DNA from: Pseudomonadota bacterium
Lineage (GTDB): Bacteria; Pseudomonadota; Gammaproteobacteria; Burkholderiales; Burkholderiaceae_C
Assembly: GCA_018241265.1 (NCBI GenBank)
Contig: JAFEEF010000069.1
Coordinates: 33,004-97,003 of the forward strand
Length of the DNA stretch: 64,000 bases
Direction of reading: 5' to 3'
The notes beneath the pieces are model-generated. The model had not been told where the DNA came from. It made no database searches and was given only the letters and a program-made list of their open reading frames with translations. Shown here in pieces: positions 1 to 64,000 of this stretch. Made by a program: the position numbers and the translations under genes. Positions within the stretch are counted from its first letter, which is position 1. The number at the start of each line of letters is the position of its first letter.

Positions 1-29
1 ACCTGAACGAGAACTACGCGCGCGAGCTG

Positions 30-845
30 ATGGAGCTGCACACGCTCGGCGTCGACGGCGGCTATGCGCAGCAGGACGTGCAGGAGCTCGCCCGCGTGCT
101 CACCGGCCTCGGCCTCGAGCTCGGCGACGCGGCACCGGGGCGGCGCGCCGTCGCCGTCGGCAATGCCGGCGTCGTGTTCCGGCCGGCGCGCCACGACATG
201 GGCACCAAGCACGTGCTCGGCGTCGCGATCGAAGGACGCGGCTGGGACGAGATCGAAGCGCAGTTGCTGCGCCTGGCCCGCCATCCGGCGACCGCGCGGC
301 ATGTGAGCCGGCGGCTCGCGACCTGGTTCGTCGCCGACGAGCCGCCGGCCGCGCTGGCCGAGCGCATGCAGCACGCCTACACGGCGAGCGACGGCGACAT
401 CGCGGTCACGTTGCAGGCGATGTTCGATGCGCCGGAGTTCGCCGCATCGCTAGGCCGCAAGTTCAAGGACCCGATCCACTACGTCGTGTCGGCGGTGCGC
501 CTCGTCGGCGACGGCCAGGTGCTGACCGATGCGGCGCCGCTGGCCGGATGGCTCGATCGCCTCGGCGAAGGCCTCTACAACCGCGCGACGCCGGACGGCT
601 ATCCGCTAGCCGCGGCCGCCTGGTCGGGCTCGGGCCAGCTGAGCACACGCTTCGAGATCGCCCAGGCGATAGGCTCCGGCCGCGTCCCGGCGTTCGATGC
701 CCCGGCCGCCTGGCAGGACGGCGCGGCCGCTCGTGCGATCGCCGCCACGTTCGGGCCGCGCACCCGCGCCGCGCTCGAGGCCGCACGCACGCCGCAGGAG
801 CGCACCGCGCTGTTCCTGTCGGCACCCGAATTCATGGTGCGCTAG
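30..845 (+). CDS. DUF1800 family protein, C-terminal part (5' end lies outside the window)
   Basis: ORF runs in from the window edge. It is immediately followed (13 bp gap) by a DUF1501 gene, the conserved DUF1800/DUF1501 pair. High-GC3 codon bias on + strand. Confidence 0.55.
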   Translation: MELHTLGVDGGYAQQDVQELARVLTGLGLELGDAAPGRRAVAVGNAGVVFRPARHDMGTKHVLGVAIEGRGWDEIEAQLLRLARHPATARHVSRRLATWFVADEPPAALAERMQHAYTASDGDIAVTLQAMFDAPEFAASLGRKFKDPIHYVVSAVRLVGDGQVLTDAAPLAGWLDRLGEGLYNRATPDGYPLAAAAWSGSGQLSTRFEIAQAIGSGRVPAFDAPAAWQDGAAARAIAATFGPRTRAALEAARTPQERTALFLSAPEFMVR

Positions 846-858
846 AGGAGCCGCGACG

Positions 859-2067
859 ATGCTGCGCCGACACTTCCTCCAGGCCGCGACGGCGCTGCCG
901 CTCGCCGCGCACGGCGTGCGCCTGTACGCCGCCACACCGGGCACGCCGCGGCTGCTCGTCGTCTTCCTGCGCGGCGCCTACGATGCGGCGAGCCTGCTGG
1001 TGCCGATCGCGAGCGACGACTATGTCGCGCTGCGCCCGAACATCGCGATCGCGCGGCCCGGCAGCGGCACCGGCGCGGCGCATGCGCTCACGCCCGACTG
1101 GGGCCTGGCGCCCGCGGTCGCCGAGACGATGCTGCCGCTCTACCGTCGCGGCGAGCTCGCGTTCGTGCCGTTCGCCGGCACCGACGACACGTCGCGCAGC
1201 CACTTCGAGACGCAGGACACGATCGAGCTCGGCGCGTCGGGCAGCGGCCGGCGCGACTACGGCTCGGGCTTCATGAACCGGCTCGCGCAAGTGCTGGTCG
1301 CGCGCGACGCGATCGCCTTCACCGACCCGTTGCCGCTCGCGTTCCGCGGGCCGCTGCGCGTGCCCAACGTCGCGCTCGCGCGGCCGGCACGCGGCGGCGT
1401 CGATGCACACGCCTCGGCGCTGATCGCCGGCATGTACGACGGCACGCCGCTCGCCGACAGCGTGCGCGAAGGCTTCGCGATCCACGACGAGGCGATGCGC
1501 GAGATCGCCGCCGACGCACCCGCCGGCCTGGCGCGCGAGATGATGGCCGCGAGCCGCCAGGCGATCGCGCCGCGCGGCTTCGAGGCCGAAGCGCGGCGCA
1601 TCGCGCACCTGATGCGCGAGGGCCATCACCTCGGCTTCGTCGACGTGGGCGGCTGGGACACCCACGTGCGCCAGGGCGGCGCCGACGGCTACCTGGCGAC
1701 GCGCCTCGCCGAGCTCGGCCGCGGCCTCGCGGCGTATGCCGACGAGCTCGGGCCGGCGTGGCGGGACAGCACCGTCGTCGTCCTCAGCGAGTTCGGCCGC
1801 ACCTTCCGCGAGAACGGCAACCGCGGCACCGACCATGGCCACGGCTCGGTCTACTGGGTGCTCGGCGGCGGCCTGCGCGGCGGGCGCATCGTGGGCGAGC
1901 AGGTGCGGGTCGGCACGGCCACGCTGTTCCAGCAGCGCGACTATCCGGTGCTGAACGACTACCGCGCGCTGCTCGGCGGGCTGTTCGCGCGGCTCTACGG
2001 CCTCACGCCGGCGCACTCGCAACAGGTGTTCGCAAGCGTCGCACCGCGCGATCTCGGGCTCGTCTGA
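859..2067 (+). CDS. DUF1501 domain protein (Tat-signal, sulfatase-like fold)
   Basis: ATG at 859 gives MLRRHFLQAATALPLAAHG, a twin-arginine-like signal. Remainder matches DUF1501 (GTDHGHG motif). The longer track ORF 697..2067 has an implausible Arg/Pro-rich N-extension. Confidence 0.75.
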   Translation: MLRRHFLQAATALPLAAHGVRLYAATPGTPRLLVVFLRGAYDAASLLVPIASDDYVALRPNIAIARPGSGTGAAHALTPDWGLAPAVAETMLPLYRRGELAFVPFAGTDDTSRSHFETQDTIELGASGSGRRDYGSGFMNRLAQVLVARDAIAFTDPLPLAFRGPLRVPNVALARPARGGVDAHASALIAGMYDGTPLADSVREGFAIHDEAMREIAADAPAGLAREMMAASRQAIAPRGFEAEARRIAHLMREGHHLGFVDVGGWDTHVRQGGADGYLATRLAELGRGLAAYADELGPAWRDSTVVVLSEFGRTFRENGNRGTDHGHGSVYWVLGGGLRGGRIVGEQVRVGTATLFQQRDYPVLNDYRALLGGLFARLYGLTPAHSQQVFASVAPRDLGLV

Positions 2068-2124
2068 ACGTCGTCACTCGAGAGACCAACCCAAGGCGAG
2101 CCGCTTGCCCGCCGCTCCGCCAAC

Positions 2125-2769
2125 TCAACGCACGGCGACGTCGCGGTGCAGCTCCAGCTCGAGCATCTCGAGATCCACTGCGACCTCGGGCGGCGCCGAA
2201 CGCCAGCGCGAGTACGCATAGAACGCACGCGCGATGTCGATCGCATCGCGCGTCGGCATGCGCGGTTCGTGCTCGCGCAGCCGGGTGAAGCAACGGTGCA
2301 CCCAGTCGCGCCGCGTCGCCGGCTCGGCGGGCTGCGAGGCATGCCAGCCGGACGGCGTGCGGTCGGGCTGCATGTCGTCGGGTGCGCGCGACTCCGCGAC
2401 GGCCCAATGGACGGCCGCGAGCTCTTCGGTGAGCCGCGCGATGCGGCCCGACTGGGCCGCATCGCCGAGGCATTCGGCATGCGCGGCAGCCAGTTCGCGC
2501 AGCAGCCGCGCGTACTTGCCGGTCAGGCTCTCGAAGGTCGCGGTCTCGCTCGCCGTCGTCCCGGCCGGCGACGGCCGCGCTGCGGACGGCACGCGCCCCT
2601 GGCCGGCCGCGGCCACGCGCCTCGACCAATGGATCCATGCGAGGCGCGCCAGGAAGATCGCCAGCACGCTGAGCACGACGCCGAGCCGGACGTCGTCCGG
2701 CCAGGTGAGCGCCGCGCCGATGCCGACGATCGCCGCCGCCAGCGACACGAGGACCCACTTCAATGCGAC
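2125..2769 (-). CDS. hypothetical membrane-anchored protein
   Basis: Minus-strand ORF. Likely GTG start giving VALKWVLVSLAAAIVGIGAAL (N-terminal TM helix). No recognisable family. Confidence 0.35.
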   Translation of the reverse strand, partial: VALKWVLVSLAAAIVGIGAALTWPDDVRLGVVLSVLAIFLARLAWIHWSRRVAAAGQGRVPSAARPSPAGTTASETATFESLTGKYARLLRELAAAHAECLGDAAQSGRIARLTEELAAVHWAVAESRAPDDMQPDRTPSGWHASQPAEPATRRDWVHRCFTRLREHEPRMPTRDAIDIARAFYAYSRWRSAPPEVAVDLEMLELELHRDVAVR

Positions 2770-2974
2770 CACCCCTGCACGCTCGCCATGACGACAGCCT
2801 ACCGCGCCGCCGTGCCGTCGTGCATGGCCGCACGACCGGCGGTCGTCCGGCGGCGACGAAGGTCGCATCGCCGCAGACGGGTTGCCACAAGGCTGGTTGC
2901 CATATTGCGACGCCGACACAATTCTTCGCGATGCACGGGACTAGCATTCGCGGCACCATCGTTGGGAGCGGCAC

Positions 2975-3479
2975 CATGACGAGATCGAGGCATCCGCTGA
3001 CGTTCCTGTTCGTGGCCGTGGGCGCGACGGCGTTCGTGGCGCTCACGGGAATGACGTTGCCGGATCCGGTGGCGGCGCACTTCTCGGTGACGGGCGCGGC
3101 CGACGGCTTCATGTCGCGGCACATCTACGTCGGGCTCCTGATCGCGCTGGTCGTCGGCTTGCCTGCCCTGCTCGTCGCCGCGACCTGCGCCGCAATGGGC
3201 GGCCCGCAGCGCCGCATCGACCTGCCCGACCCCGGTTACTGGCTGGCGCCCGAGCGCCGCGCCTCGACGCTCTCGAAGCTGCATGCCGGCGTGCTGCGCT
3301 TCGGTGCGCTGCTGATGGTGTTCCTGTGCTATGTGCACTGGCTCGTCGTGCGCGCCAATGCATCGGTGCCGGTGCGGCTCGCCCCGACCTGGCTGTTTGC
3401 CGGCCTGGTCGTCTTCCTGATCGTGACCGTCGTGCAGATCGCGCTGTTGCTGGGCCGCTTTCGGCACCACGGAACCTGA
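2975..3479 (+). CDS. hypothetical integral membrane protein (4 predicted TM segments)
   Basis: ATG at 2975 (MTRSRHPLTFLFVAVGATAFVAL) is preceded by a GGAG-like site. Hydrophobic segments run throughout. The upstream part of track ORF 2763..3479 looks non-coding. Confidence 0.4.
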
Positions 3480-3485
3480 CGGTGC

Positions 3486-5456
3486 TCACGGCGCATACAT
3501 CGTCGCGGCGACGTGCCGCCCGCCGAGCGTCCCGCTGACGGTCGCCGTCGCGAGCGGCACGCGGTCGTCCCACTCGGCATGCAGCGTGCCGTCGGGCAGC
3601 ACGAGGTCGGCTTCGATGTGGTGCGTCGCGGCAACCCGGCGCATCGTGCCGCTGATCGGCAGGTCGGCGGTCCACTTCAGGCGCTTCAGCGCGAACTGCG
3701 TCGCGCCATCCAGCGGCCGATAGTCGAAGCGGCCACCGCGCAGCCCGACGCCGTGATAGGTCGTCGTGATCCACCAGCGCGCCAGCGCATCGCCGGCGGT
3801 CAGCACGGCGGCCGCGGCCTCGCGCAGGTCGTGCGGCGTGCCCTGGTTGCCGGGCCGGGCCTCGGCCGGCGCGAGCTGCGCGGTCCGCGTCGCAAAGCGC
3901 GGCACCAGCCGGACCTCGGCGATCCGCGCCGCGCACGAGGTATCGCCGGGCGACAGCGACGTGACGAAGCGGCGCACGATCGCCGCGGCGCAGTCGTCCT
4001 CGTCGCCGATCGCGGTGACGTGAAAGCTGTTCGCGACGATGACCTGATGCGCATCCGGAAACAGCGCGGTGGCCTGGGCGCCCTGCGCCGGCGGCGTCAG
4101 CGAATCGAGGTCGCCCGACAGCACCAGCACCGGCAGCGCCGGGAAGGCCGCGTCGGGCGGCACCGGTTGCCCGGGCGGGTGCGCATCGGCCGGCGCCGGC
4201 CAGGCGACGCAGAGGTCGACGACGCTGTAGTCCTGCGGCACCGCGAGGTATTCGTCGATCGAGAACGGCGCATAGACCATCGGTTCGGCCTGCTTCTTCG
4301 CCGCGACCGCCGCCTGCGCCGACCGCCAGCGCCGCGCCGGCGGCTCGTGCATGTCGTAGACCTGCGGATAGTCGCTGCAGCTCACCGCGGCGAACAGGCC
4401 GGCGCTGAATACCGCGGGCTCGGGCGCGCCGTTGGCGCTGTAGGCCGACGTGCGGTTCTCGGCGACCAGCCGCAGCAACGGCGCCTGGTCGCCTGCCAGC
4501 CAGGCGCGCGCGGCCGCATCGAGATCGCGGTAGACGACCGGTCCCGACGCATTCGACGTCATCAGGTAGGCGAGCGCCGGCGCATCGGCGGTCACCTGCA
4601 GCAGCCGGCCGTCGCCGTCCATCGCGGCGCCATGCACCGGCGCGCTGCGCAGCGCGGCGAGCAAGGCGCCGATGCGGTCCATCGACAGCCCCGGCTGCGT
4701 ACCGCAGGCCGGCGACCGCATGCAGGCCTGGTTGAAGGCGGTGTTGGCCTGCGCCGCGATCTCCGGGTACCACGGATCGGCACCGCGGACCGGATAGGCG
4801 CCGTCGAGCACCAGCGAGCGCAGCAGCGACGGATGGCGTACCGCGAAGGCCTGGGCGAAGTAGCTGCCGTACGAGTCGCCGTACAGGTCGACCGGCCCGA
4901 GCTGCAAGGCCTCGATCACGGCCGCCAGGTCGTCGCTGGCCGCGCCGGTGCCGTACAGGTCGGATCGCACGCCGAGCTGCGTGCCGCAGGCACCCACCGT
5001 CGCGTTGCGGTACTGCGGATCGCGCTGCAGCAGCGGGCAGTCGATCGCGGCCGACCGGCCGGTGCCGCGGTTGTCGACGAGCAGCAGGCTGCGGTCGCCC
5101 ATCAGCGCCGCGTAGAGCCGCAGGTAGCCCGCGCGCGAGCCGGTGGTCGGATAACCCGGGCCGCCTTCGGTCGCGACCAGGTGGCCGGCGCTGGGCGCCT
5201 GCGGATCGCGCTGCGGATGGAATTCGAAGTGGATGGGGATCGTGCCCGGCACGTCGTGCGCATCGTCGAGCGGCCGCGGCAAGTCGCCGCAATAGGCGTC
5301 GCCGCAGCGCGCGAGGGTCAGCGTGCCCACGACGAGGTGGTCGGGCATGGGGGCCGCATCGGCCGCGGGCGGGAACGCAGGTGCCGCATGGGCGACCGCA
5401 CATCCGATCCACGCGATGGTCAGCAGCCAGCGCAGCAGCAATCGACAGGCACGCAT
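3486..5456 (-). CDS. secreted alpha/beta-hydrolase (tripeptidyl-aminopeptidase/TAP-like family)
   Basis: Signal peptide MRACRLLLRWLLTIAWIGCAVAHA at internal ATG (5456). Catalytic GDSYGS nucleophile-elbow motif. Long C-terminal TAP-like region. The ORF upstream of 5456 is Arg-rich junk. Confidence 0.7.
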   Translation of the reverse strand: MRACRLLLRWLLTIAWIGCAVAHAAPAFPPAADAAPMPDHLVVGTLTLARCGDAYCGDLPRPLDDAHDVPGTIPIHFEFHPQRDPQAPSAGHLVATEGGPGYPTTGSRAGYLRLYAALMGDRSLLLVDNRGTGRSAAIDCPLLQRDPQYRNATVGACGTQLGVRSDLYGTGAASDDLAAVIEALQLGPVDLYGDSYGSYFAQAFAVRHPSLLRSLVLDGAYPVRGADPWYPEIAAQANTAFNQACMRSPACGTQPGLSMDRIGALLAALRSAPVHGAAMDGDGRLLQVTADAPALAYLMTSNASGPVVYRDLDAAARAWLAGDQAPLLRLVAENRTSAYSANGAPEPAVFSAGLFAAVSCSDYPQVYDMHEPPARRWRSAQAAVAAKKQAEPMVYAPFSIDEYLAVPQDYSVVDLCVAWPAPADAHPPGQPVPPDAAFPALPVLVLSGDLDSLTPPAQGAQATALFPDAHQVIVANSFHVTAIGDEDDCAAAIVRRFVTSLSPGDTSCAARIAEVRLVPRFATRTAQLAPAEARPGNQGTPHDLREAAAAVLTAGDALARWWITTTYHGVGLRGGRFDYRPLDGATQFALKRLKWTADLPISGTMRRVAATHHIEADLVLPDGTLHAEWDDRVPLATATVSGTLGGRHVAATMYAP

Positions 5457-5497
5457 GGCCCGCGATCCTAGTCCTAGTGCAGTGCAGCGCCGCCGCG

Positions 5498-5917
5498 CTA
5501 CGTCGCGCGCATGCGGTTGCCCTTCGGCCGATGCTCCAGTTCGCACAGGCCGAGCGCCTCCATCAGCGGCGGCACGTAGACCGCGAAGCGACCGCGCAGG
5601 CCCTTCTTCAGCCCGTACCAGCCGCCGACCGGATTGGCCGGCGAGCGCGCCCAGGCCTCGACCGTGCCGTCCTTCACCGGCTTGCCTTCGTCGGCACCGC
5701 CGAGCTCGACCCAGTCGCCCGCGGCGCGCAGCATCGCATGCAGGTCGGCGATGCAGCGGGCGTCGTAGTGCAGCACGGTCTGGCCGACGGTACAGACGAG
5801 GATCGCGCGGCCGTCCTTCTCGTCCGCATGCATCGTGTACTCGGACGTGCCGGGCGGCGTCGCGAGCCGCCACGGATCGTCCTTGCCGCGCATCGTCAAG
5901 CGCAGTGCGTCAGCCAT
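5498..5917 (-). CDS. hypothetical protein
   Basis: 139-aa ORF with coding-like composition. No family recognised. Confidence 0.35.
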   Translation of the reverse strand: MADALRLTMRGKDDPWRLATPPGTSEYTMHADEKDGRAILVCTVGQTVLHYDARCIADLHAMLRAAGDWVELGGADEGKPVKDGTVEAWARSPANPVGGWYGLKKGLRGRFAVYVPPLMEALGLCELEHRPKGNRMRAT

Positions 5918-6320
5918 GGTGCTTCAACAGGGCGATCGCGTCGACGATGAAGGCCGCCCACGCGATGGTGAACAGCACGGTGCGCGCCTTGAACAGGCCG
6001 ATGCCGCTGAGATGCACCACGGCATGGGCGAGCCGCGCATAGAAGTAGACCATCGCGCAGGCGGCCGTCGTCGGGCTCGAGAACCCGATCGCATGCGCGA
6101 TCAGCACGACGGCGGCGAACGGTGCGAAGTTCTCGACCGCGTTCAGGTGCGCGCGGTTCGCACGATTCACCCAGGCCGGCAGCGGCGCGGTCGGCGCGAC
6201 CTTGTAGGTCTCGTCGGTCAGCACGCCGCGCGACGTGACGTAGCCGATCACGACCGGGATCCACAGCGCGCCGGTGAGGATCGCGGTGAGCAGCAGGTAG
6301 CCGAGCTCGGTGGTCATCAT
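5910..6320 (-). CDS. MAPEG family membrane protein (glutathione-S-transferase-like)
   Basis: Start MMTTELGYLLLTAILTGALW at 6320. Three to four TM helices. Conserved R-x-x-x-N-x-x-E and YFYAR motifs typical of MAPEG. Confidence 0.6.
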   Translation of the reverse strand: MMTTELGYLLLTAILTGALWIPVVIGYVTSRGVLTDETYKVAPTAPLPAWVNRANRAHLNAVENFAPFAAVVLIAHAIGFSSPTTAACAMVYFYARLAHAVVHLSGIGLFKARTVLFTIAWAAFIVDAIALLKHHG

Positions 6321-7339
6321 GGTCTGTCCGCCTCCTGCGGTTGCAACTCGATGGCGTGGTCCTGCCCGATATAGGGCACGTAGCGATAGTCGCGGATCGC
6401 GGCGAGCCGGCCACTGCGCCAGGTCAGCGCGATGAAGTAGGCCGGCTGCGCGGCGTCCGGAGCGTCGTAGACCGCCAGCACGCCGCGGCCATCGACCCAG
6501 GCCGGCGCGACGCGCCAGCCGGCGGTGCGGTCGTAGTTGCCGTAGTAGGTCGCGACCTCGCGTCGGCCGGCGGCCTTGCGCCGCGAGACGAGGTCGAGGC
6601 GGACATCGTCGGCGAGCAGCGCGCGGATGCCGTCCCAGTCGCGGGCGCCGAAGAGCGCCGCATAGCGCCCGAGCTCCGGCGAGACGCGGCGTGGCGGCGC
6701 CGCCGCGGTCGCGGTCGTCGTGGCGGCCGCCAGTTGCTGCAAGGCAGCGCGGCCGCGGTGCAACGCCGCCTTCACCGATTGCTCGCTCAGCGAGAGTTCC
6801 TCGGCGATCTCGACGAGCGTGTGGTCGAGCACGTCCTTCAGGATCACGCAGCCGCGCTGCGCCGGCGCGAGCGCAAGGAAGTGCACGAGCGCGGCCTGCA
6901 CGGCCTGGTCGCGTGCGAGGCGGTTCTCGGGTTCGTCGGCCGCATCGGCAGGCAGGTCGCGGGCAGCCTCGATGTCCTCGGCCGCGCGGTAGGTCTCGCG
7001 GCGCCACTGGTCGATCGCGCGGTTGTGGGCGATGCGGAACAGCCAGGGGCGCAACGGCGGCAATTCGGTCATCTGCGACAGCTCGTAGCAGGCGCGCGCC
7101 AGCGTGTCCTGCACGACGTCCTCGCCGTCGGCCACCGATCCGGTCATGCGCGTGCAGTAGCGATGCAGCTCGGGCCGCACGTGATCGACGAGGGCGAGGA
7201 ACTGTCGCCGCCCCTGCTCGAGCAGCCCGACGATGTCGCCGCCCGGCTCAGGGGCTGGGAGCGCCCCCTGACTCGCGAGACCGGAACGCCCCTGAGCCGA
7301 GTCGCCTGCGCTGCGCAATTTCATAGGCGACTTCGTCAT
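6317..7339 (-). CDS. ECF-type RNA polymerase sigma-70 factor with C-terminal SnoaL-like domain (SigJ-like)
   Basis: Sigma-2 region DGEDVVQDTLARA and sigma-4 HTH LSLSEQSVKAALHRGRAALQ. Long C-terminal extension (SnoaL/NTF2-like). True start is ambiguous (ATG 7339 or 7324) because the 5' end overlaps a repeat element. Confidence 0.7.
   Translation of the reverse strand: MTKSPMKLRSAGDSAQGRSGLASQGALPAPEPGGDIVGLLEQGRRQFLALVDHVRPELHRYCTRMTGSVADGEDVVQDTLARACYELSQMTELPPLRPWLFRIAHNRAIDQWRRETYRAAEDIEAARDLPADAADEPENRLARDQAVQAALVHFLALAPAQRGCVILKDVLDHTLVEIAEELSLSEQSVKAALHRGRAALQQLAAATTTATAAAPPRRVSPELGRYAALFGARDWDGIRALLADDVRLDLVSRRKAAGRREVATYYGNYDRTAGWRVAPAWVDGRGVLAVYDAPDAAQPAYFIALTWRSGRLAAIRDYRYVPYIGQDHAIELQPQEADRP
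7245..7298 (-). promoter_or_regulatory. stem-loop (10-bp stem GGCTCAGGGG/CCCCTGAGCC, 34-nt loop) whose distal arm is the start of repeat copy 1
   Basis: Perfect inverted repeat read directly from the sequence. An analogous 8-bp stem (CTCAGGGG/CCCCTGAG) is at 63858..63906 for copy 2. Confidence 0.4.
7289..7329 (-). repeat. 41-nt repeat element copy 1 (5' end of ECF sigma gene)
   Basis: cccctgagccgagtcgcctgcgctgcgcaatttcataggcg matches 63899..63939 at 40/41 nt. Followed by a 15-nt tandem duplication (cataggcgacttcg x2). Confidence 0.7.
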
Positions 7340-7360
7340 AGGCGACTTCGCTTCGGCGAC

Positions 7361-7667
7361 TCACCGGCCGAAGAAGCCATACGACCCGATCTCCGTCAGC
7401 TCGACCCGCACCGGGCCTTCGGCGCAGCGGTCCTTGACCTCGGCCGTGAAGGCCTTGAAGGCCGGCAGCGCGGTCAGCGCGTTGCCGCCGCCGGGCTCGT
7501 CGTGCGAGACGATGTGCATGAAGGTCAGGCCGTCGGCGAGCCTGAAGGTCGCGTAGTACAGCCCGGGCGGGCGCGCCTCGCGGAGCTCGTCGTAGACGGC
7601 GGTGGCGAGGCGCTCGTTCTCGGCAACCCGATCGGGCTTGAGCGTGTAGCGGACCATGTGCTTCATC
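7361..7667 (-). CDS. hypothetical small protein (ABM/Dabb-like fold suspected)
   Basis: Internal ATG (MKHMVRYTLKP) at 7667. About 101 aa. Composition consistent with minus-strand coding. Confidence 0.4.
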
Positions 7668-7763
7668 GCGTATCTCCGTGGCGTGATGCTGCGAAGACGA
7701 ACGAGCGGCACGAAAGGATGCGGTCCGCCGCTGCGCCCGGGGCGTCGCCTCGTCGTCGCCTCG

Positions 7764-8819
7764 TCAGTCGGCCGAGCGCACCGCCTCGATGACCGACGAC
7801 GGCACCGCGGTCGGGACGATACGCGCCACCGTCAGCCCGGCCGCGTCGAGCAGTTGTCGGTACTCGGCCTCGGTGCGCTCGCGCCCGCCCAGCATCACCA
7901 TCATCGTGATGTCCACGTCCTTGCCGGCGAACGGCGCGTTGCCCGGCGGGATGATGCGCTCGACGACGAGCAGCCGTGCCCCCTCCCGCATCGCCTCGCG
8001 CACCTGGCGCAGGATCGCGACCGCCTGCGCGTCGTCCCAGTCGTGCAGGATGTCCTTCAGCAGGTAGACGTCGGCGCCGGCCGGCACCGATGCGAAGAAG
8101 TCGCCCGCGACGAGGTCACAGCGCTCGGCGATGCCGAGCCGCGCCAGCGCGGCCGGTGCACCGGCGATCACCGACGGCTGGTCGAACAGCAGCGCGCGCG
8201 CCGCCGGCCGGCGGCGCAGGATCGCGGCGGCGAGCGTGCCGTGGCCGCCGCCGATGTCGGCGAGCAGCCGCAGGCCGCCGAGGTCGGCCGCCGCGGCGAC
8301 GGCCTCGGCTTCGGCGGCGGTCATCGCGCTCATGTTGTCGTTGAACACCCGGGCCGCATCGGGATGCCGGCCGAGGTAGTCGAAGAGCGGCATGCCGCAG
8401 GCCTGCTCGAAGCCATTGCCGCCGGTGCGCACGCAGTGCAGAAGCTCGCCATAGGCGCCCCACCACCACGGCTCGCCGTAGGTCAGGGCCTGCGGGCGCA
8501 GGCTTCCCGGCGCATCCGATCGCAGCGTGTCGGCGAGCGCGGTCGTCTCGAAGCGGCCGTCGTCGCGCTCGGCGAAGACGCCGATCGGCGCGAGCGCCCG
8601 CAGCAAGCGGAACAGCGCGACGGCATCGCAGCCGGCGGCTCGCGCCAGCGCATCGACCGCCATTGGGCCGCCGGCCAGCGCATCGGCGAGGCCGAGCCTG
8701 GCGGCCACATGGAGCATCTGCGTGACGCGGTAGCCGGCGAGCAGGCCGCCCATGCGCTGCGTGGCCTCGTGCGTGGCCTCCTGCGTGGCTTGCGCGCGCC
8801 CCGTCATCGCCTCGGTCAT
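7764..8819 (-). CDS. class I SAM-dependent O-methyltransferase (COMT/CrtF-like)
   Basis: N-terminal dimerisation-type region plus SAM-binding motif LADIGGGHGTLAAAIL and the LLKDILHDWDD acceptor motif. Start at MTEAMTGRAQ (8819). Confidence 0.75.
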   Translation of the reverse strand: MTEAMTGRAQATQEATHEATQRMGGLLAGYRVTQMLHVAARLGLADALAGGPMAVDALARAAGCDAVALFRLLRALAPIGVFAERDDGRFETTALADTLRSDAPGSLRPQALTYGEPWWWGAYGELLHCVRTGGNGFEQACGMPLFDYLGRHPDAARVFNDNMSAMTAAEAEAVAAAADLGGLRLLADIGGGHGTLAAAILRRRPAARALLFDQPSVIAGAPAALARLGIAERCDLVAGDFFASVPAGADVYLLKDILHDWDDAQAVAILRQVREAMREGARLLVVERIIPPGNAPFAGKDVDITMMVMLGGRERTEAEYRQLLDAAGLTVARIVPTAVPSSVIEAVRSAD

Positions 8820-8944
8820 GCCCGCTCCTGCCGCTGCCGCCCCACGTGCCACTATGCCCGCGCCCTCGGGCGAGCGCCAGCTTCGCCGGCAAACTTGGCT
8901 ATGCTCCGGCGCGGCGATGGAACGCCGATCCGCGCACCGACACC

Positions 8945-9877
8945 ATGTGGCAACCCTGCACGAACTACCCCGACCCCGCGGTGCGCGTGCTGCACCCGAG
9001 CTTCGAGCGCTACCGGCTGCTGCTCGCCGGCGTCGAGCGCATCGCGACCGGCCTGCGCTGGGCCGAGGGACCGGTCTGGTTCGGCGACGGCCGCTACCTG
9101 CTCGTCAGCGACATACCGAACAACCGCATCCTGAAGTGGGACGAGGAGACCGGCGCGGTCGGCATCTTCCGCAAGCCTTCGGACCATGCCAACGGCCACA
9201 CGCGCGACCGCCAGGGCCGCCTCGTGAGCTGCGAGCACCAGACGCGCCGCGTCACGCGCACCGAATACGACGGCCGCATCACGGTGCTGGCCGACCGCTA
9301 TGACGGCAAGCGCCTGAACTCGCCGAACGACGTCGTCGTGAAGTCCGACGGCAGCGTGTGGTTCACCGATCCGGCGTTCGGCCTGACCGACTATGAAGGC
9401 GGCCGCGCAACGGCCGAACTGCCGCTCAACGTCTACTGCGTCGACGCGCAGAGCGGCGCCGTCGCCTGCGTCGCCGAGAACCTCGCCGGCCCGAACGGCC
9501 TCGCGTTCTCGCCCGACGAGACCCGGCTCTATGTGGTGCAGAGCCGCGCCCAGCCGCATCGCAACATCCTCGTCTACGACCTGACCGACGGCGGCCGGGC
9601 GATCGCGAACCCGCGCGTCTTCATCGACTGCGGGCCGGGCACGCCCGACGGCATCCGCTGCGACGAGGACGGCAACCTCTGGTGCGGCTGGGGCATGGGC
9701 GATCCGGAGCTCGACGGCGTGATGGTGTACTCGCCCGACGGCACGCGCATCGGCCAGATCCGCCTGCCCGAACGCTGCGCCAACCTGTGCTTCGGCGGAC
9801 GCCTGCGCAACCGGCTCTTCATGGCGGCGAGCCAGTCGGTGTATGCGCTCTACGTCAACACCCGCGGCGCGGCATGA
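8945..9877 (+). CDS. SMP-30/gluconolactonase/LRE family lactonase
   Basis: ATG 8945 (MWQPCTNYPDP). Beta-propeller lactonase signature blocks (NDVVVKSDGSVWFTD, GPNGLAFSPDE, PDGIRCDEDGNLW). Confidence 0.75.
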   Translation: MWQPCTNYPDPAVRVLHPSFERYRLLLAGVERIATGLRWAEGPVWFGDGRYLLVSDIPNNRILKWDEETGAVGIFRKPSDHANGHTRDRQGRLVSCEHQTRRVTRTEYDGRITVLADRYDGKRLNSPNDVVVKSDGSVWFTDPAFGLTDYEGGRATAELPLNVYCVDAQSGAVACVAENLAGPNGLAFSPDETRLYVVQSRAQPHRNILVYDLTDGGRAIANPRVFIDCGPGTPDGIRCDEDGNLWCGWGMGDPELDGVMVYSPDGTRIGQIRLPERCANLCFGGRLRNRLFMAASQSVYALYVNTRGAA

Positions 9878-9893
9878 GATCGGAGACCGACGA

Positions 9894-11159
9894 ATGACGA
9901 TCAAGCTCGGATGCATCGCCGACGACTTCACCGGCGCGACCGACCTCGCGAGCAACCTCGTGCGCGCCGGCATGCGCGCGGTGCAGGCGATCGGCGTGCC
10001 GGACGGCGCGCCGCCGGACGATGCCGACACCGTCGTGGTCGCGCTGAAGTCGCGCACGATACCCGCGGCCGATGCCGTCGCGCAGTCGCTGGACGCGCTG
10101 CGTTGGCTGCGCGCGCATGGCGCCGAGCAGATCTACTTCAAGTACTGCTCGACCTTCGACAGCACGCCGGCCGGCAACATCGGACCCGTGGCCGAGGCGT
10201 TGATGCAGGCGCTCGGCTGCCCGTTCACGATCGCGACGCCGGCCTTTCCGGACAACCGCCGCACCGTCTTCAAAGGCCATCTCTTCGTCGGCGACGTGCT
10301 GCTGAACGAATCGGGCATGCAGCACCATCCGTTGACGCCGATGACCGACCCCAACCTCGTGCGCGTGCTGCAGGCGCAGTGCCGCGGCCGGGTCGGGCTG
10401 ATCGACCATCGCACGGTCGCCAAGGGCGCACCGGCGATCCACGAGCGCATGGCCGAACTGCAGCAGGCCGGGGTGTCGATCGCGATCGTCGATGCGCTCT
10501 CCAACGACGACCTGGTCCGGCTCGGCAAGGCACTGGCCGGACTGCCGCTGGTGACCGGCGGGTCGGGCGTCGCGATCGGCTTGCCGCAGAACTGGGGCAT
10601 GGCGCGCAAGCGCAGCGCCGAGGCATTGCCGGCGGCGCACGGCCGGCGCGCGATCGTCTCGGGCAGTTGCTCGGCCGCGACCCATCGCCAGGTCGCCGCC
10701 TTCATCGCCGCCGGCGGCGCCGCGCGGGCGCTCGATCCGCTGAAGCTCGACGACGCCGTCGATACGGCGCTCGCGTGGGCGGCGCCGCGGCTGGCCGACG
10801 GTCCGGTGCTCGTCTACTCGACCGCCGATGCCGCGCAGGTCAAGGCGGTGCAAGGCCGGCTCGGCGCGGCGCACGCCGGCGAGATGGTGGAGGCAGCGCT
10901 ATCGCGCATCGCGCGCGGCCTGGTCGACCTCGGCGCAAGGCAACTGCTCGTCGCCGGCGGCGAGACCTCGGGCGCCTGCGTGCAGGCACTCGCCATCAAG
11001 CAGTTGCGCATCGGCCCGCACATCGATCCCGGCGTGCCATGGTGCCATGCGACCAGCGCGGCGGCACCGGACGGGCTGCACGTCGCGCTGAAGTCCGGCA
11101 ACTTCGGGACCGACGACTTCTTCATGAAGGCGTTCGCGATGCTGGATCGGCCGCACTGA
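9894..11159 (+). CDS. otnK: four-carbon acid sugar kinase (3-oxo-tetronate kinase family, DUF1537/DUF2257)
   Basis: N-terminus MTIKLGCIADDFTGATDLA is diagnostic of the OtnK/PdxA2-associated kinase family. 17 bp after the lactonase gene. Confidence 0.75.
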   Translation: MTIKLGCIADDFTGATDLASNLVRAGMRAVQAIGVPDGAPPDDADTVVVALKSRTIPAADAVAQSLDALRWLRAHGAEQIYFKYCSTFDSTPAGNIGPVAEALMQALGCPFTIATPAFPDNRRTVFKGHLFVGDVLLNESGMQHHPLTPMTDPNLVRVLQAQCRGRVGLIDHRTVAKGAPAIHERMAELQQAGVSIAIVDALSNDDLVRLGKALAGLPLVTGGSGVAIGLPQNWGMARKRSAEALPAAHGRRAIVSGSCSAATHRQVAAFIAAGGAARALDPLKLDDAVDTALAWAAPRLADGPVLVYSTADAAQVKAVQGRLGAAHAGEMVEAALSRIARGLVDLGARQLLVAGGETSGACVQALAIKQLRIGPHIDPGVPWCHATSAAAPDGLHVALKSGNFGTDDFFMKAFAMLDRPH

Positions 11160-11160
11160 C

Positions 11161-11823
11161 ATGGACCTCGACACCGTCAGCGCCGAGATCTGCCGCATCG
11201 GCCGCTCGCTCTTCGAGCGCGGCCATGTGCACGCGACCGCCGGCAACATCAGCGTGAAGCTCGAAGGCGATGCGGGCTACGTGATCACGCCGACCGATGC
11301 CTGCCTCGGCTTCCTTGAACCGGATCGACTGGCCTGGGTCGGCGCCGACGGCACGCAGCGCCGCGGCGATCCGGCGAGCAAGACGCTCGCGCTGCACCGG
11401 CGCATCTATGCGAGCGACGCGCAGGCGCGCTGCGTGATCCACACGCACGGCACGCACCTCGTCGCGCTGACGCTCGCCGGCGTCTGGCGCAGCGACGACA
11501 TCGTGCCGCCGATCACGCCGTACTACGTGATGAAGGTCGGCCACGTGCCGCTGGTGCCGTACCACCGGCCGGGCGACCCGCAGGTCGCCGACCGCGTCGC
11601 GACGCTGATCGCCGAGGGCATACGCACCAACCGGCCGATCCGCGCGGTGATGCTCGACCGGCTCGGCCCGAACGTCTGGCACGACACGCCGGCGCGCGCG
11701 ATGGCGGTGCTCGAGGAGCTCGAGGAAACCGCGCGCCTGTGGTTGCTGAGCGGCCGCTCGGCCGCACCGCTCGAAGAGGCACGGATCGACGAGTTGCGCG
11801 CGGCGTTCGGCGCACGCTGGTGA
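11161..11823 (+). CDS. otnC: class II aldolase/adducin family protein, 3-oxo-tetronate 4-phosphate decarboxylase-like
   Basis: Class II aldolase fold motifs (HVHATAGNIS, VIHTHGTHLVAL). Starts 2 bp after the otnK stop. Confidence 0.7.
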   Translation: MDLDTVSAEICRIGRSLFERGHVHATAGNISVKLEGDAGYVITPTDACLGFLEPDRLAWVGADGTQRRGDPASKTLALHRRIYASDAQARCVIHTHGTHLVALTLAGVWRSDDIVPPITPYYVMKVGHVPLVPYHRPGDPQVADRVATLIAEGIRTNRPIRAVMLDRLGPNVWHDTPARAMAVLEELEETARLWLLSGRSAAPLEEARIDELRAAFGARW

Positions 11824-11972
11824 CCCGGCGCTTCAAGTTCGTCGTGCGCGCGGTCCCGACCTGACCGGGCGGCTGCGTCCGGATGTGTCGCGCCAGACAC
11901 ATCCGCTACAAACTCCGGAAGCATGGATCTCGAACAATCGCGCGGCCGCCGTCCTGCCGCCGAGGTCTCCGC

Positions 11973-14504
11973 ATGCGCCTGTCGTTCATCCTTGCCCTCG
12001 TGATGGGCCTCGTCGCCGGCACGGCGATCGCCGCCGAGCGCGCCCCGTTGCGCCCCGCCTCGTCGGCGCCCGCCGAAGATCCGAACGGCGCACGCGTCAT
12101 CGTCAAGTACAAGGCGCTCGGCAGCCTGATGAAAGCGCTCGCCGCGAGCGGCCGGACGCGTGGCCCGCAGGCCGCCGCCACGCTCGGGCAACGCAGCGGC
12201 CTCAGCCTCAGCGACGGCCACATCATCGGCCCGCGCACGCAGGTGATCCGCGGCGACAGGAGCCTGACCTCGGCCGCGCTGGCCGCCCGGCTGGGCGCCG
12301 ATGCCGACGTCGAATACGCCGTGCCCGACCTGCGCCGCCATGCACTGGCGGTACCCGACGATCCGCTGTATGCCGCCAGTTCGAGCATCTCGCCGACGGT
12401 CGGCCAGTGGTACCTGCAGGCGCCGAGCAGCTCGGCGGTCTCGGCCATCAATGCCCCCGGCGCCTGGAACTTCACGATAGGCGCGGCCAGCGTCGTCGTC
12501 GCCGACGTCGACACCGGCGTGCGCTTCGACCATCCCGATCTCGCGAGCAAGCTCTACGCCGGCCGCAACTTCGTCTCGACCGACGGCACCACCGGCGACG
12601 GCTGGAGCGCCGATGCGAGCGACCCCGGCGACTGGACCACCGCCGGCGAATGCGGCACCGGCGACGCCGCCACCGACAGCAGCTGGCACGGCACGCAGAC
12701 CTCCGGGCTGATCGGCGCGGCCACCGACAACGCGGTCGGCATGGCATCGATCGGCTACGACACCATGGTGCTGCCGGTGCGCGTGCTGGGACCGTGCGGC
12801 GGCTACGACTCCGACATCATCGCCGGCATGCTGTGGGCTGCGGGGCTCGCGCTGCCGGGCACCGATCCGAGCGTGCCGAGCAACCCGCATCCGGCGCAGA
12901 TCATCAACCTGAGCCTCGGCTCGAGCGGCAGCTGTCCGGCGTCGTATGCCGATGCGATCGCGCAGCTCACCGCAGCCGGCGTCGTCGTGGTGGCCGCGGC
13001 GGGCAACGACGAGGGCCTGGCGGTCGTCACGCCGGCCAACTGCAGCGGCGTGATCGCGGTGGCCGGGTTGCGCCAGGCCGGCACCAAGGTCGGCTATTCG
13101 GACATCGGCCCCGAGATCGCGCTGTCGGCGCCCGCCGGCAACTGCGTCAACACGACCGGCGCCTGCCTCTATCCGATCCTGTCGACGACCAACAGCGGCA
13201 CCACCACGCCGTCGAGCAACACCTACACCGACAGCAGCAATCCGTCCCTGGGCACGAGCTTCTCGACACCGCTGGTCGCCGGCACCGCCGCGCTGATGCT
13301 GGCGGCCAATCCGTCGCTGACGCCGGCCGAGGTGAAGAGCCTGCTGCAGAGTTCCGCCACGGCCTTTCCGACGACCAGCAGCGACGCCGGCGTCGTCGCC
13401 TGCCATGCGCCGAACGGCGTGACGCAGGACGAATGCATCTGCACCACGTCGACCTGCGGCGCCGGCATGCTGAACGCCGCGGCCGCCGTGGCCGCGGCTG
13501 CCGGCACGGCGCTGCCGACGGCCAGCATCTCCGCCTCGGCGACGACCGTCACCGCGGGCGGCACGGTGACGCTGGACGCGAGCGCATCGAGCGCGCCGAG
13601 CGGCCGCACGGTCGCGTCGTATGCGTGGAGCATCGCGAGCGGCAGCGGCATCGCGTCGTTCAGCGGCGCGACCGACAGCAAGACCGCGACGCTGGCGACG
13701 CATGAAGCCGGCAGCGTCACGGTGGAACTGACGGTGACCGACAGCAGCGGCGCTCAGGCGACCAAGACGCTGGCGGTCACGGTCCATGCCGCCGCGGCGC
13801 CGACCGTCAGCGTGACGGCGTCGGCGACCGTCGTCGGCGCCGGCACGCCGGTGACCTTCGACGGCGCCGACTCGACCGCCGCGAGCGGCCTGACGATCGC
13901 CTCCTATGCCTGGACGATCGCTAGCGGCGCAACGCTCGCGTCGTTCACGTCGGCGACCGACGAGAGCACGGCCGGCGTCGCCACCACGGCGGCCGGCAGC
14001 GGCACGTTCACGGTGACATTGACCGTCACCGACAGCGCCGGCACATCCGCCAGCAAGAGCACGACGGTGACGGTCAACGCCGTGCAGCCGACCGCGAGCA
14101 TCAGCACGCCGGCCACCAGCGTCGCGGCCGGCAGCAGCGTGACCTTCGACGGCAGCGCATCGATCGCCGCCGGCGGCCGCACGATCGCGGGCTACCGGTG
14201 GGCGATCACCAGCGGCGCGACGATCGCGGCCTTCAGCGGCGGCACGACCGCCGCGCAGGCCAGCGTGACGACGAGCGGCGCCGGCAGCTTCACGGTGCAG
14301 CTCACCGTCACCGACAGCGCCGGCGTGAGCGCGACGCAGACCTCGACCATCACCGTGACGGCCGCGGCGACGGCGAGCAGCAGCACGACGTCGTCCTCGT
14401 CGTCATCGGGCGGCGGTGCGATCGGCGTCGAGTGGCTGGTGCTGCTGCTCGCGGCGCTGGCCGCGCTGGTCGCGACGCGCAAGTCGCGAGCGGCCCCGCG
14501 ATAG
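11973..14504 (+). CDS. secreted S8 family serine peptidase (subtilisin-like) with three PKD-like repeats and a GlyGly-CTERM-like C-terminal tail
   Basis: Signal peptide MRLSFILALVMGLVAGTAIAA. Catalytic triad contexts VADVDTGV (Asp), SWHGTQTSG (His), GTSFSTPLVAG (Ser). Three roughly 95-aa repeats. Tail SSGGGAIGVEWLVLLLAALAALVATRKSRAAPR. Confidence 0.8.
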   Translation: MRLSFILALVMGLVAGTAIAAERAPLRPASSAPAEDPNGARVIVKYKALGSLMKALAASGRTRGPQAAATLGQRSGLSLSDGHIIGPRTQVIRGDRSLTSAALAARLGADADVEYAVPDLRRHALAVPDDPLYAASSSISPTVGQWYLQAPSSSAVSAINAPGAWNFTIGAASVVVADVDTGVRFDHPDLASKLYAGRNFVSTDGTTGDGWSADASDPGDWTTAGECGTGDAATDSSWHGTQTSGLIGAATDNAVGMASIGYDTMVLPVRVLGPCGGYDSDIIAGMLWAAGLALPGTDPSVPSNPHPAQIINLSLGSSGSCPASYADAIAQLTAAGVVVVAAAGNDEGLAVVTPANCSGVIAVAGLRQAGTKVGYSDIGPEIALSAPAGNCVNTTGACLYPILSTTNSGTTTPSSNTYTDSSNPSLGTSFSTPLVAGTAALMLAANPSLTPAEVKSLLQSSATAFPTTSSDAGVVACHAPNGVTQDECICTTSTCGAGMLNAAAAVAAAAGTALPTASISASATTVTAGGTVTLDASASSAPSGRTVASYAWSIASGSGIASFSGATDSKTATLATHEAGSVTVELTVTDSSGAQATKTLAVTVHAAAAPTVSVTASATVVGAGTPVTFDGADSTAASGLTIASYAWTIASGATLASFTSATDESTAGVATTAAGSGTFTVTLTVTDSAGTSASKSTTVTVNAVQPTASISTPATSVAAGSSVTFDGSASIAAGGRTIAGYRWAITSGATIAAFSGGTTAAQASVTTSGAGSFTVQLTVTDSAGVSATQTSTITVTAAATASSSTTSSSSSSGGGAIGVEWLVLLLAALAALVATRKSRAAPR
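13521..14375 (+). repeat. three tandem coding repeats (period about 285 bp) encoding PKD/Ig-like domains inside the S8 peptidase gene
   Basis: Repeated protein blocks ASISASATTVTAGGTVTLDASAS... / VSVTASATVVGAGTPVTFDGADS... / ASISTPATSVAAGSSVTFDGSAS..., each ending ...TVTDSxG...T.TV.V. The DNA-level repeats are diverged. Confidence 0.7.
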
Positions 14505-14549
14505 GAGCCGGTGGCTCTCTATGTGGCGTCTTTGCGCGGCGTCTCGGCT

Positions 14550-14861
14550 TCAGGCCCGCTCCAGCGTGCAGTCGCAGCCGCTGCCGGCCGAGATCGCACG
14601 CCGCGCATAGCGCGCGACCAGGGGCGCCGACCAGCGCAGGCCCGCGGGCAGATGCTCCGCGGGCGCGGTGAGGAAGCCGCAGCGATAGGCATGCTCGTCG
14701 TCCGACCAGACGAGCGCCGCGCAGGCGCCATGCCTGCGGCCGGTCGCGAGGATGCCGAGCGGGCACGGCTCGCTCGCGCAGCACACGCCGCAGCCGTTGC
14801 AGGGCTGTCCCGGCAGCGGCTGGCCGGGCGCCTCGGCATGCAGGTGGATGACGCGGTGCAT
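14550..14861 (-). CDS. YkgJ-family (UPF0153) cysteine-cluster protein
   Basis: CNGCGVCC...EPCP cysteine cluster. Start taken at MHRVIHLH. Exact start coordinate is uncertain by 1 or 2 nt. Confidence 0.45.
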   Translation of the reverse strand: MHRVIHLHAEAPGQPLPGQPCNGCGVCCASEPCPLGILATGRRHGACAALVWSDDEHAYRCGFLTAPAEHLPAGLRWSAPLVARYARRAISAGSGCDCTLERA

Positions 14862-14983
14862 CCCTCGATCATCGCCCGCCGGCCCGGCGCCGGTCGGGCG
14901 AATACGCCCGCGCGACATCCCCAATTCGCGGTTGGCGTGCGCGCGCAAGAATGGCGGTCGCCACGACCGCCGGAGCGCAACGC

Positions 14984-15481
14984 ATGCCCGCCACCGCACC
15001 CATCACCGATACGAACCCGACCGTCGCCGAGATGGAGGCCAGGGTCGCGCGCTTCGCCCATCTGAAGCCGACGACGGACTACGTCGACGCCGGCATCCCG
15101 GGCTGCGAGCGCGCCACCTACCGCGTGATCGGCGCCGCGGCCGATGCGCCGCTCGCGGCCGAGAGCTTCCACTTGAACATGGTCTGCTGCGAGCCGGGCA
15201 AGTCGGCGCCGCTGCACAACCACCTGACGCAGGAGGTCTTCATCGTGCTGAACGGCGAGTGGGACGTGTTCTGGGGCCCGCAGGGCGCACGCAGCGTGAG
15301 GCTCGCCGCGCGGGACACGATCAGCATCCCGCCCGGCGTCTCGCGCGGCTTCCGCAATGTCGGGCAGGAAGCGGCCTGGCTGATCGGGATCGCCGGCGGG
15401 CGCGATCCGGGCATGATCAACTGGCCGGAACCGGTGCGGGCGGCGGCGCGCGCGGTCGGCGTGGAACTGCCGACGGCCTGA
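14984..15481 (+). CDS. cupin domain protein
   Basis: Cupin motifs PLHNHLTQEVFIVLNGEWDV and ISIPPGVSRGFRN. Start at MPATAPITD. The antisense 345-aa ORF is rejected. Confidence 0.6.
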   Translation: MPATAPITDTNPTVAEMEARVARFAHLKPTTDYVDAGIPGCERATYRVIGAAADAPLAAESFHLNMVCCEPGKSAPLHNHLTQEVFIVLNGEWDVFWGPQGARSVRLAARDTISIPPGVSRGFRNVGQEAAWLIGIAGGRDPGMINWPEPVRAAARAVGVELPTA

Positions 15482-15548
15482 CGCGGCGGAGCATCTCCCG
15501 CCGCGGGCAGAATGGCGGCGTCGCGGTACCAGAGGGAGATGGAGGGAG

Positions 15549-15884
15549 ATGGTCATGCAAGACGTCCGCTACGTCGTGATCCACACGCCCGGTCCGCGCT
15601 GGCAGGTCGGGCGGCCGATCTTCGAGCAGGAAGGCGTGCACGCGCACATCGAGCACTACCGCCGACTGCTGCAGGACGGCCGCCTCGAGCTGGGCGGCCC
15701 GTTTCTCGACATCGACGGCGGCGGCATGATGATCCCGGCGGCTGGTCTCGGCGAGCAGGAGATCACCGAGTTCGCCAACGCCGACCCGAGCGTCGCGTCC
15801 GGCCTGCTGCGTGCCGAGGTCCGGCCCTGGATGATCGGCATGCAGAAGGACAGCGCCGGATCGGCGCGAGCGACCAGACCATGA
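15549..15884 (+). CDS. YciI-like protein
   Basis: About 110 aa with the conserved His pair (HAHIEHYRRL) and ...DPSVASGLLRAEVRPW of the YciI/Dabb family. Confidence 0.55.
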   Translation: MVMQDVRYVVIHTPGPRWQVGRPIFEQEGVHAHIEHYRRLLQDGRLELGGPFLDIDGGGMMIPAAGLGEQEITEFANADPSVASGLLRAEVRPWMIGMQKDSAGSARATRP

Positions 15885-16267
15885 GCGTACGCATCGTCCG
15901 CCTCGGCACGGACCGTGTTGCCGATGAAGGCACCCGCATCGGCACCGTTCGTCGCCCGCCGCGCGGCGTGCCGAAGACCGAGTTCGCGCGGCAGAACTGG
16001 TACGACGTCTGGTTCCCGACGCTGGCGCCCAGCGTCGAGACGATGAAGCAGGCGCAGGCGGCCGAGACGCCGGCGCAATGGGCCGCGTTCAAGAAGCGCT
16101 TCCGCAGCGAGATGAAGGAGCCCGGCCCGTCCCATGCGCTCGACCTGCTGGCGACGCTGTCGCAGCAGGCCGACTTCTCGGTCGGCTGCTACTGCGAGGA
16201 CGAGTCGCATTGCCATCGCAGCGTGCTGCGCGAACTGCTCGCCGAGCACGGCGCGAAGATGGCTTGA
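15881..16267 (+). CDS. DUF488 family protein (YeaO-like)
   Basis: MSVRIVRLG start overlaps the upstream stop (ATGA). WYDVWFPTLAPS and CYCEDESHCHRSVLRELL are typical DUF488 blocks. Confidence 0.6.
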   Translation: MSVRIVRLGTDRVADEGTRIGTVRRPPRGVPKTEFARQNWYDVWFPTLAPSVETMKQAQAAETPAQWAAFKKRFRSEMKEPGPSHALDLLATLSQQADFSVGCYCEDESHCHRSVLRELLAEHGAKMA

Positions 16268-16340
16268 GCGTCCGATCGAGCCTGCAGCGCCGGCGTGCGG
16301 CGTTGCTGCCGCCGACGCCTGACCAGGATCGACCTTCACC

Positions 16341-16949
16341 ATGCCTCGTCTCTCCGAAGCACGCCTCGCGGCCGACGTCGCCGCGCTGCTGGCCGACGTT
16401 GCCGCGTGCCGTGCCTGCGCCGCCCACCTGCCGCACGAACCGCGGCCGGTACTGCAGTTCGATCCGGCGGCGCGCATCCTCATCGCTGCGCAGGCGCCGG
16501 GGCGCAAGGTGCACGAGACCGGCGTGCCGTTCAACGACGCGAGCGGCGACCGGCTGCGGCGCTGGCTCGGTCTGAGTCGCGACGAGTTCTACGACCCGAA
16601 GCTCGTCGCGCTCGTGCCGATGGCGTTCTGCTATCCGGGGCAGGGCGACAGCGGCGACCTGCCGCCGCGCCCCGAGTGCGCGCCGCGCTGGCATGCTGCA
16701 TTGCTCGGCCGCCTGAGCCGCTTGCAGCTCACGCTCGTGATCGGCAGCCATGCCCTCGCGTACCACCTGCCCGACGAGCGCGACGGCCTGACCGCAGCGG
16801 TCGAAGGCTGGCGCCGCCACTGGCCGGACGTCGTGCCGCTGCCGCACCCCAGCCCGACGAACAACCGCTGGTTCGCGCGCCATCGGTGGTTCGAGCAGGA
16901 GCTGGTGCCGCGGCTGCAGCAGCGCGTCGCCGAGGTTCGGCGGCGCTGA
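16341..16949 (+). CDS. uracil-DNA glycosylase superfamily protein (family 4/5-like)
   Basis: CxxC-containing N-terminal motif (CRACAAHLPHEPRPV) and C-terminal LPHPSP motif. Confidence 0.6.
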   Translation: MPRLSEARLAADVAALLADVAACRACAAHLPHEPRPVLQFDPAARILIAAQAPGRKVHETGVPFNDASGDRLRRWLGLSRDEFYDPKLVALVPMAFCYPGQGDSGDLPPRPECAPRWHAALLGRLSRLQLTLVIGSHALAYHLPDERDGLTAAVEGWRRHWPDVVPLPHPSPTNNRWFARHRWFEQELVPRLQQRVAEVRRR

Positions 16950-16988
16950 TCCGCGGTCCATGCGCCGCTGTCTCGGAGATCCACGGCG

Positions 16989-17393
16989 ATGAAAGTACAA
17001 GGCTCCTGTCACTGCCGGCGCATCACCTACGAAGGCGAGGTGGACCCGGCGCGCGTCACGCTGTGCAACTGCACCGACTGCCAGATGCTCACCGGCAGCG
17101 CGTTCCGCGTGTCGGTGCGCGCGCCGGCGGCGACGTTCCGGCTGCTGACCGGCACGCCGACCGGCTACGTGAAGATCGCCGACAGCGGCGAGCGGCGCCG
17201 CCATTCGTTCTGCCCGGACTGCGGCACGCCGGTCTATGCCACCGCCGACACGTCCGATCCTCCGGGCTATTCGCTGCGCGTCGGCTGCCTGGCCCAGAAG
17301 GCCGACCTGCCGCCGCGACAGCGCCTGTGGTGTATCTCGGCGCTCGAGTGGGCGCAGGACGTGAGCGACATTCCCGGCCTCGACAGGCAATAG
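16989..17393 (+). CDS. GFA family protein (glutathione-dependent formaldehyde-activating / CENP-V-like zinc protein)
   Basis: GSCHCRRITYE...CNCTDCQ...FCPDCGTPV cysteine pattern diagnostic of GFA. Confidence 0.7.
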   Translation: MKVQGSCHCRRITYEGEVDPARVTLCNCTDCQMLTGSAFRVSVRAPAATFRLLTGTPTGYVKIADSGERRRHSFCPDCGTPVYATADTSDPPGYSLRVGCLAQKADLPPRQRLWCISALEWAQDVSDIPGLDRQ

Positions 17394-17492
17394 CGCGACG
17401 CGCGGCGGGACGCACGGAATAAGCGATCGGATGCGGCGGTAGAGCAGGCAGGGACGCCTCGGCGCGCCCGCCCCGCCACGACCCGCATCGAC

Positions 17493-17888
17493 ATGAACGC
17501 CACGCTCCTCCTGCACCGTTCGCTGCGCATCGCCGCCGCCTTCGGCCTGTCCGCCCTGCTCGCACTCGACGCCCGCGCTGCCGGCGATGCCGACCGCGGC
17601 CAGGCGCTCTACCAGTCGCGCTGCGCGGCTTGCCACTCGATCGACTACAACGGCGTCGGGCCGGCGCACAAGGGCGTGTTCGGCCGCGAGGCCGGGCAGG
17701 CGACGGGCTTCGACTACTCGCCCGCGCTGAAGGCCTCGCACCTGATCTGGACCGAAGCCAACCTCGATCGCTGGCTCACCGACCCCGAGAAGCTCGTGCC
17801 GGGCCAGCGCATGAACTTCAGCGTGCCCGATGCGAAGGACCGCGCCGACCTGATCGCGTATCTGCAGAAGGCGGCGACGCCGAAGTAG
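17493..17888 (+). CDS. class I c-type cytochrome (cytochrome c2/c-552-like), periplasmic
   Basis: Signal peptide. Single heme motif CAACH. Distal Met region PGQRMNF. About 130 aa. Confidence 0.7.
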   Translation: MNATLLLHRSLRIAAAFGLSALLALDARAAGDADRGQALYQSRCAACHSIDYNGVGPAHKGVFGREAGQATGFDYSPALKASHLIWTEANLDRWLTDPEKLVPGQRMNFSVPDAKDRADLIAYLQKAATPK

Positions 17889-17965
17889 CGGGCGCGCCTG
17901 CGGCTGCCTTGGCCCGCTGCGGGCGTGGCGCAGAATCGCGGTCCTTGATCCACGACAAACACGCG

Positions 17966-18343
17966 ATGGATGCCGACACGCGTCTGCGCTGGCTGCGCAT
18001 CGCCCTGGTCCTCACCGGCGTGGCCTGCCTGTCGGTCCATCCGCTGATGGCACTCTGGCCGTCCGGCTGGGCGTGGCACGAGGGGCACTCGAACTATCCG
18101 CTGATGATCGTCGGCATCTATGCGACGCTCGGCGTCTTCCTGATCATCGCGGCGCGCGATCCGATGGCGCATCTCAGCCTGATCTGGTTCGCCGTCTGGT
18201 CGAGCGTCGTGCACGGCGGGATCATGGCGGTGCAGGCGATGACGGAGCCGCATCAGGGCGGGCACCTGCTGGGCGATGTCCCGGCGCTCTTCATCGCGGC
18301 AGCCGCACTCGCGATGCTGACGCCGCGCCGCGCCGGGCGTTAG
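17966..18343 (+). CDS. hypothetical membrane protein (4 TM)
   Basis: Start MDADTRLRWLRIALVLTGVACL. Strongly hydrophobic. The upstream portion of the track ORF is Arg/Pro junk. Confidence 0.45.
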   Translation: MDADTRLRWLRIALVLTGVACLSVHPLMALWPSGWAWHEGHSNYPLMIVGIYATLGVFLIIAARDPMAHLSLIWFAVWSSVVHGGIMAVQAMTEPHQGGHLLGDVPALFIAAAALAMLTPRRAGR

Positions 18344-18344
18344 C

Positions 18345-18650
18345 CATCACCGCCATGCGCGGCTGGCGCGGCGCCTGGAGGTCGCGCTGCGCGCGACGAC
18401 GGTGATGGCGTCGCCGTTCATCAACGCGGTCGTGTCGGGCTGGCTGGAGCAGGGGCACGGCGGCGACGTGCTCGCCGCGCTGCGCGACGAATGCCGCCGG
18501 CGCAGCGCGTTGATGCGCGAGCGCGCTCGGCAGCCTCGGCGTGCGCACGCGAACCAACGCGTTTCATGCGTGGCTGCCGATGACGGCGCCGGCCGACGCA
18601 CCCGGCGTCGCATCGGCGCATCGGCCGATGCGTGCGGCCGCTTCAGGCTG
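18345..18650 (+). pseudogene. 5'-truncated, frameshifted remnant of a MocR/GabR-family PLP-dependent regulator/aminotransferase
   Basis: Frame 0 gives ...RLARRLEVALRATTVMASPFINAVVSGWLEQGHGGDVLAALRDECRRRSALMRERA, resembling the MocR C-terminal region. The alignment then continues in another frame (FHAWLPMTAPADAPGVASA...). No N-terminal HTH or aminotransferase core is present. Confidence 0.3.
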
Positions 18651-18739
18651 ACGGCAGAGCCCAAGTCATCACGCGATCGCCACAGGCAGGCGTCGCTGTC
18701 GTTGCTATCATTGCATTCAACGACTGCCAAGGAGCTCAC

Positions 18740-19033
18740 ATGGGAACTCTGACGATCCGCAACCTCGAAGATCCGCTCAAGAGCCGTTTGCGGCTGCGCG
18801 CGGCTGCACGCAACAGATCCATGGAGGAGGAAGCACGCCAGATCCTCCGGGCGGCACTGCAAGAGCCCGCAGTACCCGCTCAAGACCTGGGAACGCGGAT
18901 TCGCGCGCGCTTTGCCGGACTGGGTGACGTGCAACTTGCACTTGAACCTCGCCAACCGGTGCAACAGCCGCCGGACTTCAACGACACGCCGGCGGTCAGC
19001 CCCTCGTCGGTGCGAAAGTCTCGCCGCAGATGA
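18740..19033 (+). CDS. vapB: VapB/FitA-type antitoxin (ribbon-helix-helix)
   Basis: AAGGAG ribosome-binding site 8 nt upstream of the ATG. MGTLTIRNLEDPLKSRLRLRAAARNRSMEEEARQILRAAL is a typical FitA/VapB N-terminus. Stop overlaps the next start (ATGA). Confidence 0.65.
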   Translation: MGTLTIRNLEDPLKSRLRLRAAARNRSMEEEARQILRAALQEPAVPAQDLGTRIRARFAGLGDVQLALEPRQPVQQPPDFNDTPAVSPSSVRKSRRR

Positions 19034-19461
19034 CTACGCTGCTGGACACCAACGTACTCTCGGAACTCCTGCGAGCCCAGCCGTCGCCTGCGGTGCTGGC
19101 CTGGTTCATGACGCTGCCTCACGAAAGCCTGTTCGTCAGTGCCGTAACCCAAGCCGAGATGATGCTGGGCACCCGGCTGCTACCGCCGGGCAAGCGGCGC
19201 TCGGCGTTGGAGAGCGCCCTGTCGGCAATGTTCGACGAGGACTTCGCCGGGAGGATTCTTCCTTTCGACACGAACGCCGTTCCAGCCTATGTCGACATCG
19301 TCGGTGATCGGCGTTCGATCGGCCGGCCGATCTCTCAGTTCGATGCGCAGATTGCAGCCATTGCGCGGAAGGCCGGCGCGAAGCTGGCGACGAGGAACAC
19401 TGCAGACTTCGAGGGATGCGGGGTGGCACTGATCGACCCGTGGACCGGATCGGTCGCCTGA
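19030..19461 (+). CDS. vapC: VapC-type PIN-domain toxin (FitB-like)
   Basis: MTTLLDTNVLSEL with catalytic Asp contexts (LDTNV, ...ATRNTADFEG). 143 aa. Confidence 0.75.
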   Translation: MTTLLDTNVLSELLRAQPSPAVLAWFMTLPHESLFVSAVTQAEMMLGTRLLPPGKRRSALESALSAMFDEDFAGRILPFDTNAVPAYVDIVGDRRSIGRPISQFDAQIAAIARKAGAKLATRNTADFEGCGVALIDPWTGSVA

Positions 19462-19488
19462 TGGCCCGGCCTCCCTCCGAGTAGGTCC

Positions 19489-20382
19489 ATGAGGCACGTC
19501 ACCCGATACCGCCGAAGCGACGCACCCGCAGCGGTCGAATTCTTCCGCGAGGTCAACGCACTCGACGAGACCATCGCGGCCGACACGCTTCCGGGATGGC
19601 AAGCGTTCGTCGATGAGCCGGAAAACGATGGGGGATCGGGCTTCTTCACCGTCTGGGGCGATGACGAGCGGCTGATCGCGCTGGCGTACTCCCATCTGGA
19701 GGCCGCTCCGATCCAGCACTTTCGAATCTTCGTCCACCCACTCCATCGGCGTCGGGGTCTGGCTCGCATACTGTTGGCCGCCATCGCCGAGCAACATCCG
19801 CGCCACTTGCTGCAGACGAACTGCCCGGAGCGATGGCGGGCGATGGCCGCCTTCCTGCGTGCGACAGGCTTCGAGGCGATCGACCGCGAAGACCAGCTGA
19901 GGCGGCCGTCGGGCGTGCTGCGCCACCGCACACAGCGGGTCGCGACGGCTCGGGCCGAGCCATCGGATCTTGCGGCCATCTGTCGCATCCACGAGCTGGC
20001 GTATCGAGGCAGCGTGGGGTTCGTGCCGCTCTACCCCGCGACCCTGGAGCAGCGCGTCGCCAGGGCGGAGTCCGAGCTTTGGGTGACGCGAGCGCCCTCG
20101 GATGGAGTGACCGCGTTCATCGAACTCAATCCGGGCGCCGAATGGGAAGTGAACTCGGTGGCGACGTCGCCCGCGTTCCAGCGGCAGGGCCTGGCCACCG
20201 CCCTGCTCGAACTGGCGTCCGAGCGCGCGTCAGCCGAAGGACGAGGGCTGCGGCTCTTCGTGCGCAGCACCAACGCCAACGCACTCCGCCTGTACCAGCG
20301 ACTGGGCTTCGTTCCCGTTTCGTTCAGCACGCGATACGTGCGGGGCTCGGAGCCATTCATGCCCGCGCGGACGACGCCCTGA
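19489..20382 (+). CDS. GNAT family N-acetyltransferase with two tandem GNAT domains
   Basis: Two acetyl-CoA-binding blocks (HPLHRRRGLARILL and SPAFQRQGLATALL). 27 bp after vapC. GC lower than the window mean. Confidence 0.6.
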   Translation: MRHVTRYRRSDAPAAVEFFREVNALDETIAADTLPGWQAFVDEPENDGGSGFFTVWGDDERLIALAYSHLEAAPIQHFRIFVHPLHRRRGLARILLAAIAEQHPRHLLQTNCPERWRAMAAFLRATGFEAIDREDQLRRPSGVLRHRTQRVATARAEPSDLAAICRIHELAYRGSVGFVPLYPATLEQRVARAESELWVTRAPSDGVTAFIELNPGAEWEVNSVATSPAFQRQGLATALLELASERASAEGRGLRLFVRSTNANALRLYQRLGFVPVSFSTRYVRGSEPFMPARTTP

Positions 20383-21382
20383 CCACCAACCGCGGCGCCG
20401 GCCCAAGGATCACGTCTTCCTTGACCTCGCCGCCCAGGCAGGCGAACAGCAGATCGGTCGCCTGCGTCGCGACCTGCTCGAGGCCGAGATCGACCGACGT
20501 GAGCGGCGGCACGTGCATGCGCGCGCGCACGCCGTCGTAGCGCGTCACGAGCCGCACGTCGTCGGGAATGCGGCGGCCGGTCTCGACGATCGCGCGCGCG
20601 GCGCCGACCGCGAACGCATCGACGAGCGCGCAGACGCCGTCGATGTCCGGACGCGCTGCCAGCAGTTCGGCCATCGCGCGGCGGCCGCCCTCCTCGCCGT
20701 CGGCTTCATCGATCTGCGCCATGCGCAGCGGCATCTCGCGCGCCTCGGCGAGGCGCTCGTAGACCGCGATCGTCTCGGCATACGAGTTGCGCTTCTCCGA
20801 GCCGACCAGCAACGCGATGCGCCGCGCGCCGACCTCGGCCAGATGGCCGAGCAGCAGTTCGGCGGTCTCGGTCGAGCGCAGGTCGATGCTCGGCACGCGC
20901 GGCCGCGCACCCGGCGGCTTGCCGATCGCGACCACCGGCACGCCGCGCTTGCGCAAGGTGTCTATCGTCGCATCGCGCGCGGTCGGCTCGACGACGAGCG
21001 CGCCGTCGACATCGATCGTGTCGATCGCGATCTTGCCGCCTTCCACCGGCGGCAGCAGCGCGAGCGCGAGGCCGTGCGTCAGCGCGGCGCCGGCCGCGAC
21101 CGCCGCGATCTCCATCAGGAAGCCGAGGCGCGACGGGCCGCCGGCGACCGCGAACGGCATCGACGAGACCAGCGCGATCATGTGCGCCTCGCCGGTGCGC
21201 AGCCGCTGCGCATGGCGGTTCGGCCGGTAGCCGAGGCGGCGCGCAGTGAGCTCGACCTTGGCGCGGGTGCGCGCATCGACCTGGCCGCGGCCGTTCAGCG
21301 CGTGCGACACGGTGGTCGCCGACACGCCCGCCTCGCGCGCGACGTCGAGGATGGTCACACGCGGTGTCGCACGCTGGATCAT
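20357..21382 (-). CDS. LacI family transcriptional regulator (PurR-like)
   Basis: N-terminal HTH TILDVAREAGVSATTVSHALNG. Periplasmic-binding-protein-like effector domain. Confidence 0.8.
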   Translation of the reverse strand: MIQRATPRVTILDVAREAGVSATTVSHALNGRGQVDARTRAKVELTARRLGYRPNRHAQRLRTGEAHMIALVSSMPFAVAGGPSRLGFLMEIAAVAAGAALTHGLALALLPPVEGGKIAIDTIDVDGALVVEPTARDATIDTLRKRGVPVVAIGKPPGARPRVPSIDLRSTETAELLLGHLAEVGARRIALLVGSEKRNSYAETIAVYERLAEAREMPLRMAQIDEADGEEGGRRAMAELLAARPDIDGVCALVDAFAVGAARAIVETGRRIPDDVRLVTRYDGVRARMHVPPLTSVDLGLEQVATQATDLLFACLGGEVKEDVILGPAPRLVVRASSARA

Positions 21383-21482
21383 GGATACGGGTCTCCTGGG
21401 CTCTTCATGTCGCCGCCGCGCCGTCCGTCGGGTGCTCGCAAGAAAGTCGTTGACGGCACCGGCGGCCTGTGGTCGAATCTCA

Positions 21483-21494
21483 CAAAACGTTTTG
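21483..21494. promoter_or_regulatory. perfect palindrome CAAAACGTTTTG (PurR/LacI-type operator), copy 1
   Basis: 12-bp perfect inverted repeat in the divergent intergenic region between the LacI-family gene and the NCS2 operon. Resembles the CAAACGTTTG core of PurR boxes. Confidence 0.45.
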
Positions 21495-21576
21495 GGCCGA
21501 CCGCACCGACTATAGCCGAACCGGCCGCCCCGACCGCTCGAAGCACCGCCCCGGCGGTTTTTTTCGGACTGCCGCC

Positions 21577-21588
21577 CAAAACGTTTTG
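21577..21588. promoter_or_regulatory. perfect palindrome CAAAACGTTTTG, copy 2
   Basis: Identical 12-bp palindrome 94 bp from copy 1 and about 60 bp upstream of the NCS2 start codon. Confidence 0.45.
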
Positions 21589-21648
21589 TGTGAGTCTCGC
21601 TCGTCCATGCGCCAGGTCCCGTCCGTCTCGTCCAGGAAGGAAGCCACC

Positions 21649-23001
21649 ATGTCCCGCTCGCCCTCTTCGTCCGCCCCCGTCGATGCGATGCTGCCGCCGG
21701 CGCAGCTGCTGCTGTTCGGCCTGCAGCACGTGCTGTGCATGGCCGCCGTCCCGATCACGTCGGTGTTCCTCGTCGGCAAGGCGCTCGCGCTGCCGAACGA
21801 GCTGATGGTCAACCTGATCAGCGCGACCTTCCTGGTCTGCGGCCTGGGCTCGCTGCTGCAGGCCTTCGGGCCGTGGAAGATCGGCGCGCGGCTGCCGTTC
21901 GTGATGGTGCCGGGCGGCGCGCCGGTCGTGATGTTCGTGACGATCGCGCAGCAGCGCGACCTGAAGACGGCGAGCGGCGCGGTGATCCTGACCGCGCTGT
22001 TCTACTTCCTCTTGCTGCCGGTGTTCCGGCGCTGCCTGAAGTACTTCCCGCGCATCGTCATCGGCAGCCTGCTGCTGCTCGTGTCGGTCAACCTCGTGAA
22101 GGTCTACGGCGCGATCATCGTCGGCAAGCCCGGCACGCCCGACTACGCCGCGCCGATGAACATCTACCTCGCGCTCGCGACGGTCGGCTTCACGGTGCTG
22201 TTCGCGCGCGCCTTCAAGGGCACGCTCGGCCAGCTGTCGGTGCTGCTCGGCCTCGCGGCCGGCGCGATCGTCGCGTATGCGCTCGGCCAGATGAGTCTGG
22301 CGGGCGTGGTCGCCGGGCCGGTCGTCAGCGCGCCCGCGCTGCTGCCGTTCGGCATGCCGACCTTCGACGTCGTCGCCGCGGTGCCGCTCCTGATCTTCAG
22401 CGTGATCTCGATGGTCGAGGCGACCGGCCAGACCGTCGCGGTCGCCGAGATCGTCGGCAAGGAGATCGACATCCGCGAGGAGGTGCCGAAGACGATCCGC
22501 GGCGACGCGGTGATGTCGCTCGTCGGCGGCCTGCTCGGCACGTCGATGATCATCACCAGCGGCGAGAACATCGGCATCGTGCGCGCGACCGGCGTGCGCT
22601 CGCGCTACGTCACCGCGACCGCGGCGCTGATCCTGATCGTGATCGCCCTCTTCGCGCCGCTCGGCCGGCTCGCCGCGGCGATCCCGGCGCCGGTCGTCGG
22701 CGGCACCGCGATGATCGTCTTCGCGGTGATCGGCACGATGGGCATCGACATGCTGCGCAACGTCGACCTGCGCGAGCGCGGCAACATGTTCATCCTGGCG
22801 TCCGCGCTGACGATGGGTCTCCTGCCGATCGTCGTGCCCGGCCTCTACAGCCACTTCTCGCCGAACGCGCAGATCGTGCTCGGCAACGGCCTCGCGATGG
22901 GCTCGATCACCGCGATCGTGCTGAACATCGTGTTCCATCACCTGCGCGTGCGCGACGGCAACGGCGTCGCGACCGTCGCCACGCAGGAGGCCGCGTCGTG
23001 A
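21649..23001 (+). CDS. nucleobase:cation symporter-2 (NCS2) family permease (xanthine/uracil/purine permease)
   Basis: AGGAAGG ribosome-binding site before ATG 21649. 12-14 TM helices. NCS2 signature region. The track ORF 21469..23001 has a non-coding-looking N-terminal extension. Confidence 0.8.
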   Translation: MSRSPSSSAPVDAMLPPAQLLLFGLQHVLCMAAVPITSVFLVGKALALPNELMVNLISATFLVCGLGSLLQAFGPWKIGARLPFVMVPGGAPVVMFVTIAQQRDLKTASGAVILTALFYFLLLPVFRRCLKYFPRIVIGSLLLLVSVNLVKVYGAIIVGKPGTPDYAAPMNIYLALATVGFTVLFARAFKGTLGQLSVLLGLAAGAIVAYALGQMSLAGVVAGPVVSAPALLPFGMPTFDVVAAVPLLIFSVISMVEATGQTVAVAEIVGKEIDIREEVPKTIRGDAVMSLVGGLLGTSMIITSGENIGIVRATGVRSRYVTATAALILIVIALFAPLGRLAAAIPAPVVGGTAMIVFAVIGTMGIDMLRNVDLRERGNMFILASALTMGLLPIVVPGLYSHFSPNAQIVLGNGLAMGSITAIVLNIVFHHLRVRDGNGVATVATQEAAS

Positions 23002-24404
23002 GCCGCACCGCAGCGATCCCCGAAAGCCTGCAGGCCCGCGAGCTGCTGCTCGCGCCCGAGCGGGTGCTGCTGCGCGACGGCCCGGCACGCGACCATGCGG
23101 TGCATGTCGTCGACGGCCGTTTCGCCGCCGTCGGCCCGCGCGACGAGCTGACGCGGCGGCTGCCGAAGCTGCCGGTCACCGAACTGCCTGGGCGCTTGCT
23201 GATGCCCGGCTTCATCGATGCGCACCATCACCTGACGCAATCGTTCGGCAAGTCGCTCGCCTACGGCGAGCCGTCGGAGATCTTCCGGCGCGTCTGGGTG
23301 CCGCTGGAGAGCAGCCTGGGCGAGGACTTCGTGCACGTCGGCGCGAAGCTCGCGGCCCTCGAGAGCCTGCGCGGCGGCTTCACCACCATATGCGATGCCG
23401 GCACGCGGGCCAGCGGCGCGATCGACGCGATCGCGAGTGCGGTCGAATCGGCCGGGCTGCGCTGCGTGCTCGGCCTGACCTGCAACGACGTGACCGCGAG
23501 CGACACCGAGCGCGATCGCATCGTGACGGCGGCCGAGCAGTTCCTCGCGCGGCCGCGCGGCGATGGGCTCGTGCATCCTTCCCTGGCGATCTCGGTGCCC
23601 GAGGCGGGCAGCGACGCGATGCTGCAGAAGGTGTCGGCGCTGTGCGGCGAAGCCGGCGCGATCTTCCAGACGCACGTCAACGAGCACCTCGCGTCGGTCG
23701 AACGATCGGTGGTCGCGCGCGGCCTCCGGCCGCTCGAGCTGCTGAGCTCGCTCGGTGCGCTCGGGCCGCAGGTGCTGATCGCCCATGCGACGCTGGTCAC
23801 GCCATCGGAGCTCGCTATCCTGCGCGATACCGATACCGCCGTCGCCTACAACCCGGTGGCGAGCATGTGGAAGGGCAATGCGGTGGCGCCGGCGCTCGCG
23901 ATGGCGACGCTGGGCATCCGCTTCGGGCTCGGCACCGACTCGACGCGCAGCGACGCCTTCCGGCTCGTCGATGCGGCCGAGGCGGCACAGAAGCTCGCGT
24001 TCGCGCTGCCCATCGGCGACGCCTCGTGCGGCGCCGGCTGGACCTGGCTCGACCATGCGACGACCGACGGCGCCGCGGCCTGCGGCCTCGGCGGCATCAC
24101 CGGCGAGATCGCGCCGGGGCTGGCGGCCGACTTCCTGCTCGTCGACATCGACGTGCCGGAGATGTGCACCACCGTCGACCTGACCTGGGACCTCGTGCGC
24201 ATCGCCGGCCGCGATCAGATCGAGGCGGTGTTCGTCGCCGGCCGCATGCGGCTCTGGCAAGGCTGGCCGGTCGACTGGGACGCGCGCGCGCTGATGCGCG
24301 AGGTGGCCGCGGTCGCCGGCCGCGCGATCGCCGAAGCGCCGATCCAGCGCCTGCACCTGCCGGCCGCCGAGCACCGTCGCCGCGCGATGAGCGTCCGCCA
24401 CTGA
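22998..24404 (+). CDS. amidohydrolase superfamily protein (nucleobase deaminase / chlorohydrolase-like)
   Basis: GTG start overlapping the permease stop (GTGA). Metal-binding FIDAHHHL and HVNEH motifs. Track shows it fused to the upstream region as an 889-aa ORF; only the 3' 1.4 kb is this gene. Confidence 0.75.
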   Translation: MSRTAAIPESLQARELLLAPERVLLRDGPARDHAVHVVDGRFAAVGPRDELTRRLPKLPVTELPGRLLMPGFIDAHHHLTQSFGKSLAYGEPSEIFRRVWVPLESSLGEDFVHVGAKLAALESLRGGFTTICDAGTRASGAIDAIASAVESAGLRCVLGLTCNDVTASDTERDRIVTAAEQFLARPRGDGLVHPSLAISVPEAGSDAMLQKVSALCGEAGAIFQTHVNEHLASVERSVVARGLRPLELLSSLGALGPQVLIAHATLVTPSELAILRDTDTAVAYNPVASMWKGNAVAPALAMATLGIRFGLGTDSTRSDAFRLVDAAEAAQKLAFALPIGDASCGAGWTWLDHATTDGAAACGLGGITGEIAPGLAADFLLVDIDVPEMCTTVDLTWDLVRIAGRDQIEAVFVAGRMRLWQGWPVDWDARALMREVAAVAGRAIAEAPIQRLHLPAAEHRRRAMSVRH

Positions 24405-24433
24405 ACTTCCATTCTTCTTTCGACGAGACTTCC

Positions 24434-25147
24434 GTGACCGCCGACCATTGGCTCCTGATCTCCGCCGCGGTGCTGGCCGCGGCCTTCGTGCAAGGCTCGA
24501 CCGGCGTCGGCTTCGCACTCATCGCCGGCCCGGTGATGGGCCTCATCGCACCGCAGTTGCTGCCGGTCAGCCTGCTCGTGCTGATGCTGCCGCTGAACCT
24601 CTACGTGCTGTGGCGCGAACGCGCCGCGATCGACCGCCACGGCGCGAGCTGGGTCACCTTCGGCCGCGTCGCCGGCACCGCCGGCGGGATCTGGGTGCTG
24701 GCGATGCTGAGCGCGTCGCAGCTCGCGCTCTTCGTCGGCCTGGCGACCGTCGCCGCGGCGCTCGTGACGATCGCGATGCCGAGCTTCACGCCGGGGCGCA
24801 AGGTGTATGCCGCGGCCGGTGTGATCACCGGCATCACCGAGACCGCGACCGGCATCGGCGGGCCGCCGCTGGCGCTGGTCTACCAGCATCAGCCGGTGGC
24901 GGTGATGCGGGCGACGATCGCGCTGTGCTTTCTGGTCGGCGAGCTGGTGTCGCTCGCGGTATTGGTCGCGACCGACCGCGTGCCCGAAGGGCAATGGCAA
25001 GCGTTGGCTGCGCTGTTGCCGGCGCTGGGCGTCGGCGCATGGCTGAGCCGGCATGGCGCGCACCGCGTCAACGAGCGGTTCCTCAGGCGCTTCGTGCTCG
25101 GGTTCGCGATCGTGTCGGGGATGGCGCTGTTGGTGAAGGCGGCCTGA
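24434..25147 (+). CDS. TauE/SafE (DUF81) family sulfite/anion exporter
   Basis: GTG start. About 7 TM. Paired GxG-rich repeats (IAGPVMG, GIGGPP). Confidence 0.6.
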   Translation: MTADHWLLISAAVLAAAFVQGSTGVGFALIAGPVMGLIAPQLLPVSLLVLMLPLNLYVLWRERAAIDRHGASWVTFGRVAGTAGGIWVLAMLSASQLALFVGLATVAAALVTIAMPSFTPGRKVYAAAGVITGITETATGIGGPPLALVYQHQPVAVMRATIALCFLVGELVSLAVLVATDRVPEGQWQALAALLPALGVGAWLSRHGAHRVNERFLRRFVLGFAIVSGMALLVKAA

Positions 25148-25223
25148 CACCGTCCTCCGCAACGAACGCCACGGGTAGACTCCGCCCGGACCGGCCGTTC
25201 GTCGATGCCGGCGCGGAGCCGGC

Positions 25224-26207
25224 ATGCCACCCAAGGTCTTTATCGGTTCGTCCACCAAGGGCCTGCCGATCGCCGAAGCGATACAGAAGGCGCTGTCGCA
25301 CACCGCAGAGGCGGTGATCTGGAACCAGGGCGTGTTCCGCACGACCAACGTGCCGATCGAGAACCTGCTGCGCGCGGTCGGGGAGTACGACTTCGGCGTG
25401 TTCGTCTTCTTGCCCGAGGACGAGTTGCGTGCTCGCGAAGAAGCGGTCCTGTCGGTGCGCGACAACGTGATCTTCGAGGTCGGCCTGTTCATCGGCACGC
25501 TCGGCCGAGAGCGCACCTTCTTCCTCGCGCCGAAGAACCAGGACGTCAAGGCTTACCTGCCGAGCGATCTTGCCGGCATCACGCCGGCGTTCTACGACCC
25601 CGCCGCATCGAGCCGTGAAGCCGCCGTTGGTGCGCCCCTCTACGAGGTCAGGGAGGCAATTCGCGCTCTCGGCGCGCGCAGCGGACGCCACCACATTCTC
25701 TATGACGGCCGCGGGAGCCGCTTGCGCCAGTTTCACTTTGACGCGCAGATTCGCTCAGTCTCGGGTGGCAAGGAGACGGTCACGCTGCTTAGCAACGGAG
25801 AGTTGCGGGCCACGCCCGACGGCACCTTGTGCATCGATCGCCGCAGCCGCGACGCCCGCTACGAGGTAACGCTGTGCCCCGCGGGACCCGGAAAGCCGTC
25901 ACTGGGACGCCGGCCTGATCGGGTCCTGCTGCTGACGCTGGAGGCCAGGACCGATGGCGAGCCGCACGATCTGAGTTTCGTGCTGAAACGGGCCGACGGC
26001 AATCGCGAACGCGTCATGACGCTACACAACCAAGTCACGAGTACCGCCTGGACTCCGCTGCAGTTGTACCTTCGTGGGCCGCAGGATGTCGACCTTCTGC
26101 TGCGCATCGACGACAAGAAACCGGGTCCGGCACCGTCGTCGGTCTTCCTCCGCAATTTGCTGCTGGTTGACGTCGATGAGCGGGAAGTCGGGCCAATGCA
26201 ATCCTAG
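25224..26207 (+). CDS. TIR-like domain protein (CAP12/PycTIR-type, COG4271-like N-terminal domain) with unassigned C-terminal domain
   Basis: N-terminus KVFIGSSTKGLPIAEAIQKAL...VIWNQGVF...EYDFGVFVFLPED...VRDNVIFEVGLFIGTLGRERTFFL. Lower GC and atypical codons (ttt, cta, agt, ata) compared with the flanks. C-terminal roughly 170 aa is beta-rich and unassigned. Confidence 0.55.
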   Translation: MPPKVFIGSSTKGLPIAEAIQKALSHTAEAVIWNQGVFRTTNVPIENLLRAVGEYDFGVFVFLPEDELRAREEAVLSVRDNVIFEVGLFIGTLGRERTFFLAPKNQDVKAYLPSDLAGITPAFYDPAASSREAAVGAPLYEVREAIRALGARSGRHHILYDGRGSRLRQFHFDAQIRSVSGGKETVTLLSNGELRATPDGTLCIDRRSRDARYEVTLCPAGPGKPSLGRRPDRVLLLTLEARTDGEPHDLSFVLKRADGNRERVMTLHNQVTSTAWTPLQLYLRGPQDVDLLLRIDDKKPGPAPSSVFLRNLLLVDVDEREVGPMQS

Positions 26208-27517
26208 CCCAGCGCCCGCCCCGCCGTCTCCCGCGTGCACATCACGGCGATCAGCGACACCGCGCCGCAGGCGATCATGTACCACGCCGGCGCGAGGTTC
26301 GAGCCGGTCTGCTGGATCAGCCAGGTCGCGTTGAACTGCGCGAACCCGCCGAAGATCGAAACGCCGAGCGCGTAGACCAGCGACAGGCCGGTGGCGCGGA
26401 TCGCCTTCGGGAACAGCTCGGTGATCAGCACCACGGCCGACACCGAGCTGAAGGCGAGCGGGATGACCAGCATGAACACGGCCGTGAAGAGGCCGGTCGC
26501 GGAGCGCGTCGAGTCCATCAGCATGAAGGCCGGCAGCACCAGCACGCAGAGCAGCACGAACGCGATCACGATGACGGGCTTGCGGCCGTAGCGGTCGGCG
26601 GTCTTGCCGGCGATCGGCGCCAGCAGCATCTGCATGCCGGCGGCGATCCACGCGGCCCACAGGCCGAGCGAGAACGGCATGTGCAGCACGACCTTGGCGT
26701 AGTTCGTCAGGTAGTGCAGCACGAGGTAGTTCGCGGTCGTGCCGCCGACGATCAGGCCGAAGCCGATCAGGAGTTCGCGCTTGTAGTCGCGCAGCACGAC
26801 CGACAGCGCGCTCGGCGGCTTCGGGCCGCGTGCGCCGGGCGCCGCGACGTCGCCGGTCTCCTCCAGATGACGGCGGATATAGGCACCGACCGGAATGACC
26901 AGCAGCCCGATCGCGAACGGTATGCGCCAGCCCCAGCTTTCGAGCGCCTCGGTCGACATCGTCGCGGTGAGCGCCAGGCCGAGCGCCGAGCCGGCGAGCG
27001 TGCTGAGTGCCTGGCTGAAGAGCTGCCAGCTGCAGTAGTAGCCGCGCGTGCGGTCGGTCGCGTATTCGAGCAGCATCGACGTCGACGCGCCGAGTTCGCC
27101 ACCCACCGCGAAGCCCTGGATCAGCCGGCCGACGATGATGATCACCGGTGCCGCGATGCCGATCTGCGCCTGCGTCGGCGCCAGCACGAACACCGCCGAG
27201 CCGAGCGCCATCAGCCACAGGGTCAAGGTCATCGCGGGCTTGCGGCCAGCGCGGTCGGCGTAGTTGCCGATCACGATCCCGCCGAGCGGCCGCATCACGA
27301 AGCCGACGCCGAACACCGCGAGCGACAGCAGCAGCCGGGCGATCTCGCTCTCGCCCGGGAAGAACTGCTTGCCGATCATCGCGGCGAAGAAGGTGTAGAT
27401 CGAGAAGTCGAAGAACTCGAGACCGTTGCCTATCGTGATCGCCGCGATCTTCTTGGCCGAAGGCGTGACTTTCGGCGAAGGTGCGACGCGGTCCAGCGTG
27501 CCGGCGTAAGTGTTCAT
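26204..27517 (-). CDS. MFS transporter, metabolite:H+ symporter (MHS) family (KgtP/ProP-like)
   Basis: 12 TM. N-terminal GNGLEFFDFSIYTFFAAMIGKQFFP signature of MHS permeases. Confidence 0.8.
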   Translation of the reverse strand: MNTYAGTLDRVAPSPKVTPSAKKIAAITIGNGLEFFDFSIYTFFAAMIGKQFFPGESEIARLLLSLAVFGVGFVMRPLGGIVIGNYADRAGRKPAMTLTLWLMALGSAVFVLAPTQAQIGIAAPVIIIVGRLIQGFAVGGELGASTSMLLEYATDRTRGYYCSWQLFSQALSTLAGSALGLALTATMSTEALESWGWRIPFAIGLLVIPVGAYIRRHLEETGDVAAPGARGPKPPSALSVVLRDYKRELLIGFGLIVGGTTANYLVLHYLTNYAKVVLHMPFSLGLWAAWIAAGMQMLLAPIAGKTADRYGRKPVIVIAFVLLCVLVLPAFMLMDSTRSATGLFTAVFMLVIPLAFSSVSAVVLITELFPKAIRATGLSLVYALGVSIFGGFAQFNATWLIQQTGSNLAPAWYMIACGAVSLIAVMCTRETAGRALG

Positions 27518-27542
27518 GGCGGTTCCCTCGAAGTGGTCGAGG

Positions 27543-28718
27543 TCAGGCGAGGAAGCGCTCGACGAGCTTGACCCAGTAGCTCGCGCCGATCGGCAGGATC
27601 GCGTCGTTGAAGTCGTAGCCGGGGTTGTGCACCATGCAGCCGCCCTCGCCGTCGCCGTTGCCTATCGTCAGGTAGCAGCCGGGGCGCTTTTCGAGCATGA
27701 ACGCGAAGTCCTCGCTGCCGGTGAGCGGCTGCATGCCGGGCACCAGCGCGTCTTCGCCCAGCCAGTCGCGCACGACGTCGGCGGCATAGGCCGTCATGGC
27801 CGGATCGTTGTGCAGCGCCGGATAGCGCCACTGGTAGTCGATCTCGGCAGCCGCGCCGAGCACGCGCGCCTGGCCTTCGACGATCTCGGTGATGCGCGTC
27901 TTCAGCAGCGCCCGCACCTCGGGGTCGTAGGCGCGCACGGTGATCTTCATCTCGGCGCTATCGGCGATCACGTTCGGCGCGCTGCCGGCATGGATCGCGC
28001 CGACCGACACCACCGCCATCTGGCGCGGATCGACGTTGCGCGATACGACGCTCTGCAGCGCGATCACGATGTGCGACGCGACCAGCACCGCGTCGACCGT
28101 CATGTGCGGCGCGGACCCGTGGCCGCCCTTGCCCTTCACCTTGACGATCACGGTGTCGGACGACGCCATGAACGGGCCGGGCAGCATGCCGAACCGGCCG
28201 ACCGGATAGCCCGGCATGTTGTGGAACGCGAAGATCGCGTCGCACGGGAACTGCTCGAACAGGCCGTCCTCGATCATCTTCTTCGCGCCGCCCAGGCCTT
28301 CCTCGGCGGGCTGGAAGATCAGGTTCAGCGTCCCGTCGTAGCGGCCCTGGCTCGCGAGGTGCTTGGCGGCCGCGAGCAAGGTCGCGGTATGGCCGTCGTG
28401 GCCGCAAGCGTGCATCTTGCCGGCGATGGTGCTCGCGTACGGCAGCCCCGTCGTCTCGTGGATCGGCAGCGCATCCATGTCGGCGCGCAGGCCGATGGCC
28501 TTGGCGCCGCTGCCCTTCTTCAGCGTGCCGACGACGCCGGTGCCGCCCAAGCCGCGATGCACCCGGTAGCCCCAGGCGGCGAGCCGCTCGGCCACGAGGT
28601 CGGCAGTGCGAAACTCCTCGTAGGCCAGCTCCGGATGCGCGTGGATGCGGTGGCGCAGCTCGCGCATTTCGGGAATGCTGTCGAGCACGCCCGGTACCAG
28701 CAGATCGTTCGAACCCAT
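27543..28718 (-). CDS. M20 family amidohydrolase (hippurate hydrolase / N-acyl-L-amino acid amidohydrolase-like)
   Basis: Metal-binding MHACGHDGH motif. M20D-type dimerisation insert. Start at MGSNDLLVPG with an AGGAAG ribosome-binding site. Confidence 0.8.
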   Translation of the reverse strand: MGSNDLLVPGVLDSIPEMRELRHRIHAHPELAYEEFRTADLVAERLAAWGYRVHRGLGGTGVVGTLKKGSGAKAIGLRADMDALPIHETTGLPYASTIAGKMHACGHDGHTATLLAAAKHLASQGRYDGTLNLIFQPAEEGLGGAKKMIEDGLFEQFPCDAIFAFHNMPGYPVGRFGMLPGPFMASSDTVIVKVKGKGGHGSAPHMTVDAVLVASHIVIALQSVVSRNVDPRQMAVVSVGAIHAGSAPNVIADSAEMKITVRAYDPEVRALLKTRITEIVEGQARVLGAAAEIDYQWRYPALHNDPAMTAYAADVVRDWLGEDALVPGMQPLTGSEDFAFMLEKRPGCYLTIGNGDGEGGCMVHNPGYDFNDAILPIGASYWVKLVERFLA

Positions 28719-28836
28719 ATGGTGTCTTCCTGTCGTCGTCCAGCGGAGGGGGAGCGGGCGCGCCGCGGTCCGCGGTGCTCCGGGCATCCTAGTCGTCGGA
28801 ACGCGTTACGTCGCCCCCCGTCGGCCTGCCTGGCGG

Positions 28837-28848
28837 TTGGCCTGCCAA
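28837..28848. promoter_or_regulatory. candidate LysR-type binding motif TTGGC-N2-GCCAA
   Basis: Inverted repeat in the divergent intergenic region, 19 bp upstream of the LysR gene start. Confidence 0.25.
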
Positions 28849-28866
28849 CCTGCGGTTGACACCTCG

Positions 28867-29877
28867 ATGAAGCTGCACCACCTGCAATACCTCGTCGCGG
28901 TGGCCGAGCAGGGCAGCGTGCGCGCCGCCGCGGTCACGCTCGGCGTCAGCGCCACCGCGGTGAGCCGGGCGCTGATCGAGCTCGAGAACGCCGCCGGCCT
29001 GGCGCTGCTGGAGCGCCAGGCGCAAGGCATCGAGCTGACCGCGGGCGGCCAGGCGCTGCTGGTGCATGCGCGCCTCGCGCTCGGCCAGATCGACGCGGCG
29101 ACGCGCACCCTGGCAGCGCTGCGCGGCCAGGGCCGCGCCCGGCTGTCGATCGGCGTGACGCCCTGGGTCGGCCAGTCGATCCTCGGCCCGGCGCTCGAGG
29201 CGTTCCGGCGCCTGCGCCCGGACGTCCAGCTCGACATCTCGGAGGTGCTCGGCACCGGCTACCGGCCGCTGCGCGACGGCAGCGTCGACGTCGCGATCGG
29301 CCTGGCGCCGCTGCCCGACACCGCCGCCGAGTTCAACGAGAAGCGGCTCTTCAGCTACGGCTCGGCGGTGCTCTGCCGGCACGGCCACGCCTGCGGCGGC
29401 GCCCGCCGCATCGAGGAGTTGCGCGGCCGGGACTGGCTGCTCAGCCGCGACGTCGACCAGTTCCCTGCGCCGCTCGAGCGGCTGTTCACCGGCGATCCGG
29501 GCGACACCCGGGCGCATGTGCATTTCGCCCGCTCGGCGCTGGTCGCGCTGGCGCTGGTGCGCGCCTCCGATCTGCTGACGATCTGCCCGTGGCCGCTGGT
29601 CGAAGCCGACTGGGCGCGCGGCAGCGTGCAGGCGCTGCACCTCGTCGACGAACTGCCGATGCACACGACGAGCCTGTTGACGCGCCGCAACAGCGCCGCG
29701 AGCGGCGTCGTGCGCGAGTTCATCGACTGCTTCGTCGCGACGATCGCCACCGCGCGCGCCGCGCCCGATCCGGTCTTGCGGCGCGTGTTCGCCACGCTCG
29801 AACCGCCGCTTGCGCCGAGCGTGCAAGGCAGCACGCCGGACGCCGGGGCCCCGGCGTCCGGGCCCGAAAGCGGCTGA
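28867..29877 (+). CDS. LysR family transcriptional regulator
   Basis: N-terminal [39 protein letters not shown]. Divergent from the M20 hydrolase gene. Confidence 0.8.
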
Positions 29878-29888
29878 TAGACTGCCGC

Positions 29889-30533
29889 ATGAGCCGCCCG
29901 TCCGACGCGCCCGACGACTATCCGGGCAACCTGTACGTCGTCGCCGCGCCCAGCGGAGCCGGCAAGTCGAGCCTCGTCAGCGCGCTGCTGCAGGTCGATT
30001 CGCACCTCGTCGTCGCGATTTCGCACACCACGCGCGCGCCGCGCGGCCAGGAGCAGCAGGACCGCGAATACCACTTCGTCGACGAGTCGACGTTCCGCTC
30101 GATGATCGAGCGCGGCGAGTTCTTCGAATGGGCCGAGGTGCACGGCAACCTCTACGGCACCTCGCGCGGCGCGATCGAGACGCGCATCACCGGCGGCCAG
30201 GACGTGGTGCTCGAGATCGACTGGCAGGGCGCGCTGCAGATCAAGCGGCTGTTCCCGAACGCGATCCTGATCTTCGTGCTGCCGCCGAGCTGGGACGAGT
30301 TGCGCCAGCGCCTGCACCGGCGCGGCGAGGACCAACCCCCGGTCATCGAGCAGCGCATGGCCAATGCGCGCGTCGAGGTGGCACAGGCCTGCCACTTCGA
30401 CTTCGTTATAATCAACGCCCTGTTCGAGACGGCGCTTTTCGACCTGAAGGCGATCGTCCACTCGCAGCGGCTCAAATACGCTGCGCTGCAAAGAAGCAGG
30501 CCCGCTGTCTTTGCTGCCCTCGGAATCGGATGA
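29889..30533 (+). CDS. gmk: guanylate kinase
   Basis: P-loop [12 protein letters not shown]-binding blocks. Conserved gmk-rpoZ-spoT order. Confidence 0.9.
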
Positions 30534-30601
30534 GCCGCGTCGGATGAGCCGCGCCGCCGCGGCAAGTCTCACTGCCAGAACCCCACTGCCGGAACCCCCG
30601 C

Positions 30602-30805
30602 ATGGCCCGCATCACCGTCGAAGACTGCCTCGTCAAGATCCCGAACCGCTTCCAGCTCGTGCTCGCCGCGACCTACCGCGCGCGCATGCTGAGCCAAGGC
30701 CACGCGCCGAAGATCGAAGCGAAGAACAAGCCCGGCGTCACCGCGCTGCGCGAGATCGCCGCCGGCGAGATCGGCGTCGAGATGCTGCGCAAAGTACCCG
30801 TCTAG
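30602..30805 (+). CDS. rpoZ: DNA-directed RNA polymerase subunit omega
   Basis: 67 aa. [30 protein letters not shown] is the canonical omega N-terminus. Confidence 0.9.
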
Positions 30806-30885
30806 AGACGTCCGCGCCCGACACTCCGCCGCCCCGTGCATCCCGCACTGCGGCGGCTCTGCCCGATCCACGTTAAATTCGAGGG

Positions 30886-33156
30886 ATGGGCGAACGTTCC
30901 TCCGACGCGGTGCGTGACCCGGCGCCTCAGCCGGCCGTCTCGAAGCGCGCCGCGCGCAACGCCCCGGCGGTCGCGGGCGCCGCAGCCGCCTCGTTCGCCG
31001 CGCTGACCCACAAGCTCGACTACCTCGACGCGGCCGACATCAAGCAGGTCCGCGCGGCCTACCGGTTTGCCGACGAGGCGCACCTCGGTCAGTTCCGCGT
31101 CACCGGCGAACCCTACATCACCCATCCGATCGCGGTTGCAGGCCTCTGCGCCGAATGGAAGCTCGACGCGCAGGCCATCATGGCCGCGCTGATGCACGAC
31201 GCGATGGAGGACTGCGGCGTCACCAAGATCGAGTTGATCGAGCGCTTCGGCGCACCGACCGCCGATCTGGTCGACGGCCTCACCAAGCTCGACAAGCTGC
31301 GCTTCTCGACCCGCGAGGAATCGCAGGCCGAGTCGTTCCGCAAGATGCTGCTGGCGATGGCGCGCGATGTCCGCGTCATCCTGATCAAGCTCGCCGACCG
31401 GCTGCACAACATGCGCACGATGGCGGCGATGGCGCCCGACAAGCGCGCCCGCATCGCCGCCGAGACGCTCGAGATCTACGCGCCGATCGCGCATCGCCTC
31501 GGCCTGAACCAGACCTACCGCGAGCTGCAGGAGCTGTCGTTCCAGTACCGGCAGCCGTGGCGCCACGGTGCGCTGTCGAAGGCGGTGCAGCGGGCGCGCG
31601 GCAACCGGCGCGACGCGGTCGACCGCATCCAGCGCGACGTCGAGAAGGCGTTCGCCAACCACAAGCTGCCGGTGCAGGTCTACGGCCGCGAGAAGACGCT
31701 CTATTCGATCTACCGGAAGATGCGCGAGAAGCACCTGAGCTTCGCGCAGGTCAACGACATCTTCGGCTTCCGCATCGTCGTGCACACGCTCGACGAGTGC
31801 TACATCGCGCTCGGCGTGCTGCACCAGCTCTACAAGCCGCAGCCCGGGCGCTTCAAGGACTACATCGCGATCCCGAAGGCCAACGGCTACCAGTCGCTGC
31901 ACACGACGCTGGTGAGCCCGCTCGGCACCGCGGTCGAGTTCCAGATCCGCACCGAGGCGATGCACGGCATCGCCGAAAAGGGCATCGCGGCGCACTGGAT
32001 GTACAAGACCGGCGCCGGCCACGTGCAGGAGGCGCAGCGCCTCGGCACGATGTGGCTGCAGTCGCTGCTCGACATCCAGGACGAGACGCACGATGCCAAC
32101 GAGTTCCTCGAGCACGTCAAGATCGACCTGTTCCCCGACGCGGTCTACGTCTTCACGCCGATGTCGAAGATCCTCGCGCTGCCGCGCGGCGCGACGCCGG
32201 TCGACTTCGCCTATTCGATCCACTCCGACGTCGGCGACCATTGCGTCGCGGCGCGCGTCAACGGCGAGCCGGTGGCGCTGCGCACCGAGCTGCGCAGCGG
32301 CGACGTCGTCGAGGTGATCACGGCGCCGGGCGCGCGCCCGAACCCGGCGTGGCTGAACTTCGTGCGCACCGGCCGCGCGCGCTCGAAGATCCGCCACTAC
32401 CTGAAGAACATGGAGCAGGAGGAGTCGCAGGACCTGGGCGAGAAGATGCTCGCGCAGGCGCTGCGCGCCGAAGGCCTGCAGCTCCCCGGCATGGAACCGG
32501 CCGATGCGGCGCTCTGGCAGCAGCTCACGCGCTGGAGCGGCAACCGCTCGCGCGACGAGCTGTTCGTCGACATCGGGCTCGGCCGCAAGATCGCGACGAT
32601 CGTCGCCAAGCGGCTGGCGCGGCTGCTCGCCGAGCGCGGCACGCATCCCGATGCGCTCACGCTGACGATGGGCCGCTATGCCGACGAGGATGCCGCGCCG
32701 GCGCAAGGCACGGTCGTGATCGACGGCAGCGAGGGCGCCTCGGTGCGCCTCGCGCCGTGCTGCCGGCCGATCCCGGGCGACGCGATCGTCGGCTACCTCG
32801 GGCGCGGCGAAGGGCTCCTGGTGCACACCGCCGACTGCAGCGTCGGCAAGCGGCTGTTCGAGCGCGACAACGAGCGCTGGATGGGCGTCGAATGGGCAGA
32901 GCAGCCGGCGCGCACCTTCGAGACCGGCGTGTCGCTGCTGGTGAAGAACGGCAAGGGCGTGCTGGCGCAGGTCGCGTCGGCGGTCAGCGAAGCCGAGGCC
33001 GACATCACCCACATCGACATGGGCGACGAGCCGGCGCTCGAGACGACCGAGCTGCGCTTGCTGGTCAGCGTGCGCGACCGTCTGCACCTCGCCGAAGTGA
33101 TGCGCATGCTGAAGCGCTCGACGGCCGTGCAACGGGTGTCGCGCATCAAGCCGTGA
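30886..33156 (+). CDS. spoT: bifunctional (p)ppGpp synthetase / guanosine-3',5'-bis(diphosphate) 3'-pyrophosphohydrolase
   Basis: HD hydrolase motif (HDAMED). Synthetase domain. TGS and ACT C-terminal domains. Genomic context after rpoZ. Confidence 0.9.
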   Translation: MGERSSDAVRDPAPQPAVSKRAARNAPAVAGAAAASFAALTHKLDYLDAADIKQVRAAYRFADEAHLGQFRVTGEPYITHPIAVAGLCAEWKLDAQAIMAALMHDAMEDCGVTKIELIERFGAPTADLVDGLTKLDKLRFSTREESQAESFRKMLLAMARDVRVILIKLADRLHNMRTMAAMAPDKRARIAAETLEIYAPIAHRLGLNQTYRELQELSFQYRQPWRHGALSKAVQRARGNRRDAVDRIQRDVEKAFANHKLPVQVYGREKTLYSIYRKMREKHLSFAQVNDIFGFRIVVHTLDECYIALGVLHQLYKPQPGRFKDYIAIPKANGYQSLHTTLVSPLGTAVEFQIRTEAMHGIAEKGIAAHWMYKTGAGHVQEAQRLGTMWLQSLLDIQDETHDANEFLEHVKIDLFPDAVYVFTPMSKILALPRGATPVDFAYSIHSDVGDHCVAARVNGEPVALRTELRSGDVVEVITAPGARPNPAWLNFVRTGRARSKIRHYLKNMEQEESQDLGEKMLAQALRAEGLQLPGMEPADAALWQQLTRWSGNRSRDELFVDIGLGRKIATIVAKRLARLLAERGTHPDALTLTMGRYADEDAAPAQGTVVIDGSEGASVRLAPCCRPIPGDAIVGYLGRGEGLLVHTADCSVGKRLFERDNERWMGVEWAEQPARTFETGVSLLVKNGKGVLAQVASAVSEAEADITHIDMGDEPALETTELRLLVSVRDRLHLAEVMRMLKRSTAVQRVSRIKP

Positions 33157-33165
33157 CGGCCTGGC

Positions 33166-33396
33166 TCAGAACAGCCGCGCGTAGTTCTCCAGGAAGCCGC
33201 AGTCGGCGCAGCGGTAGCTCCGGATCGGATACTGGTCGCGGCCCGAGGTGTTGATGCCGAAGAAGAACGACACCGCGGGCGGCCCGGCCACCCAGCGCGA
33301 CACCTGACCGACGTTCAGCGCCGCGGCATCGAGGATGAAGCCCTCCTCCAGCGTGCCGCCGCACTTCGCGCAGGCGGTCGGGGTGTCGGTCGTCAT
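33166..33396 (-). CDS. hypothetical zinc-ribbon protein
   Basis: 76 aa with CAKCGG...CADCG paired CxxC. Start overlaps the greB stop by 4 nt. Confidence 0.4.
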   Translation of the reverse strand: MTTDTPTACAKCGGTLEEGFILDAAALNVGQVSRWVAGPPAVSFFFGINTSGRDQYPIRSYRCADCGFLENYARLF

Positions 33397-33989
33397 GTCG
33401 GCCTCGCGTGTGGATCATGCCCGCCCGTGCCGGGTGCCGGATAGCGTACCTCGACCACCTCGAGGCGCTCGACGCCGCCCGGCGTCGCGACCGACACCTC
33501 GTCGCCCACGCGCGCGCGCAGCAGCGCCCGCGCGATCGGTGCGACCCAGCTCACCTCGCCCGCGAGGTTGTCGGTCTCGTCGATGCCCTTGATCGTGATC
33601 GTGCGCTCGTCGCCGCGCCGGTTCGCATAGGTGACGGTGGCGCCGAAGAACACCTGGTCGTGCCCGTGGTGCGCCGACGGGTCGACCACTTCGGCGATGT
33701 CCAGCCGCTTGGTCAGGAAGCGGATGCGCCTGTCGATCTCGCGCAGCCGCTTCTTGCCGTAGAGGTAGTCGCCGTTCTCCGAGCGGTCGCCGTTCTTCGC
33801 CGCCCACGACACCACCTCGACGACCTTGGGGCGCTCGACATCGAGCAGCTCGAGCAGTTCGGTGCGCAGGCGCGCGTGGCCGGCCGGCGTCATGTAGTTG
33901 CGGGCGCCCTGCGGCAGGGCGGGCAGGCCGCCGGCGTCTTCGTCGTCGTCGACGTCCGCGTCGGTTTCGCGCGTGAAGGCCTTGCTCAT
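33393..33989 (-). CDS. greB: transcription elongation factor GreB
   Basis: Gre N-terminal coiled-coil and C-terminal FKBP-like domain (DRSENGDYLYGKKRLREIDRRIRFL). Start at MSKAFTRE. An alternative shorter start at MTPAGHARL (33893) is possible. Confidence 0.75.
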   Translation of the reverse strand: MSKAFTRETDADVDDDEDAGGLPALPQGARNYMTPAGHARLRTELLELLDVERPKVVEVVSWAAKNGDRSENGDYLYGKKRLREIDRRIRFLTKRLDIAEVVDPSAHHGHDQVFFGATVTYANRRGDERTITIKGIDETDNLAGEVSWVAPIARALLRARVGDEVSVATPGGVERLEVVEVRYPAPGTGGHDPHARPT

Positions 33990-34116
33990 CGTCGTGCGTA
34001 GCCACCCGTCGGTCGAAGGCCCGATCATAGGCGCGAACGCCAACACCCTCACGCGCTGCACACCGGCGCGCGGTCTGTTACCTTTCGCCCCCGTCGAGGT
34101 CCGAGGAGACGCCGCT

Positions 34117-35643
34117 TTGAACAGCCTGAACGAGCGCCTGCGCGCGCTGACACCGGCGCGCCTGCAGGGCATGCGACGGGGCATAGAGAAGGAGAGCCTG
34201 CGCGCGCTGAAGAACGGCTCGCTCGCGCTGACGCCTCATCCGGCCGCGCTCGGCTCGCCGCTCACCCATCCGCACGTGACGACCGATTTCTCGGAGTCGC
34301 AGCTCGAACTCGTCACCGGTGCGCACGCGAGCGTCGAAGCCTGCCTGGCGGAGCTGACCGAGATCCATGCCGCCGTCTATCGCGTGCTCGCCAAGGACGG
34401 GGACGAGCTGATGTGGGTGTCGAGCATGCCGTGCGGGCTGCCGACCGACGAGACCATCCCGACCGGCCGCTACGGCTCGTCCAACGTCGGCCGGGCCAAG
34501 AGCGTCTATCGGACGGGCCTGGGCTACCGCTACGGCCGGCGCATGCAGACCATCTCGGGCATCCACTACAACTGGTCGCTGCCCGGCCTCGACAACCAGG
34601 AGTACTTCGGGCTGATCCGCAACTTCCGGCGCCAGTCGTTCGTGTTGCTGACGCTGTTCGGCGCGTCGCCCGCGGTCTGCTCGAGCTTCGTCGCCGGAAG
34701 GCCGCACGAGCTGCAGACGCTGTCGCCGCACACCCTCTACATGCCTCACGGCACGTCGCTGCGCATGGGGCGTCTCGGCTACCAGAGTGACGCGCAGGCG
34801 TCGCTCTCGGTCAGCTACAACAGCCTCGAAGGCTACGGCGCTTCGCTGCAGGATGCGCTGACGCGGCCCTATCCGCCCTACGAGGCGATCGGCATCATCA
34901 ACCCGGGCGGCGACTACAACCAGCTCGCGACCACGCTGCTGCAGATCGAGAACGAGTTCTACGGCACGATCCGGCCCAAGCGCGTGATCCACCCGGGCGA
35001 GCGGCCGCTGCACGCGCTGCGCGAGCGCGGCGTCGAATACGTCGAGGTGCGTTGCATGGACCTCGATCCGTTCGAGACCGTCGGCATCAATGCGGCGACG
35101 GGACGCTTCCTCGACGTCTTCCTGCTGCACTGCCTGCTCGGCGAGAGTCCGCCCGACACGCCGGCCGAGATCGCCGCCCTCGCGCGCAACCAGCACTACA
35201 CCGCCGCGCGCGGGCGCGAGCCGGGGCTGCAGCTCGAGCGGGCCGGCACGTCGATCGCACTGAGCGACTGGGGCGCCGAGATCATCGCCGAATGCCGGCC
35301 GATCGCCGACGCGGTGGATGCGGCGCTCGGCGGCTCGGCGTATCGCGACGCGATCGAGGCCGCCGCGGCGTCGTGGTCGAATCCGGCATCGCTGCCGTCG
35401 GCGCGCGTCGTCGATACGATGCGTCGCGACCATGCCGATTCCTACACCGGCTTCGTCGCCGCGCTGGCGCAGCGCACGCGCGCAGCGTTGCTCGAGGCGC
35501 CGTTCGGCGCGGAGGCGCAGGCCCGCTATGCGCGCATGGCCGCCGAGTCGATCGACGCGCAACGCGCCATCGAGGCCGGCGACACGATGCCGTTCGAGAT
35601 CTATCGCCGGGAGTACCTCGCGCCGCGCCGGCTGCGCGTCTAA
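34117..35643 (+). CDS. gshA: glutamate--cysteine ligase (proteobacterial GshA type)
   Basis: Resembles the E. coli-type GshA N-terminal region from [26 protein letters not shown] onward. No in-frame ATG; TTG at 34117 proposed as start. Confidence 0.75.
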
Positions 35644-36380
35644 CGCAGGTAGTCGAACGCCACCGTGCCGAGCCCGAGCGTCAGGTCCGCCAGCACATGG
35701 CGCGCCTCGACGATCTCGAGCACCGGCAGCTCGGCGACCGGCGCCAGCGCATGGTGGTAGATCTGCAGCGAGGCCGGCCCGGTCCACGCGCCCTTCACCG
35801 TCACGTCGAGCAGCGGGTAGTCGACGATCTCGCAGATGCGCGGCGTGCCGTCGACGTGCGGGATGATCTTCAGCAGCAGGTTGCGGCCGCCGGCGAGGCG
35901 CTTCTGCTCGGCCGCCAGGTCGAGCGCACGGTGCTTGTAGCCCATCGAGCCGACGGCCACCTCGACCGGCCCGTAGTGCAAGCGACCGACCAGCGTGTCG
36001 GCATGGACCTTCAAGGTCGGATTCGCGAGCTTCTTCGGAAAGCCCCAGAGCTCGCGGCCGCCGGCGATCGGCGGATGGTCGTCGAGGTACATCGCATGGG
36101 TGTAGCCGGCCGGCTTGCCCTCGAACGTGACGGCGATCACCTGGCCGCTCTCGGTGTAGTTGCCGAAGCCGGTGGAATCGGGCATGCGGATGAACTCGTA
36201 GCTCACCAGCGGATCGCCGATCTCGAGCGGCTCGGGCACGACGGCGCGCAGCTTCTCGGGGTCGGTGCGGTACGTGATGATGAAGTACTCGCGGTCGACG
36301 AAGCGGTACGGCCCCATCGGGAACGCCGGGCTGGTGAGCGGCATCGCGAAGGCCTTTTCGCGTACGAGGTCGAGTTTCAT
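35640..36380 (-). CDS. acetoacetate decarboxylase family protein
   Basis: ADC family blocks (FPMGPYRF..., catalytic Lys context GFPKKLANP). Start MKLDLVREK. Confidence 0.7.
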
Positions 36381-36469
36381 GCGGTGCATCCTCGGGTAGG
36401 GGAACGCGTGGGTTGTACACGCTTCTGCCCATCCGGAGATACTCGACCGCTCTACCCCGAGACCGGACC

Positions 36470-37375
36470 ATGACCTTCGAGACGCTGACCTGCACGATCG
36501 CCGACCATGTGCTGACGATCACGTTGAGCCGCCCGGAGCAGCTCAACACCTTCACCGCGGCGATGATGAACGAGCTGATCGCCGCCTTCGACGGCGCCGA
36601 TGCGGACGACGACGTGCGCGCGATCGTCGTCACCGGCAGCGGCCGCGCGTTCTGCGCCGGCGCCGACTTGTCGCAGGGCGGCCAGACCTTCGACTACGCA
36701 CAGCGCAGCGACCGGCCCGACAAGGCCGCGTCGCCGCGCCGCGACGACGGCTCGATCGACTGGAGCCACGAATCGGTGCGCGACGGCGGCGGCCGCGTCG
36801 CATTGCGCATCTTCGAGAGCAAGAAGCCGGTGATCGCGGCGATCAACGGCGCCGCGGTCGGCATCGGCGCGACGATGCTGTTGCCGATGGACGTCCGCAT
36901 CGCGTCCGACAACGCCCGTTTCGGCTTCGTGTTCGCGCGTCGCGGCATCACGCCGGAGGCCTGCTCGAGCTGGTTCCTGCCGCGCATCGTCGGCATCAGC
37001 CGGGCGCTCGAATGGACCTGCACCGGGCGCATCTTCCCGGCCCGGGAAGCGCTCGCCGGCAATCTCGTCAGCAACGTCGTCGCGCCCGACGCGCTGCTGC
37101 CGGCGGCGCATGCGCTGGCGCGCGAGATCGCCGACAACGCCGCGCCGGTGTCGGTGGCGCTGACGCGCCAGATGATGTGGCGCATGCTCGGCGCCGACCA
37201 TCCGATGGAGGCGCACAAGATCGACAGCCGCTCGATCTACGCGCGCGGCGCGATGGCCGATGCGAAGGAAGGCGTCGGCGCGTTCCTCGAGAAGCGGCCG
37301 GCGCAGTTCACCGACAAGGTGTCAACCGACATGCCGGCGTTCTATCCGTGGTGGCGCGAGCGGCCCTACGTCTAA
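36470..37375 (+). CDS. enoyl-CoA hydratase/isomerase (crotonase) family protein
   Basis: Crotonase fold motifs [14 protein letters not shown] and [15 protein letters not shown]. Confidence 0.8.
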
Positions 37376-37396
37376 CGGCGTCGAGTCGACGTCGCC

Positions 37397-39334
37397 TCAG
37401 CCGCGCGCGAGTTGCGTAGCCTTCAACGCACTCATCAACGCCAGCATCGTCGACAGCGCGTTCGCATCTCCGCCCTGGGCGCCGAGCTGGATCTGCGGCA
37501 CGAGCGGCACCTTGGCCGTCTCGAAGGCTTCGGCGATGCGCAGCATCACGGTCTGCGTGAGCTGCTTGTCGGCGCCCTCGCCCTGCAGCGCGTCCGACTT
37601 CGCCTTGATCGCAGCGCCTTCGGCCTCGCCGACGCTCTTGATCGCGGCCGCGCGTCCGAGGCCTTCGTTCTCCTGGCGGAAGCGCTCCGCCTGCGCCAGC
37701 GCTTCGATCTCCTGGCGCCGCTTCTCGGCCATCTTCACCGCCGCCGCGCCCTGGTTGTCGCGGATCGTGATGTCGACCAGCGACGCGGTCAGCTCGGCCT
37801 GCTTCTCGGCGCGCTTCTCGGCCTCCTTCAGCTCGCGCTGCTTGTCGGCCGCGATCTGCTTCTGGGCGTACGTCTCGACCTGCTCGCGCGCGATCTGCCG
37901 GTCGCGCAGCTGCGCCATGATGTCCTCGATGCGGTGGTCGCCGGCCTGCGGCTTCGGCGTCCCGATCAGCACCTCCTGGAACTCGAGCGAATAGGCGAGG
38001 AAGCGCTCGCGCATGTCGATCGACGCGTTGGCCTGCAATTCGCTCCGCGACTGGATCAGCTCGATGAAGGTGCGCGTCTGGCTGACGTTCTTGAAGTACG
38101 ACGACACCATCGGGTCGAGCGTCTGCTCGACCAGCTGCTTCACGTTGCCGAAGCGCTGCACCACCATCGGCGCCTTGCGGTAGTCGATGTGCACGACGAC
38201 CGACAGCGGCAGCTGCGGCTCGAACGCGTCCTTCGTGATCAGCGTGATCTCGCGCAGGTTCGAATCGAAGTTCGAGCCGCTCGCGTTCGATTGCCACATC
38301 AGCACGAAGTTGGTCGTCGGCACCAGCTCGATCTTGCCGGCGTAGGTGTTGAAGGCGTACTTGCCCGGCATCAGCGGATCGCGCCAGACGCCGCGGCAGC
38401 CGCTCGCGACGAGCTCGCCGTGGCTGTAGTCGACGCCCGACGTGTCCTCGCCCTTCGCGCCGGTGTACGACACGACGACGCCGACGAAGCCGACCGGGAT
38501 CACCGTCTTCGGGATCAGCTCGACGGTCGCGAACAGCCGGTTGATGTAGTAGGTGCCTTCGACCAGCACGCGCTCCTGGCGCCCGCGCCGGCCGCCGGCG
38601 GCGAGGAAGGCCTCGGGCTCCTGGAACGAGTGATGCCCATCGCCGACGTCGGGCGCGAGCAGGTCGTCGCGTTGCAGCGCGGGCCCGTCCTGCACCGTGA
38701 CGACCGCCAGCAGATCCGAGTCGTGGTCGGCACCGGCACCGCGCACGATGATCGGCGTGAAGGCGTGCCGCTCGTCGAGCAGCTCGCGCATCTTCGCGTA
38801 GTAGCCGTGCTCCGTCGCATCGAGCGCGAGCGAATAGGTCGCCTCTTCGGTCATCACGACGAACAGCGCCGGATTGACGATGTGCGTGCCTTCACGAAGC
38901 ACCTTGCGCTGCGGGCCCTTCTGTCCGCCGCCGCGCAGGAAGGCGCGCACGTCGCGGAAGTCGTCGACCTGCGCATTGGCCGCCAAGGTCTGGCCCGAAG
39001 CGAGATCGAGCCCGTCGCGCGCGAACACGTAGCCGATCTTGCCTTGCGTCACCGCGACCATCGACCGGATGTGCACGCGGTACTGGAACGGCGCGAACGC
39101 GTGGAAGCCGCCGCGCAGCAGCTCGGGCTGGAAGCCCGCTTCGCCGTCGAGCGCGAGCAGGCCGCTGCGCACCGAGCCGCGGCCGCTCCACAGCCGTTCG
39201 ACGACGCCGATGCGATCGTTCGGGATGTAGCGCACCATGCCCGAGATGCGCATGAACAGTGCGATGGCCAATAGCGTAGCCGGGCCGATGACGAGCCCTA
39301 TGACCCATGCCGGGCCGAAACCGAGGCTGAACAT
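37397..39334 (-). CDS. SPFH/band-7 (flotillin-like, YqiK family) membrane protein
   Basis: N-terminal TM anchor (MFSLGFGPAWVIGLVIGPATLLAIALF). Long SPFH core. C-terminal coiled-coil rich in EA/KR repeats (...QIAREQVETYAQKQIAADKQRELKEAEKRAEKQAEL...). Confidence 0.75.
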   Translation of the reverse strand: MFSLGFGPAWVIGLVIGPATLLAIALFMRISGMVRYIPNDRIGVVERLWSGRGSVRSGLLALDGEAGFQPELLRGGFHAFAPFQYRVHIRSMVAVTQGKIGYVFARDGLDLASGQTLAANAQVDDFRDVRAFLRGGGQKGPQRKVLREGTHIVNPALFVVMTEEATYSLALDATEHGYYAKMRELLDERHAFTPIIVRGAGADHDSDLLAVVTVQDGPALQRDDLLAPDVGDGHHSFQEPEAFLAAGGRRGRQERVLVEGTYYINRLFATVELIPKTVIPVGFVGVVVSYTGAKGEDTSGVDYSHGELVASGCRGVWRDPLMPGKYAFNTYAGKIELVPTTNFVLMWQSNASGSNFDSNLREITLITKDAFEPQLPLSVVVHIDYRKAPMVVQRFGNVKQLVEQTLDPMVSSYFKNVSQTRTFIELIQSRSELQANASIDMRERFLAYSLEFQEVLIGTPKPQAGDHRIEDIMAQLRDRQIAREQVETYAQKQIAADKQRELKEAEKRAEKQAELTASLVDITIRDNQGAAAVKMAEKRRQEIEALAQAERFRQENEGLGRAAAIKSVGEAEGAAIKAKSDALQGEGADKQLTQTVMLRIAEAFETAKVPLVPQIQLGAQGGDANALSTMLALMSALKATQLARG

Positions 39335-39771
39335 GATTTCCTCTTGGAAGAGTTTGGGAAGAGTTTGGAGCAACGCCCGTCCGGCGTCGCCCATGGGCGC
39401 GATGCGGTCGCGACCGACCGGCGCGTACGTTCGATGCGCGCTCGATGACACCTCCCCGCGTTCAACGATCGGGGCGGCGCAAGCGGGGAAGATTCAGGGG
39501 CGCCGTCGCGGCAGCCGCAGACGGATGGTCCAACCCGCCGGCAGCGGCAGGTCCAACGGACGTAAGGCGTGGATGCCGGCGACGCGCCCTGGGCGGGCGC
39601 GACCGGCGCGGTGCGCGCCGCAGTCGAATGCGTTCACGATGTGCTCTGGTGTCTGCGGCCGTAGCCCGACGCGGCGCATCGTCCTCCGTTGCCGGCGCTT
39701 TGCAAGCGGATGCTACAAAGGCCCTGACGGGCAAGCATGTATGCCGTGCGCAGCCACGCGCCGGGCCCTGT

Positions 39772-40185
39772 TCAGAAGCAGCCGTCGTCGTCGACGTGCA
39801 AGCGGCAGGCGAAGCGCATCATCTCGGCGTTCTGCTTCATCGAGCGGCGAAACACCGCAGCAGCTTCGTGCTCGATCGCATCGGGCAGCGGGACCGCAAC
39901 CGGCGCACCGGTCGAGTTGGTGTAGAAGTTGATGAAGCAGGTGCGCCGCGGCTCGCAGAGCAGAGACAGCTGACGTACGTAAGCATCGCGGTCGCGTGCC
40001 TCGGCGTCCGGCACGATGACGACCTCGATGATTCCCTGACGTCCGGCCACCGGCCAGGCGCCGCCGGCCGGCGCAGACGCGGGCGCGGGCTGTGCGCCTG
40101 CGCCGGCCGAGAGGAGCACCAGCGCGGCCACGGCAGAACAGCGCCGCCCGTGTCGCGTCGTGATGGTGACCCAGCGCTGGCTCAT
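39772..40185 (-). CDS. hypothetical secreted/periplasmic protein
   Basis: Start MSQRWVTITTRHGRRCSAVAALVLLSAGAGAQP (signal peptide). About 137 aa with 4 Cys. Upstream track extension is non-coding-like. Confidence 0.45.
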   Translation of the reverse strand: MSQRWVTITTRHGRRCSAVAALVLLSAGAGAQPAPASAPAGGAWPVAGRQGIIEVVIVPDAEARDRDAYVRQLSLLCEPRRTCFINFYTNSTGAPVAVPLPDAIEHEAAAVFRRSMKQNAEMMRFACRLHVDDDGCF

Positions 40186-40339
40186 GTCGATCTCCGTTGT
40201 TCGAGGCAGGACCGTTCGACTGTAGTGCAGGGTTCGACGCGGCCGGTGCATCCCCAGTCCGAAGTACCGCCGGCCCTGCGCTGCCGGGGCGATCTGAGGT
40301 AAAAAGCAAGCCCGCCGAGGCCGGCTGCCAACGAGCCCG

Positions 40340-41617
40340 ATGCGCGCCATCTTCATCAGCTATCGCCGCGAAGACGCCGAAGGCCATGCCGGACGGCTCT
40401 TCGAAGACCTCGTGCAACGCTTCGGCAGCGCGTCCGTGTTCATGGACGTCGCCGACATCGAGCCGGGCCGCGACTTCCGGCGCGTCATCGAGGAGCAGGT
40501 GGCGTCGTGCGGCGTGCTGCTCGCGGTGATCGGCAAGAGCTGGCTCGACGTGGCCGATGCACAGGGCAAGCGGCGTCTCGACGACCCGTACGACTTCGTC
40601 GTGCTCGAGACCGCTTCGGCCCTGAAGCGCGACATCCCGGTGATACCGGTGCTGGTGCACGGCGCGACGATGCCGCGCGCCGAGCAGTTGCCCGATGCGC
40701 TGAAGGATCTGGCCTACCGCAACAGCGTCGGGCTGACGCACGTACGCTGGAGCTCCGACGTGCAGTTGCTGATCCGTGCGCTGCTGCCGTATGTCGATGC
40801 GGCGAGCGGCGACGTGCGGCCGGTTGCCGCACCCGTGCCGGCACCGGCGCCGGTGCCGGCAGCTGCAACTGCGCCCGCACCCTCGCCCGCCTATCCGCCC
40901 ACGGAGCAGCGCAGCAGGCTTCCGCTCGCCACGCTCGGCAGCGTGGTCGCCATCGGTGCGGTCGCCGGCATCGGCTACCTGTGGTCGGATCACGCACGGA
41001 AGCCGATCGTCGCGCAGTCCGACTTCACGGCGGCGAGCCAGCCGGTCGCGTCGGTCGCTCCGGCGCCGATGCCAGCGCCGGCACCCGCGCCGGCGCCCGC
41101 GCGGACCTCGGAGGCGAGCGGGCCGATCGGCGACGCCGATGTCGCGAAGCCGGCACCTGCCGCACCGCCACCCCACAAGCGTCCGCCTGCCCCGGCACCC
41201 CGCCCGATCGAGACGACCGTGGCCACCGCCACGCCGGCCCCGGCGCCTGCGCCGGCCCTGGTCCCGGCTCCACTGCCGCCGGCCGCGCCGCCGCCGACCG
41301 GCGCGCCGGTCCCGGATGCATCGACGGATGCCGAGATGGCCATACCGAGCCGCGCCGACCCGGCGCTCGCCATCTACGGCGATCGCGTCAAGGTGAGCTT
41401 CGCGACGCGTACCATCGTCATCACGCCATCGACCAACTACGTCAACGTGACCGGCGGAGAGATCATTCGCTTCGTCGTCGGCAACAAGTCGATGGCATGG
41501 AACTTCAACGGCCGCTCGGGCAGCTTCGACCTGGCGCGCGCCGCGCCGGCGCTGATCGACCACAAGGTCACGGCGTACATCGCGCCCAATCCGTACTACC
41601 CGCGCTCCGGCGGCTGA
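40340..41617 (+). CDS. TIR domain-containing single-pass membrane protein (TIR - Pro/Ala-rich linker - TM - C-terminal domain)
   Basis: MRAIFISYRREDAEGHAGRLFEDL...VFMDVADIEPGRDFRRVIEEQVASCGVLLAVIGKSWL is a canonical bacterial TIR (TIR_2-like). TM LATLGSVVAIGAVAGIGYLW. PAPAPA low-complexity linkers. C-terminal roughly 95-aa beta-rich domain. Confidence 0.7.
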   Translation: MRAIFISYRREDAEGHAGRLFEDLVQRFGSASVFMDVADIEPGRDFRRVIEEQVASCGVLLAVIGKSWLDVADAQGKRRLDDPYDFVVLETASALKRDIPVIPVLVHGATMPRAEQLPDALKDLAYRNSVGLTHVRWSSDVQLLIRALLPYVDAASGDVRPVAAPVPAPAPVPAAATAPAPSPAYPPTEQRSRLPLATLGSVVAIGAVAGIGYLWSDHARKPIVAQSDFTAASQPVASVAPAPMPAPAPAPAPARTSEASGPIGDADVAKPAPAAPPPHKRPPAPAPRPIETTVATATPAPAPAPALVPAPLPPAAPPPTGAPVPDASTDAEMAIPSRADPALAIYGDRVKVSFATRTIVITPSTNYVNVTGGEIIRFVVGNKSMAWNFNGRSGSFDLARAAPALIDHKVTAYIAPNPYYPRSGG

Positions 41618-41700
41618 CGTCACCGGCACGAGCTTTCCACCGCATTTGCACGACAGACCCGCCGCTGCGACGGCGAGCCTGTTTCAGGGCGTAGGCCGCG

Positions 41701-42636
41701 CTACCAGTCGTCGCTGCCGCCGCCCCCGCCGCCGCTGTCGAACGATCCGCCGGCGTCGCCGCCCCAGTCGTCGCCGTTGCCGAAGTCGACCGGGCGCTCT
41801 TCGAGCGCGCGCGCATCGGCGTCACGGCTGTTGTCGATGAACGAGCCCGGATCGAACGGGCCGCCGCCGGCACCGCTGTCATGCGGGATGTAGCCTTGCT
41901 GCGAGTCATGGCCGCGCTCGAGCATCTTCTCGGCGAGCATGCCGGCCGCGACGCCGCCTGCAGCGGCCAGGCCGACGCCGAGCATGCCGGAGCCGCCGCT
42001 CGACGGCACCGGTCCGGGGCCGTACCCTGGCCCGTATCCCGGGCCATACCCCGGCCCATACCCCGCACCGCCGGTCGGGCCGTAGCCCGGCGCATAGGTC
42101 GTCGCCGCGTTGCCGTACCCCGGCGCCGGCACCGGACCGGACGCGCGGCTGCGGCTCAGCATGCGCCACAGGAAGTAGCCGATCGCGAGCAGGCCGACCA
42201 GCCAGATCCAGCCCGGAATCCCGGAGCGCTGGACGACGGGCTGCGGCGCCACCGGTGCCGGCACGACATCGGTGGACAGGGACGGCGCGGCGGGACGCGT
42301 GTTCGCCGACGCGCGACGCGCCTGCTCGCGGTCCAGCGTCTGCTGGAAGCTGCGAAACTTGTCGGGCTGCGTGAACGACAGCGACGGATCGATCTGGCGC
42401 GCCCGGTCGGCCTGCTGCGCCGCCTCGGCGAAACGGTCGTTGTGCGCCAGGATCTCGGCGTAGACGTAGTGCGCCTTGGCGCTGTCGGGCTTGGCCGCGA
42501 CCACCTCGCGCATCATCGACTCGGCCTGTGCGTAGTCGCCTTTCTGCACCGCCGCCTCGACGTTGGCCACCGTCGGCAGCGCGAACGCCACCGAGGCCAG
42601 TACCGCGAGCCCGAAGCCGATCAACCAGCGTTTCAT
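41701..42636 (-). CDS. TPR-repeat membrane protein with Gly/Tyr-rich C-terminal region
   Basis: Signal peptide. TPR-like helices (AKAHYVYAEILAHNDRFAEAAQQADRARQIDP). TM WIWLVGLLAIGYFLW. GYGPGYGPGYGPGYGPG repeats. Confidence 0.55.
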   Translation of the reverse strand: MKRWLIGFGLAVLASVAFALPTVANVEAAVQKGDYAQAESMMREVVAAKPDSAKAHYVYAEILAHNDRFAEAAQQADRARQIDPSLSFTQPDKFRSFQQTLDREQARRASANTRPAAPSLSTDVVPAPVAPQPVVQRSGIPGWIWLVGLLAIGYFLWRMLSRSRASGPVPAPGYGNAATTYAPGYGPTGGAGYGPGYGPGYGPGYGPGPVPSSGGSGMLGVGLAAAGGVAAGMLAEKMLERGHDSQQGYIPHDSGAGGGPFDPGSFIDNSRDADARALEERPVDFGNGDDWGGDAGGSFDSGGGGGGSDDW

Positions 42637-42836
42637 GACGTTTTCCTCTCTCCCGACCGTCCGCGGGAACTTGCGGACGTGAAGATAAGGCCGCGCCGGC
42701 GCGCTGCAATGGCCGCCGACAGTCCTTTACACGACGGCGCGGCCGTCCGCCCGGATCGGGCCTCGCCGCGGCACCGATCTTGCGTCACCGGGCAACCGCT
42801 ATCCTGTCGGCCAACGCCGCAAGCAGAAGGTCCGCC

Positions 42837-43868
42837 ATGTCCCACACCATACCCGCCACGCTCATTCCGGGCGACGGCATCGGCCCAGAAATCGTCGACG
42901 CCGCCCTCACCGTGCTGGACGCGCTCGGCGCGCCGTTCGAATGGGATACGCAGATCGCCGGCCTGCAGGGCGTGAAGTCGGCGGGCGACCCGCTGCCGCC
43001 CGAGACGCTGGCCAGCATCCGAAGGACCCGGCTCGCGCTCAAAGGCCCGCTGGAAACGCCGTCCGGCGGCGGCTACCGTTCGTCGAACGTGCGGCTGCGC
43101 GAGGAGTTCCAGCTCTACGCCAACCTGCGTCCGGCACGCACCGTGATCCCGGGCGGCCGCTTCGACAAGATCGATCTCGTCGTCGTGCGCGAGAACCTCG
43201 AGGGCCTGTACATCGGCCACGAGCACTACATCCCGATCGGCGACGACCCCCACGCGGTCGCGATGGCCACCGGCGTGAACACCCGCCAAGGCAGCCGGCG
43301 CCTGCTCGAATACGCCTTCGAGCACGCGATCGCGACCGGCCGCAAGAAGGTCACGATCGTCCACAAGGCCAACATCATGAAGGCGCTGACCGGCCTCTTC
43401 CTCGAGACCGGCGAGGCGCTCTACAGGGAGAAGTACGCCGACAAGATCGCGCTCGAGACGGTGATCGTCGATGCCTGCGCGATGAAGCTGGTGCTCGATC
43501 CGTGGCAGTTCGACGTGATCGTCACGACGAATCTGTTCGGCGACATCCTGTCCGACCTCGTCGCCGGCCTGGTCGGCGGCCTCGGCATGGCGCCGGGCGC
43601 CAACATCGGCACCGACGCAGCGATCTTCGAGGCGGTGCACGGCTCGGCGCCCGACATCGCCGGCCAGGACAAGGCCAATCCGACCGCGCTGCTGCTCGCC
43701 GCGGCGATGATGCTGGACCATGTCGGGCGGGTCGATCTGGGAACGCGGCTGCGCGGCGCGATCGACGCGACGCTCAACACCGACAACGTCCGCACCGGCG
43801 ACCTCGGCGGCAAGGCCGGCACCAAGGCGTACGCGGCGGCGCTCGCCAGCCGGGTCCGCAACGGTTAA
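42837..43868 (+). CDS. isocitrate/isopropylmalate dehydrogenase family protein (NAD-dependent isocitrate dehydrogenase-like)
   Basis: AGAAGG ribosome-binding site before ATG 42837. Beta-decarboxylating dehydrogenase motifs (NLFGDILSDL, GSAPDIAG). Confidence 0.75.
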   Translation: MSHTIPATLIPGDGIGPEIVDAALTVLDALGAPFEWDTQIAGLQGVKSAGDPLPPETLASIRRTRLALKGPLETPSGGGYRSSNVRLREEFQLYANLRPARTVIPGGRFDKIDLVVVRENLEGLYIGHEHYIPIGDDPHAVAMATGVNTRQGSRRLLEYAFEHAIATGRKKVTIVHKANIMKALTGLFLETGEALYREKYADKIALETVIVDACAMKLVLDPWQFDVIVTTNLFGDILSDLVAGLVGGLGMAPGANIGTDAAIFEAVHGSAPDIAGQDKANPTALLLAAAMMLDHVGRVDLGTRLRGAIDATLNTDNVRTGDLGGKAGTKAYAAALASRVRNG

Positions 43869-43967
43869 GCCCCTCGGGGCGCGGGAGCGCCCGAACTGGC
43901 TCACACTGTATGCTGCAGTGCGGGATGACCCGCGCCGTCCCGTTCAACCATTGCAGGAGCAGACGAT

Positions 43968-45152
43968 ATGAGCCAGCGTGACGTGGTCGTACTTTCTGCC
44001 GTTCGCTCGGCGATCGGCACTTTCGGCGGGTCGCTCGCCGACATCGAGCCGGCCGAGCTGGCCGGCACCGTGATGAAGGAGGCGGTCGCCCGCTCCGGCG
44101 TCGATCCGAAGCAGATCGGCTACGTGACGGTCGGCAACACGATTCCGACCGAATCGCGCTTCGCCTACGTCGCGCGGGTCGCGTCGATCCAGGCCGGCCT
44201 GCCGATGGAATCGGTCGCGATGGCGGTGAACCGCCTGTGCTCGTCGGGCCTGCAGGGCATCGTGACGACCGCGCAGAACATCCTGCTCGGCGACTACGAC
44301 TACGGCATCGGCGGCGGCGTCGAGGTGATGAGCCGCGGCGGCTACCTCTCGACCGCGCTGCGCACCGGCGCGCGCATGGGCGACACGAAGTTCATCGACA
44401 TGATGGTCGCGACCTTGACCGATCCGTTCGGCGTCGGCCACATGGGCATCACCGCCGAGAACCTCGCCGAGAAGTGGGGCATCACGCGCGGCGACCAGGA
44501 CGCCCTCGCGGCCGAATCGCACCGGCGCGCCGCCGCGGCGATCGTCGAGGGCCGCTTCAAGTCGCAGATCGTCGCGATCACGAAGCAGACCAGGAAGGGC
44601 GAGGTCGTGTTCGACACCGACGAGCACGTCAAGGCGCAGACCACCGTCGAGACGCTCGCGAAGATGAAGCCGGCGTTCAAGAAGGACGGCACCGTGACCG
44701 CCGGCAATGCGTCCGGCATCAACGACGGCGCCTCGTTCTTCGTGCTCGCCGATGCGGCGAAGGCGGCGGCCGGCGGCCACAAGCCGATCGCGCGGCTCGT
44801 GTCGTATGCGGTCGCCGGCGTGTCCAACGAGATCATGGGCGAAGGCCCGATCCCGGCGTCGAAGATCGCCCTCAAGAAGGCCGGCCTCACGGTCGACCAG
44901 ATGGACGTCGTCGAGAGCAACGAGGCCTTCGCATCGCAGGCGCTGACGGTCGCGCGCGGCCTCGAGCTCGACCCGAAGAAGACCAACCCGAACGGCGGTG
45001 CGATCGCGCTCGGCCATCCGATCGGCGCGTCCGGCGCGGTGATCGCGACCAAGGCGCTCTACGAGCTGCAGCGTACCGGCGGCCGCTACGCGCTCGTCAC
45101 GATGTGCATCGGCGGCGGCCAGGGCATCGCCACGGTGTTCGAGCGGATCTGA
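43968..45152 (+). CDS. acetyl-CoA C-acetyltransferase (beta-ketothiolase)
   Basis: Thiolase active-site contexts (VNRLCSSGLQ Cys; C-terminal CIGGGQG). 394 aa. Confidence 0.85.
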   Translation: MSQRDVVVLSAVRSAIGTFGGSLADIEPAELAGTVMKEAVARSGVDPKQIGYVTVGNTIPTESRFAYVARVASIQAGLPMESVAMAVNRLCSSGLQGIVTTAQNILLGDYDYGIGGGVEVMSRGGYLSTALRTGARMGDTKFIDMMVATLTDPFGVGHMGITAENLAEKWGITRGDQDALAAESHRRAAAAIVEGRFKSQIVAITKQTRKGEVVFDTDEHVKAQTTVETLAKMKPAFKKDGTVTAGNASGINDGASFFVLADAAKAAAGGHKPIARLVSYAVAGVSNEIMGEGPIPASKIALKKAGLTVDQMDVVESNEAFASQALTVARGLELDPKKTNPNGGAIALGHPIGASGAVIATKALYELQRTGGRYALVTMCIGGGQGIATVFERI

Positions 45153-45201
45153 CGCTCCAACGAAGCAGCGGGGCGCTCCGCACGGGGCGCCCCGCGCCGG
45201 G

Positions 45202-46875
45202 TCAGAACAACCCGCTGATCCGCCCGTTGTCGTCCACGTCGATGGCGTGCGCCGACGGCGTCTTCGGCAGACCGGGCATCGTCATGATGTCGCCGCAGAC
45301 GACGACGATGAACTCCGCGCCGGCATTCAGCCGGACCTCGCGCACATTGACGCCGTGCCCGCTGGGTGCGCCGCGCAGGCTGGCGTCGGTCGAGAACGAA
45401 TACTGCGTCTTCGCGATGCAGACCGGATAGTGGCCGTAGCCGCTGGCCTGCAGGGCGTCGATGCGCTTGCGCACCTTGCTGTCGGCGGTCACGTGGGCAG
45501 CGCCGTAGATCGTGGTGGCGATCGCCTCGATCTTCTGCCACAAGGTCTGCTCATCGGCGTAGACGTAGCGCATCGCGCTCGGCTGCTCGCACAGCGCGAC
45601 GACCTCGCGCGCCAGGTCGGCCGCGCCGGCGCCGCCGTCGGCCCAGTGGCGCGCGACGACGACGCGCACGCCGCGCCCTGCGACGCTGGCACGCAGCAGT
45701 TCGATCTCGGCCGGCGTGTCCTCGCTGCGGTGGTTGATCGCGACGACGCACGGCAGCCCGTAGTGCTGCTGCACGTTGAAGATGTGGCGGTCGAGATTGA
45801 CGAGGCCGTCGCGCAGCGCATGCAGGTTCTCGCGGCCGACGTCCTTCACCTCGACGCCGCCGTGGTACTTCAATGCCCGCACCGTCGCGACGATCACCAC
45901 CGCCGACGGCTTCAGTCCCGCCTTGCGGCATTTGATGTCGATGAACTTCTCGGCGCCGAGGTCGGCGCCGAAGCCGGCTTCGGTGACGACATAGTCGGCG
46001 AGCTTCAGCGCGGTCTGCGTCGCCAGCACCGAGTTGCAGCCGTGCGCGATGTTCGCGAACGGCCCGCCGTGGATGAACGCCAGGTTGTTCTCCAGCGTCT
46101 GCACGAGGTTGGGCGCGAGCGCATCGCGCAGCAGCGCGGCCATCGCGCCTCCGGCCTTCAGGTCGTGCGCGGTCACCGGCTGGCCGTCGATGTCGTAGCC
46201 GACGACGATGCGCGCGAGCCGCCGCTTCAGGTCGGCGATGCTGGTCGCCAGGCAGAAGATCGCCATCACTTCCGACGCGACGACGATGTCGAAGCCGTCC
46301 TCGCGCGGGTAGCCGTTGGCGCTGCCGCCGAGCGCGATCACGACGTCGCGCAGCGCGCGGTCGTTCATGTCGACGACGCGCTTCCACGCGATGCGTCGCA
46401 GGTCGAGCCTGAGCGCGTTGCCCTGGTGGATATGGTTGTCGATCAGCGCGGCGAGCAGGTTGTTGGCCAGCGCGATCGCCGAGAAGTCGCCGGTGAAGTG
46501 CAGGTTGATGTCTTCCATCGGCACGACCTGCGCATGACCGCCGCCGGCCGCGCCGCCCTTCATGCCGAACACCGGCCCGAGCGACGGCTCGCGCAGGCAG
46601 ATCAGCGCGCGCCGGCCGATGTGGTTGAGCGCGTCGCCGAGGCCGACCGTGGTCGTCGTCTTGCCTTCGCCGGCCGGCGTCGGCGAGATCGCCGTGACGA
46701 GGATCAGCTTGCCGTCGGGCCGATCGGCGAGCGTCGCGATGTGCGGCAGCGCGAGCTTGGCCTTGTAGTGGCCGTAGGGGATGAGGGCTTCGTCCGGGAT
46801 GCCCAGGCGCTCGCGCGCCAGCGCGACGATGGGCTGCATGCGGGCGTTCTGCGCGATCTCGATGTCACTGGGCAT
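45202..46875 (-). CDS. fhs: formate--tetrahydrofolate ligase
   Basis: Start [19 protein letters not shown]-binding [15 protein letters not shown]. Full-length FTHFS. Confidence 0.9.
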
Positions 46876-47098
46876 GGGCGGCTGCGCGTACCGGCGCGCG
46901 AAAAGCCGCAAGCGTACCCGATGCCCCGGGCCGGAACGAGCGGGCTCACCGCCGGGACGGCGCGGACGCGACCAGCCCGCACAAGGCCGTCCCTTGCGCC
47001 TGCCGACGCGCCGAGCGCTGTCCCGGCGATGAACGTCACCGCGGGCGCGTGGGATTCGCCCCCTCGCCCGCTACGCGGGAACGGGCGCCGACGCGGCC

Positions 47099-48139
47099 TC
47101 AGGCCGCGTACCGCAGCGCGGCGACCTCCAGGCCCACGGGCTTGATCCTCGACGCCTGCCCCGCACAACCGAACGCCTCGAACCGCGCCATGCACAGCTC
47201 GCGCGCCGCCGCCATCGCATCCTTCAGGAACTTGCGCGGATCGAACTCGCCCGGATCCTTCGCCATCGCGCGCCGCATCGCACCCGTCATCGCGAGCCGG
47301 ATGTCGGTATCGATGTTGACCTTGCGGACGCCGTGCCGGATGCCCTCGCGGATCTCGTCGACCGGCACGCCATAGGTCTCGCGGATGTCGCCGCCGTGCT
47401 CGCGGATGATCGCGAGCCACTCCTGCGGCACCGACGACGAGCCGTGCATCACGAGGTGGGTGTTCGGGATGCGCGCATGGATCGCCTCGATGCGATCGAT
47501 CGCGAGGATGTCGCCGGTCGGCTGACGGCTGAACTTGTAGGCGCCGTGGCTGGTGCCGATCGCGATCGCCAGCGCATCGACGCCGGTCCGCGCGACGAAG
47601 TCGGCGGCCTGGTCGGGATCGGTCAGCAGCTGATCGTGCGACAGCTGTCCTTCGGCGCCGACGCCGTCCTCTACGCCCGCCAGGCCCGACTCGAGCGAGC
47701 CCAGGCAGCCGAGCTCGCCCTCGACCGACACGCCGACCGCATGCGCCATCGCGACGACGCGCCGCGTCACGTCGACGTTGTAGTCGTAGCTCGCCGGCGT
47801 CTTCGCGTCCTCTTGCAACGAGCCGTCCATCATCACGCTGGTGTAGCCCGAGCGGATCGCCTGCAGGCACACCGCCGGGCTCGCCCCGTGGTCCTGGTGC
47901 ATCACGATCGGGATGTCGGGGTAGCTCTCGGCCGCGGCCTCGACCATCTTGCGCAGGAACGGCTCGCCGGCGTACTTGCGCGCGCCGGCCGAGGCCTGCA
48001 GGATCACCGGGCTGTCGGTCTTGGCGGCGGCCTGCATGATCGCCTGGATCTGCTCGAGGTTGTTGACGTTGAACGCCGGTACGCCGTATTCGTGCTCGGC
48101 GGCATGGTCCAGCAGTTGGCGCAGCGAAATCATCGCCAT
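47099..48139 (-). CDS. fba: class II fructose-bisphosphate aldolase (CbbA/FbaA type)
   Basis: [30 protein letters not shown]. Zn-binding His contexts. About 347 aa. Confidence 0.9.
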
Positions 48140-48173
48140 GGCAAGGCTCCGTGGAAGTGGGAAGTCGAAACGA

Positions 48174-50234
48174 TCAGTGCGCCGCGATCGCGACCGCCGG
48201 TGCAGGCCCCGCGACCGGCGCGATGTCGGCGTCGAGCAGGCGGCGCGCGCGCCGCGCCACCGCCTCGGCGGTGAAGCCGAGATGGATCGCGAGCGGACCG
48301 GCCGGCGCCGATTCGCCGTAGCGGTCGAGGCCGACGACGTCACCATCCTCGCCGACGAACTTCCACCACAACCCGGTGCTGCCGGCTTCCACCGCCAGGC
48401 GCGGCAGATGACGCGGCACGACGCTCGCGCGCCATGCCGCATCCTGGCGCTCGAAGACGTCCATGCACGGCATCGAGACCACGCGAGCCGCGATGCCCTG
48501 TTCGGCCAGCAAGGCCGCTGCGGCGAGCGCGAGGCCGACCTCGGAGCCGCTCGCCAGCAGCGCGACCTGCTCGCCCGCGGGCTGCCGCAACACGTAGCCG
48601 CCGCGCGCGATCGCAGCGAGGCGCTCGCGGCCGTCGCCGGCATGCGGCAGCGCCTGGCGCGACAGCAGCAGGCAGCTCGGACGCTCGGTCCGGCGCAGCG
48701 CTTCGCGCCACGCGACCGCGGTCTCGGTCGCATCGGCCGGCCGCCAGACATCGAGGTGCGGTATCAGCCGCAGGCTCGATGCATGCTCGACCGGCTGGTG
48801 CGTCGGCCCGTCCTCGCCGAGACCGATCGAATCGTGCGTGTAGACGTGCACCACCGGCAGCTTCATCAGCGCCGACATGCGGACCGCGTTGCGCGCGTAG
48901 TCGGAGAACACCAGGAACGTGCCGCCGTAAGGACGGAAGCCGCCGTGCAGCGCGACGCCGTTCATGATCGCCGTCATGCCGAACTCGCGCACGCCGTAGT
49001 GCACGTGGTTGCCGGTGCCGCTGCCGGTCAACGGACGATGACCCTTCCAGTCGGTGAGGTTCGATCCGGTGAGATCGGCCGAGCCGCCGAGCAGCTCGGG
49101 CATCGCCGGGCCGACGATGTTCAGCACGTCCTGCGATGCCTTGCGCGTCGCGACCTTCGCGGCACGCTGCTCGGCATCGCGGCAAGCCTGAGCCAATGCG
49201 GCGGCGGCGCGCTCGTCCGGACCGTCGTTGCCGAGGCGGCGCTGCAGGTCGCGCGCCAGCTCGGGATGGGCCTGCGCATACGCCTCGAACCGCGCCTGCC
49301 AATCACGGCGCCGCGCCGCGCCGGCCTCGCGCGCCGACCATGCCGCAGCGACATCGGACGGTATCTCGAACGGCGCATGCGGCCAGCCGAGCGCGGCACG
49401 CGTCGCGGCGATCTCGGCATCGCCGAGCGGCGCGCCGTGCACGTCGGCGCTGCCGGCACGGTTCGGCGCGCCGTGGCCGATCTCGGTCTTGCAGCAGACG
49501 AGCACCGGCCGGTCCGAAGCCTGCGCGCTTGCGATCGCCGCATCGAGCGCGGCCGCATCGTGGCCGTCGACGTCGCGCAGCACGGTCCAGCCATAGGCCT
49601 CGAAGCGCTGCGGCGTGTCATCGCCGAACCAGCCGCGCACGTCGCCATCGATCGAGATGCCGTTGTCGTCGTAGAACGCGATCAGCTTGGCGAGCCGCCA
49701 AGTGCCCGCAAGCGACGCGACCTCGTGGCTGACGCCTTCCATCAGGCAGCCGTCGCCCAGGAACACATAGGTGCGGTGGTCGATCACGGCATGGCCGGGC
49801 CGGTTGAACTCGGCCGCGAGCAGCTTCTCGGCGAGCGCCATGCCGACCGCGTTGGCCAGGCCCTGGCCGAGCGGACCGGTCGTCGTCTCGACGCCCGGCG
49901 TCATGTCGACCTCGGGATGCCCCGGCGTCGACGAATGGAGCTGCCGGAAACGCTTCAGCTCGTCGATCGGCAGCGCATGGCCGGTCAGGTGCAGCAGCGC
50001 ATACAGCAGCATCGAACCGTGGCCGTTCGACAGCACGAACCGGTCGCGATCGGGCCAGCGCGGATCGGCAGGATCGTGGCGCAGGTGGCCGCGCCACAGG
50101 GCTTCGGCGATGTCGGCCATGCCCATCGGCATGCCGGGGTGGCCGGAGTTGGCGGCCTGCACCGCGTCCATCGCGAGGACGCGCAAGGCATCGGCGCAAC
50201 GCTTGCGCAACGGGATCGTGTCGGGGCTGTTCAT
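48174..50234 (-). CDS. tkt: transketolase
   Basis: ThDP motif [21 protein letters not shown]. Full length 686 aa. Confidence 0.9.
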
Positions 50235-50343
50235 CGTCGGTCGCCAGGAGATCTGCTGCGATCACTGTAGGCACGCCGACCGATATAGGGAAGTAAATTG
50301 TTTTGGGCTTCGATTTAGTCTCAGCTAAATCGATGCCGAACCA

Positions 50344-51288
50344 TCAACGCCGCCGGCGCAGCATCCGCCGACCCTGGCGGGTCAGCAGCAGCACCAGTGC
50401 GCCGATCGCCAGGGCGGTCCGCGCATCGGCACGCACGCTGGCCGGACGCGCGAGACCGGGGGCAGTGAGCGCCTCGACCAGGCCGGCCTCGCTGTCGAGC
50501 CGCAGGAACGACAGCCCGAGCTCGCGCGACAGCAACCGCAGGTACGCCTCGTGCAACGAGGACAGATGCTCGCTGCCGGACGCGGCGTCCGGCACGTCCG
50601 GGACCGATGCCGCATCGTCGGCCATGCGCTCGCCGCTCACGCTGGCGCCGCGCCCCTGGCTGTACGGATCGGTCTGCGCGACCTCGTCGGCACGCCAAAA
50701 GCCCAGCGGCCGTCCCATCGGATCGGTCTTCGGAATCGGCGACGGATGGAGCGCGCCGACGCCGACCAGCACGCCCAGCGCGTCGCCCGGCTTGTCGTCG
50801 AACGCCGGCCGGTGGCGCGGGTTGAGCGGCGGCGACTCGTGGCCATCGGTGACGAACACCAGCGACGGCCTGTCGTCGAGTTCCTTCACGATCGCGATGC
50901 CGCTGTGGATGCCCTTGGCGATCTCGCTGCCGCCGTTCCACGACATGCGGTTGTCGATGTGCGCCAGCGTCGCGCGCAGCTCGGCGAGGTTGGCGCACAC
51001 CTCCACCGGCTCGAACAGCAAGAGCGCGCGGTACTCGGTGAACACGCCCCAGCCGACCTTCGAGCCGCACGGCAGCTGGAGCAGCGCATCGCGCAGCAGC
51101 GCCTTGGCATAGACGAGCCGCGACGCCGGCTTGCCGTTGAGCGCCTCGTCCTCGACATTCATGCTCTGCGTGATGTCGAGCACGACGACGTGGTCGTAGC
51201 GCTCGCGCGTCGCGGTCCAGCCGGGGTCGAACAGGCAGGCCGCCAGGGCGAGCGCGGCGCCGCCGAGCAACCAGCGGTCGATGCGCAT
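50344..51288 (-). CDS. von Willebrand factor A domain protein (BatB-like)
   Basis: Start MRIDRWLLGGAALALAACLF (internal ATG 51288). MIDAS-type motif DITQSMN. Upstream ORF extension is Arg-rich junk. Confidence 0.6.
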   Translation of the reverse strand: MRIDRWLLGGAALALAACLFDPGWTATRERYDHVVVLDITQSMNVEDEALNGKPASRLVYAKALLRDALLQLPCGSKVGWGVFTEYRALLLFEPVEVCANLAELRATLAHIDNRMSWNGGSEIAKGIHSGIAIVKELDDRPSLVFVTDGHESPPLNPRHRPAFDDKPGDALGVLVGVGALHPSPIPKTDPMGRPLGFWRADEVAQTDPYSQGRGASVSGERMADDAASVPDVPDAASGSEHLSSLHEAYLRLLSRELGLSFLRLDSEAGLVEALTAPGLARPASVRADARTALAIGALVLLLTRQGRRMLRRRR

Positions 51289-51833
51289 CACGGCAGCCCC
51301 GGGGCGTAGCCGCGCATCGTGGTCGCGGCGCGCTCGCGGTTGTGCGACGGCTCGGGCGCTTCGTCGTCGGCTTCGTCCGGATCGGGCAGCAGCCGTTGCG
51401 CGCGCTCGAGGTTGTAGCGCGCGTCCCAGTCGCCGGGGTCGTCGCGCAACACGTCGCGGTAGCTTTCCTTGGCGAGCTCGAGCAGCGGTATCGCCTGGCC
51501 CGGCTGCAAGCCCTGGCGCACGACGACCGCCTGGCGCACCAGCAGGTTCGCGCTGTTGTAGCGCGCCGCATGCCCGAGCCGCGGGTCGCTCTGCAGCGCT
51601 CGGTAGGCGTTGAGCGCGGCATCGCCGGGGGCGCTCGCTCCCATCGCAGCGGCCCGCGCGAAGCGCAGTTCGACACGCGCACCGGGGTCGGCGGCGATCG
51701 GCGCGCCGGACGCGATGCGGCCGTTGTCGCGCGCCGCTTCCCACCAGCGCACGCCGTCGATCGCGGCGGCCGCCGCCAGCGCGATCAGCAGGCCGATCGC
51801 GATCCGCGTGACGCGACGCGTCGCTAGGCCCAT
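51288..51833 (-). CDS. TPR-like protein (BatC-like)
   Basis: N-terminal TM MGLATRRVTRIAIGLLIALAAAAAI followed by TPR-like helices. Stop overlaps the next start. Confidence 0.5.
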   Translation of the reverse strand: MGLATRRVTRIAIGLLIALAAAAAIDGVRWWEAARDNGRIASGAPIAADPGARVELRFARAAAMGASAPGDAALNAYRALQSDPRLGHAARYNSANLLVRQAVVVRQGLQPGQAIPLLELAKESYRDVLRDDPGDWDARYNLERAQRLLPDPDEADDEAPEPSHNRERAATTMRGYAPGLP

Positions 51834-52867
51834 CGCCGCACCTCCAGCGTGCTCGCGGCGAGCAGCAGCAGCACCGCGGCCAGCGCGACCGCATAGGCGG
51901 CATCGGACAGGTCGCGGCGCGGCATCGTGTCCTGGTAGGTGATCGGCAGGTTTTCGAGCCGGTTCACATCGGCGACCGCGCGGCCGAGTGCCTCCGGGTT
52001 GTCGGCTTCGTACGCGTGGTACGGCACGCCGATCGACTGCAGGTAGCGGTGCAGGAAGTATTCGGGCACGGCGTCCGCATCGGCCGGCGGCTCGTTCGCA
52101 TCGGCCATCAGCCCCGGGCTGCCCGCCGAGCGGATGTAGATCCAGTAGAAGCCGACGCGGTACCTGCGCGCCAGCGTCGTGAGGCGCTCGCGCATGTCCG
52201 GATCGATGTGGTCGCCGCCGTCGGACACCAGCATGATGATCCGCGATCCGGTGAACGGCCGGTTCTCGAAGTAGCCGAGCGCCGCGTCGAGCGCGAGGCC
52301 GATGTTGGTCTCGGACAGACCGCGGCCGACGTTGCCGGCGGCGATCGCGGCCTGGATCACGTCCGGCTTCTGCGTGAAGTCGAGCACGCGCAGCGGCAAG
52401 GTCGAGAACACCACCATGCCGAAGCGATCCTCGGGGCGCTTGGCGGCGAACTCGCCGAGCAGCGAGCGCGCGACCTGGCCCTTCGAGCGCCGGGCCTCGC
52501 TGGCGCGCAACGTCGAGTAGTACTCGAGCGCCTCGGGGCTGTTGGCGCGCAGGCCGGGCGGCAGACGGCCTGCGCCGCCGAAGCTCTGGTCCATGCTGCG
52601 GCTGCGGTCGAGCACCAGCACGATCTCGGCGCCGCGGCCGACGCGCTCGACGCGGTATTCGGGCCGGTACGGACCGGCCAGGCCGACCGATGTCGCGGCC
52701 AACGCCAGCACGCCGGCGATGCGCAGGCCCCAGGCGATCGCGTCGGAGGCCGGGTCGTGCGGCAGCAGCGCCGGCCAGGTGTTGGCCAGCGCGTCGCGGC
52801 GGCCGGCGACGAGCGGCAGCAGCGCGAGCGGCAGCAGCCAGAGCCATGCCGGCGCGGCAAAGCTCAT
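51824..52867 (-). CDS. von Willebrand factor A domain membrane protein (BatA-like)
   Basis: Start MSFAAPAWLWLLPLALLPLVAG. VLDRSRSM MIDAS motif. C-terminal TM. Confidence 0.65.
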   Translation of the reverse strand: MSFAAPAWLWLLPLALLPLVAGRRDALANTWPALLPHDPASDAIAWGLRIAGVLALAATSVGLAGPYRPEYRVERVGRGAEIVLVLDRSRSMDQSFGGAGRLPPGLRANSPEALEYYSTLRASEARRSKGQVARSLLGEFAAKRPEDRFGMVVFSTLPLRVLDFTQKPDVIQAAIAAGNVGRGLSETNIGLALDAALGYFENRPFTGSRIIMLVSDGGDHIDPDMRERLTTLARRYRVGFYWIYIRSAGSPGLMADANEPPADADAVPEYFLHRYLQSIGVPYHAYEADNPEALGRAVADVNRLENLPITYQDTMPRRDLSDAAYAVALAAVLLLLAASTLEVRRWA

Positions 52868-53772
52868 GCGGCGCCTCGCTCGAGGTCGCGGCAGCGCCGG
52901 CAGAACGCGACGAGCCAGGCGGCATCGTCGCCGGCTTCGGCATCGGCCGCGAAGAACTCGCGCCGCGAGCGCTCGAAGAAGCGCTGGAGGTCGTCGCGCA
53001 GCGTCGCATAGCGGGGATGCGCCGCCAGGAAGCGGTCGATACCGTGCTCGAACAGCGCACCGCCGGCGGTCGCGTTGAGCGCCTCGTGAACGCGCGCATA
53101 GCCGGCACGACGCGCGAGCAGCGGCGCATCCGGCGCGAGGCCGCGCAGTGCATCGAAAGCGCGACCGAACGGACGATGCCGGCGCGTCCACCACGGCAGC
53201 CCGATGTAGACGTGCGCAAGGTAGCCGACAAGCAGCAGCGCGACGATGCCGTAGCCGACCAGCCGCATGCGCATCGGCCGCGTATCGACGAGCGGCGGCG
53301 CGACGTCCGGCCGGAGCTCGCCGAAACCTTCGCGGGTCGAGCCGTCGACCGGCATCAGCGGCGCGACGCTGAGCGGCCAGGCATCGATGCGCAAGGTCTG
53401 CGGCCGCGGGTTGCCGGCGAACTGCAGCATCACCGGCGGCAACTCGAGCACGCGCACCTCGCGCGGCGCGAGGAAGATCTGGTAGTCGAGCTTCAGCTCG
53501 AGCCGATGGCCGCCATCGTGCCGCGTCAGCTCGACCGTGCGCAGTTCGAGCGCGCGGCCGCGCTGGCCGATCTGCGGCAGCGAGTCCGGATCGAGCGCGA
53601 GGCCGTCCGGCACCGCGATCGTCGCGCGCCGCGTCACGACCTCGCCCACCGTGTGGCCGAAAGCGCGCGGGTCGACGACGCGCGCGGTCAGGGTGTCCGG
53701 CGCTGCATGGCCATCGACCTGCATGCCGGCCACGGCCAGCGCGATCAAGGTCCGGACGAAGAGCACGCGCAT
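52864..53772 (-). CDS. DUF4381 domain protein
   Basis: Position between the DUF58 and vWA genes in a Bat-type operon. Signal peptide and internal TM (GYGIVALLLVGYLAHVYIGLPWW). Confidence 0.5.
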   Translation of the reverse strand: MRVLFVRTLIALAVAGMQVDGHAAPDTLTARVVDPRAFGHTVGEVVTRRATIAVPDGLALDPDSLPQIGQRGRALELRTVELTRHDGGHRLELKLDYQIFLAPREVRVLELPPVMLQFAGNPRPQTLRIDAWPLSVAPLMPVDGSTREGFGELRPDVAPPLVDTRPMRMRLVGYGIVALLLVGYLAHVYIGLPWWTRRHRPFGRAFDALRGLAPDAPLLARRAGYARVHEALNATAGGALFEHGIDRFLAAHPRYATLRDDLQRFFERSRREFFAADAEAGDDAAWLVAFCRRCRDLERGAA

Positions 53773-53775
53773 CGC

Positions 53776-54639
53776 CTAGGAATGGAAATGCCGCGTCACC
53801 GCCTGCGCGTCGAAGCGTCCGGCATCGAGGAACAGCGGCTGCATGCGGCGCGATCCGAACAGGTGGCGCAACGCCGCGCGCCGCTCGTCGTAGGCGGCCT
53901 GCCAGCGCGCGCGCAGCGCCGGCCGCCACCAGACCATGCGCTGCCGGCCGCTCTCCGCATCGACGGTCTGCGCGAGTCCGCGCGGCGCGCTCAGCGCGAA
54001 TTCGCGCGGATCCCACAGCACGACCGGCACGACGTCGTGATGGGCGAGGCCGTCGAGCACCGACGCGATGGCGTCGAGCGGCTCGTGGAAGTCGGACACG
54101 AGGAACAGCAGCGCACGCTGCCGCCCCAGGTGCCGATGCGCATCGCGCAGCCCCTGCGCGCTGCGCCCGCTCGGCTGCAGCGCCCGCAGCCGCGCGGCCA
54201 AGGCCGAGCCGATGCCGCGTGCGCGCGTCGGCGGCTGCAGCCAGTCGCGCCGTACCGTCTCGTCGCAGCCGATGAAGCCGAAGCGGTCGCCGGTGCGCCA
54301 GGCCGACCACGCGAGGCTGTCGACGAAGTCGGCGAGCACGCTGAGCTTGCGCTCGCGGCCTTCGAAGCCCATCGACGCCGACAGGTCCGCGACGACGATC
54401 ACCGGGATCGCCTTGCGCTCCGCATAGACGCGCACGCGCCAGTCGCCGAACGGATCGCGCAGGCTGGCGTGCAGGTCGAGCCGGCGCGGATCGGGCGCAT
54501 CGATCAGCGAGACGTGGCCGCGGAACTCGAAGCCGCTGTCGCCGCGCGGACTGCGATGGTGCCCGGGGAAGTGGCCGAGCACCGGCGCGCCCACGCGGTA
54601 GTGGATCTCCTCGAGGCGGCGGCCGGGCACGTTGCTCAC
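53776..54639 (-). CDS. DUF58 domain protein (vWA-like, MoxR partner)
   Basis: Conserved DUF58 block IVVADLSASMGF. Immediately downstream of the MoxR ATPase gene. Confidence 0.7.
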   Translation of the reverse strand: MSNVPGRRLEEIHYRVGAPVLGHFPGHHRSPRGDSGFEFRGHVSLIDAPDPRRLDLHASLRDPFGDWRVRVYAERKAIPVIVVADLSASMGFEGRERKLSVLADFVDSLAWSAWRTGDRFGFIGCDETVRRDWLQPPTRARGIGSALAARLRALQPSGRSAQGLRDAHRHLGRQRALLFLVSDFHEPLDAIASVLDGLAHHDVVPVVLWDPREFALSAPRGLAQTVDAESGRQRMVWWRPALRARWQAAYDERRAALRHLFGSRRMQPLFLDAGRFDAQAVTRHFHS

Positions 54640-54643
54640 CGCA

Positions 54644-55666
54644 TCAGGGCGCCGCGACGCCGTCGAGGATGCCTGCCATCAGTGCGTCGCCGATCTCGTG
54701 CCGCCGCATTTCGTAGACCGGCTGGAACACCAGCCGATGCGCGATCGTCGGCACGAAGACGGCCTGCACGTCCTCCGGCGTCGCATAGTCGCGCCCGCCG
54801 AGCCAGGCCGCCACGCGCGCGGCGCGCAGCAGCATGCTCATGCCGCGCGGGCTCGCGCCGGCCAGCATGAGCTGCGCGACCTCGATGTCCGGGATCCGGA
54901 CGCCGTACTCGGCAGGCACCGCCGTCGCGCGCCACAGGTCGAGCGCGTAGCGCTGCAAGGTCTCCGACGTCTGCACGGTGCGCTGGATCTGCTCGGCGAC
55001 CTCGTTCAGCGCGTCGTAGGCGACGAGCGCCGGACGGAGGCCGTCGATCAGCCGGCCGGTGTCGTGGTAGCGCGGATCGAACATCAGCGCGCGCCGGTCG
55101 GCATCCGCGGTCGGCGACTCGATGGTGATCTCCATCATGAAGCGATCGCGCGCGGCCGACGAGATCTCGAAGGTCTCCTCGCGCTCGACGCGGTTGCGGT
55201 CGGCGAAGACGAGCAGGTGCGGAAAGCGCAGCTCGCGGTTGAAGGCCGACACGCTGCGCTCGGCCATCACGCGCAGCAGCAGCGAATGGACCTGCGGGCG
55301 CGCCCGGTTGATCTCGTTGAAGAAGAAGATCGCGAGCTCTTCGCCGTGCTGGATCAGCGGCCCGCGCTCGACCGCCGGGCGACCATCGGCGCCGATGTAG
55401 GTGTAATAGATCAGGTCGTTCGGCATCAGGTCGATCGTGCCCTCGGTGCGCGCATACGCGCCGCCGAGCACACGCGCGAACGCGCGCAGCAAGGTCGTCT
55501 TGCCGACGCCGACGTCGCCTTGCAGCAGCACGTGGCCGCGCGCGAACACGGCGGTGTTGACGAGCCGGATCACGCCCGGCTGGCCGATCACCGCCCGGGC
55601 GACCTCTTCCTCGAGCGCGAGCGCGCGGGCCCGCCAGTCCTGCAGCAGCGCGTCCGCGCGATCCAT
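54644..55666 (-). CDS. MoxR family AAA+ ATPase
   Basis: Walker A GDVGVGKT. Walker B/sensor blocks. Start MDRADALLQDW. Confidence 0.85.
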   Translation of the reverse strand: MDRADALLQDWRARALALEEEVARAVIGQPGVIRLVNTAVFARGHVLLQGDVGVGKTTLLRAFARVLGGAYARTEGTIDLMPNDLIYYTYIGADGRPAVERGPLIQHGEELAIFFFNEINRARPQVHSLLLRVMAERSVSAFNRELRFPHLLVFADRNRVEREETFEISSAARDRFMMEITIESPTADADRRALMFDPRYHDTGRLIDGLRPALVAYDALNEVAEQIQRTVQTSETLQRYALDLWRATAVPAEYGVRIPDIEVAQLMLAGASPRGMSMLLRAARVAAWLGGRDYATPEDVQAVFVPTIAHRLVFQPVYEMRRHEIGDALMAGILDGVAAP

Positions 55667-55866
55667 GCCGTGTCCTTGTCTCCGTGGTGTTCTGATGCGC
55701 GCATCGGCGACCGCCGGCGCGCGACACATTGTCCCGCGCCTGGGACGACCGCGCGGTCGGCGCACGCCGCAAGCAAGAGGCGCGCCCCGCGCCCAGGCTC
55801 AAGAGCGCCGCATTTGTGCCGATGATGGGTCGACCTGCGCCTGCTGCGCCGGTGCACCATCGCCCG

Positions 55867-56796
55867 ATGCGCCCTGAGCCGCTCCCGCCACTTCCCCAGA
55901 TCGTCCCGGTGCTTGCCGGCGGCGGCACGCGGCTGTCGGCGCACGTCGGCGCGCTGAAGGCGCTGGGCGAACTCGGCGTCGACTACCGGCGCATCGTCGG
56001 CGTCTCCGGCGGCAGCATCGTCGCGGCGCTGCATGCGAACGGCTGGTCGCCGGACCGCCTGCACGAGCTCGCGGTCGACATCGACTTCGGGCGCTTTCGC
56101 GGCTACTCGCTGCTGCAGCTGATCTTCCATGGCGGCCTCAGCTCCGGCAATTCGTTCGAGCAGTGGCTCGACGGGCTGCTGCAGGGCGTGCGCTTCAAGG
56201 ACCTCGCGCTCGACCTCGCGGTCGTCGCGACCGACGTGCGGCGCAGCGAACCGGTGGTATTCGACCGCACGACGACGCCCGACTACCCCGTCGCGCGCGC
56301 GGTGCGCCATTCGATGGGCATCCCGCTGCTGTTCGCATTCCAGGACTACGGCGACTCGGTGCTGGTCGACGGCAGCATCCTCAGCGAAGACGTGCTGCAC
56401 CGCGACTGGGCCGGCGACGGCACGCCCGTCTGCGTGTTCCGCATGCGCAGCCGGCGCGATGCCGCGCCGCCGGTGCGCCGCCGGCGCCGCTTCTTCCCGC
56501 TGCCCGGCTACGTGCAGATGCTGATCCGCACGTTCATGACGACCTTGTCGCGCGAGTTCGTCGACGCCAAGCACTGGCCGCACACCGTCGTGATCGACGT
56601 CGGCCCGCATTCGCCGATCGACTTCCGGCTCAGCCGCGCCGACAAGGAATACCTGTTCCGCTGCGGGCGGGAGACGGTGCGCGCGATCATGCCGCGCAAG
56701 TATCCGGAGTTCGGGCTGAGCGAGACCGGGCCGGATGCGGCACGAACGACACCGGCGGTCGACCTCGTGCCCGCGTTGGTTCAGTCGAAGCTGTAG
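55867..56796 (+). CDS. patatin-like phospholipase family protein
   Basis: Oxyanion GGGTRL, serine hydrolase GVSGGS and catalytic DGS (VDGSIL) motifs. Start MRPEPLPPL; the 55822 ATG is an alternative start. Confidence 0.7.
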   Translation: MRPEPLPPLPQIVPVLAGGGTRLSAHVGALKALGELGVDYRRIVGVSGGSIVAALHANGWSPDRLHELAVDIDFGRFRGYSLLQLIFHGGLSSGNSFEQWLDGLLQGVRFKDLALDLAVVATDVRRSEPVVFDRTTTPDYPVARAVRHSMGIPLLFAFQDYGDSVLVDGSILSEDVLHRDWAGDGTPVCVFRMRSRRDAAPPVRRRRRFFPLPGYVQMLIRTFMTTLSREFVDAKHWPHTVVIDVGPHSPIDFRLSRADKEYLFRCGRETVRAIMPRKYPEFGLSETGPDAARTTPAVDLVPALVQSKL

Positions 56797-59087
56797 CGCA
56801 CCCCGACGAACGCGCCGCGCGGCGCGCCGGGCCCCACGAACTGCTCCTGCCGCCACTGGTCGGGCGACAGCAGCGTGCCGTGCGGATCGAAGGCGTTCTC
56901 GGCGAGCAGCGCGCTCGTCGCGTACTTGCGATCGAGCACGTTGGTGACCTTGGCATAGAGCTCCAAGCCCTTGGCGACCTTCCAGTTCGTCGTGAGGTTG
57001 AGCACCGCATAGCCGCCGACCTTGCCGCTGCCGAAGAAGTCGACGTTGTCGGGCGTCTGCTGGTTGTTCTCGTTGCCGCGCGCGTACTGGCTCGAATAGG
57101 CGCTGAGCTGCGCGCCGACGCTCCAGTCGGGCAGCACCTTCCAGTCGACATTGAACTTCAGGCTGTGCTGCGGCAGACCCGGCAGCCGGTCGCCCGGCTG
57201 CACCGCGATCTCGTCGTCGCCGGTGCAGGTCGAACTGGTGCCCGCCGAGCTGTTCGACGCGGCCAGCAGACAGGCCGTCGAGTCGAAGGTCGCACGCAGG
57301 TAGCTGTAGGCGATCGACCAGTCGAGCGTCTCGCTGCGCTGCGCCAGCGACAACTCCACGCCCTGGCGCAAGGTCCGGCCGGCGTTGGCGAAGTAGCCGG
57401 CCGCATGGCCGTTGCTGATGAAGAGCAGGTCGTCGGTGTTGACGGTGCGGTAGGTCGACGCGTTCCAGCGCAGGCCCGACCAGTTGCCGCGCAGTCCCGC
57501 TTCGATGGTCCGTGACACGACCTGCTTCAACGGCGGATCGCCCTGCAGCGCATTCGGCAGGATGCAGGCGTTGTTCGGATCGGCGCAGCCGAGCTCGATC
57601 GGGCTCGGCGCCCGGTTGCCCTGGCTGTAGCCGCCGTAAGCCGTCAGGTCCGGCGTCACCTGCCAGGTGAGGCCGGCCGCCGGGTTGAACTTGGTGTAGC
57701 GGCCGCTGCCGTCCAGCGCGGTGTCGAGGCCGAGCTGCGCGCGGCCGTCGTCGACCGTCGTCGAGCGCGTGTCGTTGTAGCGGCCGGAAAGCGTCAGCTG
57801 CAGGTTGGGCGCCAAGGTCCACAGGTCCGAGGCATAGAAGCTCGTCGTGCTGCCATGGCCGGAGATCAGCGCGTCGACCGAGGTGGGTTCGGTCACGACG
57901 ACGCCGCGCGTCGCATCGAGGTTGCCTTCGGCCGAGGTCTGCTCGAAGTGGCTGCGCGAGCGGTCGTACGAGATGCCGGCCAGAAGCCGGTGCGCGCCGA
58001 ACGTGCCGCTGAGCTGCAGCGCGAGACCTTCGCTGTCCTGTGTCGTCCGGGTTTCGTGGTCGACGCCGGTCAGCGGGTCTTCCTCGGGATCGAAGTCGTC
58101 GTTCAGGTCGCCGTTGACGGTCGACTGGCGTGCGCGACGCAGGTAGGCGGTGCCCGACAGCTCGAGCCTGTCGTTCAGCATCGCCTTGCCGTTGAAGGTG
58201 ACGAGCGACGTGTGGTTCTCGGTCTGGTCGGGCCGCGTGTAGATCTGGCTGCGGCCGACCGCGAGCATCGATTCGGGCAAGAGACCGTTGCCGACCAGCT
58301 TGCTGTCGACCTGCAGCAGGCTGACGTCCCAGCTCAGGTCGCTCTGGCGCACGCCGCCCTTCACGAACGCCTGGCGCAGGCGCGACGGCGAATAGTCGCG
58401 CCAGCCGTTCTCGTCGAAGCTGCTCAGCGCGACGAACAGATGGCCGTGCTCGCCGAGCTTCGTGCCGTAGGTCGCGTCGGCCGCGATGCGGCCCCACGAG
58501 CCGGCCTCGATCTCGACCTCGCCACCCGGATGCGTATCGCCGCTCTTGGTCTGCATCGACAGCGCGCCGCCCAGCGTGTTGAGTCCGAACAGCGGGTTCG
58601 AGCCGGGAATCAAGGTCACGTTGGCGATCGCCGCGGTCGGGATCAGATCCCAGTTGACGACATCGCCGAACGGCTCGTTGATGCGCACGCCGTCGAGGAA
58701 CACCGACAAGCCCTGCGGCGTACCGAGCAGCGGGCTCGCGGTGTAGCCGCGGTAGTTGACGTCCATCTGGAAAGGGTTGCCCTGCGTCTCGTTGATGTTG
58801 ACGCTGGGCATCTGCGTCGCGAGGAAATCCGGCAGGTTGGTGGCCTGCGAGCGGCGCAGCTTGCGGTCGTCGGCGGTCTGCACGTTGGCCGGTATCTGGT
58901 CCTTCGGCACGCCGGTGCCGGGCACCGGCGTCGTGCCGACGATCTCGACCGCGGGCAGGGTCGCCTGCGCGACCTCCGCGACCGGCGCCGGCGCGGCAGC
59001 GGCCTGTGCATGCGCGGCACCGGTGAGCGCCAAGCTCACGAGGCCGCAACCCATCGCCGCCAGTACGGGCGGACGCCGACGATCCAT
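56781..59087 (-). CDS. TonB-dependent outer-membrane receptor
   Basis: Signal peptide. Plug domain motifs. C-terminal ...GVRYSFD ending with aromatic residue (terminal F). Start MDRRRPPVLAAMG at 59087. Confidence 0.8.
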   Translation of the reverse strand: MDRRRPPVLAAMGCGLVSLALTGAAHAQAAAAPAPVAEVAQATLPAVEIVGTTPVPGTGVPKDQIPANVQTADDRKLRRSQATNLPDFLATQMPSVNINETQGNPFQMDVNYRGYTASPLLGTPQGLSVFLDGVRINEPFGDVVNWDLIPTAAIANVTLIPGSNPLFGLNTLGGALSMQTKSGDTHPGGEVEIEAGSWGRIAADATYGTKLGEHGHLFVALSSFDENGWRDYSPSRLRQAFVKGGVRQSDLSWDVSLLQVDSKLVGNGLLPESMLAVGRSQIYTRPDQTENHTSLVTFNGKAMLNDRLELSGTAYLRRARQSTVNGDLNDDFDPEEDPLTGVDHETRTTQDSEGLALQLSGTFGAHRLLAGISYDRSRSHFEQTSAEGNLDATRGVVVTEPTSVDALISGHGSTTSFYASDLWTLAPNLQLTLSGRYNDTRSTTVDDGRAQLGLDTALDGSGRYTKFNPAAGLTWQVTPDLTAYGGYSQGNRAPSPIELGCADPNNACILPNALQGDPPLKQVVSRTIEAGLRGNWSGLRWNASTYRTVNTDDLLFISNGHAAGYFANAGRTLRQGVELSLAQRSETLDWSIAYSYLRATFDSTACLLAASNSSAGTSSTCTGDDEIAVQPGDRLPGLPQHSLKFNVDWKVLPDWSVGAQLSAYSSQYARGNENNQQTPDNVDFFGSGKVGGYAVLNLTTNWKVAKGLELYAKVTNVLDRKYATSALLAENAFDPHGTLLSPDQWRQEQFVGPGAPRGAFVGVRYSFD

Positions 59088-59176
59088 GGGATCTCCCGAT
59101 GTCTTGTTCGAATCGGCCGCGAAACTAGCAGACCGGCTCGATGCGCGACAGGGAAAATTTCCCGCGCTGCAGCGAG

Positions 59177-59818
59177 TCAAGCGCCGGCCGTGCCGATCAC
59201 GCCATGGCGGATCGCCAGATGCGCCAGCGCCGCCGACGTCGCGACGCCGAGCTTGTCCTTGATCACGGTCTGGTGGTTGGACACGGTCTTCGGGCTGAGC
59301 TTCAACGCACGGGCGCATTCGTCCGGCGTGTGGCCTTGCGCGAGCAGGCGGAAGATCTCGAACTCGCGCAGGCTCAGGGTCGCGAGGCGCTCGCCTTCGC
59401 TGGCCGGATCGCGGCGCGCCAGCGCGGACGACAGGCCGGCATCGAGGTAGCGCTCGCCGCGATGCAGGGCACGCACTGCCTGGGCGAGCCGCTCGGGCGC
59501 TGCCGCCTTGGTCAGGAAGCCCCGCGCGCCGGCTTCGAGCGCGCGCCGTACCAGCGCGGTGCTGTCGTACATGCTGAACACCAGCACGCGCGCCGCCGCC
59601 TCGCGCTGCATCACGCGGCGGATCAGCTCGAGCCCGCCGCCGCCCGGCATCGCGAGATCGGTCGCGAGCACGTCGGGCGGGTCGGCGATGCAGGCCGCAT
59701 AGGCATCGTCGCCGGTCGCCGCCTCGGCGATCACGCGGATGTCGGTGGTTTCGTCGAGCAGGCGCCGGTAGCCGCTGCGCACCACCGGATGGTCGTCGGC
59801 GAGCAGGACGCGGATCAT
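59177..59818 (-). CDS. two-component response regulator, NarL/FixJ (LuxR-type HTH) family
   Basis: Receiver Asp context (VLATDLAMPGGGG). C-terminal LuxR HTH (LSLREFEIFRLLAQGHTPDECARALKLSPKTVSNH). Confidence 0.85.
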   Translation of the reverse strand: MIRVLLADDHPVVRSGYRRLLDETTDIRVIAEAATGDDAYAACIADPPDVLATDLAMPGGGGLELIRRVMQREAAARVLVFSMYDSTALVRRALEAGARGFLTKAAAPERLAQAVRALHRGERYLDAGLSSALARRDPASEGERLATLSLREFEIFRLLAQGHTPDECARALKLSPKTVSNHQTVIKDKLGVATSAALAHLAIRHGVIGTAGA

Positions 59819-60873
59819 GACGGCAGCGTCGGCGCCAGCGGCACGACGAGCTCGATGCCGGTGCCGGTACCCGGCGCGCTGCGGATGCTCAGCACGCCGC
59901 CGATCGCCGCGGCCCGTTCGGTGGCACCGAGCAGGCCGAGGCCGTGCGTGTCGGCCGCCGGGTCCATGCCGCGGCCGTCGTCGTGGATCGCGAGCGTCAC
60001 CCGATCGACCGCGCGCATCAAGCGCACGCGCACGTTGCGCGCCTGCGCATGGCGCCAGACGTTGGTCAGCGACTCCTGCGTGATGCGATAGACGGCGATC
60101 GCGATGCTGTCGTCGAGCGCATCGGCCGTGTCGTCGGACAGGCCTTCGTGGTGGAAGACGCAGGCGACGCCGCTGCGCTCTTCCCAGCGCTCGCACAGCG
60201 CCTGCAGCGCGCCGACGAGGCCGAGCGCATCGAGATCGGCCGGACGCAGGCGCCGCAGCATGTCGGCGACGAGCTGGTAGAGGCTCTGCGCCGCCGCTTC
60301 GGTGCGCAGGCTCGCGGCACGCACCGACGGCGCGGCGTCGCCGGCGCTGTGGCGCAGGCAGGCGGTCTCGACGAGGATCGCGCTGCAGCGCTGGCCGAGC
60401 TCGTCGTGCAGCTCGCGTGCGAGCGCACGGCGTTCGTCCTCCTGCGCCGAGATGAGCTGGCGCGCCAGCTCGCGGTTGTGCGCGAGCAGCTCCGACGCAT
60501 GCGCTTCGGCCGCCTCGCGCAGTGCCAGCTCGGTCTGCGTCTCGCGCCGGCGGCGCAGCGCATACCACGCGAGACCCAGCGCGAGCACGATGCCGGTGAG
60601 CGGCAGCTCGTCGGCCTGCCAGCGCTCGTAGCGGGCGAGAAAGGCGGTCAGCGATTCGCGCAGATCGAATGCCGAGGCGATGAGGTACGAGCCGACGACC
60701 GCGATCAGCACGACCCACAGGTCGAAGCGCCAGCGCGACGCCGGCGGCGGCCCGGCGACACGCCGCAGGCCGTCGGCCAGGCGGCGGCGCAGCGCGGCAT
60801 TCGACGGCGCCTCCTGCGGCCGCACCGCCGGCTCGACGGCAGCCGACGCATCGGTGCGCTCGGTGAGCTGCAT
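59815..60873 (-). CDS. sensor histidine kinase (HisKA_3/NarX-type)
   Basis: Two TM helices. H-box ARELHDELGQ. HATPase_c G-boxes (HDDGRGMD, GLGLLG). Stop overlaps the response-regulator start. Confidence 0.8.
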   Translation of the reverse strand: MQLTERTDASAAVEPAVRPQEAPSNAALRRRLADGLRRVAGPPPASRWRFDLWVVLIAVVGSYLIASAFDLRESLTAFLARYERWQADELPLTGIVLALGLAWYALRRRRETQTELALREAAEAHASELLAHNRELARQLISAQEDERRALARELHDELGQRCSAILVETACLRHSAGDAAPSVRAASLRTEAAAQSLYQLVADMLRRLRPADLDALGLVGALQALCERWEERSGVACVFHHEGLSDDTADALDDSIAIAVYRITQESLTNVWRHAQARNVRVRLMRAVDRVTLAIHDDGRGMDPAADTHGLGLLGATERAAAIGGVLSIRSAPGTGTGIELVVPLAPTLPS

Positions 60874-61848
60874 TCAGCCTCCGCCGCTGGCGCCGCGCGT
60901 CATGCCGATGCGCTCCATCGCGACGCGCTCCTTCGCATACTGCTCGCGGCAGGCGCGCGCATAGTCGGCCGAGTTCAGGTAGTCGATGTCCTGGTCGTAC
61001 TTGACGAGCTCCTCGGCGAAGCGCGGCTCGAACAGCGCCTTCTTGAACGCGTCGTGCAGGACGGCGACGATCCTGTCGGGCATGCCGCGCGGCCCGGCGA
61101 TGCCGTACGGCGACATCGCGACGATCGGAAAGCCCAGGTCCTTCAAGGTCGGCACCTGCGGCCAGCGCTTCGAGCGCGTCGCGCCGAAGGTGACGAGCAG
61201 GCGCAGCCGCCCGGCGTCGACCGCCGGGCCGAAGCCGGTCGAGTTGACGCCGGCCATCACCTGCCCGGCGGCGATCGCGTTGATCTGCTCGGCCGTGCCC
61301 TTGTACGGCACGTGGATGTAGCGCAGGCCGCGCGCGGTGAAGAGCTCCTCGAGCACGAGGTGCGGCGTCGTGCCGACGCCGTTGGTCGCGATCGTCAGCT
61401 CGCCCGGATGCGCGCGCGCATAGGCGAAGAGATCGTCCATCGACTTCAACGCGCTGTTCGCCGGCGTCAGCACGCCGAACGTCACGCCCGAGATCTGGAT
61501 GATCGGCGTCGTGTCGCGGATCGGATCCCACAGCACCTTCTGCGTGAACGGCGCGCGGAACACCGGCTCGGGCATCTGCGCGATCGTGTAGCCGTCGGGC
61601 TCGGCCTGCTGCAGGATGGGCATCGCCAGCGTGCCGCCGGCGCCGGCGCGGTTCTCGGTGACGACGCTCTGGCCGAGCTGCTTGCCGGCCAGCTCGGCGA
61701 GCAGCCGCAGCGAGATGTCGGTCGCGCCGCCCGCCGGCCACGGCACCCACAGCATGATCGGGCGCGACGGGAACGGTGCGGCGGCACGCACCGGCAGCGC
61801 GAGAGCCGCGGCACTCGCCAGCAGCAGACGACGTCGGAACGAACTCAT
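60874..61848 (-). CDS. Bug/TctC family tripartite tricarboxylate transporter substrate-binding protein
   Basis: Signal peptide MSSFRRRLLLASAAALALPVRAAAP. Typical Bug blocks (VTENRAGAGGTLA, PYKGTAEQINA). Only the 3' 975 nt of track ORF 60874..62742 is this gene. Confidence 0.8.
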   Translation of the reverse strand: MSSFRRRLLLASAAALALPVRAAAPFPSRPIMLWVPWPAGGATDISLRLLAELAGKQLGQSVVTENRAGAGGTLAMPILQQAEPDGYTIAQMPEPVFRAPFTQKVLWDPIRDTTPIIQISGVTFGVLTPANSALKSMDDLFAYARAHPGELTIATNGVGTTPHLVLEELFTARGLRYIHVPYKGTAEQINAIAAGQVMAGVNSTGFGPAVDAGRLRLLVTFGATRSKRWPQVPTLKDLGFPIVAMSPYGIAGPRGMPDRIVAVLHDAFKKALFEPRFAEELVKYDQDIDYLNSADYARACREQYAKERVAMERIGMTRGASGGG

Positions 61849-62726
61849 CCGCCGCCCCCTCCCCGCTTGGTCAGGCCGCCGAAGCCGCGCTGCGGGTCGT
61901 AGCCCCAGCAGGCGATCACGAAGAACACGACCAGGCAGCCGATCACGACGTACGGCGCCGCGCCCGGGTCCTTGCCGTAGAGCGCGAAGCGCATCCATTC
62001 GATGGCCTGCGTGAACGGATTGAAGCGCGACACCTGGTAGACCCAGTCGGCGCCCGACTCCTGCAGCTTCCACAGCGGATAGAGCGCGGTCGACATGAAG
62101 TACATCGGGAAGATCACGAAGTTCATCGTGCCGGCGAAGTTCTCGAGCTGCTTGATGTAGACCGACAGCAGCAGCCCGAGCGCGCCCAGCATCAGCGCGC
62201 CGCCGCAGAGCGCGACGAGCGCATACAGCCCGCCGAGCGTGAAGACCGGCAGGTCGGTGCCGATCAGCATCGCGACGGCGACGAAGGCGAGCGCCTGCAG
62301 CACCGACAGCAGCGCGGTCGCGCAGAGCTTGCAGAACAGCAGCCACGGCCGCGGCAGCGGCGCCGTGAGCAAGAGGCGCATCAAGCCCATCTCGCGGTCG
62401 TAGACCATCGCGAGCGACGACTGCATGCCGTTGAAGAGCAGCACCATGCCGACGAGGCCCGGCACGATGTAGACGTCGTACGGGATGTAGGTGTCGTAGG
62501 GCTCGACGATCGCGACGCCGAAGACGTTGCGAAAGCCGGCCGCGAACACCGCGAGCCACAGCAGCGGCCGCACCAGCGCCGAGATCAGCCGGCCGGTCTG
62601 CTGCGAGAACTTGATGACCTCGCGCAGCACGATCGCCTGCAAGGCCTGCAGCGCATGCGCCGGGCCGCGGCGCAACGGCAGCGCGGTCGGATCGGCCGCG
62701 GCGGGCTTCATCGTTGTACTTTGCAT
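61845..62726 (-). CDS. ABC-2 type transporter permease
   Basis: Six TM helices. ABC-2/NodJ-like. Start MQSTTMKPAAAD. Confidence 0.65.
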   Translation of the reverse strand: MQSTTMKPAAADPTALPLRRGPAHALQALQAIVLREVIKFSQQTGRLISALVRPLLWLAVFAAGFRNVFGVAIVEPYDTYIPYDVYIVPGLVGMVLLFNGMQSSLAMVYDREMGLMRLLLTAPLPRPWLLFCKLCATALLSVLQALAFVAVAMLIGTDLPVFTLGGLYALVALCGGALMLGALGLLLSVYIKQLENFAGTMNFVIFPMYFMSTALYPLWKLQESGADWVYQVSRFNPFTQAIEWMRFALYGKDPGAAPYVVIGCLVVFFVIACWGYDPQRGFGGLTKRGGGGG

Positions 62727-63838
62727 AGCTTCTCCGGTGCATCGGCGCCCAAGGTGTCGAGCACGTCGGTCGGGTGCAGCAGTCCTTCGATCGGCGCCTG
62801 CGAGATCACGCCCTGGCCGTCGGTCAGGAGCACCGGCTGGCGCAGCTGGCCGTCCCAGGCGCGAAAGCTCAGGTTCACGCCCTTGGAGCCGTCGACCTGC
62901 ATCTTCGCGATGCCTTGCGACCAGGCGCTCGCCGGGCCTTGCGGCGTCGCGCCGGCCACCGCGATCAGGATCTTGCCCGCCGTCCAGGCGGACCAGTCGT
63001 AGTCGGTCATCGGCCGCTTGGCGGCCTTCAGGAAGCGCCTGCTGACCTGCGGCGCGCCGTAGCGCTCGAACTGCGCATGCCAGGCCAGCGCGACCAGGCC
63101 GGCATCGCCGACCACCGGCCGCGGCAGCACGGTGTGGTAGGGCAAGGCCCGCGCGAACTCGCCGTCGCTGTCGACCACCCAGACGACGTCGTAGTTGTTG
63201 CCGGCGGTCAGCAGCAGCGGGTTGCCGAAGTCGCGCTCGCGCGGATCGGTCGACAGCTTGAACGGCTTCGTGCCGACGACCTGCAGCCCGTAGCGCTTGA
63301 TGGTCGCCTGGGCGGTCGCGGCACGCGGCTGGTCCTCGGCGCTCGGGCCGATCAGCAGCAGCACCTTGGTCCACTTGCGCGACACCAGGGTCTGCGCCAG
63401 CGCATCGGCGCGCATGCGCTCGCTCGGGATCACGTGGTAGAGCCGTGCGCGGCAGTCGGCCTGGCGCAGCCGGTCGTCGGCGGCGCCGATGTTGAGGACG
63501 GGAATCTTCACGGCGTCGGCGACCGCAAGCGTCCAGTCGGCCGGCAGGTCGGTGATCAGCACCGCGGCGCCGGCCTTCTCGGCGGCCTGCGCGGCGGTCT
63601 TCGCGGCGGCCGCCGAGGCCGCGGTCGTGTCGCTCAGCGCGATGTCGGCGCCGGCCGCTTGCAGCTCGAACTGGCCTTCGTCGATCGCGACCTTCAGGCC
63701 GTCGGTTGCCGGGCCGCCCGGATGGCCGAGGTAGGCGCGCTCGAGCTTCGTGCGTTCGAGGCGCGGGTCGTCCTGCGGGCCGATGAAGGTCGCCTTCAGC
63801 GTGCCGGCCGCAGCGGCACCCGACGCCAGCAGCAGCAT
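62708..63838 (-). CDS. periplasmic substrate-binding protein (type I PBP fold, ABC-transporter-associated)
   Basis: Start taken at MLLLASGAAAAG (63838). An in-frame upstream ATG at 63934 lies inside a repeat element, so the start is ambiguous. Confidence 0.5.
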   Translation of the reverse strand: MLLLASGAAAAGTLKATFIGPQDDPRLERTKLERAYLGHPGGPATDGLKVAIDEGQFELQAAGADIALSDTTAASAAAAKTAAQAAEKAGAAVLITDLPADWTLAVADAVKIPVLNIGAADDRLRQADCRARLYHVIPSERMRADALAQTLVSRKWTKVLLLIGPSAEDQPRAATAQATIKRYGLQVVGTKPFKLSTDPRERDFGNPLLLTAGNNYDVVWVVDSDGEFARALPYHTVLPRPVVGDAGLVALAWHAQFERYGAPQVSRRFLKAAKRPMTDYDWSAWTAGKILIAVAGATPQGPASAWSQGIAKMQVDGSKGVNLSFRAWDGQLRQPVLLTDGQGVISQAPIEGLLHPTDVLDTLGADAPEKLCKVQR

Positions 63839-63857
63839 CCAAGCCGCAACGGATCGC

Positions 63858-63906
63858 CTCAGGGGCCGGGAGTCATTTGCTTCGCGTGGGATCGGAAACC
63901 CCTGAG
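63858..63906 (-). promoter_or_regulatory. stem-loop associated with repeat copy 2
   Basis: ctcagggg...33 nt...cccctgag. The loop sequence differs from copy 1 but pairing is preserved. Confidence 0.35.
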
Positions 63907-63939
63907 CCGAGTCGCCTGCGCTGCGCAATTCCATAGGCG
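63899..63939 (-). repeat. 41-nt repeat element copy 2 (5' end of substrate-binding protein gene)
   Basis: cccctgagccgagtcgcctgcgctgcgcaattccataggcg. Same orientation relative to its downstream gene as copy 1. Confidence 0.7.
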
Positions 63940-64000
63940 CCTCGCTCCGGCGCCTCATTCGACCACCACCACGCCGTACGGCACGCGGCCGACCGGCACC

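What the first reader, a model, noticed from the sequence alone, without database searches (positions are those of the whole stretch)
40340..41617. Native-GC TIR-domain protein with receptor-like topology (cytoplasmic TIR, single TM, extracytoplasmic C-terminal domain)
- Residues 1 to about 150 are an unambiguous TIR_2-type domain (IFISYRREDAEGHAGRLFEDL..., ...VFMDVADIEPGRDFRRVIEEQV...CGVLLAVIGKSWL, ...IPVIPVLVHG).
- After the TIR domain comes a Pro/Ala-rich low-complexity linker.
- A single hydrophobic helix (LATLGSVVAIGAVAGIGYLW) follows.
- A second long PAPAPA-type linker comes next.
- The protein ends in a roughly 95-aa C-terminal beta-rich domain (…IYGDRVKVSFATRTIVITPSTNYVNVTGGEIIRFVVGNKSMAWNFNGRSGSFDL…) that I cannot assign.
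- Codon usage and GC are native, so this is not a recent acquisition.
- A TIR effector coupled through the membrane to a putative periplasmic sensing domain is an unusual architecture.
- It could be a signalling receptor or an envelope-stress or phage-triggered NADase.
Basis: partly seen in the sequence, partly recalled or inferred. Interest (0 to 1): 0.68.

Follow-up and report, generated by a model that had tools for sequence, protein, structure and literature searches.

The report
Membrane-anchored SARM1-like TIR with CzcE ectodomain
This gene encodes a membrane protein with an NAD-cleaving-type TIR domain inside the cell and a CzcE-type metal-binding-family domain outside it. It belongs to a very large, unstudied bacterial family that pairs one conserved TIR "head" with many different outward-facing sensor domains, so it looks like a bacterial receptor.

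Summary
The ORF at 40340-41617 (+) encodes 425 aa:
- a TIR_2 domain (residues 1-150)
- a Pro/Ala linker
- one hydrophobic segment (196-216)
- a 128-aa Pro/Ala spacer
- a C-terminal beta domain

It is a CzcE-family domain (Pfam PF16986, 62.8 bits). Its AlphaFold model matches the CzcE crystal structure 2WTO (TM 0.77, rmsd 1.6 Å).

In the PDB, a TIR profile matches only SARM1/TIR-1 by sequence (E 9e-14). It keeps the catalytic Glu (E90 = SARM1 E642), which is invariant in all 121 and 142 relatives aligned.

The fusion is real. About 97 protein clusters carry both domains, and identical ORFs occur in several independent assemblies. GenBank annotates only the last 93 aa.

The TIR head, at 69-84% identity, leads at least 8,002 clusters at E ≤ 1e-30. 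In the closest representatives it is followed by one TM segment and swappable ectodomains: PASTA, lectins, TonB_C-like, Ig-like, CzcE.

No neighbouring gene is conserved. The flanks are housekeeping genes, and the family is almost absent from viral contigs.

Most likely it is a one-component transmembrane sensor with NADase output. That function is inferred, not shown. I found no description of the architecture in the literature searched.

The parts
40340..41617 (+). Complete gene, 425 codons plus TGA stop: TIR, linker, TM, linker, CzcE-like domain.
   Evidence: ORF list. GC3 is 0.87. The identical 425-aa product is called on contigs from SRA runs SRR24111730, SRR24111727 and SRR24111737. About 97 homologous clusters share the two-domain architecture.
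40340..40789 (+). Cytoplasmic TIR domain (residues 1-150), SARM1-like.
   Evidence: Pfam TIR_2, 44.5 bits against a cut-off of 28. A family profile against the PDB hits only SARM1/TIR-1, E 9e-14. Foldseek matches SARM1 TIR at E 3e-4, TMt 0.65-0.71. Median identity to 91 CzcE-type homologues is 80%.
40607..40609 (+). Codon GAG for E90, the predicted catalytic glutamate, equivalent to SARM1 E642.
   Evidence: The alignment to SARM1 pairs 'VVLETASAL' with 'VHKEIVTAL'. E90 is invariant in 121 sequences, 142 sequences and 111 sequences. The codon was verified. Other aligned residues are Y8/R9/R10 = Y568/R569/R570, N128 = N679 and H134 = H685.
40790..40924 (+). Pro/Ala-rich cytoplasmic linker (residues 151-195).
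   Evidence: 53% Pro+Ala. Only 18% median identity to homologues. AlphaFold2 gives low confidence and coil.
40925..40987 (+). Predicted single transmembrane segment (residues 196-216, LATLGSVVAIGAVAGIGYLWS).
   Evidence: Kyte-Doolittle 1.88 over 19 residues. A hydrophobic segment sits at the same relative position in most relatives. The positive-inside bias is consistent with N-in. AlphaFold2 did not model it as a helix.
40988..41371 (+). Pro/Ala-rich periplasmic spacer (residues 217-344), containing short 6- and 12-nt repeats.
   Evidence: 55% Pro+Ala. 28% median identity, and the length varies widely among homologues (total lengths 389-647 aa). Tandem repeats found.
41372..41614 (+). Periplasmic CzcE-family beta domain (residues 345-425).
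   Evidence: Pfam CzcE PF16986, 62.8 bits against a cut-off of 30. phmmer to PDB 2wto, E 1.8e-7. AlphaFold2 pLDDT 89-96. Foldseek to 2wto/2wtp: E 5e-8, TMt 0.76-0.78, rmsd 1.6-1.8 Å, 35-36% identity. Invariant residues include G347, I359, N369, V370, T371, G373, W387, F389, G391, F396, L398, A402, P403, Y413 and A415.
41336..41617 (+). The only part annotated in the GenBank MAG record: 93 aa from the internal Met333, MBS0448904.1, 'CzcE family metal-binding protein'. This gene model is probably truncated.
   Evidence: Cluster look-up. The neighbouring accession MBS0448903.1 is the upstream 194-aa ORF, so no TIR CDS lies between them (inference). The 93-aa product would lack a signal peptide, whereas genuine stand-alone relatives have one.

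Best explanation
The gene encodes a single-pass inner-membrane protein. Its N-terminal SARM1-like TIR domain faces the cytoplasm, and its active-site residues look intact. A Pro/Ala linker leads to one transmembrane segment. A long Pro/Ala spacer of about 128 residues then projects a CzcE-family beta domain into the periplasm.

It is one member of a very large family. In that family the same highly conserved TIR head and TM anchor are joined to interchangeable extracytoplasmic binding domains.

The most likely mechanism is a one-component transmembrane sensor:
1. The ectodomain binds a ligand or self-associates. By homology to CzcE, the ligand here is plausibly a periplasmic metal ion (Cu or Zn) or a metal-dependent partner.
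2. This changes how the cytoplasmic TIR domains associate with each other.
3. As in SARM1 and bacterial TIR enzymes, that association switches on NAD+ cleavage.
4. NAD+ is depleted, or an ADP-ribose-derived signal is produced, leading to growth arrest or a stress response.

Shown here: domain identities, the fold of the ectodomain, conservation of catalytic residues, conservation of the architecture, modular ectodomain swapping, and the stand-alone native genomic setting. Inferred: membrane insertion and N-in topology, enzymatic activity, the ligand, and the physiological output.
For: **Domains**
- TIR_2 and CzcE both score above Pfam's cut-offs.
- The ectodomain model matches the CzcE crystal structures at TMt 0.76-0.78.

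**TIR and its active site**
- A profile of 16 diverse TIR heads finds only SARM1/TIR-1 in the PDB, with best E 9e-14. Foldseek agrees.
- E90 (= E642), Y8/R9/R10, N128 (= N679) and H134 (= H685) are invariant or nearly invariant.
- The TIR is the most conserved part of the protein. Median identity is 80%, against 62% for the ectodomain and 18-28% for the linkers.
- Synonymous sites are strongly diverged (pS 0.36-0.61) and dN/dS is 0.08-0.30.

**Topology**
- The single hydrophobic segment is conserved in position.
- The positive-inside bias favours N-in.
- Stand-alone relatives of the ectodomain have signal peptides or lipoboxes. One carries a His/Gly-rich tail.

**Receptor logic**
- Of the 111 closest cluster representatives, all have TIR_2. 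Their ectodomains include PASTA (19), ricin-type lectin, tachylectin, FG-GAP, PAN, VHL-beta, lipocalin-like and Big_1.

**Family size**
- 8,002 clusters at 50% identity match the TIR head at E ≤ 1e-30.

**Stand-alone, native setting**
- No neighbouring gene family recurs in more than 7 of 39 independent loci.
- The flanking genes are housekeeping: SpoT/RelA, GreA/GreB-family elongation factor, glutamate-cysteine ligase, thiolase, FTHFS and transketolase.
- One lineage places the gene directly upstream of a Fur-family/NicO/ZrgA metal-uptake cluster.
Against: - There is no experimental evidence for NADase activity, membrane insertion or ligand binding.
- AlphaFold2 gave low confidence for the TM region and no helix there. 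Confidence for the TIR itself was only moderate, pLDDT 50-80.
- In the CzcE-type subfamily the TM segment is Gly-rich and only marginally hydrophobic (KD 1.4-1.95). Several homologues fall below a 1.5 threshold.
- The ectodomain has no invariant His, Cys or Met.
  - The His in the aligned stretch of C. metallidurans CzcE has no counterpart here.
  - H408 is Arg in about half of the fused homologues.
  - Metal binding is therefore uncertain.
- Metal-related neighbours occur in only one lineage.
- No downstream receptor for a TIR-made signal is linked to this gene.
Confidence: 0.55

Rival explanations
1. It is a single-gene abortive-infection or anti-phage system. The ectodomain would detect phage adsorption or envelope damage, and the TIR would then deplete NAD+ to kill or arrest the cell. 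The mechanics match the best explanation, but the trigger and biological role differ.
For: - TIR NADases are common phage-defence effectors (established knowledge; reviewed in papers listed).
- A conserved effector with hypervariable sensor domains is typical of immune receptors.
- In five related loci (L054, L059, L087, L092, L096) a DUF4231/SLATT 2TM protein lies directly next to the TIR-TM gene. Members of that family are predicted effectors of nucleotide-signalling conflict systems.
- There are weak partial matches to ThsB and ThcB4 models.
Against: - No PADLOC or NCBIfam defence model is matched beyond the first ~60 residues. The ThcB4 score is 44.7 bits against a cut-off of 220.
- There is no defence island or mobile-element context. 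The flanks are core metabolism.
- The TIR head is unusually conserved for an immune gene, including 78% identity to a Binatia homologue.
- Only one distant relative was found in 2.9 million viral contigs, and there was no PHROG match.
- No SLATT gene is present in the 64-kb window.
Confidence: 0.2
2. The TIR is a non-enzymatic scaffold. The protein would be a membrane-tethered periplasmic metal-binding or chaperone protein, or an envelope-spanning tether. Its TIR would only mediate protein-protein association, as in animal TLR adaptors.
For: - Many TIR domains act as scaffolds (PMC7075850).
- The long Pro/Ala spacer resembles periplasm-spanning linkers such as that of TonB (my own knowledge). 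One relative has a TonB_C-like ectodomain, read from the L092 sequence.
- Stand-alone CzcE relatives exist without any TIR.
Against: - The residues needed for SARM1 catalysis are invariant across hundreds of sequences: E642, and the position of H685.
- The closest solved relatives are all NAD+ hydrolases.
- A pure tether would not need the most conserved domain of the protein to be a SARM1-like TIR.
Confidence: 0.12
3. The two-domain ORF is an artefact or a read-through. Under this view the real gene is the 93-aa CzcE protein annotated in GenBank, and the upstream TIR region is a separate gene or a pseudogene.
For: - The GenBank record annotates only the last 93 aa.
- Similar short C-terminal calls exist for homologues: P0275, and P0270/P0271.
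Against: - The ORF is uninterrupted and has coding-type GC3 in all five sub-regions.
- The identical 425-aa product appears in several independent SRA assemblies.
- About 97 clusters carry both domains in one protein, from many samples.
- The 93-aa product would lack the signal peptide that genuine stand-alone relatives have.
- P0275 is the C-terminus of the full-length P0009, with one residue different.
Confidence: 0.03

Closest known systems
SARM1 / TIR-1 TIR domain (animal NAD+ hydrolase)
   Same: It is the only solved TIR family matched by sequence (profile E 9e-14), and it is the best structural match for the TIR part. The FISYRR motif is shared, as are the catalytic Glu (E642 = E90), N679 (= N128) and H685 (= H134). 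The literature places SARM1's TIR inside a bacterial TIR lineage (PMC13142454).
   Different: SARM1 is a soluble or mitochondria-associated octamer regulated by ARM and SAM domains, with the TIR at the C-terminus. Here the TIR is N-terminal and is followed by a TM segment and a periplasmic domain. Identity is only about 26%. Activity has not been tested here.
CzcE (Rmet_5976, PDB 2WTO/2WTP), the periplasmic Cu/Zn-binding protein of the Cupriavidus metallidurans czc system
   Same: Same Pfam family (PF16986) and same fold (TMt 0.76-0.78, 35-36% identity). Both are periplasmic. CzcE feeds into signalling through the membrane kinase CzcS (PMC10127602), so the family already has a sensory-accessory role.
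   Different: CzcE is a small soluble secreted protein encoded in a metal-efflux operon. Here the domain is covalently tethered to a TM segment and a TIR, and no czc genes are nearby. The His in the aligned part of CzcE is not conserved.
PknB-type Ser/Thr kinases with PASTA ectodomains (functional analogy only)
   Same: Same layout: an N-terminal cytoplasmic enzyme, a single TM segment, and C-terminal extracytoplasmic sensor domains. Of the 111 closest family representatives, 19 carry PASTA domains after the TM.
   Different: The output domain is a TIR rather than a protein kinase, and there is no homology in the cytoplasmic part.
Toll-like / IL-1 receptors
   Same: Single-pass membrane proteins that couple an extracellular binding domain to a cytoplasmic TIR (PMC7075850).
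   Different: The orientation is reversed: animal receptors are N-out with a C-terminal TIR, whereas this protein is N-in with an N-terminal TIR. The ectodomains differ (LRR or Ig). Animal receptor TIRs are mainly scaffolds, whereas this TIR is of the SARM1-like enzymatic type. They are not homologous as whole proteins.
Dictyostelium TirC (a TM-tethered TIR NADase of bacterial origin)
   Same: A TIR NADase held at a membrane by a single hydrophobic helix. The tether restrains toxicity (PMC13142454). This is a precedent for membrane tethering as a regulator of TIR oligomerisation.
   Different: TirC has an N-terminal helix and no ectodomain. Its TIR is related to TIR-STING rather than to SARM1.
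Thoeris ThsB and other phage-defence TIR proteins
   Same: Bacterial TIR domains with a catalytic Glu. There are weak partial HMM matches over residues 2-62.
   Different: Scores fall far below the family cut-offs. No ThsA, cyclase or other partner is present. The genomic setting is not a defence island.

Membership tests
Pfam TIR_2 (PF13676) | HMM score above the gathering threshold | tested here: met
   44.5 bits against a cut-off of 28, residues 4-125. All 111 scanned relatives also match.
Enzymatic (NAD+-cleaving) TIR domains | Conserved catalytic glutamate at the position of SARM1 E642 | tested here: met
   E90 aligns with E642. It is invariant in alignments A1, A3, A4 and A5.
Enzymatic (NAD+-cleaving) TIR domains | Measured NAD+ hydrolase or cyclase activity | not testable with these tools
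   This needs a biochemical assay.
SARM1-like TIR lineage | Closest to SARM1/TIR-1 among characterised TIRs | tested here: met
   The profile search of the PDB returned 19 distinct sequences, all SARM1/TIR-1, best E 9e-14. The top TIR hits by Foldseek are also SARM1/TIR-1. Only solved structures were compared.
SARM1-like TIR lineage | Placement within the SARM1-containing clade in a TIR phylogeny | not tested
   No tree with reference TIR clades was built.
CzcE family (PF16986) | HMM score above the gathering threshold | tested here: met
   62.8 bits against a cut-off of 30, residues 345-420, profile positions 2-80 of 81.
CzcE family (PF16986) | CzcE beta-fold | tested here: met
   The AlphaFold2 model (pLDDT 89-96) against 2wto/2wtp gives E 5e-8, TMt 0.76-0.78 and rmsd 1.6-1.8 Å.
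CzcE family (PF16986) | Periplasmic location | tested here: inconclusive
   Location is inferred from the preceding TM segment and from signal peptides or lipoboxes on stand-alone relatives. No topology predictor or experiment was available, and AlphaFold2 did not model the TM as a helix.
CzcE family (PF16986) | Copper or zinc binding residues | tested here: inconclusive
   The paper defining CzcE's ligands is not held. The fused subfamily has no invariant His, Cys or Met. E374 and D397 are nearly invariant. H408 is present here and in stand-alone relatives, but is Arg in about half of the fused homologues.
Thoeris (ThsB / ThcB4) | Family HMM above cut-off, and an adjacent ThsA-type effector | tested here: not met
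   NCBIfam ThcB4 scores 44.7 bits against a cut-off of 220, over residues 2-62 only. PADLOC ThsB gives E 5e-6, also partial. No ThsA-like neighbour is present in the window or in related loci.
CBASS / Pycsar TIR effectors | Adjacent nucleotide cyclase (CD-NTase or Pyc cyclase) and a nucleotide-sensor domain fused to the TIR | tested here: not met
   Neighbours are an SPFH protein, a small secreted protein, a TPR protein and metabolic enzymes. There is no SAVED or STING domain. The PADLOC SAVED_TIR hit covers only residues 3-61.
Toll-like receptors | N-terminal LRR ectodomain, TM segment, C-terminal cytoplasmic TIR | tested here: not met
   The orientation is reversed, the ectodomain is CzcE rather than LRR, and the TIR is of the SARM1 type.

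The most novel reading that the evidence does not exclude
The gene would represent a major, undescribed class of bacterial transmembrane receptors: 'TIR receptors'. A near-invariant SARM1-like TIR head would be the cytoplasmic output, and dozens of interchangeable extracytoplasmic domains would be the inputs (PASTA, lectins, TonB_C, Ig-like, CzcE). On this reading the family is used for housekeeping surveillance of the environment or the envelope, here of periplasmic metal, rather than only for phage defence. It would also be the bacterial lineage from which the animal SARM1 TIR was acquired.
Probability: 0.3. Interest if true: 0.85.

Novelty: new variant of a known kind. Interest (0 to 1): 0.66.

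Why it matters
TIR domains are central to immunity and cell death in animals, plants and bacteria. The bacterial TIRs studied so far are soluble and mostly phage-defence components.

This gene points to a family of thousands of clusters in which a SARM1-like, catalytically competent-looking TIR is wired across the membrane to exchangeable outward-facing binding domains. If the coupling is real, three things follow:
- NAD+ cleavage would be a bacterial transmembrane signalling output, alongside histidine kinases, Ser/Thr kinases and cyclases.
- The family would offer a tractable bacterial model for how TIR oligomerisation is gated from outside the cell.
- It would supply concrete candidates for the bacterial source of SARM1's TIR.

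For annotation, GenBank and some JGI gene calls truncate these genes to the C-terminal CzcE domain. That hides the TIR from catalogue-based surveys.

Tried and rejected
- **Genome-collection scan with the single protein.** Taxonomic distribution therefore rests on a few NCBI names (Caldimonas, Pseudomonadota, Binatia) and on contig GC.
- **Cluster-member look-up for organism names.** It gave none.
- **Search for a conserved operon partner.** None applies to the CzcE-type genes. The recurring neighbours are generic ABC or kinase paralogues, or local synteny with an enoyl-CoA hydratase.
- **Defence-system libraries (PADLOC, NCBIfam, PHROGs).** They gave only partial or sub-threshold TIR matches.
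- **Viral contig scan.** One distant hit.
- **Full-length AlphaFold2 model.** It was low-confidence outside the CzcE domain. I used it only for local Foldseek matches, not for topology or domain arrangement.
- **CzcE metal-ligand paper and AFDB fold library.** Neither was available.
- **Paralogues in the window.** None found.
- **Recent horizontal acquisition.** Rejected on composition and housekeeping flanks.
- **Fusion artefact.** Rejected on conservation of the architecture.
Full report
**1. The observation**

The ORF 40340-41617 (+) is present exactly as described: 425 aa, ATG start, TGA stop. The protein divides into five regions.

| Region | Residues | Key property |
|---|---|---|
| Globular N-terminal domain | 1-150 | TIR_2 |
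| Linker 1 | 151-195 | 53% Pro+Ala |
| Hydrophobic segment | 196-216 | Kyte-Doolittle 1.88 over 19 residues |
| Linker 2 | 217-344 | 55% Pro+Ala |
| Globular C-terminal domain | 345-425 | CzcE family |

GC3 is 0.87 for the gene, and every sub-region shows coding-type bias. The window is uniformly about 70% GC.

The flanking genes are core housekeeping genes:
- SpoT/RelA
- GreA/GreB-family elongation factor
- glutamate-cysteine ligase
- acetoacetate decarboxylase
- enoyl-CoA hydratase
- an SPFH protein
- isocitrate/isopropylmalate dehydrogenase family
- thiolase
- formate-tetrahydrofolate ligase
- FBP aldolase
- transketolase

The 'native, not recently acquired' statement therefore holds.

**2. 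Domain identities**

Pfam finds TIR_2 at residues 4-125 (44.5 bits, cut-off 28). It also finds CzcE (PF16986) at residues 345-420 (62.8 bits, cut-off 30).

An AlphaFold2 model of residues 321-425 was built with 65 homologues. It is confident (pLDDT 89-96 across the domain) and has seven strands. Foldseek against the PDB gives the C. metallidurans CzcE structures 2WTO and 2WTP as the only significant matches: E 5e-8, TMt 0.76-0.78, rmsd 1.6-1.8 Å, 35-36% identity. Weak cupredoxin hits follow at E about 0.05.

[quoted passage not shown] Together with CzcD, it influences czc expression through the sensor kinase CzcS (PMC10127602).

**3. The TIR domain**

phmmer of the whole protein against PDB sequences hits the SARM1 TIR at E about 1e-3. 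A profile of 16 diverse family heads hits only SARM1 and C. elegans TIR-1: 19 distinct chains, best E 9e-14, profile positions 3-149 aligned to SARM1 563-700.

The full-length AlphaFold2 model is only moderately confident in the TIR (pLDDT 50-80). Its secondary-structure order is TIR-like, and its best non-CzcE Foldseek matches are again SARM1/TIR-1 (E 3e-4, TMt 0.65-0.71). Other TIRs follow.

In these alignments the residues correspond as follows:
- E90 = SARM1 E642
- Y8/R9/R10 = Y568/R569/R570
- N128 = N679
- H134 = H685

PDB entries for the E642A and H685A mutants appear in the hit lists. E90 is invariant in every alignment made: 121, 142, 111 and 16 sequences.

**4. Is the fusion real?**

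A search of 5.8 billion clustered proteins returned about 97 clusters annotated with both PF16986 and PF13676, at 389-647 aa. The exact 425-aa protein is called on contigs from several independent SRA runs.

The source appears to be an NCBI MAG named 'Pseudomonadota bacterium', on a contig of 97,003 bp. Its annotation contains only a 93-aa 'CzcE family metal-binding protein' (MBS0448904.1), starting at the internal Met333. The preceding accession is the upstream 194-aa ORF. The TIR and TM part therefore seems to be unannotated in GenBank.

A 93-aa product would lack any export signal. Genuine stand-alone relatives carry signal peptides or lipoboxes. These are 56-63% identical and come from Collimonas, Noviherbaspirillum, Glaciimonas and Burkholderiaceae. 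I conclude that the 425-aa model is correct. Similar truncated calls exist for homologues. For example, P0275 matches the C-terminus of P0009 apart from one residue.

**5. Topology**

No dedicated predictor was available, so the evidence is comparative.

- A hydrophobic segment follows the TIR at a conserved distance in most homologues. Of 139 closest cluster representatives, 117 have exactly one, with a median linker of 40 aa and a median of 188 aa beyond it.
- In non-CzcE relatives the segment is strongly hydrophobic (KD 2.0-3.4).
- Lys+Arg counts in the 15-residue flanks favour the N-terminal side: 141 sequences against 56, out of 273. These sequences are not independent.
- The domains found after the segment are extracytoplasmic types.
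- The CzcE-family domain is exported when it occurs alone.

Against this, the CzcE-type segment is Gly-rich and only marginally hydrophobic. AlphaFold2 left residues 187-230 as low-confidence coil. I rate the N-in/C-out single-pass topology as likely, not proven.

**6. The wider family**

phmmer of residues 1-154 against 1.84 billion cluster representatives gave these counts:

| E-value threshold | Matching representatives |
|---|---|
| ≤ 1e-3 | 34,118 |
| ≤ 1e-30 | 8,002 |

The best 150 are all 69-84% identical over the TIR, apart from eight multi-stretch proteins listed at 43-56%. They range from 191 to 641 aa in length.

A Pfam census of 111 of these found TIR_2 in all of them. After the TM segment it found PASTA (19) and ricin-type lectin (3). 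It also found VHL-beta (2) and lipocalin-like (2). Tachylectin, FG-GAP, PAN, Big_1, MORN and others occurred once each.

Sequences from a metagenome scan add a TonB_C-like ectodomain and a coiled-coil plus Cys-rich ectodomain. The contigs span 47-73% GC. The CzcE type occurs only in contigs of 64-73% GC. NCBI names seen were Caldimonas sp., Pseudomonadota and Candidatus Binatia. The Binatia protein's TIR is 78% identical to this one.

Within the CzcE type, median identity to the window protein by region is:

| Region | Median identity |
|---|---|
| TIR | 80% |
| Ectodomain | 62% |
| TM segment | 24% |
| Linkers | 18-28% |

Between six loci, synonymous differences in the TIR are large (pS 0.36-0.61) and dN/dS is 0.08-0.30. 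The similarity therefore reflects purifying selection rather than recent transfer of identical DNA.

The pattern is a conserved cytoplasmic head with swappable outward-facing modules. That is the layout of receptor families such as the PknB-PASTA kinases.

**7. Genomic context**

In the window the gene stands alone.
- Upstream and divergent: a small, probably secreted 137-aa protein with no family match.
- Downstream and convergent: a 311-aa TPR/TM/Gly-rich protein.

Six long homologous contigs show different neighbours.
- One lineage has a Fur-family/NicO/ZrgA/ABC/DUF3299 metal-uptake cluster immediately downstream (L006, L007, L020).
- Two have sulfate-type ABC transporter genes.
- Two have a 74-aa ORF and KdpD.

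I clustered neighbours across 46 loci of at least 5 kb, which form 39 independent groups. No family occurred in more than 7 groups. The families that did recur were generic ABC and histidine-kinase paralogues, or local synteny with an enoyl-CoA hydratase.

There is one notable exception among non-CzcE relatives. A DUF4231/SLATT 2TM protein, about 74% identical between loci, lies directly adjacent in five loci whose TIR proteins have different ectodomains. None is present in this window.

Defence libraries give only partial, sub-threshold hits. PHROGs gives none. Only one distant relative was found in 2.9 million viral contigs.

**8. Mechanism**

The best-supported reading is a one-component transmembrane sensor. 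The periplasmic CzcE-like domain sits at the end of a long Pro/Ala spacer. It would bind a ligand or self-associate. CzcE is reported to be dimeric, but that is from memory and was not verified here. This would alter the self-association of the cytoplasmic TIRs.

In SARM1 and in bacterial TIR enzymes, self-association creates the active site for NAD+ cleavage (established knowledge). The output would be NAD+ depletion or an ADP-ribose-derived signal.

A metal ligand is plausible from family membership, from a His/Gly-rich tail on a close stand-alone relative, and from one metal-cluster context. It is not secure, because no His, Cys or Met is invariant in the fused subfamily.

Rivals are:
- a phage or envelope-damage abortive-infection role, with the same mechanics but a different trigger
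- a non-enzymatic scaffold or tether
- an annotation artefact, which is effectively excluded

**9. Comparison with what is known, and novelty**

The parts are known: SARM1-like TIR and CzcE family. Automated pipelines already label some homologues 'CzcE/TIR'.

No paper in the searched library contains both 'TIR domain' and 'CzcE'. The only paper with both 'TIR domain' and 'PASTA domain' does not describe such a fusion. A survey of TIR diversity notes only that bacterial TIR groups have varied architectures and are little studied (PMC7075850). The literature does state that SARM1's TIR nests within a bacterial clade, and it gives one precedent for a TM-tethered TIR NADase, the amoeba protein TirC (PMC13142454).

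I therefore class this as a new variant of a known kind: a TIR enzyme with a previously undescribed membrane-receptor coupling. It belongs to a large, uncharacterised family. Interest is moderately high, because the family-level pattern is striking and directly testable, but function is still inferred.

Noticed in passing
window 41336-41617 (and 40340-41335): The GenBank MAG record annotates only the C-terminal 93 aa (MBS0448904.1, 'CzcE family metal-binding protein'). The TIR and TM part appears to be unannotated. Similar truncated calls exist for homologues: P0275, and P0270/P0271. Gene callers seem to break these genes in the Pro/Ala-rich linker.
   Followed up: partly
L054:37-471, L059:2872-3381, L087:2150-2647, L092:7511-8077, L096:5212-5664: A DUF4231/SLATT 2TM protein of about 150 aa (PF14015, E 1.5e-25), about 74% identical between loci, lies directly next to TIR-TM genes of the same family that carry different ectodomains. 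It may be an effector partner in a sub-lineage. It is absent from this window.
   Followed up: partly
L006:9285-13569, L007:1405-3148 and L020:7281-10933: In one lineage the TIR-CzcE gene sits immediately upstream, on the same strand, of a cluster encoding a Fur-family regulator, NicO, ZrgA, an ABC ATPase, FtsX and DUF3299. This looks like a Zur-type metal-uptake cluster. It is the only metal-related context seen.
   Followed up: partly
window 39772-40185 (-): A divergently transcribed 137-aa ORF with an apparent signal peptide and four Cys residues in the predicted mature part. It has no Pfam, PADLOC, NCBIfam or PHROG match. GenBank calls it as 194 aa (39772-40356), which would overlap the TIR gene start by 17 nt. 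The 57-codon N-terminal extension has lower GC3 (0.74).
   Followed up: partly
window 41701-42636 (-): A convergent 311-aa protein. It has an N-terminal signal or anchor, TPR repeats (TPR_16, E 4e-11), a mid-protein hydrophobic segment, a Gly/Tyr/Pro-rich region with a sub-threshold DUF2076 match, and an acidic tail. It is not found next to TIR-CzcE genes elsewhere.
   Followed up: partly
window 37397-39451 (-): A large 684-aa SPFH/Band 7 (flotillin-like) protein lies two genes upstream. An unrelated relative's locus (L015) also has Band_7 and NfeD genes within 5 kb, which is probably coincidence.
   Followed up: no
P0285 (Collimonas sp. PA-H2, 141 aa): A stand-alone CzcE-family relative, 61% identical to this ectodomain, ends in a His/Gly-rich tail (GGGDGHHHGDGHGGGHGGDHGG...). 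This suggests metal binding in this branch of the family.
   Followed up: no
window 40829-40860, 41071-41102, 41234-41268: Short 6- and 12-nt tandem repeats encode the PAPAPA stretches. Linker length varies greatly among homologues (proteins of 389-647 aa), which may reflect repeat slippage.
   Followed up: no
window 36413-37375 and 43968-45152; L028:4831-5955 and L028:7174-8079; L009:3356-4261: There is weak local synteny. An enoyl-CoA hydratase and/or a thiolase lies near the TIR-CzcE gene in the window, in L028 and in L009. This suggests vertical inheritance within one Burkholderiales-like lineage.
   Followed up: partly
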